A DNA stretch of 64,000 bases, taken from NCBI RefSeq assembly GCF_006345805.1, contig NC_043019.1, positions 22,753,360 through 22,817,359 on the forward strand, read 5' to 3'. Under the pieces are notes generated by a model that was not told the origin of the DNA, ran no database searches, and was given only the letters and a program-made list of their open reading frames with translations. Both the position numbers and the translations under genes were made by a program. This stretch comes from Octopus sinensis (Eukaryota). The first letter of the stretch is position 1. The number at the start of each line of letters is the position of its first letter. Positions 1-64,000 of the stretch are shown in pieces.

Positions 1-477
1 AGAGTAGGTAAAGATATGAAAAAGCTGAATCAAATTAATTAATAAGATAATTAATAACATATAGTGATTAATAAATTATTGGTAGGTTTGGTGTAGTTTG
101 GGTTAGGGTAGTAATAATAAAGTAAAGATTTAGATTAAGTTAAAAACCACATGAAAGTATAAAGGTTTATTAAGAAATCTTATTTTTTAAGAAAACAAAG
201 AGATTCTGAAGATATTAGTAAAAGGAAGCTATTTAAAAATAATTAAATTAATTGAACAAAATACTTAAGAGAGAGTTAATTAGTCGGGGATAAATATGGT
301 TGGTTAAAAAGTATCAAAGGAATTTAGACATGAAATGGCTGTGTAGACAGTTACCGAAGAGAATGAAAGGTAGAGAGAAAGCGGTAAAACAGATTTACAA
401 AAATTGGGGGGGGAAAAAAAAAAATTAAATTTTAAATTAACAGGTATTTCGATGCTTTGATCTTTGAGAAGGTTAAG

Positions 478-508
<31 letters not shown>

Positions 509-579
509 TAATATAGAAAAGGTATAAGCTTAACGATGATCATAACTATAGGAGGAAAGATATTAAATTGATAAAATGA

Positions 580-595
580 AGTGTGTGTGTATATA

Positions 596-628
<33 letters not shown>

Positions 629-668
629 CACACACACGCACACATATATACACATACATATACGCATA

Positions 669-710
<42 letters not shown>

Positions 711-841
711 CATATATATATATACACACATATATACACACACGTATATAACATGGAATGTATGTGTTTCCACTTGTGCATGTATTTGTATATGTGTATA
801 CACTTGTGTGTGTGTTTATAAGTATGTGCATTATATGCATT

Positions 842-872
<31 letters not shown>

Positions 873-880
873 CAGGGTGA
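580..880. repeat. Compound (TA)n/(CA)n/(TG)n microsatellite
   Basis: Direct reading of sequence. Confidence 0.95.
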
Positions 881-1580
881 ATTGATAGACAGATACATTT
901 ATGCATATATATATACAAAAGTGTATGTATGTGTTTGCGTATACATGCTTGTGGCTGTGTTTATTAGCGCGTGTCTATATTCAGATATGCTTCTATGAAA
1001 GAAGGCACGGTGTGTGTGTGAGTGTATATATGTATGTGTATGTGAGAAGAGAAAATGTATGTATATGCATGTGTGTGTGTGTGTGTGTGGTGATAAAATG
1101 CCACTAAAGGAGGCTGTTACTCAACAGCAACCCATCTTTCTCTCTCACCAAGTTGCCGCTTCTCTCTTCTGATTGACATTAAAAGAAAATCAATGAACAG
1201 GAAGAACTAAAGAGAGAAAAGCATGAAGATGGAAAGGCAGTGGAGATGATGATGATGATGATGGCGATGATGATAATGGTGGTGGTGGTAGTGGTGGTGG
1301 TGATGATGATGCGATGGTGATGAAACTGTTAGTGACTGTATGTAATAAAGAATGTCTGTGCAAGTATTATAAGTATGTATAATGTGTATGCATATGTGTG
1401 TATGTGTGAGCACGTGCACTTGTATATGTGCATTTGGGTCTTTGGTTGTATGTGTAGAAGTATCTGTATAGAGGCATGTGATTGTGTTTATATATCTATA
1501 CGTGCATGGGTGCTGGTACATGTGTATAGATATCTGCATAAATATATAGCCCAACATATGCGAGTATGTGTATCTGCATA

Positions 1581-1589
<9 letters not shown>

Positions 1590-1615
<26 letters not shown>

Positions 1616-1711
1616 GGGTATGCATGTTTATAAGATTGTGCATTCATAAGCTTTTATCTATGTGTATCTATGTATCTCCCTCTCTCTCATATATATATAT
1701 ACATATAGATA

Positions 1712-1748
<37 letters not shown>

Positions 1749-1793
1749 TTAGATACCTATATATATATACATATATATATACACATTTAGATA

Positions 1794-1832
<39 letters not shown>

Positions 1833-1843
1833 CATATATATAT

Positions 1844-1935
<92 letters not shown>

Positions 1936-1950
1936 TACACATATATATAC
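1590..1950. repeat. Long interrupted (TA)n microsatellite
   Basis: Direct reading of sequence. Confidence 0.95.
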
Positions 1951-2133
1951 TTACACATTTGTACAGAGCTCCATTGCAGCTATCATTTAGAAATCAATCT
2001 CCACAGAATATAGATGTAAATAACAAAAACAGGAACAGAAGAAACCACAAAAGGTGCTACTGATAGGAGAATGTGATAACCTAGTTGGCACATGTACATG
2101 CACACAAAGACAATAATAAGGGAACCACTACAC

Positions 2134-2383
2134 CAGTGTTTCTCAACCACTTTTTAATTATAGACCCCCCTCTGATACTTATTTTACTCAGTAGACCCTT
2201 CAAGCTATTCAATGTTTAAAAGGTCAGATTATCTTTTTAGAGTATTAGAAATTGAATCAAAAAATTGTGGTTCAAATATCTTCTGTATTGTAGAAGTATA
2301 ACCAATTTATTTCAATTAAATTTCAACAATGAAATCTTACATGGACCTCCAAGGGCCATATGGACCCCTGTTAAGAATCACTG
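2134..2383. mobile_element. hAT/Charlie-like MITE
   Basis: Termini CAGTGTTTCTCAACC and TGTTAAGAATCACTG are imperfect inverted repeats with CAGTG ends; no clean TSD seen. Confidence 0.55.
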
Positions 2384-2821
2384 CACACAGTTGCTCAGCC
2401 CTTGGTCAGCAGCTTTGACCGAGTACATCTATGATCACAGACAGTCTAACCATGCCACTACACCAGTTGTTCAGTTTCAGCTAGTTTATATACCAAGCTC
2501 TCTTATCCAATAGATATTTAATTTTTTTTAAAAATATGACAAGGTATATTTAGAGGGAGATTTGGCTGCTATTTTTAGCAAGGACAAGCAAAAACTCCCT
2601 CATTGACATGCCTCTACTTGGTCATTCTTCTGGCTACAAACACTGGCTAAAAATCTCTCTAAAAACACAACCTAAGATCTTTAAGAAATGGAAGGACATT
2701 TTGGATAATGTAATCCTAAATACGCTAATGTAGTTGCAGGCAGGTCTGAAGAGTCATGTTGGGCATGGCTGGCACAAGTTTGATCATAGATCTGTACAAT
2801 TAAGGCTGACACACAGATGGG

Positions 2822-3310
2822 CTTCTTTCAGTTTCTTATTTCTTTATTGCCCACAAGGGGCTAAATATAGAGGGGACAAACAAGGACAGACAAAGGGGTT
2901 AAGTCAATTACATCGACCCCGGTGAGTAACTGGTACTTAATTTACCAACCCCCCAAAAGGATGAAAGGCAAAGTTGACCTCGGCAGAATTTGAACTCAGA
3001 ACGTAGTGGCAGACGAAATACTTCTGCTAAGCATATTGCCTGGCATGCTAACGTTTCTGCCAGCTCACCCCCTTTAAAACATCTATTTCTTTACCCACAA
3101 GGGACTAAACACAGAGGGGACAAACAAGAACAGACAAAGGGATTAAGTCAATTACATCAACCCCAGTGTGTAAATGGTACTAAATTTATCGACCCTGAAA
3201 GGATGAAAGGCAAAGTCGACCTTGGCAGAATTTGAACTCAGAACGTAGTGGCAGACGAAATACTGCTAAGCATTTCGCCCGGCATGCTAACGTTTCTGCC
3301 AGCTTGCCGC
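2822..3310 (-). mobile_element. Two tandem copies of tRNA-headed SINE family B
   Basis: Head GGCGGCGAGCTGGCAGAAACGTTAGC, B-box-like GAGTTCAAATTCC, core GCCTTTCATCCTTTCGGGGTCGATAAATTAAGTACCAG (resembles the Meta-SINE/Sauria-type core from memory). Confidence 0.85.
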
Positions 3311-3650
3311 TTCTTTCAGCTTCTGTCTACCAAATCCACTCACAAGGCTTTGGTCAGCCTGAGGTTACAGCCGAAGACACTTGCCCAAGGTGTTACACAG
3401 TGGGACTGAACCTGGAACAATTTGGTTGGGAAGCAAGCTTTTTACCACAGCCATACCGGCACCTACTAAATTCTTCATTATTTCCAAAATTAATTAAGCA
3501 AAGGCAAATAGCAAAAGGAGTTACAGAAAAATTTTCACTCTCAGAAATTTTTTAAAATAAAATCAAAGATGCAGGAGAAGAAAAGATTATAAAAATAAGG
3601 AAGTGTGGGGAGAAAATGTTAAACTAAGAAATAAAGAATTGGTAATTTAC

Positions 3651-3752
3651 CTGTACTTGGAATATATGTTGAGTGTCATCAAGCATTTTAACATGAAGGT
3701 TGATTAGTTTACCCTTACGAGGGGATTTTGGTGAAATAGTATCTGCTGCCAT
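3651..3752 (-). CDS. FARP: First coding exon of a FERM, ARHGEF and pleckstrin domain protein (FARP1/2, Cdep-like); gene continues left of the window
   Basis: Minus-strand translation MAADTISPKSPRKGKLINLHVKMLDDTQHIFQVQ. It matches the FERM N-terminus of FARP1 (GKLVSIKIQMLDDTQEAFEV, recalled). In-frame TAA 6 codons upstream of the ATG; phase-0 donor CAG|GTAAAT at 3650. Confidence 0.88.
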
Positions 3753-3960
3753 TGTAGAATCTGTTAATTACTCTTTAATCTCTTTCTTTCTTTCTATTCT
3801 TTTTGTTCTTGTTTTCTTTTCTTCTTCAGTGAAATGACTTCTATTGTTTTGTTTTTTTTTGATAATTTATTTTCTTCCCCCTTTTCTTTCCGATTCCGTT
3901 TGGATAACTTTTACTAAGGAAATTTCATTTTTTTCTTCTTTTTTTAATACCTTGAGAGCC
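3753..3960 (-). other. 5' UTR part of the FARP exon
   Basis: Strong acceptor TTTTTTTTTCCTTTTTGCAG| at 3961-3980; no other good acceptor between it and the ATG. Confidence 0.75.
3914..3928 (-). promoter_or_regulatory. Minimal uORF (MKFP*) in the FARP 5' UTR
   Basis: ATG AAA TTT CCT TAG; the only upstream ATG in the exon. Confidence 0.5.
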
Positions 3961-4094
3961 CTGCAAAAAGGAAAAAAAAAATCATTAGCAAAGGTAAAAA
4001 AAAAAATTTTTTAAATTAAACAGCAAAAATAAAAAACAAAAAAATTGAAACAATTTCATAGACAGAAATGAAGTTCAACAGTTCTATTGTTTCA

Positions 4095-4505
4095 TTATTG
4101 CCATTTAATGTCTACTTTCCCATGTTTGCAAGGGTCAGACTGAATTTGTTGAGGCAGATTTTCTACAGCCTGATGCCCTTCCTCTCACCAACTCTTACCT
4201 GTTTCCAAGCAAGGTAGTATTTGCCCATGGTAAGACAAGTTTTACATGGAAAAACTACAAGTCAACAACCTCACTTGAATGACAGTGCTCATTTACAACC
4301 ATTACATGTCAAAAGAAGGGTGCACAGACTCATGCACACACACGACAGGCTTCTTTCAGTTTCCATCTCCCAAATCCACTCACATGGCTTTAGTTAGCTC
4401 AAGGCTACAGCAGAAGATACTTGACCAAGATGCTGCATAGCAGGACTGAAGCTGAGACCTCATAGTTAGGAAGCAAGCAAGCTCTTTAACTATGCAACCA
4501 TGCCT
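4095..4505 (-). mobile_element. SINE with family-A head and RTE-type 3' tail
   Basis: Family-A-like head/core joined to a GGAAGGGCATC...AGACATTAAATG tail similar to the RTE 3' ends in this window. Confidence 0.7.
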
Positions 4506-4647
4506 GTGCTTATGCCATATGTATTTCCTACGCTGCATTACTACCAATTTGAAAATGGTTTTTGCGGCATCTTACCACCGTCTTCCTCTGAGTGGATTTG
4601 GTAAACAGAAACTGAAAGTAGAGGCTTATCATGTATGTGTGAATTTT

Positions 4648-5203
4648 GGAAGTATGCTGTGCGTGAGAAGACCCGGAGGACAAATGAGGCCATAATCCCA
4701 TGGCCTCTACCTGGGATGTAGCCAGCCCACTTATGCATTCCTTTCCTTCTTGGGACACAAAACTCCACTTGTGAAGACCTGTTGAGGCAAGTGAAAATCA
4801 AAATCGCAATCGATCAACATCAGTGGAATATGTAGCTGCGATACCAGTGGCACGTAAGAGAACCATCTGAATGTGGCCATAGCCAGCGCCGTCCTGAATG
4901 GCCTCCGTGCCGGTGGCACGTAAAAAGCACCATCCGATCGTGGCCATTGCCAGCTTCGTCTGGTCTCCGTGCCGGTGGCACATAAGAAGCACCATCCGAT
5001 CGTGGCCGTTTGCCAGCCTCGTCTGGCACATAAAAAGCACCCACTACACTCACAGAGTGGTTGGTGTTAGGAAAAGCATCCAGCTGTAGAAACACTGCCA
5101 GATCAGACTGGAGCCTAGTGCAGCCTTCTGGCTTCCCAGACCCCAGTTAAACTGTCCAACCCATGCTAGCATGGAAAGCGGACGTTAAACAATGAGGATG
5201 ATG
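4648..5203 (+). mobile_element. 5'-truncated RTE LINE 3' end (last codons plus 3' UTR)
   Basis: WKYAVREKTRR end of ORF; UTR with GTGCCGGTGGCAC-GTAAAAAGCACC repeats; tail GGAAAGCGGACGTTAAAC(GAT)n; homologous to 13139-13920. Confidence 0.8.
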
Positions 5204-5772
5204 TACATGTGTATGCACATATGCATGTCTCTATGTTAGTTTACATTTGTTGTTCTCCAAAACTTGCAACCTAGAAGCAGTGTTGTTGTTGTCATTCCCC
5301 TGTCACAAAATAACCTGCTGGAGTTGTGCCTTTAAAGATACGTGAAACAAGCGATCCCTTATTTGAAAAACATGTGTTAGCAACAGGAAGAGCATCATCA
5401 ATGCCTGAACGATATATTCATCTAATCTATGCAAGCTGGGGGAAAAAATGGATGTTAAACACGAAAGAATGAACATATGTATGTACATACACACACACAC
5501 AACACACACACACACACACACAGAATAAAAATTGTGCCAGAAAAGTGTAACATATAACCAAAAGGTTGGGGCACACCACTTTTTTGTTCAGTATGGTTTG
5601 ACAAAGTATTATAACATCAGATAAGCTAAGTGTGTAGTCATCTGTACAGTCATACTGAAAAGGGGGACAGAGAAAGTCTAACTGGTATTTTATGCTTTAT
5701 ATAATGTACATATATTTCATTAAGCTGACTATAATGTAATCCAGCTGGCCCCCATTACATAACACAGTATAG

Positions 5773-5987
5773 TCTCTCTTTTACTCTTTTACTTGTTTCA
5801 GTCATTTTGACTGCGGCCATGCTGGAGCACCGCCTTTAGTCGAGCAAATCGACCCCGGGACTTATTCTTTTTGTAAGCCCAGTACTTATTCTATCGGTCT
5901 CTTTTGCCGAACCGCTAAATAACGGGGACGTAAACACACCAGCATCGGTTGTCAGGCAATGCTAGGGGGACAAACACAGACACACAA

Positions 5988-6044
<57 letters not shown>

Positions 6045-6209
6045 TACGACAGGCTTCTTTCAGTTTCCGTCTACCAAATCCACTCACAAGGCATTGGTCG
6101 GCCCGGGGCTATAGCAGAAGACGCTTGCCCAAGATGCCACACAGTGGGACTGAACCCGGAACCATGTGGTTGGTTAGCAAGCTACTTACCACACAGCCAC
6201 TCCTGCGTC
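5773..6209 (-). mobile_element. Full-length tRNA-headed SINE family A (CORE-like)
   Basis: Head GCAGGAGTGGCTGTGTGGTAAG, B-box GGTTCAGTCCC, CORE-like CTTGGGCA segment, internal microsatellite, (GTAAAAGA)n tail. Confidence 0.85.
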
Positions 6210-6578
6210 TGTTCACTTCATCTGTATTATCGGCAAAAATACACACACACGCACATAGATGAAATATTTGTTTTGCTTGGGCACAAGTTAACCCCTTTAT
6301 TAAAGTGTCAGCTGAATCAGCAATAAATTTTTATTCTAAAATGCAGGTAAGAGATTCCCAATACTTAGCTTATGGTTGAAACAGTTCACAATGAAATATT
6401 CTGCTGACCAGAAGCCCAATAAAAATGGGATTTGAACTCACAAATGATGTGCAGGCAATATCAAGGCCTTAACCACGTAGCCACTATTAGCTTCATGTCT
6501 ACTATAAAGTAAATGTACCCCTAAATATTTAGCTTTAACCCTTTCATTGGCATATGTCTAATGAAATACACTACTTAT

Positions 6579-6878
6579 CACCGTGACCGACGAGGCTATC
6601 AGATATTACTACACATCGCTGGTCACAATGCACTTCGCATTGTTTAAGACTTCAAATGACGCCAGCCCGCTGGCTAAGCAAGCAGGCCAACAGAAGAAAG
6701 TGTGAGAGAAAGTTGTAGCGAAAGAGTACAGCAGGGATTGCCACCACCCCTTGCCAGAGCCTCGTGGAGCCTTAGGTGTTTACGCTCAATAAACACTCAA
6801 CGCCCGGCCTGGGAATCGAAACCGCGGTCCTACGACCGCAAGTCCACTGTCCTAACCACTGGGCCATTGTGCCTCCAC
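6579..6878 (-). mobile_element. tRNA-headed SINE (GGAGGCACAATGGCCCAGTGGTTAG head)
   Basis: A- and B-boxes; 11-bp TSD ACACTACTTAT at 6568-6578 and 6879-6889. Confidence 0.85.
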
Positions 6879-7339
6879 ACACTACTTATGTGGTTCAATA
6901 ACGTTTGAAAATAACACATGAACTGCCACATGTATCACTGGTGGTACACTGCAAACTTCAAACAACTGCCATATACACCACCTGTGATATATTATCGTAA
7001 TTTGAGAAAATAATTCATTCTGTATCTTTGACATGGTTTTGAGGATATCTGAATAATATGGAATACTGAATATTAAAATTTAATTATGAAATATTGTAAA
7101 AATGCAAAATAATTATATTTCCTTGTAATTAAACAGTATACTGTGTGACTGGGCGAAATATGTGGCGTCACTATAAGTTCCAGTAAAATGCTGTGGCAGT
7201 TAATGTGATAAAAATTAGAATTTAATAAAATAATTTTTTCCTTAATTAGTATATTAAGTTAGTGTTTGAAACCTAACTTAATAAAAGATATATATATATA
7301 TATATATAAAATTCCTGGTTTATTATTTGTCCTCAATAG

Positions 7340-7960
7340 TTGAAGGTCGCTGTGTAGAAGTTACTCAAAGAATAGATAAGGCTAAAACTACATTTATAAG
7401 AAAGTGGTTCTTCCTCCTCTCCCTTTCACCTAGCACCAGTCTTGGGGGTTCTGAAAATGTCAGAGGCACTACCATTCTCCTTTCAACTCTAAAACCATCA
7501 AATCTTTCAATACCAACTGGTTTGAATCCACCTCTAGACATAAGAAACAGAACCCCACTTTTTGGTTTTTGAAATATTCATATTGAAATTAAAACCTTCA
7601 CCTTAAAAGACCTAAAATTGAAGCTAATCATCCTCTATAAAGCGGAAACTTGGACAATGTACTGAACAAGAGAGAAGAAGATAGATGTATTCGAGAGGTG
7701 TATCTTTTATGGATGGGGCAGAATAAGCTGGTAAGAAAAAACCCAACAAAATAACAAATGCCACAATACTAGAAAAGCTGAAAGTTCAAAGATACCCACT
7801 GTCTCTAGAAACAAGTTCACAAAGTTATACTTTGGACATATAAGGCACCATAAGTCATTGTCAAAGACCAACCTGAGTGGAAACGAAGAAGGGAAGAGAA
7901 CAAGAGACTGTCAAGGACATTTGTGGAATGACGACATCAAAGAATAGACCAAAAACAAGG
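7340..7960 (+). mobile_element. Degenerate RTE (BovB-like) LINE ORF C-terminus
   Basis: Fragments EVTQRIDKAKTTF, ILYKAETWTM, KIDVFER, FGHIRHH, WNDDIKE parallel the RTE C-terminal motifs; stops and frameshifts present. Confidence 0.7.
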
Positions 7961-9121
7961 ACAGCATAACTCAGAGGGAACTGGAGAGTTTGGAGAAGAA
8001 GGGCAGTTGGTTGATGGCAGATGATATAAAATTACGATGGAAGATTTTAGTTTTACTATGAATATTTCAAAAACCAAAAAGGATGTGTTTGTTTCTTATG
8101 TCTAAGAGTGGATTCAAACAGTATTGAAAGGTTTAAATGGTTTAAGGCAGTTAAAAGGGGAATAGTAGTGCCTCTGATATTTGCAGAGCCTCCAAGACTA
8201 GTGCTAGATGAAAGGGAGAGGAGAAAGAACCATATTTCTGGGGTTGTTGGAAGTGGAAGTAATACATTGAGATATCAAGGAATCTATGAACAAAAGAGAA
8301 ACCCGAAGCCCAATTCTTGTAACAAAGAAGGCTTTGCTAAAAGTGGTGGTGGTGATGATAGTTAACCCTCATGATAAATCAGATTCACCATTACCAATAT
8401 ATATATGTTATTGATCCCTGCAAGAATGATGAAGAATACAAAGTGACCTTCATCACAGCGGAATACTATCCCATAATGCTATTGATTCTCTCTGCATCTT
8501 GTCTGCCAGTAATCCATAAATAATCTTCCTCTGCATCCTGACCAACCAGACTGGCATTAGAAATAGTCTTGATAATGACTTTTTATTAATTATATTTACC
8601 AATAACTCGTTATCTACAAGATTGCATTACAACACAAATAACAGCAAGCACAAGTCAACCAAAGAGTTGCTACATGCACCCTTGATTTTGCTAGAAATAG
8701 CAATCATATGCTCTAAAAATCACATCTATTATCCTAAAAGAAAAAGACAAATCATCTCTGGAAAGACAGGAGGGTCATCATTAGAATGTCTTTGATTATA
8801 AATTTGCTCAGCCAGGGTGGATCTTTGGTTGAACATACAGCATGAGTTAACCAAAATCTCCCTTAAGAAAGATTCCTGTTGTCTTAAAGCAAAAGAAAGA
8901 TGAACACATTAGTTAAAATAGTCCTAGATATATTTAAGCAGATGGAATGGATGGTTACGACAGGAATACCTTCAGTCATGGTAGACCCAGGGTTAAACAT
9001 CAACATCATCAACCTCAATAGGAGTAAAAACTGAATTCCAAGCTGGAAAATCACACCAACATTTTTACAGTTTCAGTTTGCTATTTCCATACTGGGGTAC
9101 ATAGACACACAGAAAAACAAG

Positions 9122-9163
<42 letters not shown>

Positions 9164-9169
9164 AATTCA

Positions 9170-9870
9170 GGGTGAATACTTGATAATTGTAAGCACCTGT
9201 ATATACCATTTAGTGGTGTAGGTGATAGAGTATATTAATCAAAATAAAAACATGGATTTAGCGGTACATATGTTTCGGGCCTTTATTAGATGGTTTTATA
9301 ACAATGCATAATGTGTGTCTATAGCCTCCTTCAGCTGCGTACAATTACTACTTCAAGGACATGTATTACATTATGAGTTTTATGTTGGGGATGCAAATCC
9401 TCATAGTCGCGTATGACAGAGTGGGGTACCAACATAAAATCGAAACGTCCATCCCGCCTGTCACTCGATGTAGAAATTTCTACATTGAGTGAAAGACGGG
9501 ATGGACGTCTAAATACTTGGATTCATGTTTTTATTTTGATTAATATATATATATATATATATATATATAATGTTGTATTTGGGGACGGTCATGTTGCCAG
9601 TTTTGTATACAATAGGAATACAAAATGGTTGATCATTAGTAAGGAAAGACACACAAAATAAGAAAGAAGAAAGCAAAGGACCACTGATGAGGTCACAGAA
9701 GTGTGACGAAAGAACTCTAGCCGAAATACAATTAATATAAAATAAAGCTGAAGCAAACACCAAATATATGGTGCGTGTGTTTTTATTAGCCAAACTGGCA
9801 ACACGGCCATCCCCAAATACAACAATATCTGTTTCAACACACAAATTCACATCAAGAATCTTGCAAAATG
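9170..9870. mobile_element. Penelope-like repeat fragments with hammerhead-like motifs and a hairpin
   Basis: CTGATGA...GAAA and CTGAAG...CGAAACATATGTA motifs; CpG retention; flanked by TA runs. Family assignment is inference. Confidence 0.45.
9684..9711 (+). ncRNA. Hammerhead-like core (degenerate)
   Basis: CTGATGA-G-GTCACA GAAG TGTGAC-GAAA; stems I and III not convincingly intact. Confidence 0.45.
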
Positions 9871-9911
9871 AATATATAAACGTATACATACACACACACA
9901 CACACAAACAT

Positions 9912-9957
<46 letters not shown>

Positions 9958-10009
9958 CACACACACACACATACACAATCATATACATACATGTGCACAC
10001 ACTCATGTA

Positions 10010-10228
10010 TAAGGGGGTGCTGAAAAAATTCCTGGCTTTAAGGGTATCATGAAAGGCTTGGATGGAGGCCCAATCTTCCGAGTTCTTTAACAGGGTTTAG
10101 AAAAACTGAAGGACCACTGCTATAACTGTGTGAATCTGAGAGGGGAATATATTCAATAAAATCATAATTAACTGATTCTCCTGTATTTTCTTTTACCCAA
10201 AGCCAGGAACTTTGCAGCACTCACTTGC
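10010..10228 (+). mobile_element. Mariner-derived MITE
   Basis: TIRs GGGGGTGCTGAAAAAATTCCTGGCTTT / AAAGCCAGGAACTTTGCAGCAC; internal GLEKLKDHCYNCVNLRGEYIQ* resembles a mariner transposase C-terminus. Confidence 0.75.
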
Positions 10229-10638
10229 ATATACACAAACACACACACATATAAATGTGCTTTCAGCTCTGTTTCTCTCACTCTCTTCCCCACCAAACAC
10301 ACACACACACACATACGCCCTGAAGCACGTGAGCCAAGTGTAATAGAGAAGGTATCAAAACCTGATATTAAAGATAGAATAGAGTATAAAGTAAGGGAAC
10401 GCAGGTTTGAGTAAGGATTAGGGAAGAACAAGGTAGAGGAGAGCATGGAGAATAGAGAGTGATTAGTATATGTGAGAGAACAAATGAGAGTGTGAGAGAC
10501 AGGTGTGTGAGAGCGCATGTGTGGTAAAGAATAGACATTGTAACAAAAGACAACCGACCTACCAACCAACCAGCCAGCCAGCCAACAATCAGCTCCAGAT
10601 TTAGGTTAAATTCACATATCTATTCTAAGACACACATA

Positions 10639-10870
10639 TATTTCTTTACTACCCACAAGGGGCTAAACATAGAGGGGACAAACAGGGACAGACAATGGGA
10701 TTAAGTTGAATAAATCGACCCCAGTGCGAAACTGGTACTTTATTTATTGACCCCTGAAAGGATGAAAGGCAAAGTCGACCTCGGCGGAATTTGAACTCAG
10801 AACATAACGACAGATGAAATACCGCTAAACATTTCACCTGGCGCGCTAACGTTTCTGCCAGCTCGCCGCC
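10639..10870 (-). mobile_element. Young full-length SINE family B
   Basis: 16-bp TSD TTCTAAGACACACATA at 10623-10638 and 10871-10886. Confidence 0.9.
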
Positions 10871-12254
10871 TTCTAAGACACACATAGACCCACACACATA
10901 CACGCATGCACAGGGGCACACACACACAGCATGGTTGTGTTTGTTAAGAAGCCCCTTTTGAAACACAAGGCTCCATGTTTCGTCCCTGCTATGTAGCACT
11001 TTTGGGTCAGTATCTTCTGCTATAGCCTCAGGCTGACCAATGTCTTGTGAGTGAATCTGGTAGATGGAAACTGTGTGGAAGACTGTTGTGTGTGTGTATG
11101 TGTGTACATATGTGTATGTCTTTGAGTTTAGCCACCCCTCCCCCCACCACCTGACCAACAGTTCTCTTTTGTTTACATTCTTCAAAATTAGGGGTTTCAG
11201 TAAAAAGAGACAAAAAGAACAAGTAGCAGACTTGCAAAGTAAGTACTGGGGTCAATTTGTTTTGCTTCCCAACCACATGGTTCTGGGTTCAATCCCACTG
11301 CATGGCATTTTGGGTGTCTTCTACAATAGCCTTGGGTTGACCAAAGTCTTGTGAATAGATTTGATAGATGGAAACTGAAAGAAGCATATTGCATATATAT
11401 ATATATTTATATGATTGCAAAAGAAGCTTCATAACTACACGGCCATGCCTGGGTTTCATTTTTGTTCCAGGTCCTTTTTTATTTCCTTTTGCTCTTGAAG
11501 ACTTGGTGCACCTTGTAAAGGTATATGTAAATCTACACACACACATACATACATACATACATATTCAAGGTTCTGATGAAGCTATGCGGTGTTACTCAGG
11601 CACTCAACTATGAGTGCACTGGATCTTATAGCAGAAACAGCTCCTTTGTCATCTCATTTTCTTGCATACATACATATATATTTGTGGTGATGGCACATGG
11701 CCTAGTGGTTAGGGTGTTGCACTCATGATCATAAGATCACACTTTCAATTTCTGGACTGGGCAGTGCATTGTGTTCTTGAGCAAAACACTTCATCTCACA
11801 TTGCTCTGCAATCACTCCAACTCTTGGACAAGTGCTACATCATGCATCTGTTCAGGCAACATTGATTTGATGGGGAGAAGGAGCTGATGTATAGATTTTT
11901 ACATTTTTTACTGGTTTCAGTCATTGGAGTGCGGCCATGCTGGGGCATCACCTTAAAACAATTTTAATCAAATTGACCCCAGTACTTATTTTCTTTAAGC
12001 CTGGTATTTACTCTCTAAGTCCCTTTTATCAAACCGTAAAGTTAACAAGGACATAAACATACCAACACCGGTTGCCAAGCAATGGTAGGGGACAAACAGA
12101 CACAAAGGCGCATGCACACACACACACGACAAGCTTCTTTCAGTTTCTGTCAACCAAATCCACTCTAGTAGAAGACACTCAGCCACACAGTGAGACTGAA
12201 CCTGGAGCCATGAAGCTGGGAAGAGAGCTTCTTACCACACAGTCACTTCTACAC

Positions 12255-12317
<63 letters not shown>

Positions 12318-13138
12318 TATATATAATGTGTGTGTGTGTGTATGTATGTATATAATGATAATAGTAGGGAATATAATTCCAAAACTTACAGGGAAAAATT
12401 CAATTTAACAATTTTAAATCAAATTTCACAATAATATATGTATAAAATTTAGAGAAAAACCACTATTAAACAATTCAGTATTTACTACTATTTACTATTT
12501 ATTGTACTTTATTGATTTAGAATAAGGTTTTTTTATAGTATGTGTTTTCTATATGTGTGAATAACATCTTTCTTTATTGAATTGTTTAATAGTGGTTTTT
12601 CTCTAAATTTTATATATATATATGACTAGGTGTAGGCCATAAACCAAAAGAAAATGGTAAAAATAAGGAACATTTAATATATACATACATGTGTATGTGT
12701 GTGAAAATGAGCCCATGTATGTATGTGTGTGTTAAAACTAGAGTGTTTACATGTAAACATGTTCTAAATTAAACACTTCCACAGACACACATTTCATACA
12801 GTTTCTATTTTTGTAGAAGCAGACAAATGGAGAAAAAAAATCACTCTTTCCTTCTCTCTGCACAGTCAGAATGTAAATCCACAGGAATTCCTAATGCCAT
12901 GTCTATGATTCTGTCAGCATCACACATGGATTTACCAATGTTCCAGGCTTTCAACATAAACAATTAGATGGGCTGAGAAGGTCATGGCTACAGCATGGTT
13001 TTCGCACTTAACAGCACACACACACATATATATACAGAGAAAAATGTAGCCAAGCATGTGTGTGTGTGTGTATATAAAGTAAGACAGAGTACCTGTCACA
13101 CACACACACACATATATATATACACACACATACAAACA

Positions 13139-13920
13139 CATCATCATCATGATTTAACGTCTATTTTCCATGCTGGCATGGGTTGGACAGTTTGACTGAA
13201 GGATAGCAAACCATCCTTCCTGATCTGGCAAAGTTTCTACAGATGGATACCCTTCTTAATGCTAACCACTCTGAAAGTGTAGTGGGTGCTTTTTACGAGA
13301 CACCGGCATGAGGGCCAGTCAGGCAGTACTGGCATCGACCTCGCTTGAATGGTGCTTTTTACATGCCAACAGCACAGGAGCCAGTCAGCCAGCACTGGCA
13401 TTGACCATGCCCAAATGGTGCTTTTTACATGCCAATGGCATGGGAGCCAGTCAGGTGGCACTAGCATTGACCACACATTTTATGTGCCACCAGCACGGGT
13501 GTCAATCAGGCAGTACTATCATCAGCCACAACAATGACTTCATTTGACTCAACAGGTCTTTGCAAACACAGTTTATTGCTGAATGATTAAAAGGGGACTC
13601 TTAAATGGGCCAGTTATGCTGCACTGGCATAGGCCACGGTTACAGTCTCACTTGACTTGCTGGGTCTTCTCAAGCACAACATATCTCCAAAGGTCTTGGT
13701 CACTTGTCACTGCCTCCGTGAGGCCCAACATTTGAAGGTCGCGCTTCACCACCTCATCCCAGGTCTTCCTGGGTCTAGCTCTTCAACAGGTTCCCTCTAC
13801 TGCTAGAGTGTGACATTTTTTCACACAGCTGTCCTCATCCATACGCAACACATGACCATACCAGTGCAGTCGTCTCTCTTGCACACCACAGCTGATGCTT
13901 CTTATGTCCAACTTTTCTCT
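13139..13920 (-). mobile_element. RTE LINE 3' end with coding remnant and complete 3' UTR
   Basis: REKLDIRSISCGVQERRLHWYGHVLRMDEDSCVKKC...RPRKTWDEVVKRDLQMLGL; (GAT)n tail. Confidence 0.9.
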
Positions 13921-14530
13921 TAGTTGGCTTAATCTCTGTTGTGTATGCATACTGAAATTACACAGCTAGCGAAGCTCACTAGCTTCATTCCTTGCAAGGT
14001 TACACATGCTCAGCAGTCACACATTTGATAGAAGAGAGAGAGAGAGAGAGAGAGAGAAACAAAGAGAAACAATCAATGTTGCTCTGCTATTTTTGCACCC
14101 ATTCACCTGCTCTATACATAAGGAAAAACAAGAATAAAATAAATGTATTCTGAATACTAAAAACAAAAAAGAAAGACTAAAATATTTCCACTTGTAAAAA
14201 GCCGACTGAGAAGCCATAACCAGGTCACAGACATTACACTCCCACTTCCTCCACGACCACTTTACCTTTGCACAGGTACATAGTTTCATAATGTATCTCT
14301 ATACACACACACACATGTTGGTTTCAAATTTTGGCACAAGACTGGCAATTTAGGGGGAAGTTGCTTACATAATTCCGGATGTTCAAATGGCACTTAATTT
14401 ATTGACCCCACAAAAGGATTAAAGGCAAAGTTGACCTTGACGGAATTTTAATTTGTACTGTAAAGATGGACAAAATGCTGCTAAGTATTTTGCCTATCCT
14501 GCTAATAATTATCCCACCTCACCTCGTTTT

Positions 14531-14565
<35 letters not shown>

Positions 14566-14604
14566 ATGTATATATATGTGTGTGTGTGTGTGTATGTATA
14601 TATA

Positions 14605-14635
<31 letters not shown>

Positions 14636-14773
14636 ATATATATATGTGTGTGTGTGTATATAACACTAGCTGAATGATAACTAAATTATTTTAGTAAATT
14701 CTTTGTTATATTTAAAGTAATTGAAAGAAACACAGAGCTTCTCAAAATAAATACAGTAACAAAAGGGTTACTC

Positions 14774-14825
<52 letters not shown>

Positions 14826-14833
14826 GATTAACC

Positions 14834-14867
<34 letters not shown>

Positions 14868-14869
14868 GA

Positions 14870-15091
14870 TTAACCCTTTTGTTACTGTATTTATTTTGAG
14901 AAGCTCTGTGTTTCTTTCAATTACTTTAAATATAACAAAGAATTTAGTAAAATAATTTAGTTATCATTCAGCTAGTGTTAGGAACATAAATTGTGACTAA
15001 GGTTTGGTGGAAGATTTTAATTTAAATCTTATGGAAACAAGACATTTGTACTCAGAGCTGGTTTCAGCTGGGTTGGTAACGAAAAGGTTAA
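14870..15091. mobile_element. piggyBac-like MITE (second family)
   Basis: TTAA|CCCTTTTGTTAC ... GTAACGAAAAGG|TTAA termini. Confidence 0.7.
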
Positions 15092-15196
15092 GGAAGCAAA
15101 AGATGGATTTGGTATTAGTTTTTATTAGACTAATAAAGACTAATAGCAAATCCATCTTCCGTTTCCTTAACTGATTATTATTATCTCAACTATTTA

Positions 15197-15583
15197 TTCT
15201 TTTACTTGTTTCAGTCATTTGACTGCGGCCAAGCTGGAGCACCGCCTTTAGTCAAACAAATCAATACCAGGACTTATTCTTTGTTAGCCTAGTACTTATT
15301 CTATCGGTCTCTTTTGCCAAACTACTAAGTTACATGGATGTAAACACACCAGCATCAGTTGTCAAGCGATGTTGAGGAGACACACACAAACACACACACA
15401 TATATACATACATGTATATATACGACGGACTTCTTTCAGTTTCTGTCTACCAAATCCACTCACAAGGTTTTGGTTGGCCTGAGGATACAGTTGAAGACAT
15501 TTGCCCAAGGTGCCACACAGTGGGACTGAACCCAGGACCAGGTGGTTGGTAAGGAAGCTACTTACCACACAGCCACTTCTGCA
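15197..15583 (-). mobile_element. SINE family A
   Basis: Collinear with 5773-6209. Confidence 0.85.
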
Positions 15584-16550
15584 CATATATATATATATAT
15601 ATATAAAATATTATTAGAGACAAAACCACTATTTTGCAAAACAAACAAGGAAAGACTTAATCAATACATAAAATTTTAATAAATAGTCAAATAAATAGTT
15701 TTGTCTCTAATAATATTTTATAATATTTTACTATAAAATTGGATTTAATCCTAAATCTGATTTTTTCCCTGTAAATTTGGATTTATTCCCTAATATTTAT
15801 TATTATATATATATATAAATATATAAATAGAACAAAAATGCAATAGAGGGCATTAAAACATTCGGACAGATGAACAAGACAAAGGCTGACAAGAGAAACA
15901 ACAATTAGAAGGACAGGCAAAAAAGACGAGTCATTCTTGGCTGTCTTTCTTCAGTCAAGTACCAAAAGTCACGACCATTTCGGACAGTTACACTTGAGAT
16001 GGTTCAAGCCTATGGTCTTTGATAGAAAGGAACGAGGAAAGAAAATGGAGAGAGAAGAAACACATCTGGATTAACAGTTCCATGTAACACACACACACAC
16101 CAAAGACAACAGGTTTCTTGCAGTTTCCGTTTACCAATTTCACTGACAAGGAATTGGTTGTCCTGAGTCTGTAGTAGAAGACTGTTGCCCAAAGTGCCAC
16201 GCAGTGGGACTGAACCCAAAACTTTATGGTTGGTAACTAAAGTTCTTAACCACACAACCATGCCTGCACTTACACACACACACACACACACACACTCTCC
16301 CCCACTCCCTCTCTGCTTTCTTGTATTTTAATGTGCTGTGTGTTATTTATTGCTGAAATGAACTCTTGAACTTCAACATGGAAACTATGTCATGGTCGTC
16401 AGACATAAACACATCAGCAGCTGACGAAGACAGGAACTGACAATCTTGCACCTGAGCGTCTGATACTGTCAAATGCAGCTCACTGCTGATGAATGCAGAG
16501 AAATAATTGTCACCCTGTTGTCATCACCTCTCATCACAGACAGTAATACT

Positions 16551-16972
16551 TATTTCTTTATTACCCACAAGGGGCTAAACACAGAGGGGACAAACAAGGA
16601 CAGACATAGGTATTAAGTTGATTACATCGACCCCAGTGCGTAACTGGTACTTAATTTATTGACCCCGAAAGGATGAAAGGCAAAGTCGACCTCGGCGGAA
16701 TTTTAACTCACAACGTAAAGACAGACCAAATACCTATTTCTTTACTACCCACAAGGGCCTAAACACAGAGGGGACAAACAAGGACAGACATAGGTATTAA
16801 GTCGATTACATCGACCCCAGTGAGTAACTGGTACTTAATTTATCGACCCCGAAAGGATGAAAGGCAAAGTCAACCTCGGCGGAATTTGAACTCAGAACGT
16901 AGCGATAGACGAAATACGGCTACGCATTTCGCCCGGCGTGCTAACGTTTCTGCCAGCCCACCGCCTTGTATT
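16551..16972 (-). mobile_element. Dimeric SINE family B inserted as one unit
   Basis: 15-bp TSD ACAGACAGTAATACT at 16536-16550 and 16973-16987; second unit lacks the tRNA 5' half. Confidence 0.85.
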
Positions 16973-17261
16973 ACAGACAGTAATACTGCATGCACACACA
17001 CACATCCCCAGGTAAACAGAAGGGTGCAGCTAATACTTCAGTGCTAAGTGTGCATTAAACTACAGCAAGCAGAAATAATGAAAGGCAAATAGATGAAAAA
17101 GATGAAAGCACATATTCTACTTGTTTTAAGTTCAAACTGGCCAGATCTGGCCTCTTACACCTATCCTACAATATCATTTCAGAAATAAACAATCACACCA
17201 TTGAAATCCGAGAACTATGCTGTAATGCATGATTAATTGAAAAAAAAATGTGAATACATAA

Positions 17262-17645
17262 GCATGAGTGGCTGTGTGGTAAGTAGCTTGCTAATCAACC
17301 ACATGGTTCCGGGTTCAGTCCCACTGCGTGGCACCTTGGGCAAGTGTCGTCTGCTATAGCCCCGGGCCGACCAATGCCTTGTGAGTGGATTTGGTAGACG
17401 GAAATTGAAAGAAGCCTGTCGTATATATGTATATGTGTGTGTGTGTGTTTGTCCCCCTAGTATTGCTTGACAACCGATGCTGGTGTGTTTACGTCCCCGT
17501 CACTTAGCGGTTCGGCAAAAGAGACCGATAGAATAAGTACTGGGCTTACAAAGAATAAGTCCCGGGGTCGATTTGCTCGACTAAAGGCAGTGCTCCAGCA
17601 TGACCACAGTCAAATGACTGAAACAAGTAAAGGAGTAAAAGAGAG
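17262..17645 (+). mobile_element. SINE family A
   Basis: Head, CCTTGGGCAAGTG core, microsatellite and tail all present; an older copy follows at about 17650-18040. Confidence 0.85.
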
Positions 17646-19020
17646 TATTGCAGGTGCAATTGTGGTCATGTGATATGAAGCTTGCTTCTCGACTACATGG
17701 TTCCGGGTTCAGTCCCACAGCATGGCACCTTCGATAAGTGTCTTCTACTATAGCCTCAGGCTGACCAAAGCTTTGTGACTAGATTTGGTAGATGGAAACT
17801 GAAAGAAGCTCATCATATATGTATATATATTTATGTGTGTTTGTCCGTCCATCACTGCTTGACAACCGGTGTTGGTGTGTTTATGTCCCCATAACTTAGT
17901 AGTTCAGCAAAAGAGATTAATAGAATAAGTACCAGGCTTAAAAAATGTAAGTCCTGGGGGTGATTTGTTCAACTAAAACCCTTCAAGGCGGTGCTCCAGC
18001 ATGGCCACAGTCAAATGACTGAAACGAGTGAAAGAATATTTGATAGAGTAATCTGAATGCTACAGGGTTAAAATATTTAAACCCATCTGATTTGTCTGGA
18101 TTTTGGAAAGGAGTGTGTGTGTGTGTGGTGGGGGTGGGGTAGAACAGGACAACTTGTCTGCCCCTCACCACTTTTCCATCCTAACAGCTACCCCTTCCCA
18201 TGAGAGAGACAGACCAACAATCTCTGTCCATCCTTAGTTCACTGCATTTACCATTGTGAGAGGGTTAAGGGAAGAGTTGTACAACTCGGGTGTAACAAAT
18301 ATCAAGAAGGATTTTTGTTCTGAGGTGATGATAATGGCAATAGTGGTGGTAGCGGTGGTGATGGTGGTGGTGAAAGCAGTGGTAATGACAGTGATAACGA
18401 TGGTGATGATGTTGAATTGACAATTATTGCAAAACAAAAAAAGACAAAAAAAAAAAAAACAAATCCATATATGGAAGTCAATTTGTGGTAACATTTGTTT
18501 TTTGCATTTTTTTTTTTAATTCTTGTTTCATTGTTTTATCTCCACTGCCACAACCATCACCACCTTTTTTTTTTTTAGATATATATTTTACATAATGAAG
18601 CAAAGCCAATTATGTTTCAACCATCAAAATAACCAACCCAAAACAAAACAAAAACAAAGAAACTAAATTTAAATAAATTCCATTCTATTAGCCTCTTCTT
18701 ATGTTAAAAATCTGGTCGGTTATGCATAATTAATTTCACTAATTATTCATAAAAACTGTTTTCCTGGCCTTGCAATGATATGGCTCTTGTTTATCTACTT
18801 TCTCCTTATTACCATAAATCTATTTCTATTTAGATACGATACCAGTAAATCCAAGTCGGAGTTTATCTTATTTTGTTTTGTTAAAGTTGTTTAACTATTT
18901 TTTTTGTGGTGGCAGGGGAAAAAAGTTCTTGGATAGAAAAACAATAAATAATCTTTGAAAACTAGGAATTAAATGTTTATGGAGTGAAGTTTTATAGCAC
19001 TGTGTATGTATGTGTGTGGT

Positions 19021-19268
19021 GGGGGGTTACTGTTTGGGTTATAAAATAACACTAGACTGTGTGTGTGTGGGGGGGAGGTTTACTGTTTGGGTCATGAAAT
19101 AACACTAGACTGTGTGTGTGTGGGGGGGAGGTTTACTGTTTGGGTCATGAAATAACACTAGACTGTGTGTGTGTGTGGGGGGGAGGTTACTGTTTGGGTC
19201 ATGAAATAACACTAGACTGTGTGTGTGTGGGGGGGAGGTTTACTGTTTGGGTCATGAAATAACACTAG

Positions 19269-19300
<32 letters not shown>
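19021..19300. repeat. Minisatellite, five units of about 52 bp
   Basis: Unit GGGGGGAGGTTTACTGTTTGGGTCATGAAATAACACTAGACT(GT)n. Confidence 0.95.
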
Positions 19301-19303
<3 letters not shown>

Positions 19304-19837
19304 ATGCATGTTGTGTAGTGTGTGATGATGTGTGAGAGTGAATGAGCAAGTGTGAGTGAGTAGATAGTATGAGTGAAAGAAGAGCAAGTGTGAGTGAGCA
19401 AGGAAATGAGCAAGTATGGGTAAAGGAATGAGTGAGTGTGAGTGAGTGAATGAGTAAGAGTGACAGAAAATGAGTGTGTAGGTAATGCACATCCTGTGAA
19501 GGCATACAGTGTCATCGCATGGGCATCTGGCTCAACAACCCGTACATCAGAGGTTCAAGTCTCACACTGGACAAGCTGTTGTTTTTCTTGAGCAAGACAT
19601 TCATTTTCCATTGCTGTAGATCACAGTGGCAGAGGGAAGGGGCATAACCCCTACAATAGGCTGGGGCCCAATTAGAGAGAGAGAGAGAGAGAGTGAGAGA
19701 GAGAGAGACTTGTACTTTCAGGCACTTAGACACTGCAGAAACCAAGACACCCAGCCAAATGGACCTGCATAGCTCAGAACCGACTTTAATTGCATGAGGA
19801 TCCTGCAACATCACACTTTCAATTAGGTCCTTGCCTA

Positions 19838-20070
19838 AGATGGCAAGCTGGCAGAAATATTAGCATGCTGGGCGAAATGCCAAGTGGTATTTCATCTGCC
19901 GTTACATTCTGAGTTCAAATTCCACCAAGGTCGACTTTGCCTTTCATCCTTTCAGGGTTGATTAAATAAGTACCAGTTAATCACAGGGGTTGATATAATC
20001 GACTTAATCCCATTGTCTGTCCCTGTTTGTCGCCTCTATGTTTAGCCCCCTGTGGGTAATAAAGAAATAA
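19838..20070 (+). mobile_element. SINE family B
   Basis: Collinear with 10639-10870. Confidence 0.85.
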
Positions 20071-21116
20071 AAATTAATGTCCTTGCTTCTTTTTCTTATG
20101 AAAGCAGTAGTCTGTGGATTTTAAGGTAATTTAGCTGCTATTTCTAGCAGTGGCTGACTCCCTTGTTACCAAATACACTAACAATACTTATAAATATATT
20201 TATTTTACAAGGTTTCAATCTCTTGTCAGGTTTCTATCATATTAATGTCACGCTACTCTGAGGAGATAAAACAGCTTATAACTAGTTAAACAGATTAAAG
20301 AATCTTTTGCAAGAGAAAAAAAAAATTACTAGATATATTTGAATATAAAACAAGCCACAAAAAATAGATCTTTGAAATATTATTATTATCATCATAATCA
20401 TCATCGTTAGGTATTATTATTACTATCATAATTATCATTACTACAACTACTACCATCTTCAGATATTATTATCATCAACATTACTATTGCTGCTCCTCCA
20501 ACTATTATTATTATTAGTTATTTCCTTTAGGTTTTAAACAGTTTTATAGCTTTACTTTCGTGTTTCATTCTCTATTAATTATTTCATAATCTTGTTTATA
20601 AATCATAGCCATCACTTATGATTAGCTCTTAGACATGAAAGTGATTTGGATTCTAAGATCTTGCGTGCTTTGTGTAGTATAGCTAGTGGGTTATATTTTA
20701 CACACACACATGTTGATATAGGAAATGATAGGTTTAGAGATGGAAAAATAGATTGTATAGTTTAACCCTTTTGTTACCAACCTGGCTGAAACCAGCTCTG
20801 GCTCTCAGTACAAATGTCTTGTTTTCATAAGTTTTGAATTAAAATCTTCCACCAAACCCTAGTCATAGCTTTGAGATTTCAGTGATGTGAGTGTTTATTT
20901 TTAAAATGGCATTGTAGGGTAGGTGTGAGAGGCCATATTTGGTCAGTTTGTCAATGAAACAGGAAGAATATTTTGGTCAGATGTGGCTGGTTTAAATGCT
21001 AAAGGGCTAAAGGCATTCAAGAACCAGGTGGTGATGTTAAAATTCAAAGGTGGGTTAAGTCTCCCACCAAAGTGGACCATAGCAGGATTTGAACCAACAA
21101 TGTAATAAGAGAATGG

Positions 21117-21344
21117 TTAACCCATTAGCATCTAAACTGACCATATCCGATGAAAAGATTGTACCTGTTCTATGTTCACACTGATCAAATCCAGCCTTTT
21201 CAACCTCCCCTACAATGTCATTCTAAAAATAAACAATCACATCTTTAAAATTTCAAAGCTATAAGATAACTCATGATTAATTCAAAACTCTGTGAATAAA
21301 TAAGAATTATATTTGACTGAGTAATCAGAATACTAAAAGGTTAA
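21117..21344. mobile_element. piggyBac-like MITE
   Basis: TTAA|CCCATTAG ... CTAAAAGG|TTAA; same family as 25545-25741 and 52984-53212. Confidence 0.7.
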
Positions 21345-21733
21345 GGAATATAGTGAGAGTAAGGGTAAATCACAGAGAAAGTGGAGGTTTTTTTGTTTTT
21401 TTTCTTTTGCTTTTTTCTTAACCCCAGGTTTGGCTTTGGTTCCAAGCTGACCTCTGATCATCAAAGACATGTAAACTACAACCATGCTCTTTCCACTCCC
21501 ATCCCCACCCAACTTGGTATTGTGTACCTGGAATTATAATACCTAATGAGCCTCCTTTTTGGAAGATGAAAGGGTGTGGCTTGAGGATGGATTCAAGCAA
21601 GTCAAGCAGGCATGCAGCAGTTCCTAAATTGGTTCAAAGAATGGTAAACTGGATGATGTAAATAGAGGAGAAAAGAGGAAGGAAAAAGAAGGGAACAAAG
21701 TCTTGCAGCAAAGATGGGGGCAGATGCTAATGC

Positions 21734-21783
<50 letters not shown>

Positions 21784-22592
21784 CTTTATTTACCCTTAAG
21801 AGTTCACAAAAAAGCATAGGGGAATGGTACAGGACAATACAATGTGGGGGGTTACATAAATAGATAAGAAGATCTTAGCATTTAAATGCATAACAGAGAT
21901 AAGATGAAAGCAGTTAGGTAGGTAGGTAGGTATGATGAAGAACAACAACCAAAAGAATGGTAAATATAGAAAAATAATTTTTAAAATAGAGGTAAAAATG
22001 AAAAAAAAGGAATGCAAGAAAAAAGAAGTTAAAGAATTGGAAAATAAGAGTCTGTAGCAAGCGAGACAAGACAAAATATATATCTATATATATATGTGTG
22101 TGTGTGTGGTGAGGAGGGGTGGATTTCTATTAGTTATGATGATAAGGATTCTGTTGTTTGATCAACTGCATTACCCACTCTTGAATTAGCATATAAGTGG
22201 CTGAGTATTCCACAGACACATGTACCCTTACCCTTAATATAATTCTCAGGTAGGAGCAGTCTAACGCAATGTGTGACATGGCTGTATCTTTTGAATTACT
22301 GGTAGAATCCACCTGACAGGCTTCGACATAGTTTCCATCAATCTGATATCACTCACAAAGTGTAAGTCAACTCGAAGATGTAGAAAACGACATTTATATT
22401 TATGTAAGCAGTCATAGAATGAGATTGAACTTGAAACCTCATAGTTGCAAAATGAACTTCTGAATCATTTGGCCATAGGGCTTCCTTACTCACACACACA
22501 CACATGGATGGACGGAGAGAAAGAATGGTGTTTAAATGTCAGAAATACACAAAGAAAAAGAATGGACACATCACACACCCACACATACAGAG

Positions 22593-22628
<36 letters not shown>

Positions 22629-22796
22629 GTGTGTGTATATATACACACACACACACACATTGAGACAGCTGTACATACAAATACAGACAGACAAAGACAC
22701 AGTCACACATTCATGGACAATCATAAAAATATAGTTAAACAGTTGTACACAAAGACACGCAATCATGAAGAAGCACACACAGAGTGAAACATGTAC

Positions 22797-23190
22797 ACAC
22801 TCAGAGACAGCCATTCAGACATACACACACACACTCAGACACTTGTATGCATAGATGCACACACACACACACACAGTCATACATGTACACAGTAGTACAC
22901 ATCCGCACACATACATAATCATACATTTACACACTCAGAGACAGCCATACAGACACACACACACACACACACTTGTATGCGTAGACGGACACACACAAAG
23001 TCATACATGTACACAGTAGTACACATCCGCACACATACATAATCATACATTTACACACTCAGAGATAGCCATACAGACACACACACACTCAGACACTTCT
23101 ATGCATAGAAGGACACACACAAAGTCATACATGTACACAGTAGTACACATCCACACACATACGTAATCATACATACACACACACACAAAC
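22797..23190. repeat. Tandem repeat, three units of about 120-130 bp (CA-rich)
   Basis: Recurring CTCAGAGACAGCCAT...GTCATACATGTACACAGTAGTACACATCC. Confidence 0.9.
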
Positions 23191-23768
23191 AGTCGTACAT
23201 ACACACACACACACATGTGCACAGCTGGTGCAATGCAGATTGCTGATGATTATCTCAAAGTAATAAAATCATCTGTCATTGAGTCAATTAGATAACAACA
23301 ACAACAACAGCAAAATACGAAAATAATGACAAAAATATTAAGGCAACAACAAAAACATTAACTCTACAACAACAACAACAACAACAACAACGAGCATAAG
23401 ATATTAAAACAACATTAAAGCAAGCAACTTTATTATAGAAAAATCTCAATAAACAATTTTCAATTTGTCTGGAAAATGTTCCTAGTTGTGATGTTGCTGT
23501 CATGATAACTGCTGGTGTTGTTGTTGTTGTTATAACTAATTGAAATCGTTGTTGTGGTTGGTGTTGTAGTCCCTTATTTAACTAACTAACCCTAACCTTA
23601 ATTTCATCCAATTGGTCAAAAAAGGCATCAACATTACTGGGCTACTGTCTTGTGCCTAAAACTTGAAATCATAACTAGCTTCCTTCGGATATTGGGCTTC
23701 ACTGAAGAACACATTGCATTACAAGGAACTAAAGAAGGAATGACAGCACCACCCCAAAAGAGAAACAC

Positions 23769-23894
23769 TCCAGCCAAGTGTGTTTTCATGTTAGGGAACA
23801 GACAATAATCAGATGGGGCCAAATCAGGAGAATAAGGTGAGTGATCACCCAGCTCAAAGCCAATGTCATGCACAGCAGCCACTGAAAGCAAGGA
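23769..23894 (-). mobile_element. Mariner transposase remnant
   Basis: AAVHDIGFELGDHSPYSPDLAPSDYCLFPNMKTHLAG matches the mariner HPPYSPDLAPSD motif. Confidence 0.9.
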
Positions 23895-23918
23895 CTCAGA
23901 GTTTCTGAGACTGGTGGT

Positions 23919-24219
23919 TGTTGTTGTTGTTTGTTCCTTCTCGAGCCATGCCTGGCTCATAAGGGCCGGTTTTCCGGTTTCCTTGGTGTATAGGTTCCCC
24001 ACCTGGATGGGACGCTGGTCCGTCGCAGGTGAGCTGCAAGATGCAGGAGGAAAGAGTGAGAGAAAGGTGTGGCGGAAGAGTCAGCAGAAGTTTTGCCATT
24101 ACCTTCTGCCAGAGCCGCGTGGAGCTCATAAACACACACATCGTCCAGTCTGAGATTCGAACCCGCGATCCCTCGACCGCAAGTCTGCTGCTCTAACCAC
24201 TAGGCCATGTGCCTCCACG
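23919..24219 (-). mobile_element. tRNA-headed SINE with V-domain-like centre
   Basis: Head GGAGGCACATGGCCTAGTGGTTAGAGC; centre CTGCGACGGACCAGCGTCCCATCCAGGTGGG; 8-bp TSD CTGGTGGT. Confidence 0.85.
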
Positions 24220-25544
24220 CTGGTGGTACAGAAGGAAGCTTCCTTAAACAAGAGCCCTGGCTTGAATGCTTGCAACAGAGTGGACTCAACTGCTGAAAGT
24301 ACCCAAGGGTGCCAGGTAGTGGCTTTAAACAAGACAATGGATGAAACTCTGAGTAACAGGTTTTGTTGAATTTCTGCTGCTTTTAAATAAAGTATATATG
24401 TGTGTGTGTGTGTGAGTGTATTTCTGTATATGTTAGAGGTTGAGAAACCAACTAATGGATAGTACCTACCCAATATACTGTTGGTAGTAGTGTACCCAAT
24501 TATTCATACCCAAGTGCTAATTACTGCATGGCAATCTTGCAGCTGGATGCTATATATGGGTGGGGGTAACAGGTGGTTTACCCTTAATTTATACGACAAA
24601 TTTGCTGTATATATACACACATACACACACACACGCACATGTAAATATATATTCACCTACATATAAATGCATGTATATAGACACATACATAAAATAACTA
24701 CATTAATACCGTGTGGTAAGAGGTTGCTTGAAAATATGGTAACAAGTTCAGTCCCACTGCATGGCACCTTAGAAAAGTATCTTGTACTATAGCCTCAGGC
24801 CAACCAAAGCCTTGTGAGTGGATCTAGTAGAGGGAAACTGAAAGAAACCTGCTGCATGTGTGTGTGTATATATATATGTATGTATAGAGTGGAACCTTAA
24901 AAACATTCTGCATACACACACACACACATTTATATATAAAATGCTTGAGTCTATCTTCAAGTTTGCCTCTTGCTACTGCTTGCCAAACAATGATTTGTTT
25001 ACAACCCCATAACTTAGCAGTCCAGTGTAAGATGCTGACTGAATATGTACCAAGCTTTAAAAATCAGTACTGGGGTCGGGTTGCTCAACTAAAGCCTTCA
25101 AGGCAGCACCCCAGCATGGCCACAAACAAATGAGTAAAAGATAAACGACAAATACATATTACAGAATGTATTGGGTGTTTCTTATGTGGCACCAGCACCG
25201 GTGGAGGTCACTAAGTATCTTGGAAGACAAAAGCCCTTCGACTGGGAGGAGGAGTATTGAGAGAGGTTTTGTACCAGTTGATAACAAGTTAAAAAAGTAT
25301 AACAGAGGGACAGAGATAGGTGTCTCACTGAATGGAATACATGGCTACCCCAGTTGGAAGAGAGAGAGAGAGAGAGAAATATATATATATACGCACATAC
25401 ACATACATAAATACATACATGCATATATACATATATACAGGGTGGCCACCGAAAAACTGAAGGGTTTGAAAATGTCAAACCTTGTTCATTTTCAATTTTT
25501 TTCTTTTCTTTTTTTTTTGCATGTTATAGAACATCCCTTTGAGA

Positions 25545-25741
25545 TTAACCCTTTAGTGTTCAGGTTATTCTATCAAATGTAACATTAATTTATTCACATT
25601 GTTTTGAATTAATTATGCGTTATCTCACATCCTTGAGATTTTGATGATGTGATTGTTTAATTGTGGGGTAGGTGTGAGAGCCTGAATCTGAACATAAAAC
25701 AGATGGAAAATTTTGGCTGGACATGGCCAGTAAAGGGTTAA
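25545..25741. mobile_element. piggyBac-like MITE
   Basis: TTAA|CCCTTTA ... TAAAGGG|TTAA. Confidence 0.75.
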
Positions 25742-25859
25742 AATGGCTATGTATGATGTCCAGCAATGAGTAAAACTCATTGACTTTTCTATTCCAGTGA
25801 AAGATCAATTATTCAGATTCAGAGAAAATATTGGCAACAATATACACATACATATGTAT

Positions 25860-26050
25860 ATATTTATAAACATGGAAATACATACATACGTATATATTTA
25901 TAAACATATAAACACATACATACATACGTATATATTTATAAACATGTAAACACATACATACATACGTATATATTTATAAACATATAAACACATACATACA
26001 TATGTATATATTTATAAATGTGTAAACATACATATATACATACATACATA
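25860..26050. repeat. About 35-bp TA/CA-rich tandem repeat
   Basis: Recurring CATACATACGTATATATTTATAAACAT. Confidence 0.85.
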
Positions 26051-27361
26051 CATATTTACAAAAAATGTAAACATGTACATACATGCATACATATATATGT
26101 ATATATGCATACTTATATACACGCACATATACATATGTATATTTATATACACACTAACTGACAATGAATAAGTGTATAAAAGCTACAAGAAACAGTTTTG
26201 TAAATCTAACAATGAAACAAAAAAAAAAACTACAAAAACTGATTCCGTACAATATTTTAACAACCAATAAAACATGAAAATAGACACAAACTAATTTCCG
26301 GAAAATTCTTTTTAACATCAATCAATAGAACCAAATTTTTGACAATGTCTATTAAAGAATTTTCACCACCAACACCACCATCATCTCTCTCACTATCTTT
26401 TGCTTTCTGAGTTCAACACCCCACCCCACCAAGTTAGCACTTTAAGAGGTACCTGCAAATGGTTTCATAAGATGAGACAACACAGCACGCATACACTGAA
26501 GTAATTTCATATGTACACACACACACATATGCGTGTGTGTGTGTATACATATATATATATATATATGTATGTGTACATATGTGTGTATATGCATACAAGT
26601 TTTATATATATATATATCGTCGTTTAACGTCCGCTCTCCATGCTAGCATGGGTTGGACGGTTCGACCGGGGTTCTGGGAAGCCAGAAGGCTGCACCAGGC
26701 TCCAGTCTAATTTGGCAATGTTTCTACAGCTGGATGCCCTTCCTAACGCCAACCACTCCGTGGTTCATATATATATATATGAATTAAGATATATACTCAA
26801 ATTAGGCAATCAACTTTTTATATATACTCATACAGTTATAAATTCGACTTAAATTGCATATATATATATATATATATACATAAACACATGTCAACATATA
26901 TGAAAGTTCTTAAAAAATATTTTAAAAAATATAAATATATGTATATAAATACACATAAAAATATATGTAAATAAAACCCATGTGGGATATATATGGAAAG
27001 AAGTGTGAGAAAAAGAACTCATGAACATTTTTTCCATACCAGAAATTAAGAGCTGTTAAGAATTTCAGTGAAGAGATCCACAGAATTCAATGTGTTTTTT
27101 TTTAAAATCTATAAATGGTATTTAAGATATATAAAACAATTCGAGGAAATCCACTTTCTTTGGCTGTTTCCAGAGTTCATGTCCTGGTAGAAAAATTGAC
27201 AGAAATCTTACAAACCATGCGGACAATGTCCCCTTCATCAGGAAAGGTATCCTCATAGAATCATTCTTGACACATTGAATTCTATTTAATTGAAATTCGT
27301 AACACATAGTATTACAGCACGTGTACTACAGCAATGCTATGTACAGCTTTAATACTGAGAT

Positions 27362-27473
27362 TGAAAGACAGGGGTGAATTAGGCCTCAGCAGAATTTGAA
27401 CTCAGAATGTAAAGAGGCAAAAGAAATATCAGTAAGCAATTTGTCTGAAGCTCTAACAATTCTGCCAGCTGAC

Positions 27474-27506
<33 letters not shown>

Positions 27507-27722
27507 TTTCTTTCTACTGGAGGCACAAGGCCTCAAATTTGGGGGGAAGAGATTAAGTCGATCACATCAAACCCCAGTGCATAACTGGTACTTATTTAAC
27601 TGACCCCAAAAGGATGAACGGGAAAGTTGACCTTGGTGGAATTTGAACTCAGGACATAAAGATGGACAAAATACTGCTAAGCATTTTGCCTGGTGTGCTA
27701 ATGATTCTGCCAGCTCACCACC

Positions 27723-27755
<33 letters not shown>

Positions 27756-27968
27756 GTTTCAATTTTGGCACAAGGCCAGCAAGCTCAGGAGAGTGTGTAA
27801 GTGAATTACATTGACCTCAATGCTCAACTGGTACTTATTTTACTGATCATGAAAGGATGAAAGGCAAAACTGACCTAGGAGGAATTTGAACTCAGAATGT
27901 AAAGACAGACAAAATGCCATTAAGCATTTTGCCTGGTGTGCTAACAATTCTGCCAGCTTGCCACCTTA
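27362..27968 (-). mobile_element. Stack of three family-B-related SINEs separated by (AAT)n
   Basis: Repeated GGCACAAGG tail / GAATTTGAACTCAG head blocks in the same orientation. Confidence 0.8.
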
Positions 27969-27984
27969 TATAATAACATTAATC

Positions 27985-28363
27985 GTCGCTTCAGATCGTT
28001 ACCAAAGTCGCTTCACTGGCACCTGTGCCGGTAGCACATGTAAAAAGATTCGAGTGAGGTCATTGCCAGTACCACCTAACCGGCCCCCGTGCTTCAGATC
28101 GTTACCAACGTCGCTCCACTGGCACCTGTGCCGGTGGCACGTGTAAAAAGATTCAAGTGAGGTCATTGCCAGTACCACCTGACTGGCATGTAAAAAGCAC
28201 CCACTACACTCTCGGAGTGGTTGGCGTTAGGAAGGGCATCCAGCTGTGGAAACTCTGCCAGATCAAGATTGGAGCCTGGTGCAGCCATCTGGCTCGCCAG
28301 CCCTCAGTCAAAATCGTCCGACCCATGCTAGCATGGAAAGCGGACGTTAAACGATGATGATGA
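27985..28363 (+). mobile_element. RTE 3' UTR fragment
   Basis: GTGCCGGTGGCAC repeats, GGAAGGGCATCCAG, (GAT)n tail. Confidence 0.85.
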
Positions 28364-29231
28364 ATAAATTTAACAATAACGCTAACACTGACAGCAATAC
28401 TAATAACAATAAGAAGTAAAACAGCAATGCTAATAACAATAAGAAGTAAAACAGCAATACTAATAACATAAGAAAGACAGCAGTAGTCATTGGTAAATGT
28501 CTATCATGGAGCAAGAGAGAAACTCTTCAGTCAGAAGGAGGAAAAGATCCGACCGATTTCCCCGAAGGAGTAAATGGCGAAGGGAGGAATGGAGGGAAGA
28601 GAGAGAGAGAAGGAAGGGAAGAGAGTCTGTGAGCAGAAACTCGACACTTTCAGCAGAATACATTGATTCCGTATCAGAAATGGTTACTGGCTTTTTGTAG
28701 CTTAGGTTCTCATCATCACCAACAACAGCAGCAGCAGCGGTAGTAATAGTAGCAGCAATACCGAAAACACACAACTGTGCATACGTATACATACAAAGGT
28801 GCCTATAACCTCATACACACACACAGGCATCTATGGGAAAACACACACACACACACACACACACGCATGCATACACAAGATTAGTTTTCTGAGACATAAA
28901 TAATACAACTACAAACACACACAGAGGAACGTGTTCTAAAAGGAACCTAATCTCATACAAACACACAAGATCCTATACATACCTATACACACATATACAT
29001 ACACACACATACAGATCAATGATGAAGATACACAGACCTAAGATATGTGTGAAGCATAAAATCATCTTTGCCCTCCATACACACAAATCTTCGGAAACCA
29101 TACATACACATACATTTTATATAAAATGCATACAAGCAATATTTATAAACAACATCACCTAACAAAGCACTTGTTTTGTATTAAATACCCACATAGAATC
29201 TTTGTGATCACATACATATATACATACTATA

Positions 29232-29618
29232 GGCGCAAGAGTGGCTGTGTGGTAAGTAGCTTGCTTACCAACCACATGGTTCCAGGTTCAGTCCCACTGC
29301 GTAGCACCTTTGGCAAGTGCCTTTTACTATAGCCTCGGGACGACCAAAGCCTTGAGTGGATTTGGTAGACGGAAACTGAAAGAAGCCCATCATATATATG
29401 TATGTGTGTGTATATTTTGTGTATCTGTGTTTGTCCCCCCAACATCGCTTGACAACCGATGCTGGTGTGTTTAGATCCCCGTAACTTAGCGGTTTGGCAA
29501 AAGAAACCGATAGAATAAGTACTAGGCTTACAAAGAATAAGTCCTGGGGTCAATTTGATTCGACTAAAGACGGTGCTCCAGCATGGCCGCAGTCAAATGA
29601 CTGAAACAAGTAAAAGAA
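29232..29618 (+). mobile_element. SINE family A
   Basis: Full-length, collinear with other copies. Confidence 0.85.
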
Positions 29619-31000
29619 TACTTTGTATAAAACACATACATACTCATTTTAATCATTGTTTTGACATCTAACTTTCTTTGCTTGCATGGGTCAGAGGTTA
29701 GAGGCAGATTTTTTTTATTACCAATGCCTTTCCTGTCACCAACCCTCACCTGTTTGCAAATAAATTATATTTCCCTATGGCCAGACATGTTTTTGTGGAA
29801 GATTGGAAATGAGCATCACTGCCTGTATGACAGTGACACTCAGTCAAACTATCACAGAATATCAAGACAAGGAGACATAAACACACACACACACACAATT
29901 ATTCTTTTATCTTTTATTTGTTTCAATCATGACACTGTGGCTAAGCTGGGGCACTGCCTCGAAGAAATTTAGCCAAATGAATGGACCGCAGTACTTATTT
30001 TGTTAAAGGGTGGTACTTATTCCATCAGTGTCTTTTGTCAAACTGCTAACTTACAGGGATGTAAACACACCAACACTGGTTGTCAAGTGGAGGTTGGGGG
30101 GACAAAGACAGATACAAAGACACAAACACACACATATGACAGACTTCTTTGAGTTTCTGTTAGTCAAATCCACTGACAAGGCTTGGGTCAGCCAGGGACT
30201 ATAGCAGAAGACACTTGCCCAGGGTGCCATGCAGTGGGACTGAACCCGGAACCATGTGATTGGGAAGTATATACAACAGGTTTCTTTCAGTTTTAATCTA
30301 CCAAAATCCACTAACAAGGATTTGGGCAGTGTACGGATGCAGCAGAAGACACTTGCCTGAGGTGCCAGGCAGTGAGACTGAACCCAAACTGCGACATTAT
30401 GAAGTAAATTTGTCAACCAATGCCTTCATCTAATTTGCATAAAACACACACACCTACGCGCGCGCACACACACACACACACACAAAACCTCTGTAAGCAC
30501 ACAGTCACCCACGAATGGTCTGAAACAACCCCAATGAAACACACCCAGAAAATTATTAGTTTAACCTTTCATGACCATATTCCTCATGAAATTCCCAGAG
30601 TATTAATGCTTCAATTAGTTTTTAAGATAATTAAGAATTTAGGAAGTTTTAATACAATAACTTTTTTCATTAACGAGCTAACATTTGGAACCTTAATTAA
30701 CAAAACGTCCTTATGCAAAATTACAGTGGAAAGGTTTTAAATTTAAATATAAACACTTTAAAACAGGGAGGTCTTGTATGATGGAGCCGGAGGTGGTGGT
30801 CAAGGGTGGGTTGGTGCCAAAAGAGTTAAAACATAATCAGGAGATTACGCAAACACACAGGCTTACGTTATTGAAAATGTGAAAGTATCAAATGCATACA
30901 AAAACAACACCCATCCACACACACTATTTGTCAAATACAAACTTCACATTCATACAGACAACAAATGAATGCAGGAGTGTGCATGTATGTGTGTAATGTA

Positions 31001-31403
31001 CTCTCTCTTTTACTCTTTTTACTCTTTTACTTGTTTCAGTCATTTGACTGTGGCAATGCTGGAGCACCGCTTTTAGTCAAGCAAATCGACCCCGGGACTT
31101 ATTCTTTGTAAGCCCCCAGTACTTATTCTATCGGTCTCTTTTGCCGAACCACTAAGTGACGGGGACGTAAACACACCAGCATCGGTTGTCAAGGAATGCT
31201 AGGGGGACAAACACAGACACACAAACACACACATACATATATACGACGGGCTTCTTTCAGTTTCCGTCTACCAAATCCACTCACAAGGCATTGGTCGGCC
31301 CGGGGCTATAGCAGACGACACTTGCCCAAGGTGCCACGCAGTGGAACTGAACCCAGAACCATGTGGTTGGTTAGCAAGCTACTTACCACACAGCCACTCC
31401 TGT
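31001..31403 (-). mobile_element. SINE family A
   Basis: Full-length with CpGs retained. Confidence 0.85.
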
Positions 31404-32360
31404 ACCTTTATTTTTTAAAAATCTTTTTTTACTTGCTTCAGCTATTAGATCACGGTCATGCTGGGGCACCACCTTGAAGAATCGACCCCAGTGCCTATTT
31501 TTTTTATAAACCCGGTACTACTTATTCTACGTCTCGTTTGCCTGACTGTTAAGTTATGGGGACGATAACATACCAACACTGGCTGTGAAATGGTGGTGGT
31601 GGTGGGCAATCACAGACACAATGACACACACATACATTATATATATATATATATATGACCTTCGAAATGCGGAGTAGATGAAACAGAGCCGACTGAAGAA
31701 GGGGAATTTTCCTTGTGTTGTATGTCCTGTACTCTATTTTTTCGTTGTTTAAGAAAAATGTCCATTTCCTTGGTTTTGTGTTTATGTTTTCGTTTCTCAT
31801 TGTGTTCGACGTTTTTTTGGTGTCCTGTACCCATATATGCATGTATATATACATGTAGAGATAGGTACGTACATATATGTATGTATATAAGCATATGTTT
31901 TATTTATTAATTTATATATATATATATATGCATACACACACACACGATTGGCCTCTTTTAGTTTCTGCCACGCACAATGCTTTGGCCAGCCTTGGGTTAT
32001 GGCAGAAGACACTTGCCCAAGGTGCCAAGCAGTGAGACTGAACCTGGAACCATGTGGTTAGAAAGCAAGCTTCTTAATACACATACACTCACAGTTGTTA
32101 TAATATCCACTTTTCTGTGCTTGCATGGGTAGAACAATACACAGCAAAGATTTTCCTAGGCCTGATGCCCATCCTGTCGTCAACCCTCGCCTATTTCCAA
32201 GCAAGGTAAATATTTCTCCCTGACCAAACATGTTTTCATGGAAGACTGGAAACAAATGACAGCTCTTGTATGACAGTAATGCTTTATTTTACAGCCCATC
32301 ATGTGATGTCGAGCAAAGGAGACAATAAACACATAATACTATCACGCATAAAGGGTTTCT

Positions 32361-32727
32361 GGATCTTTTTGGTTTGAACAGCAGTTTTTTCTAGTGGTGT
32401 CATATGAAATTGTCACCCATAATTATGACCCTAGTATCGATCTATTGCATTTCAATCTGTTTTAGGGTTAGGGTTGGTTAGGGTTAGGGGTGGGGGAAGG
32501 GTATCTTTTTTCTTCACAAATGTAAATAAACCCAATCTGTTTCTTAAATGAGGGACATATTCATACGGCACAGAATGTTTTTTTTTACCTCAATAGACGT
32601 CAGTGATTGGTTGAAATTGCAGAAATTTAAGAAAAAAAACAAACACATTCTACCAGTATACGAAGTTTAATATTTTTTAGTTACCTAGAAATTATGTTAA
32701 AAACTGCTGTTCAAACCGATAAGATCC
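32361..32727. mobile_element. TIR element (possibly hAT MITE) containing TTAGGG repeats
   Basis: TIRs GGATCTTTTTGGTTTGAACAGCAGTTTTT / AAAAACTGCTGTTCAAACCGATAAGATCC; identical 8-mer GGGTTTCT on both flanks. Confidence 0.75.
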
Positions 32728-32940
32728 GGGTTTCTTTCTGTTTGTGTCAAGCAGATCTACTCATAAGTATCTGGTCAGTGTGGGGCTTATAGTAAAATGC
32801 ACTTACGCTAAGTGCTATCCATTGATATTGAACATGAAAACGTGGTTGGGAAGTGATAGTGTTTTTTTTATAAAATTCCACTCACAAGGCATTAGTCAAC
32901 ACAGTAAAAAGAAAATAAAAAATTACGCAATGTGGCTGTG

Positions 32941-33590
32941 CGCAGGAGTGGCTGTGTGGTAAGTAGCTTGCTAACCAACCACATGGTTGGCATCTTGGGC
33001 AAGTGTCTTCTGCTATAGCCTCGGGCCGACCAATGCCTTGTGAGTGGATTTGGTAGACGGAAACTGAAAGAAGCCTGTCGTATATATATATATATATATA
33101 TGTTAAGGTATGTAGAAAAATACATGGACAAGAACGTATAACTCTTAGAAGACGATACAATAAACACGGACAGGACATTCGAAACCCTCAGTCTTCAGTC
33201 AAGAACCGGATCATCGTAGTAATTTCGGCTGATTAATCTTGAGATCACTAGATCACGGCCAGCCCTCCAAGAAAAACTAAGCAACGAGCATTAGAAAAAC
33301 TAAGCTGGGAGCGTAGATTTCCTGGAAGAAGGATCGAATGCATACGGACACCGTGTGTGTGTGTGTGTGTATGTTTGTGTGTCTGTGTTTGTCCGTCTAG
33401 CATTGCTTGACAACCGATGCTGGTGTGTTTACGTCCCCGTCACCTAGCGGTTCGGCAAAAAGAGACCGATAGAATAAGTACTGGGCTTACAAAAAGAATA
33501 AGTCCCGGGGGTCGATTTGCTCGACTAAAGGCGGTGCTCCAGCATGGCCGCAGTCAAATGACTGAAGCAAGTAAAAGAGTAAAAAGAGTA
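32941..33590 (+). mobile_element. SINE family A interrupted by an insertion of about 250 bp in its internal microsatellite
   Basis: 5' half ends near 33100, 3' half resumes near 33353. Confidence 0.8.
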
Positions 33591-33813
33591 ATAATGTACA
33601 GTAGAATCGAACCGAGAACTACCTGGTTGTGAAGCAAATGATTTAACAACACAGCCATGCCTTCACTTGTAATAGGCAGTTGTTTTGTAAGATAAACATA
33701 AAACAAAAAGCCAGCAATTTTCCACAGACACACAGATGAGTAACAGTCGCATAGAAATGACTTGTGATGAACACAAGCATATGTATACACAAAGTCTATA
33801 ACGAAAAAGAGGT

Positions 33814-33848
<35 letters not shown>

Positions 33849-35422
33849 TAGAGGTGACAGAGACAGAGACATACGTATAGAGCCATGAGTATAGCATACA
33901 CATCCGATACTATTAATACACACACTCCATCATATAGTATTAACACACACGTCAGGTACTATTAGCGCGAGCTCGCACACACCAGAAACTATTAATACAA
34001 GCCAGAAAAAGGAAGAAACTAGAGATATAGTGAAAAAGGAGCAGAAATAAACACACATACATATACATATATATATATATATAAGCGTAATGAACATAGC
34101 CACACAAACACACATATACTTATACATACACATGTGTTAAACAAAGCTACACACACACACATATACATACACCTATTGAATGTAGACACGCATATTCTAT
34201 AAAAGTTACACGGCACATACATACGCACACATCTGTTAAACAGACGTACACATCTGTTAAAAAGACGCATACATCTGTTAAACTGACACACAAACACGTC
34301 TATTAAAACAGTTACAAACGCACACATACACACACACATCTATTTAAAGCAAACACACAGACACTTTTTTTTTTTACATTTTTTCCCCCTTTCTTTTTGA
34401 TAGTTATAAACCACATAGAAAAAAAAGGGGGGTGAAAAACAGACGACACACATCTATTATAGGTTTTTCACACATTTTTAAATAACAGTTATAATACGCT
34501 AGAAGGAGAGAGAAGGGGGGGTGAATATAAAGATATAACACACATACACACACACACATACATGTACACAAACACAGACAGACCACACACACACACGATG
34601 AATCACACAAACAAACACACATCGTTAATCCCAAACACTATTTCGTCTCTCTCTAACCAGATGCACCTGACACAATCACTTCTATTTGGGAGATTTCAGC
34701 CAGCCAGCCAGCCAGCCTCCTCCCCTTCGCCAGCCTCCGCCTCCTCTTCTTCTTCTTCTTCGTCATCCCCCTCCCACTTCCAGTCCCTTCCACTTTCACA
34801 CCTTCTGCCTCCCCTCCCCTCCCACTACTACCACCATCACCACTCCGCTCCCTCCCTCCCTCGTTCCGTACAGCATCACAAATTACAATTCACTATAACA
34901 TACATGTTATATACAGACAGACACTAAAGTCTTTCTTTCTCTATAAAGGAAAGCTTATTCTCCTACAGCAGCAACAGCATCAGCAGCAATGGCAACATCA
35001 ACAGCATCAGTTGAACTACAAAGCTACTGTTATCATGTTAGACACACACACACACACATATCCATTCTATCTTGATCTCTGTTTCTCTCTCTCTCTCTCT
35101 CTCTCTATCATCTACCTATCTAATTTGATTTCTCCCTCTCTCTCTCTACAACTCTCAACCTCTCCTTATCTAGTTATCTATCAACCTACATATCTAAATC
35201 TGATTCTCTCTATTTTGATCTCTCTCTCTCTCTCTCTCTCTCCCTGTCTACATTTCTCATTCTGCCCCACTTCTCTCTCTCTCTCTAAACACGTGTGTGT
35301 GTATGTGTGTGTATGGATGTATAAGTGTGCATGTATATATAAGTGTGTGTGTTTGATCTCTTGCTTTCCCCAATCGCTAGATTTGGTATTTTAGAAGATA
35401 AATGGTTTTGTTATTTTACATG

Positions 35423-35455
<33 letters not shown>

Positions 35456-35761
35456 GTGATAATTTTAACATTCTGAATATAGTCATCCATATCTAGAGGC
35501 AGGCGTGGTAAATATGTACACATACAAACATACACAAATACTCTCTCAGCTCTCTCTAGCAACATAATTCTTGCTATTCCAAGAGACCTCAAAAAGGATA
35601 TTTAAGACCATCATCATTTAACATCTGCGTTCCATGCTAGCATGGGTTGGGCGGATCGACAAGAGTTAGCAAATCAATGTAATAATTACTGGTATCTTTA
35701 TATATTTTATATGTAAAGCATAACATGTTATACATGTATGTGTATATTCCTGTAATTGTCA

Positions 35762-36065
35762 CACGTAAAAAGCACCATCCGATCGTGGCCGTTGCCAGCC
35801 TCGCCTGGACCCCGTGCCCGTGGCACGTAAAAAGCACCATCCGACCGTGGCCGCTTGCCAGCTCCGTCTGGCAGCTGTGCCGGTGGCGCGTAAAAAGCAC
35901 CCACTACACTCATGGAGTGGTTGGCGTTAGGAAGGGCATCCAGCCGTAGAAACATTGCCAGATCAGACTGGGCCTGGCACAGCCTCCTGGCTTCCCAGAC
36001 CCCAGTTGAACCATCCAACCTGTGCCAGCATGGAAAGCGGATGCTAAATGATGATGATGATGATG
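35762..36065 (+). mobile_element. RTE 3' UTR fragment
   Basis: Three GTAAAAAGCACC units; (GAT)n tail. Confidence 0.85.
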
Positions 36066-36509
36066 AATATAATGTCTAAAAGTTGATGAACTTATTGATC
36101 CCCTCCATTTTCTTATTGCTCTACATATATATATAGTGAGAGAGAGGGGGGGGACAGAGATGTATATACATATATACATGCACAAGAATGCATATGTAAA
36201 TAGATGTATATGCACACACACACTCACACAAATATGTGTGTGTGTGTGACTGTCCTTGCATATTGGCATGTCCCCTGCAACTCTCTCCAACAGAGCATCC
36301 CTAATCCTGCAGGCTCATGGGTGCTGGTGCCACATAAAAGCACCGGTGCCAAAGCTGTTATAAGAGAACCCAGTGCATTCTGCAAAGTGGTCAGCATTAG
36401 GAAAGGCATCCAGCCATAGGAACCATACTCTGCAGCTGGTCAGCTCCTGTCAAACCATCCGATACATGCCAACATGGAAAATGGACATGAAATGATGATG
36501 ATGTATATA

Positions 36510-36914
36510 GACGCAGGAGTGGCTGTGTGATAAGTAGCTTGCTTGCCAACCACATGGTTCCGGGTTCAGTCCCACTGCGTCACACCTTGGGCAAGTGTCT
36601 TCTACTATAGCCTCGGGCTGACCAAAGCCTTGTGTGTGGATTTGGTAGATGGAAACTGAAAGAAGCCTGTCGTGTATATGTATATATATATTTGTGTGTC
36701 TGTGTTTGTCCCTCCCGCCCAACATCGCTTGACAACCAATGCTGGTGTGTTCATGTCCCCGTAACTTAGCAGTTCGGTAAAAGAGACCGATAGAATAAGC
36801 ACTAGGCTTACAAAGAATAAGTCCTGGGGTCGATTTGCTCGACTAAAGGTGGTGCTCCAGCATGGCCGCAGTCAAATGACTGAAACAAGTAAAAGAGAGT
36901 AAAAGAGTAAAGAG
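36510..36914 (+). mobile_element. SINE family A
   Basis: Full-length. Confidence 0.85.
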
Positions 36915-37455
36915 TATACACATAGATACATGCATTTGTGTGCATGTATAAATGTATGTGCATCTCTGTCCCTCTCTTTCTCTCTCTCACAGATATAGGC
37001 ATATGCGTATGTATAAGAAATTAAGTAAATGGCAAAGGAGCAGGAAATTATGCAAAGAACTCCATTAACTAACAGCTGTTTCTGCGATAAGATGCCACTC
37101 AGAGCTGACTTCTTGTGCATTACCTGGTAGCTTTCCTGAAGCTTCCAAAACGAACAGCACTTTCATTTTGGAAGCTATAGGATGATGCACAAGCAGTCAG
37201 CTCTGCATGTGCTGCATCTTTAAGCAGAAACAGCTGGAAGCTAATGAAGTTCTCTGCATAATTTCCAGTCCGTTTGTTATTCCGAAGCATATGTGTATTG
37301 AGTTCTGACATTAGGTTAATAGTACCACAATGGCTAAACGAAACACTAATATGTGTATGTACATATATGTGTGTGTGTGTGTGTGTGCATGTTTAGTTAT
37401 ATACACATGTATACATATGTATGCATATATATGTGTATGTATATATATATATATA

Positions 37456-37823
37456 GGCATAGGAGTGGCTGTGTGGTAAGTAGCTTGCTTACAAACGACA
37501 TGGTTCCGGGTTCAGTCCCACTTGGGCAAGTGTCTTCTACTATTGCCTTGGGCCGACTAAAGCCTTGTGAGTGGATTTAGTAGATGGAAACTGAAGGAAG
37601 CCTGTCGTATATATGTATGTGTGTTTGTCCCCCCCCCCAGCATCGCTTGACAACCGATGCAGATGTGTTTACATCCCCGTAACTTAGCGCTTCAGCAAAA
37701 GAGACCGATAGAATAAGTACTAGGCTTACAAAGAATAAGTCCTGGGGTTGATTTGCTCAACTAAAGGCGGTGCTCCAGCATGGCTGCAGCCAAATGACTG
37801 AACAAGTAAAAGAGTAAAAGAGT
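37456..37823 (+). mobile_element. SINE family A
   Basis: Full-length with a small internal deletion. Confidence 0.85.
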
Positions 37824-37924
37824 AATACCATAGTAGAAATTAAGAATATTTTTCTCCGAGGTTGAATCAATCTTTTGCTACTTTGGAGATTTGCCAGTGT
37901 GTTCTCAAGCCATCGTCATCGTCA

Positions 37925-38080
37925 TTATTTTAACATCCACTTCTTCATATTTGCATGGGTTAGATGGAGTTTGCTGAGGTGGATTTTCTATGGCCAGATA
38001 CCCTTCCTGTTGCCAAATTCACCTGTTCCCAAGTAAAGTAATATTTCCCCCATGACCAAACCTGATTGGAAATGAAGAAC
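37925..38080 (-). mobile_element. 3' part of RTE-tailed SINE, truncated at 38080
   Basis: Homologous to 4095-4300 and 29680-29880; homology stops abruptly after GGAAATGAAGAAC. Confidence 0.75.
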
Positions 38081-38380
38081 CTAGAGCGTGACTATCCAGC
38101 CGGGGCCGACCCGTAAGCTTATGGGTCGGACCACGTCGCTCTATCTACCCGGTTCGTATCGCCACACACTTCCCTAGACTGACGGCATCGATCGCGCCTA
38201 CGTCCACGTGTACGTGAGCCATACCGCGAGCTTAGGTTCGTTCTTTTGATTTCGGGCACGGTAACGTGGCGGAGCTGCGGGCAAAGGTGGGAGCAGGCAG
38301 CCCCTAGTCACACTGGCCATAGTTTGTCATCTTTCGGGAATTTACGGGACGGACCACGTCGCCGTATCGAGCGCGTGCAT
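38081..38380. other. Unexplained GC/CpG-rich block of about 300 bp, unlike the host sequence
   Basis: 177/300 G+C and about 34 CpG by manual count; no microsatellite; no homology elsewhere in the window; no long ORF; abrupt junctions with SINE fragments on both sides. Confidence 0.9.
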
Positions 38381-38535
38381 CAAATTCCGCCGAGGTCGAC
38401 TTTGCCTTTCATCCTTTCAGGGTCGTTTAAATAGGTACCAGTTACGCACTGGGGTCAATATAATCAACTTAATCTGTTTGTCTGTCTTTGTTTGTCCCCT
38501 CTGTGTGTAGCCCCTTGCAAGCAGTAAAGAAATAA
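38381..38535 (+). mobile_element. SINE family B lacking its head
   Basis: Starts mid B-box (CAAATTCCGCCGAGGTCGAC) and runs to the AAAGAAATAAG tail. Confidence 0.85.
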
Positions 38536-39467
38536 GAAATAGTAAAATTTGGTATGTTTGTATATCTACTTCGTAGGTTAACACATATATATGAGTGTGT
38601 GTGTTAACACATATATATGAGTGTGTGTGTGTGTATGTTTTAGGTGTAGTTCTTATATAGTTAAGAATAGTAAAAATGTATTAATCAGCCTCAGATGAAA
38701 GTTTTCTTGCTTCCACCAGCCATTATTGCCACCGCCCTGAATCTTATTTTATTGGATGTGACAAGTGTAGTAATGTTGTATAGCTTAATATCGTAAGTAA
38801 AAGTACATTGTGAAGATCTGTAATTTCAAAGTAATACAGGAACTGGTGTCAATCTTGGAGCTGTGAATCCCACAATTGTTAGTGAAGGTGTATAGGCAAA
38901 GGTACACTTTGTATTAAGAAATTCTTGAACAGCAGATATTAGCAAGAGAGAGGGAGAGGATGGAGAGAGAGAGAGAGAGAGACGGGGGTCAGAGAAACTG
39001 AAAGAAGAATATATCCTCAAGGATGTTTTGTGTTACCTAATATATTTCATTTTTGTGAAGAATAGCATCTTTAGGCATCAGATTCTAAAGGACCACACCC
39101 TACTTAGTAGCATTTATAAATGAGTGTTACAACAGATTGTTTGTGTACTTCTGACAGGACAGGTACTGTAACCATCTTGATACTAATTCACCTGAACTTC
39201 CTGCTTCTATGATTATAAACATCCAGTTTCTAAAGTGATCTAAATTAAAACAGTCCATCAACATTTCACGTTAATTTGTTCCAAACGCCAGATTGATAAC
39301 GTTTTCCTTGCTAACCACTCAGGGAACCACCAAATCAATAATGTTAGAAGACTAAATTCTTCATTACTTCCATAATTAACTGAAACAAAAGCAGTGTATT
39401 TCAACAGAATTATGGCAATAAAAGGAATCAGGAGTATTTCTCTGCAGGTGTTTTGACAATCAAGGTT

Positions 39468-39840
39468 CATCAACATTTTAATGTCCACTTTTCCATGACT
39501 GCATGGGTCAAGCACAATTTGTTCAGGCACATTTTCTACAGCAAGATGTCCATCCTGTGACCAAGCCTCACCTGTTTCCAAGTAAGGTAATATTTCTCCT
39601 TACCTGGACACGTTTTCACAAGACACTGGATTCAAATGACACTGATTCTCACAACTAATACATGATGGAAAGGCAAGGAAACACATATGTGCATATATTC
39701 ACATATAAAGAACAGGCTTCTTTCAGTTTCCATCAACCAAATCCACTCACAAGGCTTTGCTCAGCCTGAGGCCATAAAACAAGACACTTGCCCAAGGTAC
39801 CACTCAGTGGGACTGAACCCTAAACCATGTGGTTGGGAAC
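39468..39840 (-). mobile_element. SINE with family-A head and RTE-type tail
   Basis: Same architecture as 4095-4505. Confidence 0.7.
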
Positions 39841-40809
39841 CAAACAGCCTGTTTCTTAAAAGAAAGAAGCTAAAACATGACAATGATACTTGTAAGCAGA
39901 AACCATCAATACATACAATTAACAAGTATTTCAGTGCATACTTGTGTTACACATAATACAGAGAGTGGACAAAAAAAAAATTAACTTTGATTATCCATGT
40001 AATTAGTAAACAAAAACTCCCTCAAAGTGTTTAAAATTCTAGAGAAAGAGGGAGAGAATTCCAATGATACAAGCTAACTGAAAATTTTGGGGAAAAATAT
40101 GGTAATGCAGAGAGGAATGAATCTTGTCTAATTTTTGTAGTTTACAGGTGTGTGTGTGTGTGTGTGTGCATGCATGTGTGTAGTGAAGGATATACAAAAT
40201 TTAATAGAAGAGCCACACAAATAGATAAACTCGTTTCATAAGCCGTGCTTTTATCTGAAGTCAGTATGATTTTAGTGCTGGAAAATATGGATTGCTCATC
40301 TACAAAGCACCAAGGTTAAAAAATTTGTGTGTGTGTGTGTAAGAAAAAAACTGAACAATACAAAGTCAAGTTTTACAACTTAAAACAGAGAAGAGAGACA
40401 TATAGATGGGTCATATAAAAAACAAAATACAGAGTATCAACAAGAAAGAAATCTTTAGATTGAAGAAACAAACACAGCAAATAGTAGCAGAGAGGAAAAC
40501 TAGGAATAAACTTCTGCCAAAATTTATCTTGATATGAAATATATTGAACAGTGAGAGGATCAGGAGGATCAATAAATGAGAGAAAGGTGTGGTGGAAATC
40601 AACAGGATCAGGATGTATGAAAGAGGATGAAAGGGAGAGAGAGAGGGAGTAGGAAAAGAGTGAGATGATAGGGTATTTTTTTTTAACAAGGTACTGCCTT
40701 GTCAGTAGGTCTCCACTGATTACTTTGTCATATCTGTTTGGGTCCTCATAATGGTAACAAGGTAAGAACAAACACCCAAGGTGCGTTTTGTTCAATGTTA
40801 ACAATTCTA

Positions 40810-41180
40810 GGCGTAGAAGAGACTGTGTGGTAAGTAGCTTGCTTACCAACCACATGGTTCAGTCCCACTACGTGGCACCTTGGGCAAGTGTCTTCTACTA
40901 TAGCCTTAGGCCGACCAAAGCCTTGTGAGTGGATTTGGTTGACAGAAACTGAAAGAAGCCCGTCGTATATATGTATATATATGTGTGTGTGGTTATCCTC
41001 CCAACATCACTTGACAACCAATGCTGGTGTGTTTATGTCCCTGTAACTTAGTGGTTCGGCAAAAGAGACCGATAGAATAAGTACTAGGCTTACAAAGAAT
41101 AAGTCCTGGGTCGATTTGCTCGACTAAAGGTGGTGCTCCAGCATGGCCACAGTCAAATGACCGAAACAAGTAAAAGAGTA
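40810..41180 (+). mobile_element. SINE family A
   Basis: Near full-length. Confidence 0.85.
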
Positions 41181-42126
41181 ATTCTCTTAACCTGTGAACT
41201 CGTGCTTTTATTTTAGTTTCTGATCCACAGAAGAATAAAAGGTAAGTTGGCTTCAACAGGGTTTGAACACATGACTCAAACAGTTGGAATGATTACTGCA
41301 AAGTACTTTATTCAACACTCTAATGATTCCACTAACCCACAGCCTGCGAGGAAGCCTCACTAAGTGACAGTGATGGTAGTAGTAGTAATAGTAAACGTCA
41401 TCTGATAAAACATTTCATATATCATTCACCTAATTTTATAAATCACTATTTACGTACCAGATCTCTCTGCCAGTTCTAAGAACGATGATGGATGTTTGCC
41501 AATACACACACAGAGACACACATAGTCGCACACATGCACACACGTCCTCAGCAGGTTCAAAAGAGGTACCAGAAACAGATGTTGCTCTATCAGATCTTCT
41601 TGGAAAACACGGGAGTTCTACATGTTCCCATTTTGTGTGTACTGTAATCAGTAAGTGTAGATAAGGCTGTGTGGTTAAGAATCTTGCCTCCCAACCATGT
41701 GGTCTTGGGTTCAGTCCCACTGTGAAGCAACTTGGAAAAGTGTCTTCTTTCTACAACAGTCCCAGGTTCATCAAAGCCTTGGGAGTGGATTTTGTAGACA
41801 GAAACTATATGAAAGCCTGTTGCAATGTGTCTACATATATATTGGGAGATTGTGGTTTTGATACCTAAACTAGGCATTGTGTTGTGTTCTTGAGGAAAAC
41901 ACTTCATTTCATGTTGCTTTGTGATCATTTGTCAACGGACATGTAGTACATCAGGTACCTGTGCAGGTAATGTCGATTTGAGGGAGGGGGTGAGTTTATG
42001 TGCTACACAAACATTTGATCAGTATAAATAGATCATCTGTATGGTTGTTCAGCAAGAAATTAGAGAAACCTCATTATGTCATCTAACGACAGGATAGTCC
42101 ATGATATATATATATATATATATATA

Positions 42127-42465
42127 TCATAATCATCATCATCGTTTAATGCCCGCTTTCCATGCTAGCATGAGTTGGACTATTTGACTGAGGACTGGCG
42201 AACCAGATGGCTACACCAGGTTCCAATCTGATCTGGCAGAGTTTCTACAACTGGCTGCCCTTCTTATTCCAACCACTCCGAGAGTGTAGTGAGTGCTTTT
42301 ACTTGCCACCGGCACGAGGGTCAGTCAGGCGGTACTGGCAACGGCCACGCTCAAATGGTGTTTTTACATGCCACCTGCACAAGAGCCAGTCCAGTGGCAC
42401 TGGCAACAACCTCGCTCGAATGTTTTTCACGTGCCAGTAAGTCGATGCTGGTAACGATCACACTC
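42127..42465 (-). mobile_element. RTE 3' UTR fragment
   Basis: (CAT)n-CGTTTAAT...GGTGC/GTGCCACC repeats. Confidence 0.8.
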
Positions 42466-42799
42466 ATGTAGATAGATAGATGTGTGTGTGTGTAACCACT
42501 GCTTGACAACTGGTGTTGGTTTACTTATGTCCCTGTAACTTGGCAGTTCAGTAAAAGAGACCGGAAGAATAAGTACCAGATGGAATGAAGGCTAAATACT
42601 GGAATTGATTTGTTGAACTTAATCCTTCAAGTGAAGTGCCCCAACATGGTCGCAGTCTAAAGACAGAAACAAGTAAAAGATGAGATGCTTTTTTTTTTAG
42701 ATTGTGTTTCCTCCATCTGCACAGATGTTCCTTCAATAGTTTTTGTCCTTCATTGCCGACTTCAACTTCAAGAAGCTGATTGGCCACTGTTGGTCACTA

Positions 42800-43063
42800 A
42801 TGTTGACATACTTATTTCTTTACTACCCACAAGGGGCTAAACACAGAGAGGACAAACAAGGACAGACAAACGAATTAAGTCGATTATATCGACCCCAGTG
42901 CGTAACTGGTACTTATTTAATTGACCCCGAAAGGATGTCGATTAAATAAGTACCAGTTACGCACTAGGGTCGATATAATCGACTTAATCCATTTGTCTGT
43001 CCTGTTTGTCCTCTCTCTGTGTTTAGCCCCTTGTGGGTAGTAAAGAAATAAGTATGTCAACAT
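42800..43063. repeat. Foldback palindrome of two SINE-B 3' halves
   Basis: Arms of about 126 bp, 11-nt spacer; inverted symmetry includes the non-SINE flank ATGTTGACATA. Confidence 0.9.
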
Positions 43064-44469
43064 ATATTGCAGCCAGTAGACCTCTGCTTCTGTGGACATA
43101 CATTGATCTCCAGAGTAACCCCCCCCCCCCCATGCGTTCAATCCTGGCACTAAATTCACCATAAAACATCGCTCTACTCCCAGACAGCTATCAGCTGATT
43201 ATTTAGGGTTTCACACCACCATTGGCAGGTGAAATAATAATGGAGATAAACCAACAAAGCAAAGCAAAGCAAATCAGCCAAGACAGTTCTTATCACTTCT
43301 TTACATTATTTATGTTCAACTTCCAAAATGAATATTTACTTTTCTTTTTCTCACCCTTTTTATTTTTTTAATCTTTTATCTTTTACTTGTTTCAGACATT
43401 AATTAGACTGTGGAACATCCTGGGGTACCACCTTCAGAAATTTTCAGTCAAATGAATTAACTTCAGCAATAATTTTTTTAAAATTTTTTAAGCCTGGTAC
43501 TTATTCTATCAATCTCTTTTGCCGAACTGCTAAGTTATGGGGATGTAAACACACCAACACCAATTGTCCAGTGGTGGTGGGGAACAAACACATACACACA
43601 TTATATGTATATATATATATATACACACATATATAGGACAGGCTTCTTTCAGTTTCCATCTACAAAATCCACTCACAAGGCTTTGGTTGGCCCAAGGCTA
43701 TAATAGAGGACAATCGCCCAAGGGGCCACAAAGTGAGTCTGAACATGGAACCATATGGTTGGGAACCAAGCTCCTTACCACACGGCAATGCCTGTGCCTT
43801 TTTTTCTTTTTCTCATAAAATTTTGTCCAGGAATCCCCCCCCCCCCGGTGTAGAGACTGCAAACCACTGAGGTCCCTCCCCCCAATCCCCATTACAAAAC
43901 AGTTAAGAAACTGAGAGAAATCCCTTGCTATCTTAAGAAGATAAGTCTAGCACAAATATCCCTGGCCTAAAATGAATCTAAACTACCAGTTCTCCTAGCA
44001 GCTAGGTAAACAAGAGATAATATAGAGACAGACATGTTTGATATAACTTCATATTGCCACCACCACCACCACCACCACCGCCACCATTACCTAGGTCGTG
44101 ACAGTCTTATCTCATTCTAACTGTTTTGCCCACCACCACCATCCCTTCTGCTCCCATCACTAGCGTGTCAAAACAATGGTCTGGCTGGAGGCAGTATTTG
44201 ATGATGTAGAGCAAAGGAATGGGAAGAGGAACTGGATTGGTCAGAGTGGAGTAAGGGATATATATCTCTTAGATTGAAGGTAACAGTACCACATGGTGCT
44301 GGTGGCGGCGGAGGAAGAGGATAAGGAGGAGGAGCAGAGGAAGAACAGGAGGAGGAGGAGCAGAAGAACAGAAGGAGGAATCCTCTAGAATTTCTTACTC
44401 ATGATTCTACCAACTTATTGCTTTAATTCTTTTATATATTTCAATCCTAAGGCTGTGGCCATGCTGGAG

Positions 44470-44501
44470 CAACGCTAGTAATAATAATGATAATAATAAT
44501 A

Positions 44502-44533
<32 letters not shown>

Positions 44534-44680
44534 TAATAATAATAATGATAATAATGATGATAATAATAATAATAATAATGATAATAATGATGATGATAAT
44601 AATAATAATAATGATAATAATAATAATAATACCAATAATAATAATAATAATAATAATAATACCAATAATAATAATAATCG
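44470..44680. repeat. (AAT)n/(GAT)n microsatellite
   Basis: Direct reading. Confidence 0.95.
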
Positions 44681-45905
44681 TTTCCACTAAAGGCACAAGG
44701 CCTGAAATTTGTGGGGAGGGGACTAGTTGAAGTAATCGACACCAATATTTGACTGATACTTATTTTATCGACTCCAGAAGGACGAGAGGCAAAGTTGACC
44801 TCCATGCAATAATAATAATCTTTTTTCTACAATGGGCACAAGGCCTGAAATTTGGGGAAGGGGAATAGTGATTACATCAGCCCCCAGTACACAACTGGTA
44901 CTTATTTTATCGACTCCTAAAGGATGAAGAGTAAAGTCAACCTTGGCGAAATTAGAACCCAGGACATGAGGACGGATGAAATACTGCTAAACATTTCATC
45001 CAGTGTGCTAACAATTTTGCCAGTTCATCATCATCATCGTTTAACGTCTGCTTTCCATGCTAGCATGGGTTGGACGAATGACTGAGGGCTGGAGAACCAG
45101 ATGGCTGAACCAGGCTTCACTCTTGATCTGGCTGAGTTTCTACAGCTGGATGCCCTTCCTAATGCCAACCACTCCGAGAGTGTAGTGGGTGCTTTTACGT
45201 GCCACCGGCACAGGGCCAGTCAGGCGGTACTGGCAACGACCTCACTCGAATCTTTTACACATACCACCGGCATAGGTGGCGCCTTAATAATAATAATATT
45301 GGTTTCAAACTTTGGCACAAGGCCAGCAATTTCAGGGGAAGGCGTAAGTTGATTACATCGACCCTAGTACTCGACTGGTATTTATTTTATCGACCCTTGA
45401 AAAGAAAGATAAAGTTGATATCAGCAGAATTTGAACTCAGAACGTAATGAAGGATGAAATACCACTATTGATTCTGCCAAATAATCCTTTCACAAGGACT
45501 GAAATTTTGGGAAAGTGGGATAACCGATTACATTAATCCCAGTCCTCAACTGGTACCTATTTTCTCAACCCTAACCCCCAGCGGAATTTGAACCCAGAAT
45601 GTAAAAAACAGATAAAGACCTGCTAAATATTTTGCCCAGCATGCAAATGATTCTACAGTTCACCGCCTCTAATGATGACGATGATAAAAATGGTTTCAAA
45701 TTTTGGCACAAGGCCAGCAATTTTGGGGAAGGAGTTGTCAATAACATCAGTCCTCATCCTCAACGGGTACTCATTTTAGTGACCCTGAAAGGATGAAAGG
45801 TGAAGTCGACCTTGGCAGAATTTGAACTCCGAATGTAAATCTAGAAGAGATGCTATTAAATATTTTGTCCAACACGCTAACAGTTCTGCCAGCTCACTTC
45901 CTCAA
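44677..45905 (-). mobile_element. Stack of about five family-B-related SINEs plus an RTE tail
   Basis: Same-orientation repeats of GGCACAAGG...GGATGAAAGG...TTTGAAC blocks. Confidence 0.8.
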
Positions 45906-45932
45906 TAATAATAATAATAATAATAATAAAAA

Positions 45933-45963
<31 letters not shown>

Positions 45964-46179
45964 AAAAGTGAACAAGAGAGTATGTGCATGTGCGTTTCTT
46001 ATTGCTATAATGACATCCCCATCCCACCCAGGGAGCAATAAAGGAATTATGTTGCTCATGTTATAGATACAATATAATAACTACAATAGGATGATATATA
46101 TAAACAGATTTATGATCTGGGGATAAGTAAATCAAAATTCAAATGTCTTAATATATCTGTCTTCTATAGCTTCATATAT

Positions 46180-46275
46180 GCACCCATATATATATATCCA
46201 TATATATACATATATACATACATATATATACATATATACATGCATATATATACATATATACATGCATATATATAC

Positions 46276-46313
<38 letters not shown>

Positions 46314-46592
46314 ATACATATATATATACACATATATATATACATATACATATATATACACATATATATACATATATATATAAATACATATATACATACA
46401 TACATACATATACATACATACATATACATACATACATATATATATACATACATATATAAATACACATATATACATACATATATAAATACACATATATACA
46501 TACATATATAAATACACATATACATACATATATACATATATATACATATATACATACATATAAATATACATACATATATACATATATATATA

Positions 46593-46626
<34 letters not shown>

Positions 46627-46688
46627 CATACATATAAACCCATGCTAGCATGGAGAGCGGACGTTAAATGATGATGATGATACATACG

Positions 46689-46720
<32 letters not shown>

Positions 46721-46801
46721 CATCTATGTATATATATATATACATATGCACGTGTATATATATATATGTATATATACATATGTATATATATACATATGCA
46801 C

Positions 46802-46880
<79 letters not shown>
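46180..46880. repeat. About 700-bp TA/TACA microsatellite with a 45-bp RTE tail embedded at 46636-46680
   Basis: Direct reading; CCATGCTAGCATGGAGAGCGGACGTTAAATGATGATG inside. Confidence 0.95.
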
Positions 46881-46882
<2 letters not shown>

Positions 46883-47328
46883 CACATACACACACAAATA
46901 TATAGTCGCACACAAACATATGTATTTATATTTATACAAACACATATATAGATATACATATGCAGGTATGAATATGTGTATATTGTGTGTGTTTATATAC
47001 ACACATACACCATTATTTGTCTATATATATAATACGGGATCCAGTTTCTTCTTCCACAAATATTCATTCACACATGATTTGCTCAGAGTGGATGATATGC
47101 ATGTGTATGTGTGCATGTGTATGTGTGTGTGTGTGTGTATTGATGCACGTAGCCAAATGTAAATAATGCATGTGAGCAGCATTAATGCACACATTTAATG
47201 CATCTGCAGCATCTATATGTGCATTTGCTTCTCCACCTGCACCGCACACACACACTCTCTCTTTACCATTTTTTTTTGTCTATATCTGTTATTCTTTGAC
47301 TTCCTTCCATATGCAGAGTTTATTAGCT

Positions 47329-47364
<36 letters not shown>

Positions 47365-47404
47365 CATAACAATAATAATAACAATAATAATAATAGTAAT
47401 AATA

Positions 47405-47440
<36 letters not shown>

Positions 47441-48023
47441 TAATAATAATAATAGCAGCAACAACAACACAGTCCTTTAAAATTTATGTTATAGGGATTT
47501 TTTATTATTATTATTTTTTCTTTTTTTTGTTGTTGTTGATGTTATTTCATGTTGGAAGCAAGGGAAAAAAAGAAGTGAGAGTAAAAAAAACGAAGGTGGA
47601 TTTTTTCTTTTTACTTTCTTTACTTTTGTTTGTTATCTTACTGTTCTTACATTTAGATACTCACTCTCTAACCCCTACCCCACTAACCCACCCTCATCCC
47701 TATACTGCTAATCTCCTCTTCCACATCTAAACCACTCAACCATGCCGAAGCATCAGTACTTATTTCGGGGTTGAGTTGACATAACCATTTTGGCTTGTGC
47801 TATCATTATTAATTATAAGGTTTCTAATCCTGTGACCTTCTCGACGACGAACAGTACCTACTACCAACTTGATGGCTGTGAATAGATGCAAAAAGAGAAA
47901 CTATTCTGTTCTCTTGCTGCCCCAGGAGATATCACAGGTCTGTTTGCAGGTAACTTTGCCTGGTGATTTGTGATGCAATAAAATGTTGGTTATGAGATTA
48001 CAAAAATGCATGAGCTTAGGTTC

Positions 48024-48056
<33 letters not shown>

Positions 48057-48059
<3 letters not shown>

Positions 48060-48652
48060 GGCAGCGAGCTGGCAGAATTGTTGGCATGCTGGGCAAAATG
48101 CCTTGTAGCATTTCATCCGTCCTTACAACCTGAGTTCAAATTCCACCTAGGTCGGCTTTCCCTTTCATCCTTTCAAGGTCAATGTAAGAAGTACCATTGA
48201 AACACTGGGGTTGATGTAATTGACTAGCCCCCTCCACCAAAATTTCAAGCTAATGCCTATAGAAGAAAGGATTATTATTATTAAGGCAATGAGCTAGCAG
48301 AATCATTAGCATGCCAGGCAAGATGGTTAATGGCATTTTGTCTGTCTTTACATTCTGAGTTCAAATTCTGCCAAGGTTGGCTTTGTTTTTCATCCTTTCG
48401 GGTTCAATGAAATAAGTACCAGTTACACACTGGGGTTGATGTAATCGACTAGCCCCCTCCCTCATTCTAGTATTGGCCTTGTGCCAGTATTTCAACAGTC
48501 TTTCCGTTCTGAGTTAAAATTCTGATGAGATTGGCTTTGCCTTTCATCCTTTCAGGGTTGATTAAATAAGTACCAGTTACACACTGGAGTTGATGTAATC
48601 GACTAGCCTCCTCCCCCTTCCTACTTTTGACCTTGTGCCAACAGTAGAAAGG

Positions 48653-48687
<35 letters not shown>

Positions 48688-49180
48688 TATTATTAATATT
48701 ATTCTGATGATCAAAATCTCCCAAGGCGATGACCTAGCAGATTTATTAGCACATCGGGTGAAATGCTTGCCGATAATTCATCCGTCTTCATGTTCTGAGT
48801 TAAAATTCTGCTGAGGCTGACTTTGCCTTTCATCCTTTTGGTGTCAATTAAATAAGTACCAGTGGAAAACTAGGGTCGATGAAATCAACTAGTCTCCTGT
48901 CCCAAATTTCAGGCCTTGCCCCTTCAGTAGAAAGGATTATTATTAGTAGTAGTCGTTGTAACGCGGCAAGTTGGCAGAATCTTTGCCCCACACCTAACAA
49001 AATGCTAAGTGGCATTTCGTCCATCTTTACACTGAGTTCAAATTTGATGAGATCAATTTTGCTTTTTGTCCTTTCGGGGTCGATAAAATAAGTACCAGTG
49101 GAGCACTGGGGCTGACATAATCAACTTACTTCCCATCCTGAAATTACTGGCCTTGTGCCAAAATTTGAAGCCATTATTAT
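48057..49180 (+). mobile_element. Stack of about five family-B-related SINEs separated by (ATT)n
   Basis: Repeated GGCAGCGAGCTGGCAGAA heads and GGCCTTGTGCC tails. Confidence 0.8.
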
Positions 49181-49910
49181 TAGTTAACTAGATTAGCCAT
49201 TTGACTTATTGACTAATGGATTAATCATTTCATCAGTCAATCAATCAACTAGGTTTGTTTGAGTCCTTTCATCACCATTCACAGGTTAACTACTTTAATA
49301 ATAATAAAAGAAGTGAAATAGAACCAGTGTGTGTGTGTGTGTTATCATTGGCATAATGACCCTCCCAAAATCCAACAAAATTTTTTCCAACACACGAGTT
49401 CACATCAAGAATTTTTCAAAGCAAATGCGAAAACAAAATTATGAAAGTTTGACATGATAAATAAATATATAAAATGCTAATATCTTTTTTGTCCCCAGCT
49501 CCCTTCAAAAGAGCTTTTAAAAGCTAGTTGGTTCTTAGCTCTGGCTTCATGGCATTAAGTTAACAAGATATAAAAAAAACAAAATCTTCCCAAGGAAATG
49601 TTGCATGTCTATCATAGGCAACATTTCCACTTGATCTGCTGCATATCTCAAATTTGCTCAGTGAACCAATGAGAAGAGAATTACACACTTTAGTCAAATA
49701 CATGATGAACAGCATTCAATGAAATAGCTTCAGTGGAAGTCATTCAGTCAACCTGCTACAAGTACACATGCATCTCAAGAGTAAATAGACACTTCTCTTT
49801 ATACCATTTTATATATGCAACACGCAACTACATAGTGTTTCAAGCCTGTGTTATTTTTTTTATTATTTTAGATTATAGTATGTTAATTGTTAACAGTAAC
49901 TGACCATACC

Positions 49911-50289
49911 TATTTCTTTATTACCTATAAGGTGCTAAACATAGAGGGGACAAACAAGGTCAGACATAGGTATTAAGTCGATTACATTGACCCCAGTACG
50001 TAACTGGTACTTAATTTATCGACCCCGAAAGGATGAAAGGCAAAGTTGACCTCGGCGGAATTTGAACTCAGAACGTAACGGCAGACAAAATACCTGTTTC
50101 TTTATTACCCACAAGGGGCTAAACATAGAGGGGACAAACAAGGACAGACATAGGTATTAAGTCAATTACATTGATCCCAGAACGTAACTGGCACTTAATT
50201 TATCGACCCCGAAAGGATGAAAGGCAAAGTCGACCTCGGCGGAATTTGAACTCGCCTGGCGTGCTAACGTTTCTGCCAGCTCGCCGCCT
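49911..50289 (-). mobile_element. Dimeric SINE family B inserted as one unit
   Basis: 14-bp TSD TAACTGACCATACC at 49897-49910 and 50290-50303; same junction as 16551-16972. Confidence 0.85.
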
Positions 50290-50666
50290 TAACTGACCAT
50301 ACCATGAACACCAGGTGCAAAAGACTTGGTTGATTTTCAAAGAGGGCATCCTTATCTTTTTTTTTTTTGATTCCCATGATTCTCTGTCACCATCCAATTC
50401 CATTATTATGAATTTGAATTGGGAGCTTGAATTATAACGAGTTTTTCATTAGCTAATTACCTAACCATGGATGCCACCCCTATGGATACTCTCTTGATAG
50501 AGGAATCCTAGATCTTGACCACTGATTCAGGATTCCTCCACTCAGCATCAATGTAAGAAGCACCATTGGCTCACCGCCTCTTCACAATCCATCATGCTGC
50601 AGTCCCATGACTTTGCCGTATCCCTGGCATACTGTAAGTCAATCTGAGTGTGAACATAGCCAACTT

Positions 50667-50790
50667 AGCTATCATAAGACTATACAAAACCTTGGGATTC
50701 CTCTTGCTACAGTCAACAGAATGGCTGTACAATTCACCAGTGAAAGAAAGAAATCAACAGTATCCCATTCAGGTCGACCAGGACCCTCAG
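50667..50790 (+). mobile_element. Tc1-like transposase N-terminal (HTH) remnant
   Basis: [23 protein letters not shown]...SGRPGPS resembles a Tc1 HTH plus GRP motif. Confidence 0.5.
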
Positions 50791-50897
50791 ACAAGTGCCT
50801 TTGGACTGTAGAAGTAAGGCAGCTGATGTTTCAAAATGAGTCAGAGTACTTCTGTGAAGTATCTCCATCAACTTGGCTACTATAGCAGAGCAGCTAG

Positions 50898-51202
50898 TTG
50901 TTTGTTCCTTCTCGAGCCATGCCTGGCTCATAAGGGCCGGTTTCCCGGTTTCTTGGCATATAGGTTCCCCACCTGGATGGGACGCCAGTCCGTCGCAGGT
51001 GAGCTGCAAGATGCAGGAGGAAAGAGTGAGAGAAAGTTGTGGCGAAAGAGTCAGCAGAAGTTTCGCCATTACCTTCTGCTGGAGCCGCATGGAGCTTAGG
51101 TGTTTCGCTTATAAACACACACATTGCCCGGTCTAAGATTCGAACCCGCGATCCCTCGACCGCGAGTCCACTGCTCTAACCACTAGGCCATGTGCCTCCA
51201 CT
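50898..51202 (-). mobile_element. tRNA-headed SINE with V-domain-like centre
   Basis: Collinear with 23919-24219; 12-bp TSD CAGAGCAGCTAG. Confidence 0.9.
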
Positions 51203-51750
51203 CAGAGCAGCTAGAAGGAAACATCATCGTTGACAAGTAAATATCTCCAAAGAAGGAAGAAGAAATAAATTGTTCAAAACTGATGGTGTCTAGTTACTTT
51301 TGAGATGCTTGAGCAGATACAGTATGGCTGGTTGGTTAAGAAGTTTGTTTTGCAAGCCATGAGGTCCCTGGTTTGATCCTACTGCAAATCTTAAGGAAAA
51401 TATAGTTTAAAAAAATAATCAGATAGAATAAATATCAGAGATACTTTTGATTCAGCAGAAACCAAAGGAGACACTTATAAACTAGAAATCTAAAACAGAA
51501 TGTTACAACTAAGAAAAGACTGTCATAACTTAGACACAAATTAATGTCACTGACTAAGAAAATCAGAATGTCATAACTAAATGACGGACTGGTGTCTTCC
51601 TCACACAGCAGTCATTCAATGCAGGTTATACACATATATACACATATATAAATGCTTGTTTTATGTCAAATTATATATAAAAACAATTTAACTTTAAACA
51701 GAAGGATTGCTCAAAATTCTGAAATTACTATCAACCTTTTCTTGTAAAAG

Positions 51751-51799
<49 letters not shown>

Positions 51800-52028
51800 C
51801 TGTGTGTGTGTGTATACATATATTCTCAGCTGAAGTGAAGACAGCATGTTCTTTGTCTATCTCTCTTACTTTCTTGGAGGTTTTAGGTAAAATTATACGA
51901 ATGTGTCCATCTGTTTTAATTTAATTTAATTCTATGTCTTTATGCAGCTGAGGATTGCTCTGCATTTAAATTGATGTAATGGTTGCATTGTTCAATTAAA
52001 TGAAGTTGCTTATTTTGATTATATATAT

Positions 52029-52158
52029 ATTTATTTTATAGAAGGAGCTTCTACAGGACTAGAACTGTTTCATTCAAATGAAATCATCAGGAAGCTTCCT
52101 GATGATTTCATTTGAATGAAACTACTAGTCCTGTAGAAGCTCCTTCTATAAAATAAAT
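52029..52158. repeat. 130-bp loop-less palindrome
   Basis: Centre GGAAG|CTTCC; arms differ only at one small internal patch. Confidence 0.95.
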
Positions 52159-52223
52159 TAATTTACTCTGCTATGTATTGAGTACCTTATTTACTGTGGT
52201 TAACCCCGACTCAACCCGGGACC

Positions 52224-52270
<47 letters not shown>

Positions 52271-52443
52271 CTATACATATATACACACACATGTATATGT
52301 ATTTTCTTACTTTTGGGTTAACCAGGCTACCATTGATTTCCTGTTAAGAGAGGTATATCCCTTAACAATTATCAAGCATATTGCATGGAAGTTGATGCTC
52401 ATGCAGTGTTGAGCACTCCTTTTCACTGTCCTATATTAATGTG

Positions 52444-52495
<52 letters not shown>

Positions 52496-52983
52496 ACACA
52501 CTCTGAACATAAGATGGGTACAATATCTGGGCCCGATATGGCCAGTTTAGATAATAAAGGGTTAACAAGCCAAAATTTGAACAACTAACTATGAGCAGAC
52601 TGTGCACGAGTATAAGTGCTGGGAGAACATCTACGAACGATATGTTAAATATACAAATTGTATAGCAAACAGGTCTTCTGAAGAAAATTATATTCAGCAA
52701 ATGAGCTGAAATTTGAATAACAAATGAGGAGATTGCACAGATATAAGTGGCTGTGAGAGCCTATAGAAACGGTTCATTATCATCCATGTATGTAATTCAT
52801 GGAGCTTGCAAATTTCCATATTTTATATAGAAAATAATAATGTTTCTTGTATGTTTAGCTAAAAACAACCATGGAACAACAGAAGTAAGACAAAGGGGAA
52901 AATGCACACACACACACACACACACACATTTTATTCTTTTACTTGGTTCAGTCATTTGACTGCTGCCATGCTGGAGCACTGCC

Positions 52984-53212
52984 TTAACACTTTAGTGTTC
53001 AGATTACTCTGTAAAATGTAATACTTTTTTCACTCAAATTGTTTTGAATCAATCATGCATTATTGCATAGCTTTGAGGTTTCAATGTTGTGATTGTTTAT
53101 TTTTATAATATCAATGTAGGTTAGGTGTGAGAGGCTAGATATCGCCAGTTTGAATATAAAATATGTAGAATATCAGGGCCAGATATGGCCGGTTTAAACA
53201 CTAAAGGGTTAA
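52984..53212. mobile_element. piggyBac-like MITE
   Basis: TTAA|CACTTTAGTG ... CACTAAAGGG|TTAA. Confidence 0.75.
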
Positions 53213-53777
53213 AGGGTTCATGTCAATCAATTCAACCCCAGGGCTTATTTTTAAGCCTTATATTTATTTTATCAGTCTCTTTGCCGAACCACTAAGCTAT
53301 GGAGATGTAAACACACCAACACTGGTTGTCAGGCAATGGTGAAGACAAACACAGACACACACATAGATAGATATACACGACAGGCTTCTTTCAGTTTCCG
53401 TCTACCAAATCCACTCTCAAGGCTTTGGTTGTACCGAGGCTATAAAAGACACTTGCCCAAAGTTCCAGACAGTGGGACTGAACCCAGAACCATGTGGTTG
53501 GGAAGCAAGCTTCTTACCACACAGTCACACCTATGTATCTTTTGTCTGTTTCAATCTTTAGACTGTGGCCATGCTGCAGCACCACCTTGAAGAACTTTTA
53601 GTTGAATGAATTGACCCCAGAACTTATTTGTTTTATTTTTAAGCCTGGTACTTGTTCTATTTGCCTCTTTTTATGGAACAGACAAGTTATTGAGATGTAA
53701 ACGAACCAACACTGGTTGCTAAGCAGTGGTGAGGGACAAATACAGACACAAAGACACGCACAAACACATATGAACAC

Positions 53778-53812
<35 letters not shown>

Positions 53813-53869
53813 GGGAGATGTACTCGCATAGCAAGTGATTTGATCTGAGATCGTGTGCTGAAACGAAAA

Positions 53870-54147
53870 CAATTGGAGCGTGGAAGGTGTTTGTAAGCCA
53901 TTTAAGAAACACACAAAAGCCGTTCGATTCACTTCAACATTTAAATTTAATTTGTCAAAATATTTTCGTCGCTTTAAGACCGCGACCTGTTCACCAACAA
54001 AAATCCGTGCTGCATGGATTTTTGTCAGTGAACAGGTCGCGGATTTTAGCGACGAAAATATTTTGACAAATTAAACTTAAATGTTGAAGTGAATCGAACG
54101 GCTTTTGTGTGTTTCTTAAATGGCTTATAAACACCTTCCATGCTGCA

Positions 54148-54151
<4 letters not shown>
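53870..54151. repeat. 282-bp palindrome (second copy 55326-55606)
   Basis: Arms of about 140 bp around CCGTGC-T-GCATGG. Confidence 0.95.
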
Positions 54152-54182
<31 letters not shown>

Positions 54183-54239
54183 AATGTGACTGCGTGTGTA
54201 CCATTGGCGATCTTTTTCCTCTGTCTTCCCTTTTCCTAT

Positions 54240-54274
54240 GTTTCTGATGAAGAGCTCCGCTAGAAACATTAAAC
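54240..54274 (+). ncRNA. Minimal type I hammerhead-like motif, degenerate (Penelope-like)
   Basis: GTTT-CTGATGA-AGAGC TCC GCTA-GAAAC-ATT-AAAC. Confidence 0.6.
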
Positions 54275-54983
54275 CCTCCTTCTTTCCTGAGCATCCAATA
54301 ATACTATATTTGTTCCACGTCCTCGCATTATTGTGTTTTCTCTTTGTGTTTTCATGTTTGGATTAACTATATATATATATACATACATACATACACACAC
54401 ACAGACACAGAGTCCACCAAAAAAAAATGTATACACACTTCAGGAAAAGAATAACTTGTATAAATATTTGACTTGTATAAATAGCAATACCTCTTTCAAT
54501 GTTTTATCAAATCATAACACTGAATAAATTGCAACAATACTGAACAAAAGTATTCATACAAATTTTTCCTTTCCCAAAGTGTGTATACATTTCCTTTTAG
54601 CAATCTCTGTATAAAACACAAGACACACTTGTTTCAATTTCTGTCTACAAAAATCCACACACAAGGCTTTGGTTGGACCAAGAATATAGTAGAATAGTAG
54701 AAGACACTTGCCCAATGTACCACACAGTGGGACTGAACCTGGAATCATGTGGTTGGGGAAGCAAACTTCTTACGACACAGTCACACCAGCACCTGTACAT
54801 CATGTATTTAGTATAGATGGAGGGATACATAACACATCATTTCATGCCTTTATGCAGGTTTGTGCGTAGCTTGGAGGAGATAATGCCTATTTATAGGTCT
54901 TTCAATCACTCACGTAACAAACAATTTGGTTAATGAATGGACTCCAGATTGGATTATGTTCATACTCAGAGACCCCACTGCAC

Positions 54984-55014
<31 letters not shown>

Positions 55015-55209
55015 ATCACATCTGAGATTCCAGACCGTCCAACCAAAGACTAGTCACTTCTACACTTCCATTTTCCAATCCTACATGAGAGGCCGCTTGA
55101 TACCAAGCTTGTCAGGCGAGTGGTAAATGTTCTTACTGGAAGATAATGAGATAACAAAAAACAAAACAAAAAAAAAAAAATAATAATAATAATAATAATA
55201 TAATAATAA

Positions 55210-55265
<56 letters not shown>

Positions 55266-55602
55266 TTAGGGAGATGTACTCGCATAGCAAGTGATTTGAT
55301 CTGAGATCGTGTGCTGAAACGAAAACAATGGAGCGTGGAAGGTGTTTGTAAGCCATTTAAGAAACACACAAAAGCCGTTCGATTCACTTCAACATTTAAA
55401 TTTAATTTGTCAAAATATTTTCGTCGCTTTAAGACCGCGACCTGTTCACCAACAAAAATCCGTGCTGCATGGATTTTTGTCAGTGAACAGGTCGCGGATT
55501 TTAGCGACGAAAATATTTTGACAAATTAAACTTAAATGTTGAAGTGAATCGAACGGCTTTTGTGTGTTTCTTAAATGGCTTATAAACACCTTCCATGCTG
55601 CA

Positions 55603-55645
<43 letters not shown>

Positions 55646-55702
55646 AATGTGACTGCGTGTGTACCATTGGCGATCTTTTTCCTCTGTCTTCCCTTTTCCT
55701 AT

Positions 55703-55737
55703 GTTTCTGATGAAGAGCTCCGCTAGAAACATTAAAC
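55703..55737 (+). ncRNA. Duplicate of the hammerhead-like motif
   Basis: Identical to 54240-54274. Confidence 0.6.
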
Positions 55738-56649
55738 CCTCCTTCTTTCCTGAGCATCCAATAATACTATACTTGTTCCACGTCCTCGCATTATTGTGTT
55801 TTCTCTTTGTGTTTTCATGTTTGGATTAACTATATATATATACATACATACATACACACACACAGACAGACACACACACACAGAGTCCACCAAAAAAAAA
55901 TGTATACACACTTCAGGAAAAGAATAATTTGTATAAATATTTGACTTGTATAAATAGCAATACCTCTTTCAATGTTTTATCAAATCATAACACTGAATAA
56001 ATTGCAACAATACTGAATAAAAGTATTCATACAAATTTTTCCTTTCCCGAAGTGTGTATACATTTCCTTTTAGCAATCTCTGTATAAAACACAAGACACA
56101 CTTGTTTCAATTTCTGTCTACAAAAATCCACACACAAGGCTTTGGTTGGACCAAGAATATAGTAGAATAGTAGAAGACACTTGCCCAATGTACCACACAG
56201 TGGGACTGAACCTGGAATCATGTGGTTGGGGAAGCAAACTTCTTACGACACAGTCACACCAGCACCTGTACATCATGTATTTAGTATAGATGGAGGGATA
56301 CATAACACATCATTTCATGCCTTTATGCAGGTTTGTGCGTAGCTTGGAGGAGATAATGCCTATTTATAGGTCTTTCAATCACTCACGTAACAAACAATTT
56401 GGTTAATGAATGGACTCCAGATTGGATTATGTTCATACTCAGAGACCCCACTGCACATATATATATATACATATATATATATATAATCACATCTGAGATT
56501 CCAGACCGTCCAACCAAAGACTAGTCACTTCTACACTTCCATTTTCCAATCCTACATGAGAGCCGCTTGATACCAAGCTTGTCAGGCGAGTGGTAAATGT
56601 TCTTACTGGAAGATAATGAGATAACAAAAAACAAAACAAAAAAAAAAAA

Positions 56650-56728
<79 letters not shown>

Positions 56729-57559
56729 ATAAAATCCTAGTTCCGGGTATTGCTGATGTATGTAAGCCAACCTGACTGTGATGAATAAATAAAAAAGAAA
56801 GTAAGCACTCCTATGCTGAAGGAGAATAGAGAAATAGTGATTAATCTGGTTTTAACTAATAATATGGAGGCTATATTTAGATACCAGAGTGATTCAGGTA
56901 GAAAACTATGGGTAAGAGAGAGAGAGAGAGCATGTGTGTGTGCGCATTCGTTTGTGTGTGAGTGTGCAGGATTGTGTGTGTGTGTTTGCAAAAGAGTATG
57001 AGTGTGTGTGTGTATGTGTGCAGAAGAGTTTGAGTGAGTGAGTGTGTGTGTGTGTGTGTGTATGCATGGGAGAGAGAATGCGTATGCATGCAAGAGATAG
57101 TGTGTGTGTGTAAGTGTGTGTTTGCAAGAGTGTATATATGTATGTGTATGTGTTGAGGGTGTGTAAGTATGTACAGAGTGTCTGGGCTAAATTCAATGAC
57201 ATCTTTTTTTTTTTTACGTTTCCTTTATTTTTTTTTTTTCAGGAAATGCTTGATGTACAGGTAGAACAGTCAACGGTGTTGGAGAGCATGAAGATTTTGA
57301 GAAAAGTTAAATGCCATGGATGACTTGGAAGCCATCTGAATATTGGAAAAGAATTACCAGTATCATGAGGACTTGTGCTGGGTATCAAAATGCTACCATC
57401 ATGACTACTGCTTAATGTTCTGTCAACACTGCGAAGGCAGTAATTAATACATGACATGGATGGATGCAACAGGAAGAGAGAAAACCATGACCAGCTGGAT
57501 GGGACAGTAGGCGTTGATTGTCAGCTGGGTAGGACCGTAGGCGTTGATTGTCAGCATGC

Positions 57560-57973
57560 CAGAATTCATCCCCACAATCTTTGAACAGAAGCTTAAGCTC
57601 AATTCAGATGACTAAATTAAGCTGTTGGAGACTTTGTTCAATCCCTGGCTGGAGAGGGTTGCCGCTGGAAGACCATATGTGTGGCAGCAGGATTTGGCTT
57701 CTTGCCGTATCTCCAGAAAGAGCCAGAAGTGATTTTTGGAGGATTTCAACGACTTCACCAGCTGCACTTTCTGGACTTCCAAATCCCTCAATTTTAATCC
57801 TATGTGTTGCTTATGGATGAGAAAGACACCAACCGCTCTGCCAGGACCTAGCTGGTGCCAAGAAGACAGGGGTGTTCAAAGATCTTCCCAGGGACACAGT
57901 GAGGAATGCATGCGCCAGGTTCTGGAACCATCTTGAGGCTGTCGTAGAAGTTGAGGGCAGATACTCTGAATAA
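57560..57973 (+). mobile_element. Tc1/mariner-superfamily transposase C-terminal remnant
   Basis: PWLERVAAGRPYVWQQD...NFNPM...VFKDLPRDTVRNACARFWNHLEAVVEVEGRYSE*, with stops and frameshifts. Confidence 0.9.
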
Positions 57974-58870
57974 ACTGTTATTTCCCAAGCTATAATCTAG
58001 TTTATTATTATAATCAAAAGGATTCTACAAATGACCATCCATCATTAATTTCTTTTCCAGAACAGTGTATCAAGGACAACACAATCTAAAGACATTCTTC
58101 TTTTTTTATTTACCTTTAGTGGTAGGGTTTCATACAATGATGATTTCACTCCTATTTCTGGCTGACTGTTCAAACATGTAGAGGCCCTTCTTTCATGATT
58201 TTGAGAGAGAAAGAAAGATAACTGCGTGTGTGTGAGCACATGCATGCATCAAGTGAGTTTATGTGCAGCAAGGTAAAAAGAGTTTGGTTGAGAAACAGTC
58301 GGCATAAAGTCAACAGCTTGAGAGAGAGAGAGAGAGAGAGAAAGAGTCTGTCATACTTGTGTGTCTCTAGATTATTAGTACCATCTGTTTACCAATCTGT
58401 TTCATATACCTATGAGTGTGTGTGTGTATATTTATATATTTATGTATATATATAGACATGCATTCATATATACATATAAAAGCATCTTACTCCATGCTGT
58501 TATCTCTTAAATTTACATATCTCTCTCTTCCTCTCTCTCTATATATATACAGCCATAACAACAATGGTGAGGAGGGAGGAAGGGGACACATGCTTTTTCT
58601 ATGTACAATTATGGCAGGTTAAATGACAGAATTGGCACCAGAACCATGCGACAAAAATATCTTTGAGGTATTTGGTTACATAGTTAACACGTTCTTTTAC
58701 AGTTGTTCTCAAGTTCAAATCTAGCCTCTGCCCACTGAACTTATCGTCCTTCCAAGGTCCTTCAATCATTGTTTTCTCTTGTATAGAACTATATATTCTA
58801 TATAGAGACGCCATGATAGATCGTTAGCTACTACACACATTTTTTTTCTCTCCTTGTTTTTTTCTGTGTA

Positions 58871-58908
58871 TCTTTCTGTCGAAGAGCTTAGGCTCGAAAC
58901 GTAAAAGA
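58871..58908 (+). ncRNA. Minimal type I hammerhead-like motif with a core mutation
   Basis: TCTTT-CTGTCGA-AGAGC TTAG GCTC-GAAAC-GTA-AAAGA; stem I and stem II pair. Confidence 0.65.
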
Positions 58909-59073
58909 CTTTTTCTATTCCTGAGTGCTATACTAATACATCTGTTTGTTTGTACACCACCTGCCTTCATAAACTTTCCCTTTATATATTCTATATGTTT
59001 TGTAAGATGATACATTAAGGAGCTTTATGAGTACTGGTAGATTACTTAAATCTATATATTGTGACTTAAATAG

Positions 59074-59107
<34 letters not shown>

Positions 59108-59109
<2 letters not shown>

Positions 59110-59435
59110 TTTTATCTTCTAGTTTCAGCTCACGAGCTGTGGCCATGCTGGGGCACTGCCATTTGGTGTTGCTACATAATTTTATTTCACAAATGCTTTT
59201 TAGCAATTGACATTTGGTGCATGAGAGAGTTTGATGCAGCTGCCGTCGTCTGCACCTCCTGCTGCGAAGTTGGTTCATCTAGGAAGAGGTCCAGCTTTAT
59301 TTTGAAGACACCTACATCCACCCCATGCAGGTCTCTCAAGTCATTCGGGAGGATATTGAAGAGCTGTGGACCTCTGAAGCCCAGGCTATTGCAGTATCTT
59401 GTCCTACATCTTGATGGCAAATTTGGAGTCCTTGG
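59108..59435 (-). mobile_element. CR1-like LINE 3' end
   Basis: NSLGFRGPQLFNILPNDLRDL...FKIKLDLFLDEP...AAASNSL*, followed by a short 3' UTR. Clade assignment is from recalled motifs. Confidence 0.65.
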
Positions 59436-60023
59436 CTGTGTGTGCATGTGTATATATGAGTACATGTGTACGTGTGTTTACAGGTGTCTATGTCAAAGTT
59501 TAAGACAGCAGTTCATCAAACAAAGTACAATAAAATATGCATCAGCTGGAAATGCAAAGTGAATGTGATGGTGGTGGTGGTGGTGTGATGTGATAGAGAG
59601 TCAATACAATAAGCAGCAAACACTTCGAGGCATTGTTCCAGCATGGCCACAGCCCACTGGCTGAAATCACTAAAAGAAGTGTGTATGTGTATGTAAGACT
59701 CCATATAGTAATAATATCCATGATGAAGAAGAATAAAATCTCCAAAACAAAAAAGCTATTCTCTTTCTGCAACTCATAAAAATGTTCAGATCTATCAAAC
59801 CCAAAACTCAGAGAAAAGAAAAAAGAAAAACCAAAAATATGGTTGAAAATTAACAATAAAAAAAACTGAAGTGACTAAAACAAATAAAATACTAAAAGTG
59901 TTCTTTGAAACTATAGTGTAGTTACAGAAGATAAACAGAAGCTAGTATATTTTAAAAATAACATTCCATATATACATATATATATACACCATCAACATCA
60001 TCATCATTATGATTATTATTATG

Positions 60024-60056
<33 letters not shown>

Positions 60057-60681
60057 TAACGCTTGTTTTCCAAGCTAGCATGGGTTGGATGGCTTGACGG
60101 GAGATGGTAAACCAGAGAACTGCCCTAAGCTCCAGTGTCTGTTTTGCCTTGGGTTTCTTAGCTGGATGCTCTTCTTAATGCCAACCACTTCACACAGTGG
60201 ACTGAATGGTTTTTTCAGAAGACACCAGCACTAGCAAGATCTGTTTGGCATAGATTTTCACTGAGTGCTTTCTACATGGCATCCACACCAATGAGGCCTG
60301 TATTATACATACACACAAACATGCATACATACATGGTGCAATAGAAAAGCTCTTCATATTTTACATGGTCACTGGTGTGGTACCAGTGAATATAGGTTGG
60401 TAGTAATGGAAACTTCTTGCTGCTAATATTTTACCATTTTAGTTTTTTTTTGTCATTTTACAGTTTCTCTCACAGTTTGAACTAGCGCACACCATGCAGT
60501 TGCTACTGAAATGTTTACCAAGTTGAATCTGAGGGGAATTTTTTACCTCACTTTGGAGATATGAGAAAGAGAGAAACAGAGAATGTGAAGAGAATATAGT
60601 GTGTGAAGGAAACAATAAGAAAACACATTGTAAAAAAAAAAAAGGTGGGGAGCATTAACAAAAATAAACAACAACAATAAA

Positions 60682-60713
<32 letters not shown>

Positions 60714-60922
60714 CAACAATGATATAATCGACAGAATATTTGCAATGGTACTTGCTATATTGATCAAATATTGTCTTTCTCATAAAAATAACCAAATTCC
60801 ATGTTAACTTAAAACTGAAATTGTTAATCAATAGAGCTTGGAAATCTGGAACGGTCTTTGTTCTCATCAAAGCGTGGAGGGGAGGGGAATGAATAAATAA
60901 ATAAATTCTGAATTTCATTTAT

Positions 60923-60974
<52 letters not shown>

Positions 60975-61744
60975 TGGCATTTTTATCCTTTCTAAATTTT
61001 TTCTGCTTTTTTTTTTTTTTTGGTCTTTCCTTCTAAAGCTTGCCATTCTATTTATTTATTTTTTGTTATTTCTAAGATTATTTCTTACAAATCTTTGTTA
61101 GCTTTTTTCAATATGTACATGTATATACACACACACAAAGTGAAACTGAACTAACACAACAAATGACTGATTATATAAACCGAGTGAAATTTGAGCCATT
61201 TCAAAAATGGTATTTTGCTTTCCGTTTTGAAAAAATGTAACAAATGAAATAAAAATAAAATACAAAAACAATAAACAAAATAAATAAAAAGATACCTGCC
61301 CTTTCCATATCTCTCTTCTCATTTTCTCTATTATACCCCAACCCTTCTGTCTCTGTGTTGCTGGTGCATCAAAACTTGCTCTGTTTGATGTCACAAAATT
61401 CAAATTATGGCAAGAAAGCTTTGCAATTGTTATAATCTAAAAGTAATAAACAGGGGAAATGTCACACGCGCACACATATTTGATGTTTATGGCTTATTAA
61501 CACACAAGAAGTGTTCTTGATGATACACTCATACACAGATACAGGCTGCTTACAGTATCAAAGTATTACAAGGACTTTATATAAAAGACACCTAAACTCC
61601 AAGTTTCATTTCAGCTTGCCTCTGATCTTTGGTGGTCAGTCAATAATTACTAATTATGGGTAATTATTCGATAAACTCAAGTTATGGGTGGGTTTTTGAT
61701 GAATTTGAACATACTGAATATTCACTAAATGTGTACAGGTGTAG

Positions 61745-62130
61745 ACATGGCTATGTGATAAGAAGCTTGCTTCTCAGACACATGGCTCTGGGTTCAGTCC
61801 CACTGTGTAGAACCTAGGGTAAGTGTCTTCTGATATAGCCTCAGGTCACCCAAAGCCTGTGAGCGGATTTGGTTGATGGAAACAAAAAGAAGCCCATTGT
61901 GTGTGTGTGTGTGTGTGTGTTCATATATGTGTTTGTTCCCCACAACTGCTTGACAACTGGTGTTGGTGTGTTTACATCTCCATGACTTAGCAGTTCGGCA
62001 AAATGTTTTGATAGAATAAGCACTAGGCTTAACAAAAAAAAAAGTACCAGAGTTGGTTCATTCAACTATAAATTCTTCAAGACAGTGCTCCAGCATGGCT
62101 TCAGTCTAATGATTGAAACAAGTATAAGAT
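61745..62130 (+). mobile_element. Older SINE family A copy
   Basis: Collinear but diverged. Confidence 0.8.
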
Positions 62131-62621
62131 AAAAGACATGCAGTGAGATGGATGGGAAAAATCTGGGGTATAGGTACAAAACACTTGTTACCAAACACAA
62201 AAACAATTGGACAGCCAGCCATCACTCACAAGGGTGAGAGTGGCTTGGTAACATGTACCATGCTTTCTTATAACAATTGTATTAAGTGCCTGTGTAGTCA
62301 TAAGTAAATACAAGCACCTTCTAGACTATCCCACCCTTTGATCCAGTCACACATCCAGAATGTGACAAGGGGGCTGCAGCAGCACCCAGATGGTAGAAAT
62401 GAAGTACCTTGCTGAAGGACACAATGCATTGCCCAATCCACTCACATGTATAAAGCACATCATCAACATCATCATTTAACGCTTGTCTTCCAAGTTGACA
62501 TGCATCTGACAGTTTGTCAGGGTCTGACGTATTGGGAGGGCTGCATCATGTAGCAAGGTTTCTACAGCTGGATGTGGAATGTGCACACAGTACACACCGT
62601 AAAGCAGTTTGTACTACAAGG

Positions 62622-62853
62622 GGCGGCGAGCTGGCAGAAACGTTAGCATGCCGGGTGAAATGCATAGCCGTATTTCGTCTGCCATTACATTCTGAGTTCA
62701 AATTCCACCAAGGTCGACTTTGCCTTTCATCCTTTCGGGGTCGATTAAATAAGTACCAGTTATGCACTGGGGTCGATGTAATCGATTTAATCCGTTTGTC
62801 TGTCCTTGTTTGTCCCCTCTATGTTTAGCCCCTTGTGGGCAATAAAGAAATAA
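62622..62853 (+). mobile_element. SINE family B
   Basis: Full-length from GGCGGCGAG to AAAGAAATAAG. Confidence 0.88.
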
Positions 62854-63319
62854 GGGGCAACCAGCCATAGAAACCATCCAAAAGACATTGTAGTATGATG
62901 CGATATACAGTCCTCCAACTTGTTACATTTTGTCCAAATGTCCAAACCCCGACCCTGAGAATATGGTGAACAGACATTATATGATGATTTGGGTTTTTCT
63001 TTTTGCTTTTTTTTTTTTTTGGTGGTGTTGGTGATGAGAGGAGAGAAAGGGTACAAGAGAGATTTAATGCTGTTATTCTTCAATGTATTCCATACTTCCC
63101 CTGGTCCCTGATAATAATCTATAACCATCCTGCTCCTGCCTCTTCACCCCAGAAAACAAAAATGGAAGCATCAGTACTTATTTCCAGTCGAGCTGGAATA
63201 TCACTTGGCCTCCTGTCTTAATAAGGTTATAGAGGCATGACCCCGTAACCTTTGTTCTTATTCAAGCATTCCCATAATTAATTCTTCAACCATTCCACAA
63301 CATATCTGTGCAGCCCCCT

Positions 63320-63353
<34 letters not shown>

Positions 63354-64000
63354 CACAGATGTGTGTCTGTGTGTGTGCACTTACAAAAACAGAACCCAGC
63401 ACTTATATAGCCTATCTTTTCAGTTACTGCAATAATAAACTTGGATAATAATATACCAAGCCAAGAACTAACTATCCATATCTTAAATTATACTTTCTGT
63501 TTGTGTTGAGCTTAAAAAATTATTTATCTAGAAGATATGAAGGTAAAAAAACATAACATGTATATGCTTTTTCTTCACACACAAACACACACAGACACAC
63601 ACAACACTCAAGTACACCTAGTGCTCACGAAACTGTTGCTGTGATGTTTTATATGCATGCATATATATATATAGAGGCACACACACACACACATACACTC
63701 ATACGTGTGTGTTTACAAATATAGACACATACACTGACACACAAAATTAACTGTTGAGATTTAATTTCCATGTAGTAACAGCGTTATTTATAAACCATGA
63801 TGAAAATATTCAAGGATATACTGTAAACCATACAATACAAAGAAATACATGTGTATGCATGAGTGTACATGTGTGTGTGTACGTGTGTGTGTGTGTGTCG
63901 TAAATGAAGCAGCGTTTAACAACATTTTAGATGTAGCTTTATTTATGAGTGTGGTGTGTTCAGGTAGGAGTTTTGCGGTGGGGGTTGAGCTGTGCACTGG

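What the first reader, a model, noticed from the sequence alone, without database searches (positions are those of the whole stretch)
38081..38380. Sharply bounded 300-bp GC/CpG-rich block that replaces the ends of two different SINEs
Seen: about 59% GC and about 34 CpG in 300 bp (CpG above random expectation), in an AT-rich, CpG-depleted window. It has no microsatellite and no similarity to any repeat here. On the left an RTE-tailed SINE stops dead after GGAAATGAAGAAC; on the right a family-B SINE starts mid B-box (TCAAATTCCGCC) with its head missing. No TSD, poly-A, TIR or long ORF. Because two unrelated elements are each truncated, this looks like a replacement rather than a simple insertion. 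Inference: a very recent foreign or unmethylated sequence (unknown structured RNA, horizontally acquired or repair-captured DNA), or else contamination, misassembly or an artificial insert. The round length is compatible with the last.
Basis: partly seen in the sequence, partly recalled or inferred. Interest (0 to 1): 0.88.

Follow-up and report, generated by a model that had tools for sequence, protein, structure and literature searches.

The report
Stray piece of octopus tandem repeat
The GC- and CpG-rich 300-bp block is real, but it is a stray 1.35-unit fragment of a CpG-rich tandem-repeat family native to Octopus, wedged between two truncated SINEs; it is not foreign DNA, a new RNA gene or an artificial insert.

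Summary
Bases 38081-38380 are 59% GC with 34 CpG (observed/expected 1.30), against 37.5% GC and 0.41 for the window, and this is the top 300-bp stretch on both measures.

The foreign, artificial and structured-RNA readings fail. Translated pieces of the block hit one protein, an Octopus sinensis gene model called over a 231-bp tandem DNA repeat. Its contig carries about 6 kb of CpG-rich tandem arrays (CpG o/e 1.3-2.1). The block matches them at 77-97% from 38079 to 38381, which confirms both borders independently.

The block is a 40-nt partial unit, one full 223-nt unit and the first 40 nt of the next. The 27-nt direct repeat 223 nt apart marks the unit register.

- **RNA:** no Rfam match, folding no better than shuffles, no covariation.
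- **Coding:** stops in all six frames.
- **Origin elsewhere:** no match in phage, plasmid, viral, metagenome or prokaryote collections.
- **Age:** CpG richness is inherited from the family. The block keeps 57% of family consensus CpGs, the same as the neighbouring SINE, so it need not be young.

Both flanking SINEs lack their 5' ends and face the block. No target-site duplication exists. Both block ends fall inside family units, which suggests a random fragment, most likely captured during break repair with flanking deletion. The mechanism is inferred. Interest is low.

The parts
38079..38381 (+). Whole block as bounded by homology to the Octopus sinensis tandem-repeat arrays: about 303 nt, 59% GC, CpG o/e 1.3.
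   Evidence: BLASTN against L002. The outermost matches start at 38079 and end at 38381.
38079..38118 (+). Partial unit of a variant type (ACCTAGAGCGTGACTATCCAGCCGGGGCCGACCCGTAAGC). It carries the left arm of the palindrome.
   Evidence: 97% identity to L002 6508-6473 and 90% to L002 6322-6271. In L002 both copies are preceded by GTGCGACGGTC, so the window's left end lies inside a unit.
38103..38132 (.). Imperfect palindrome (13 of 15 paired) centred on AAGCTT. It is the strongest local hairpin.
   Evidence: exceeds all 300 shuffles. The same palindrome is conserved at L002 6271-6301.
38119..38341 (+). One complete 223-nt repeat unit.
   Evidence: It aligns over its length with the 221-231-nt units of L002 (alignment A1). 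It has 22 CpG, o/e 1.22.
38342..38381 (+). First 40 nt or so of the next unit, cut off by the SINE.
   Evidence: The 27-nt direct repeat 38119-38145 / 38342-38368 (85%) marks the unit register. The family continues ...GTGTATC-TCGTGAC where the window switches to SINE sequence.
38380..38381 (+). Right junction. The dinucleotide TC is shared by the repeat unit and the SINE-B consensus (2-nt microhomology).
   Evidence: Three-way comparison.
37927..38078 (-). Left neighbour: 3' body of a minus-strand SINE lacking roughly 250 nt of its 5' part. Two related copies in the window continue rightwards into an inverted tRNA-like head.
   Evidence: Relatives lie at 4104-4450 and 39477-39796.
38380..38540 (+). 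Right neighbour: family-B SINE, plus strand, lacking the first 78 nt or so (starts inside the B-box-like GTTCAAATTCC). It is 88% identical to the consensus.

Best explanation
The block is a non-functional fragment of about 303 bp from a CpG-rich tandem-repeat family native to Octopus. It consists of a 40-nt partial unit, one 223-nt unit and the first 40 nt of the next unit. A roughly 6-kb complex of arrays of this family sits on O. sinensis contig VCDQ01003899.1.

Its GC and CpG richness is the family's own composition. It is not a sign of foreign origin or of extreme youth.

It most likely reached this site as a random piece of such an array. The source could be a genomic fragment, an extrachromosomal circle or a cDNA. 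The piece was ligated into a double-strand break lying between or within two SINEs that faced each other head to head. Resection or deletion at the break removed the inner (5') parts of both SINEs. Joining was by end-joining with little or no microhomology, so no target-site duplication was made.

Shown: identity with the family, unit structure, borders, absence of a target-site duplication, absence of RNA or coding signal.

Inferred: the capture-with-deletion mechanism and the order of events.
For: **Identity with the family.**
- Six-frame pieces of the block hit only P0001, an O. sinensis gene model with a 77-aa (231-nt) period.
- Its locus L002 holds tandem arrays of 139, 118/234, 223 and 231 bp over about 6 kb. 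Their GC is 43-60% and CpG o/e 1.3-2.1.
- The block matches these arrays at 77-97%, colinearly and only between 38079 and 38381.
- The block has an internal 223-nt register.

**Random fragment.** Both ends fall inside family units.

**Repair-type junctions.**
- No target-site duplication of 6 nt or more in any of four insertion scenarios.
- A 2-nt microhomology at the right junction.
- Both neighbours are truncated on the inner side.

**Not RNA or coding.**

**Not foreign.**
Against: - The exact donor array was not found. Only one other locus of the family could be fetched, so copy number and the variety of unit types are unknown.
- Both truncations remove 5' ends. Ordinary 5'-truncated retroposition produces the same picture without any deletion.
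- A 2-nt microhomology is weak evidence, and the left junction is ambiguous.
- The pre-insertion state of the locus cannot be seen with these tools.
- The block shows modest CpG decay (6 of 30 consensus CpGs are now TG or CA). It may therefore be as old as the SINEs, which leaves the order of events open.
Confidence: 0.5

Rival explanations
1. The block is older resident DNA, a small orphan remnant of an array. Two SINEs retroposed independently on either side of it, and each was 5'-truncated at insertion.
For: - Both SINEs are missing precisely their 5' parts and point their 3' tails outward.
- The window is saturated with SINEs, so any short unique segment will be flanked by them.
- The block's CpG retention (57%) equals that of the SINE-B copy, so it need not be younger.
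Against: - Neither SINE has a target-site duplication that copies the very distinctive CpG-rich ends of the block.
- No further array sequence lies beyond either SINE or anywhere else in the 64 kb.
- Two independent 5' truncations are required.
Confidence: 0.25
2. The block and the SINE are one chimeric retro-insertion. The LINE reverse transcriptase copying SINE-B RNA switched template, 78 nt before the 5' end, onto a transcript of the tandem repeat. Block plus SINE-B then arrived together.
For: - A 5'-truncated SINE is fused in the same left-to-right order to an unrelated sequence, with a 2-nt overlap (TC) at the switch point.
- This layout resembles known chimeric retrogenes such as the U6-L1 type. 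That comparison is from my own knowledge, not a test.
Against: - No target-site duplication flanks block plus SINE-B.
- The block would have to land exactly at the truncated end of the other SINE. The missing part of the left SINE is not found beyond the SINE-B tail.
- Nothing shows that the repeat is transcribed on this strand.
- The block's 5' end lies inside a unit, not at a defined RNA start.
Confidence: 0.12
3. A short array carried by a non-autonomous mobile element, as satellite monomers are spread by Helentron- or MITE-like elements in bivalves.
For: - The array is short (1.35 units) and isolated from large arrays.
- A GC-rich palindrome lies about 18 nt from a CTAG at the left edge.
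- The mollusc precedent is from my own knowledge.
Against: - No terminal inverted repeats and no target-site duplication.
- In L002 the sequence continues identically past the CTAG in both copies, so it is not a terminus.
- The right end also lies inside a unit.
- No conserved non-repeat flanks are present.
Confidence: 0.05
4. Artificial insert, contamination, misassembly or horizontally acquired DNA.
For: - The length is close to a round number.
- Dinucleotide frequencies are statistically compatible with random sequence. My hand calculation from the counts gives chi-square of about 14 on 9 d.f.
- The block is unique within the window.
Against: - It is homologous, with substitutions and indels, to native O. 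sinensis arrays.
- The true length is about 303 nt.
- The internal repeat and palindrome exceed all shuffles.
- No match in plasmid, phage, viral, metagenome or prokaryote collections.
Confidence: 0.03
5. A functional element: a structured non-coding RNA gene, or a protected unmethylated CpG-island-like regulatory element.
For: - It formally meets the numerical CpG-island criteria (GC 59%, o/e 1.3, 300 bp).
- It contains one strong local hairpin.
Against: - No Rfam match at E<=10.
- MFE z-scores are +0.41 and -0.11.
- The alifold covariation term is unfavourable.
- No gene or ORF lies nearby.
- The composition is explained by the repeat family.
- In O. bimaculoides most intergenic and TE CpGs are unmethylated anyway (PMC9476566).
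Confidence: 0.03

Closest known systems
Tandem arrays on Octopus sinensis contig VCDQ01003899.1 (GCA_006345805.1). NCBI annotates part of them as the gene model 'serine/arginine repetitive matrix protein 1-like' (P0001).
   Same: - Sequence homology of 77-97% across the whole block.
- The same unit anchor, TTACGGGNCGGACCACGTC.
- A similar unit length (223 against 221-231 nt).
- The same palindrome module.
- The same high GC and CpG content.
   Different: - The window holds only 1.35 units, isolated, with both ends broken inside units.
- Its unit carries a 10-nt insertion and a roughly 19-nt deletion relative to the 231-bp units.
- It is closed by stops in all frames.
- The L002 arrays are open in several frames on both strands, because 231 is a multiple of 3. 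That is why a gene model was called there.
Filler DNA or templated insertions captured at double-strand-break repair junctions (non-homologous or microhomology-mediated end joining).
   Same: - A fragment with arbitrary end points taken from elsewhere in the genome.
- No target-site duplication.
- Apparent loss of flanking sequence on both sides.
- 0-5 nt of junction microhomology.
   Different: The donor locus and the pre-insertion allele were not seen. The event is inferred, not demonstrated.
Multi-type CpG-rich subrepeat blocks such as rDNA intergenic-spacer subrepeats or LINE-1 promoter monomers. This is an analogy from my own knowledge.
   Same: Several adjacent arrays of different 100-240-bp units, CpG-rich, spanning a few kb.
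   Different: No rRNA or any Rfam family lies within 21 kb. No LINE ORF adjoins the arrays. Membership is not supported.
Chimeric retrogenes formed by reverse-transcriptase template switching (U6-L1 type).
   Same: A 5'-truncated retroposon fused at its 5' end to an unrelated sequence, with a short overlap.
   Different: No flanking target-site duplication, and the 5' partner is not a defined small RNA.

Membership tests
Octopus CpG-rich tandem-repeat family (arrays in L002) | Sequence homology to the array units over the whole element | tested here: met
   77-97% identity in colinear pieces covering 38079-38381. Unit alignment A1.
Octopus CpG-rich tandem-repeat family (arrays in L002) | Head-to-tail periodicity within the element itself | tested here: met
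   The unit anchor recurs at 38119 and 38342, 223 nt apart. The direct repeat beats all 300 shuffles. Only 1.35 units are present.
Octopus CpG-rich tandem-repeat family (arrays in L002) | Family composition (GC about 43-60%, CpG o/e above 1.2) | tested here: met
   Block CpG o/e is 1.30. L002 arrays are 1.27-2.12.
Satellite DNA in the strict sense (abundant long arrays) | High genomic copy number and long homogeneous arrays | not testable with these tools
   No Octopus genome is searchable by DNA here. Only one further locus was reachable, through a protein.
Known structured RNA family (Rfam 15) | Covariance-model match | tested here: not met
   No match inside the block at E<=10. None in the L002 arrays at E<=1.
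Novel structured RNA | Folding energy better than shuffles; compensatory changes among relatives | tested here: not met
   z-scores +0.41 and -0.11. Alifold gives -12.8 kcal/mol with a covariation term of +1.81. The test is underpowered, with only 8 units.
Retroposon (SINE, LINE or processed copy) | 3' tail or poly-A and a flanking target-site duplication | tested here: not met
   No target-site duplication of 6 nt or more. No A-rich tail in the block.
DNA transposon or Helitron-like carrier | Terminal inverted repeats, or a 3' hairpin plus CTRR at a true terminus | tested here: not met
   No terminal inverted repeats. A hairpin and a CTAG exist, but homology in L002 runs on past the CTAG in both copies.
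Foreign DNA or contamination | Match to non-host sequence and no match to the host | tested here: not met
   No real match in plasmids, phages, viral, metagenome or prokaryote collections. A host relative was found.
Break-repair filler insertion | No target-site duplication; arbitrary fragment ends; loss of flanking sequence | tested here: met
   The loss of flanking sequence is inferred from the truncated SINEs.
Break-repair filler insertion | Junction microhomology | tested here: inconclusive
   2 nt (TC) at the right junction. The left junction is ambiguous because the SINE copies are only about 77% alike.
Break-repair filler insertion | Identifiable donor and an empty allele | not testable with these tools
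   This needs the species' own genome and related assemblies.
Protein-coding exon (P0001-like) | Open reading frame matching the protein | tested here: not met
   Matches of 13-15 aa are scattered over three minus-strand frames, and all six frames have stops. No Pfam hit.
CpG island | Length >=200 bp, GC >=50%, CpG o/e >=0.6 | tested here: met
   300 bp, 59% GC, o/e 1.30. This is numerical only. Promoter function and methylation state cannot be tested here.

The most novel reading that the evidence does not exclude
The family behind the block may be an undescribed, actively dispersing CpG-rich repeat of octopods. For example, transcripts or extrachromosomal circles of the arrays might be repeatedly captured at breaks or by SINE/LINE reverse transcriptase. 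Isolated fragments like this one would then be common markers of a repair or template-switching pathway in a SINE-saturated genome.
Probability: 0.1. Interest if true: 0.4.

Novelty: new member of a known kind. Interest (0 to 1): 0.14.

Why it matters
Mostly as a clean negative. A striking compositional outlier that looked like foreign or artificial DNA turns out to be a native repeat fragment.

It has three minor positive values:
- It points to a CpG-rich, multi-type tandem-repeat complex in Octopus. I found no paper that describes satellite or tandem-repeat DNA in Octopus.
- It shows that an NCBI gene model ('serine/arginine repetitive matrix protein 1-like') is probably an ORF called over tandem DNA.
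- It offers one candidate example of filler-DNA capture between SINEs, which an orthologous empty site could date.

Tried and rejected
- **Fetching the public copy of this locus.** I looked up nearby window ORFs (40373-40855 and 39258-39581, minus strand). Neither is on record.
- **DNA similarity to plasmids and phages.** The only result was a 22-nt chance match in a Microvirga plasmid at E=0.9.
- **Exact-pattern scans.**
  - The repeat consensus in viral contigs gave 0 hits.
  - The 20-nt palindrome gave one hit in a Caulobacteraceae MAG and none in metagenomes. The flanks of that hit are unrelated to the block, and about 2 hits are expected by chance by my own estimate, so I dismissed it.
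  - A 28-mer conserved in the family gave 0 hits in metagenome and viral contigs.
- **Concatenated ORFs of the L002 array as a protein query.** P0001 alone recovered only itself.
- **Pfam on block translations.** Nothing.
- **tRNA scan and Rfam scans of the L002 arrays.** Nothing.
- **In-place overwrite of exactly 300 bp.** The missing SINE parts add up to roughly 250 + 78 nt. They would overlap inside 300 bp, and the true block length is about 303 nt.
- **Helitron end (hairpin plus CTAG).** Rejected because the L002 copies read through the CTAG.
- **Target-site duplications.** None found for four different insertion scenarios.

Full report
**1.
Bases 38081-38380 are 59.0% GC and contain 34 CpG, with CpG observed/expected 1.30 and GpC 0.96. 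The whole window is 37.5% GC with CpG o/e 0.41. Among 300-bp windows stepped by 10 nt, this region ranks first for both GC and CpG. It peaks at 36 CpG, against a mean of 4.3 (sd 4.1) and a next best non-overlapping value of 20. CpGs begin at 38087 after a 167-nt gap, so the left edge is sharp. The block has no second copy in the 64 kb.

**2. The neighbours.**
The right neighbour is a family-B SINE with more than ten copies in the window. Aligned with nine other copies, it starts at 38380/38381, inside the B-box-like GTTCAAATTCC, and lacks about 78 nt of its head. It is 88% identical to the consensus and keeps 4 of 7 consensus CpGs.

The left neighbour (about 37927-38078) is only 77-81% similar to three other copies. 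In two of them (4104-4450 and 39477-39796) the sequence continues rightwards for 200-270 nt into an inverted tRNA-like SINE head. The left element is therefore on the minus strand, and it too lacks its 5' part. The two SINEs thus face each other with their missing 5' ends inward and their tails outward.

**3.
- *Structured RNA.* No Rfam 15 match lies inside the block even at E<=10. Minimum free energy is no better than dinucleotide shuffles on either strand (z = +0.41 and -0.11).
- *Coding.* All six frames contain stops and the pieces have no Pfam match.
- *Foreign DNA.* Nothing real appears in plasmids or phages or in the exact-pattern scans of viral, metagenome and prokaryote collections. 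The single 20-nt palindrome hit, in a Caulobacteraceae MAG, has unrelated flanks and is at chance expectation.
- *Random or synthetic sequence.* Dinucleotide counts alone are compatible with random sequence. My hand calculation from the counts gives chi-square of about 14 on 9 d.f. However, the block holds a 27-nt direct repeat (38119-38145 and 38342-38368, 85%, 223 nt apart) and a palindrome (38103-38132). Both exceed all 300 shuffles.

**4. What it is.**
I joined the stop-free pieces of all six frames into one protein query. It hit a single protein among 5.8 billion: P0001, 'serine/arginine repetitive matrix protein 1-like [Octopus sinensis]'. P0001 is a perfect 77-aa (231-nt) tandem repeat. 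The block's matches to it are scattered over three minus-strand frames. That pattern indicates DNA-level homology with frameshifts, not a shared protein.

The encoding contig is VCDQ01003899.1 of GCA_006345805.1, fetched as locus L002. It carries about 6 kb of adjacent tandem arrays:
- 139 bp x 2.4 copies;
- 118/234 bp x 20 copies;
- 223 bp x 2.4 copies;
- 231 bp x 5.7 copies, plus diverged units beyond.

These arrays have 43-60% GC and CpG o/e of 1.27-2.12. They are embedded in ordinary AT-rich, SINE-rich DNA.

The block matches these arrays in reverse orientation:
- 87-89% over 38183-38282 to five 231-bp units;
- 77% (gapped) over 38183-38381 to a diverged unit;
- 90-97% over 38079-38130 to two copies of a variant module that contains the same palindrome.

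The outermost matches begin at 38079 and end at 38381.

The unit anchor TTACGGGNCGGACCACGTC occurs at 38119 and 38342 in the window and eight times in L002. The block therefore breaks down as follows:
- a 40-nt partial variant unit;
- one complete 223-nt unit, which aligns end to end with the L002 units;
- the first 40 nt or so of the next unit.

The window elements are SINE families that also occur in L002, consistent with an Octopus origin of the window.

**5. The family gives no sign of function.**
No Rfam family appears in L002 at gathering score, or in the arrays at E<=1. There are no tRNAs. The 8-unit alignment yields a consensus structure of -12.8 kcal/mol with an unfavourable covariation term, though that test has little power.

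No transposon ORF adjoins the arrays. The long ORFs across the 231-bp array are open on both strands and in several frames. This is expected for a stop-free unit whose length is a multiple of three, so the gene model is probably an annotation artefact. No further relatives of P0001 exist in the protein collection.

**6. CpG richness does not show youth.**
The family consensus is extremely CpG-rich, with 27-30 CpG per 231-bp unit. The window unit keeps 17 of 30 consensus CpGs. Six others are now TG or CA. That is 57% retention, the same as the adjacent SINE-B copy.

[quoted passage not shown] Methylation there is concentrated in gene bodies and nearly absent from transposons (PMC9476566). The block stands out because of what it was made from. 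It does not have to be new or specially protected.

**7. How it got there (inferred).**
- Both block ends fall inside family units. In L002 both copies of the left module are preceded by GTGCGACGGTC, and the units continue TCGTGAC after GTGTATC. The block is therefore an arbitrary fragment, not an element with its own termini.
- No target-site duplication of 6 nt or more exists in any of four cases: SINE-B alone, the left SINE alone, block plus SINE-B, or the whole composite. The CpG-rich ends of the block are distinctive enough that a duplicated copy would be easy to see.
- The right junction has a 2-nt overlap (TC). The left junction is ambiguous.

The most economical reading is capture of a repeat fragment during repair of a double-strand break, with loss of the inner parts of two head-to-head SINEs. 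I put this at about 0.5.

The main rival, at about 0.25, is that the block is older DNA and the two SINEs were independently 5'-truncated on insertion. That fits their orientation but not the missing target-site duplications. A reverse-transcriptase template switch from SINE-B RNA onto a repeat transcript (about 0.12) fits the right junction only. A Helentron- or MITE-type carrier (about 0.05), an artefact or foreign origin (about 0.03) and a functional RNA or CpG island (about 0.03) have little support.

**8. Comparison with known things, and verdict.**
The block is a member of the tandem-repeat family seen on the O. sinensis contig. Homology, periodicity and composition were all tested and met.

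Whether that family is a satellite in the strict sense, and whether it is linked to rDNA or centromeres, cannot be tested here. Literature searches returned no paper on satellite or tandem-repeat DNA in Octopus.

The placement works like filler DNA at an end-joining junction, but neither the donor nor the empty allele was seen.

Overall this is an ordinary feature: a correct and well-bounded observation with a mundane explanation. Its novelty is that of a new member of a known kind, and interest is low.

Noticed in passing
L002 9962-11083 (O. sinensis VCDQ01003899.1): The NCBI gene model 'serine/arginine repetitive matrix protein 1-like' (P0001, 353 aa) lies entirely on a 231-bp tandem DNA array. 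The array is open in several frames on both strands (ORFs of 366, 364 and 319 aa), so the model is probably an annotation artefact. Its Pfam hit to YuA_Gp49 (38 bits) has no single stretch that passes on its own, and looks like summed weak repeat matches.
   Followed up: partly
L002 6776-9106: Twenty copies of a 118-bp unit, CpG o/e about 1.9-2.1. Each unit has a B-box-like GAGTTCGATATC, a GC hairpin (GGGCCTCGCGGCCC) and a T13-15 run, which looks like a Pol III gene or terminator layout. No tRNA or Rfam match was found.
   Followed up: partly
window 16545-16917 and 49906-50253; L002 3026-3475 and 3992-4876: The 3' two-thirds of the family-B SINE forms head-to-tail arrays of period 184 bp (2-5 copies) at several loci, in the window and in O. 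sinensis. This SINE therefore also propagates as short tandem arrays.
   Followed up: no
L002 5520-5730 (read on the minus strand): At the edge of the CpG-rich region of L002 sits a family-A SINE copy that also seems to lack its 5' head. This echoes the situation in the window. It may be coincidence, or it may hint that the array edges are break or insertion hotspots.
   Followed up: no
window 37348-37480: TG/TA microsatellite-like sequence gives sub-threshold Rfam matches to mir-297, mir-466 and mir-3149 (best 43.8 bits against a gathering score of 90). These are low-complexity artefacts.
   Followed up: no
window 19007-19284, 22789-23215, 27988-28187: Other short tandem arrays (periods 53/107, 124 and 103 bp), unrelated to the block.
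   Followed up: no
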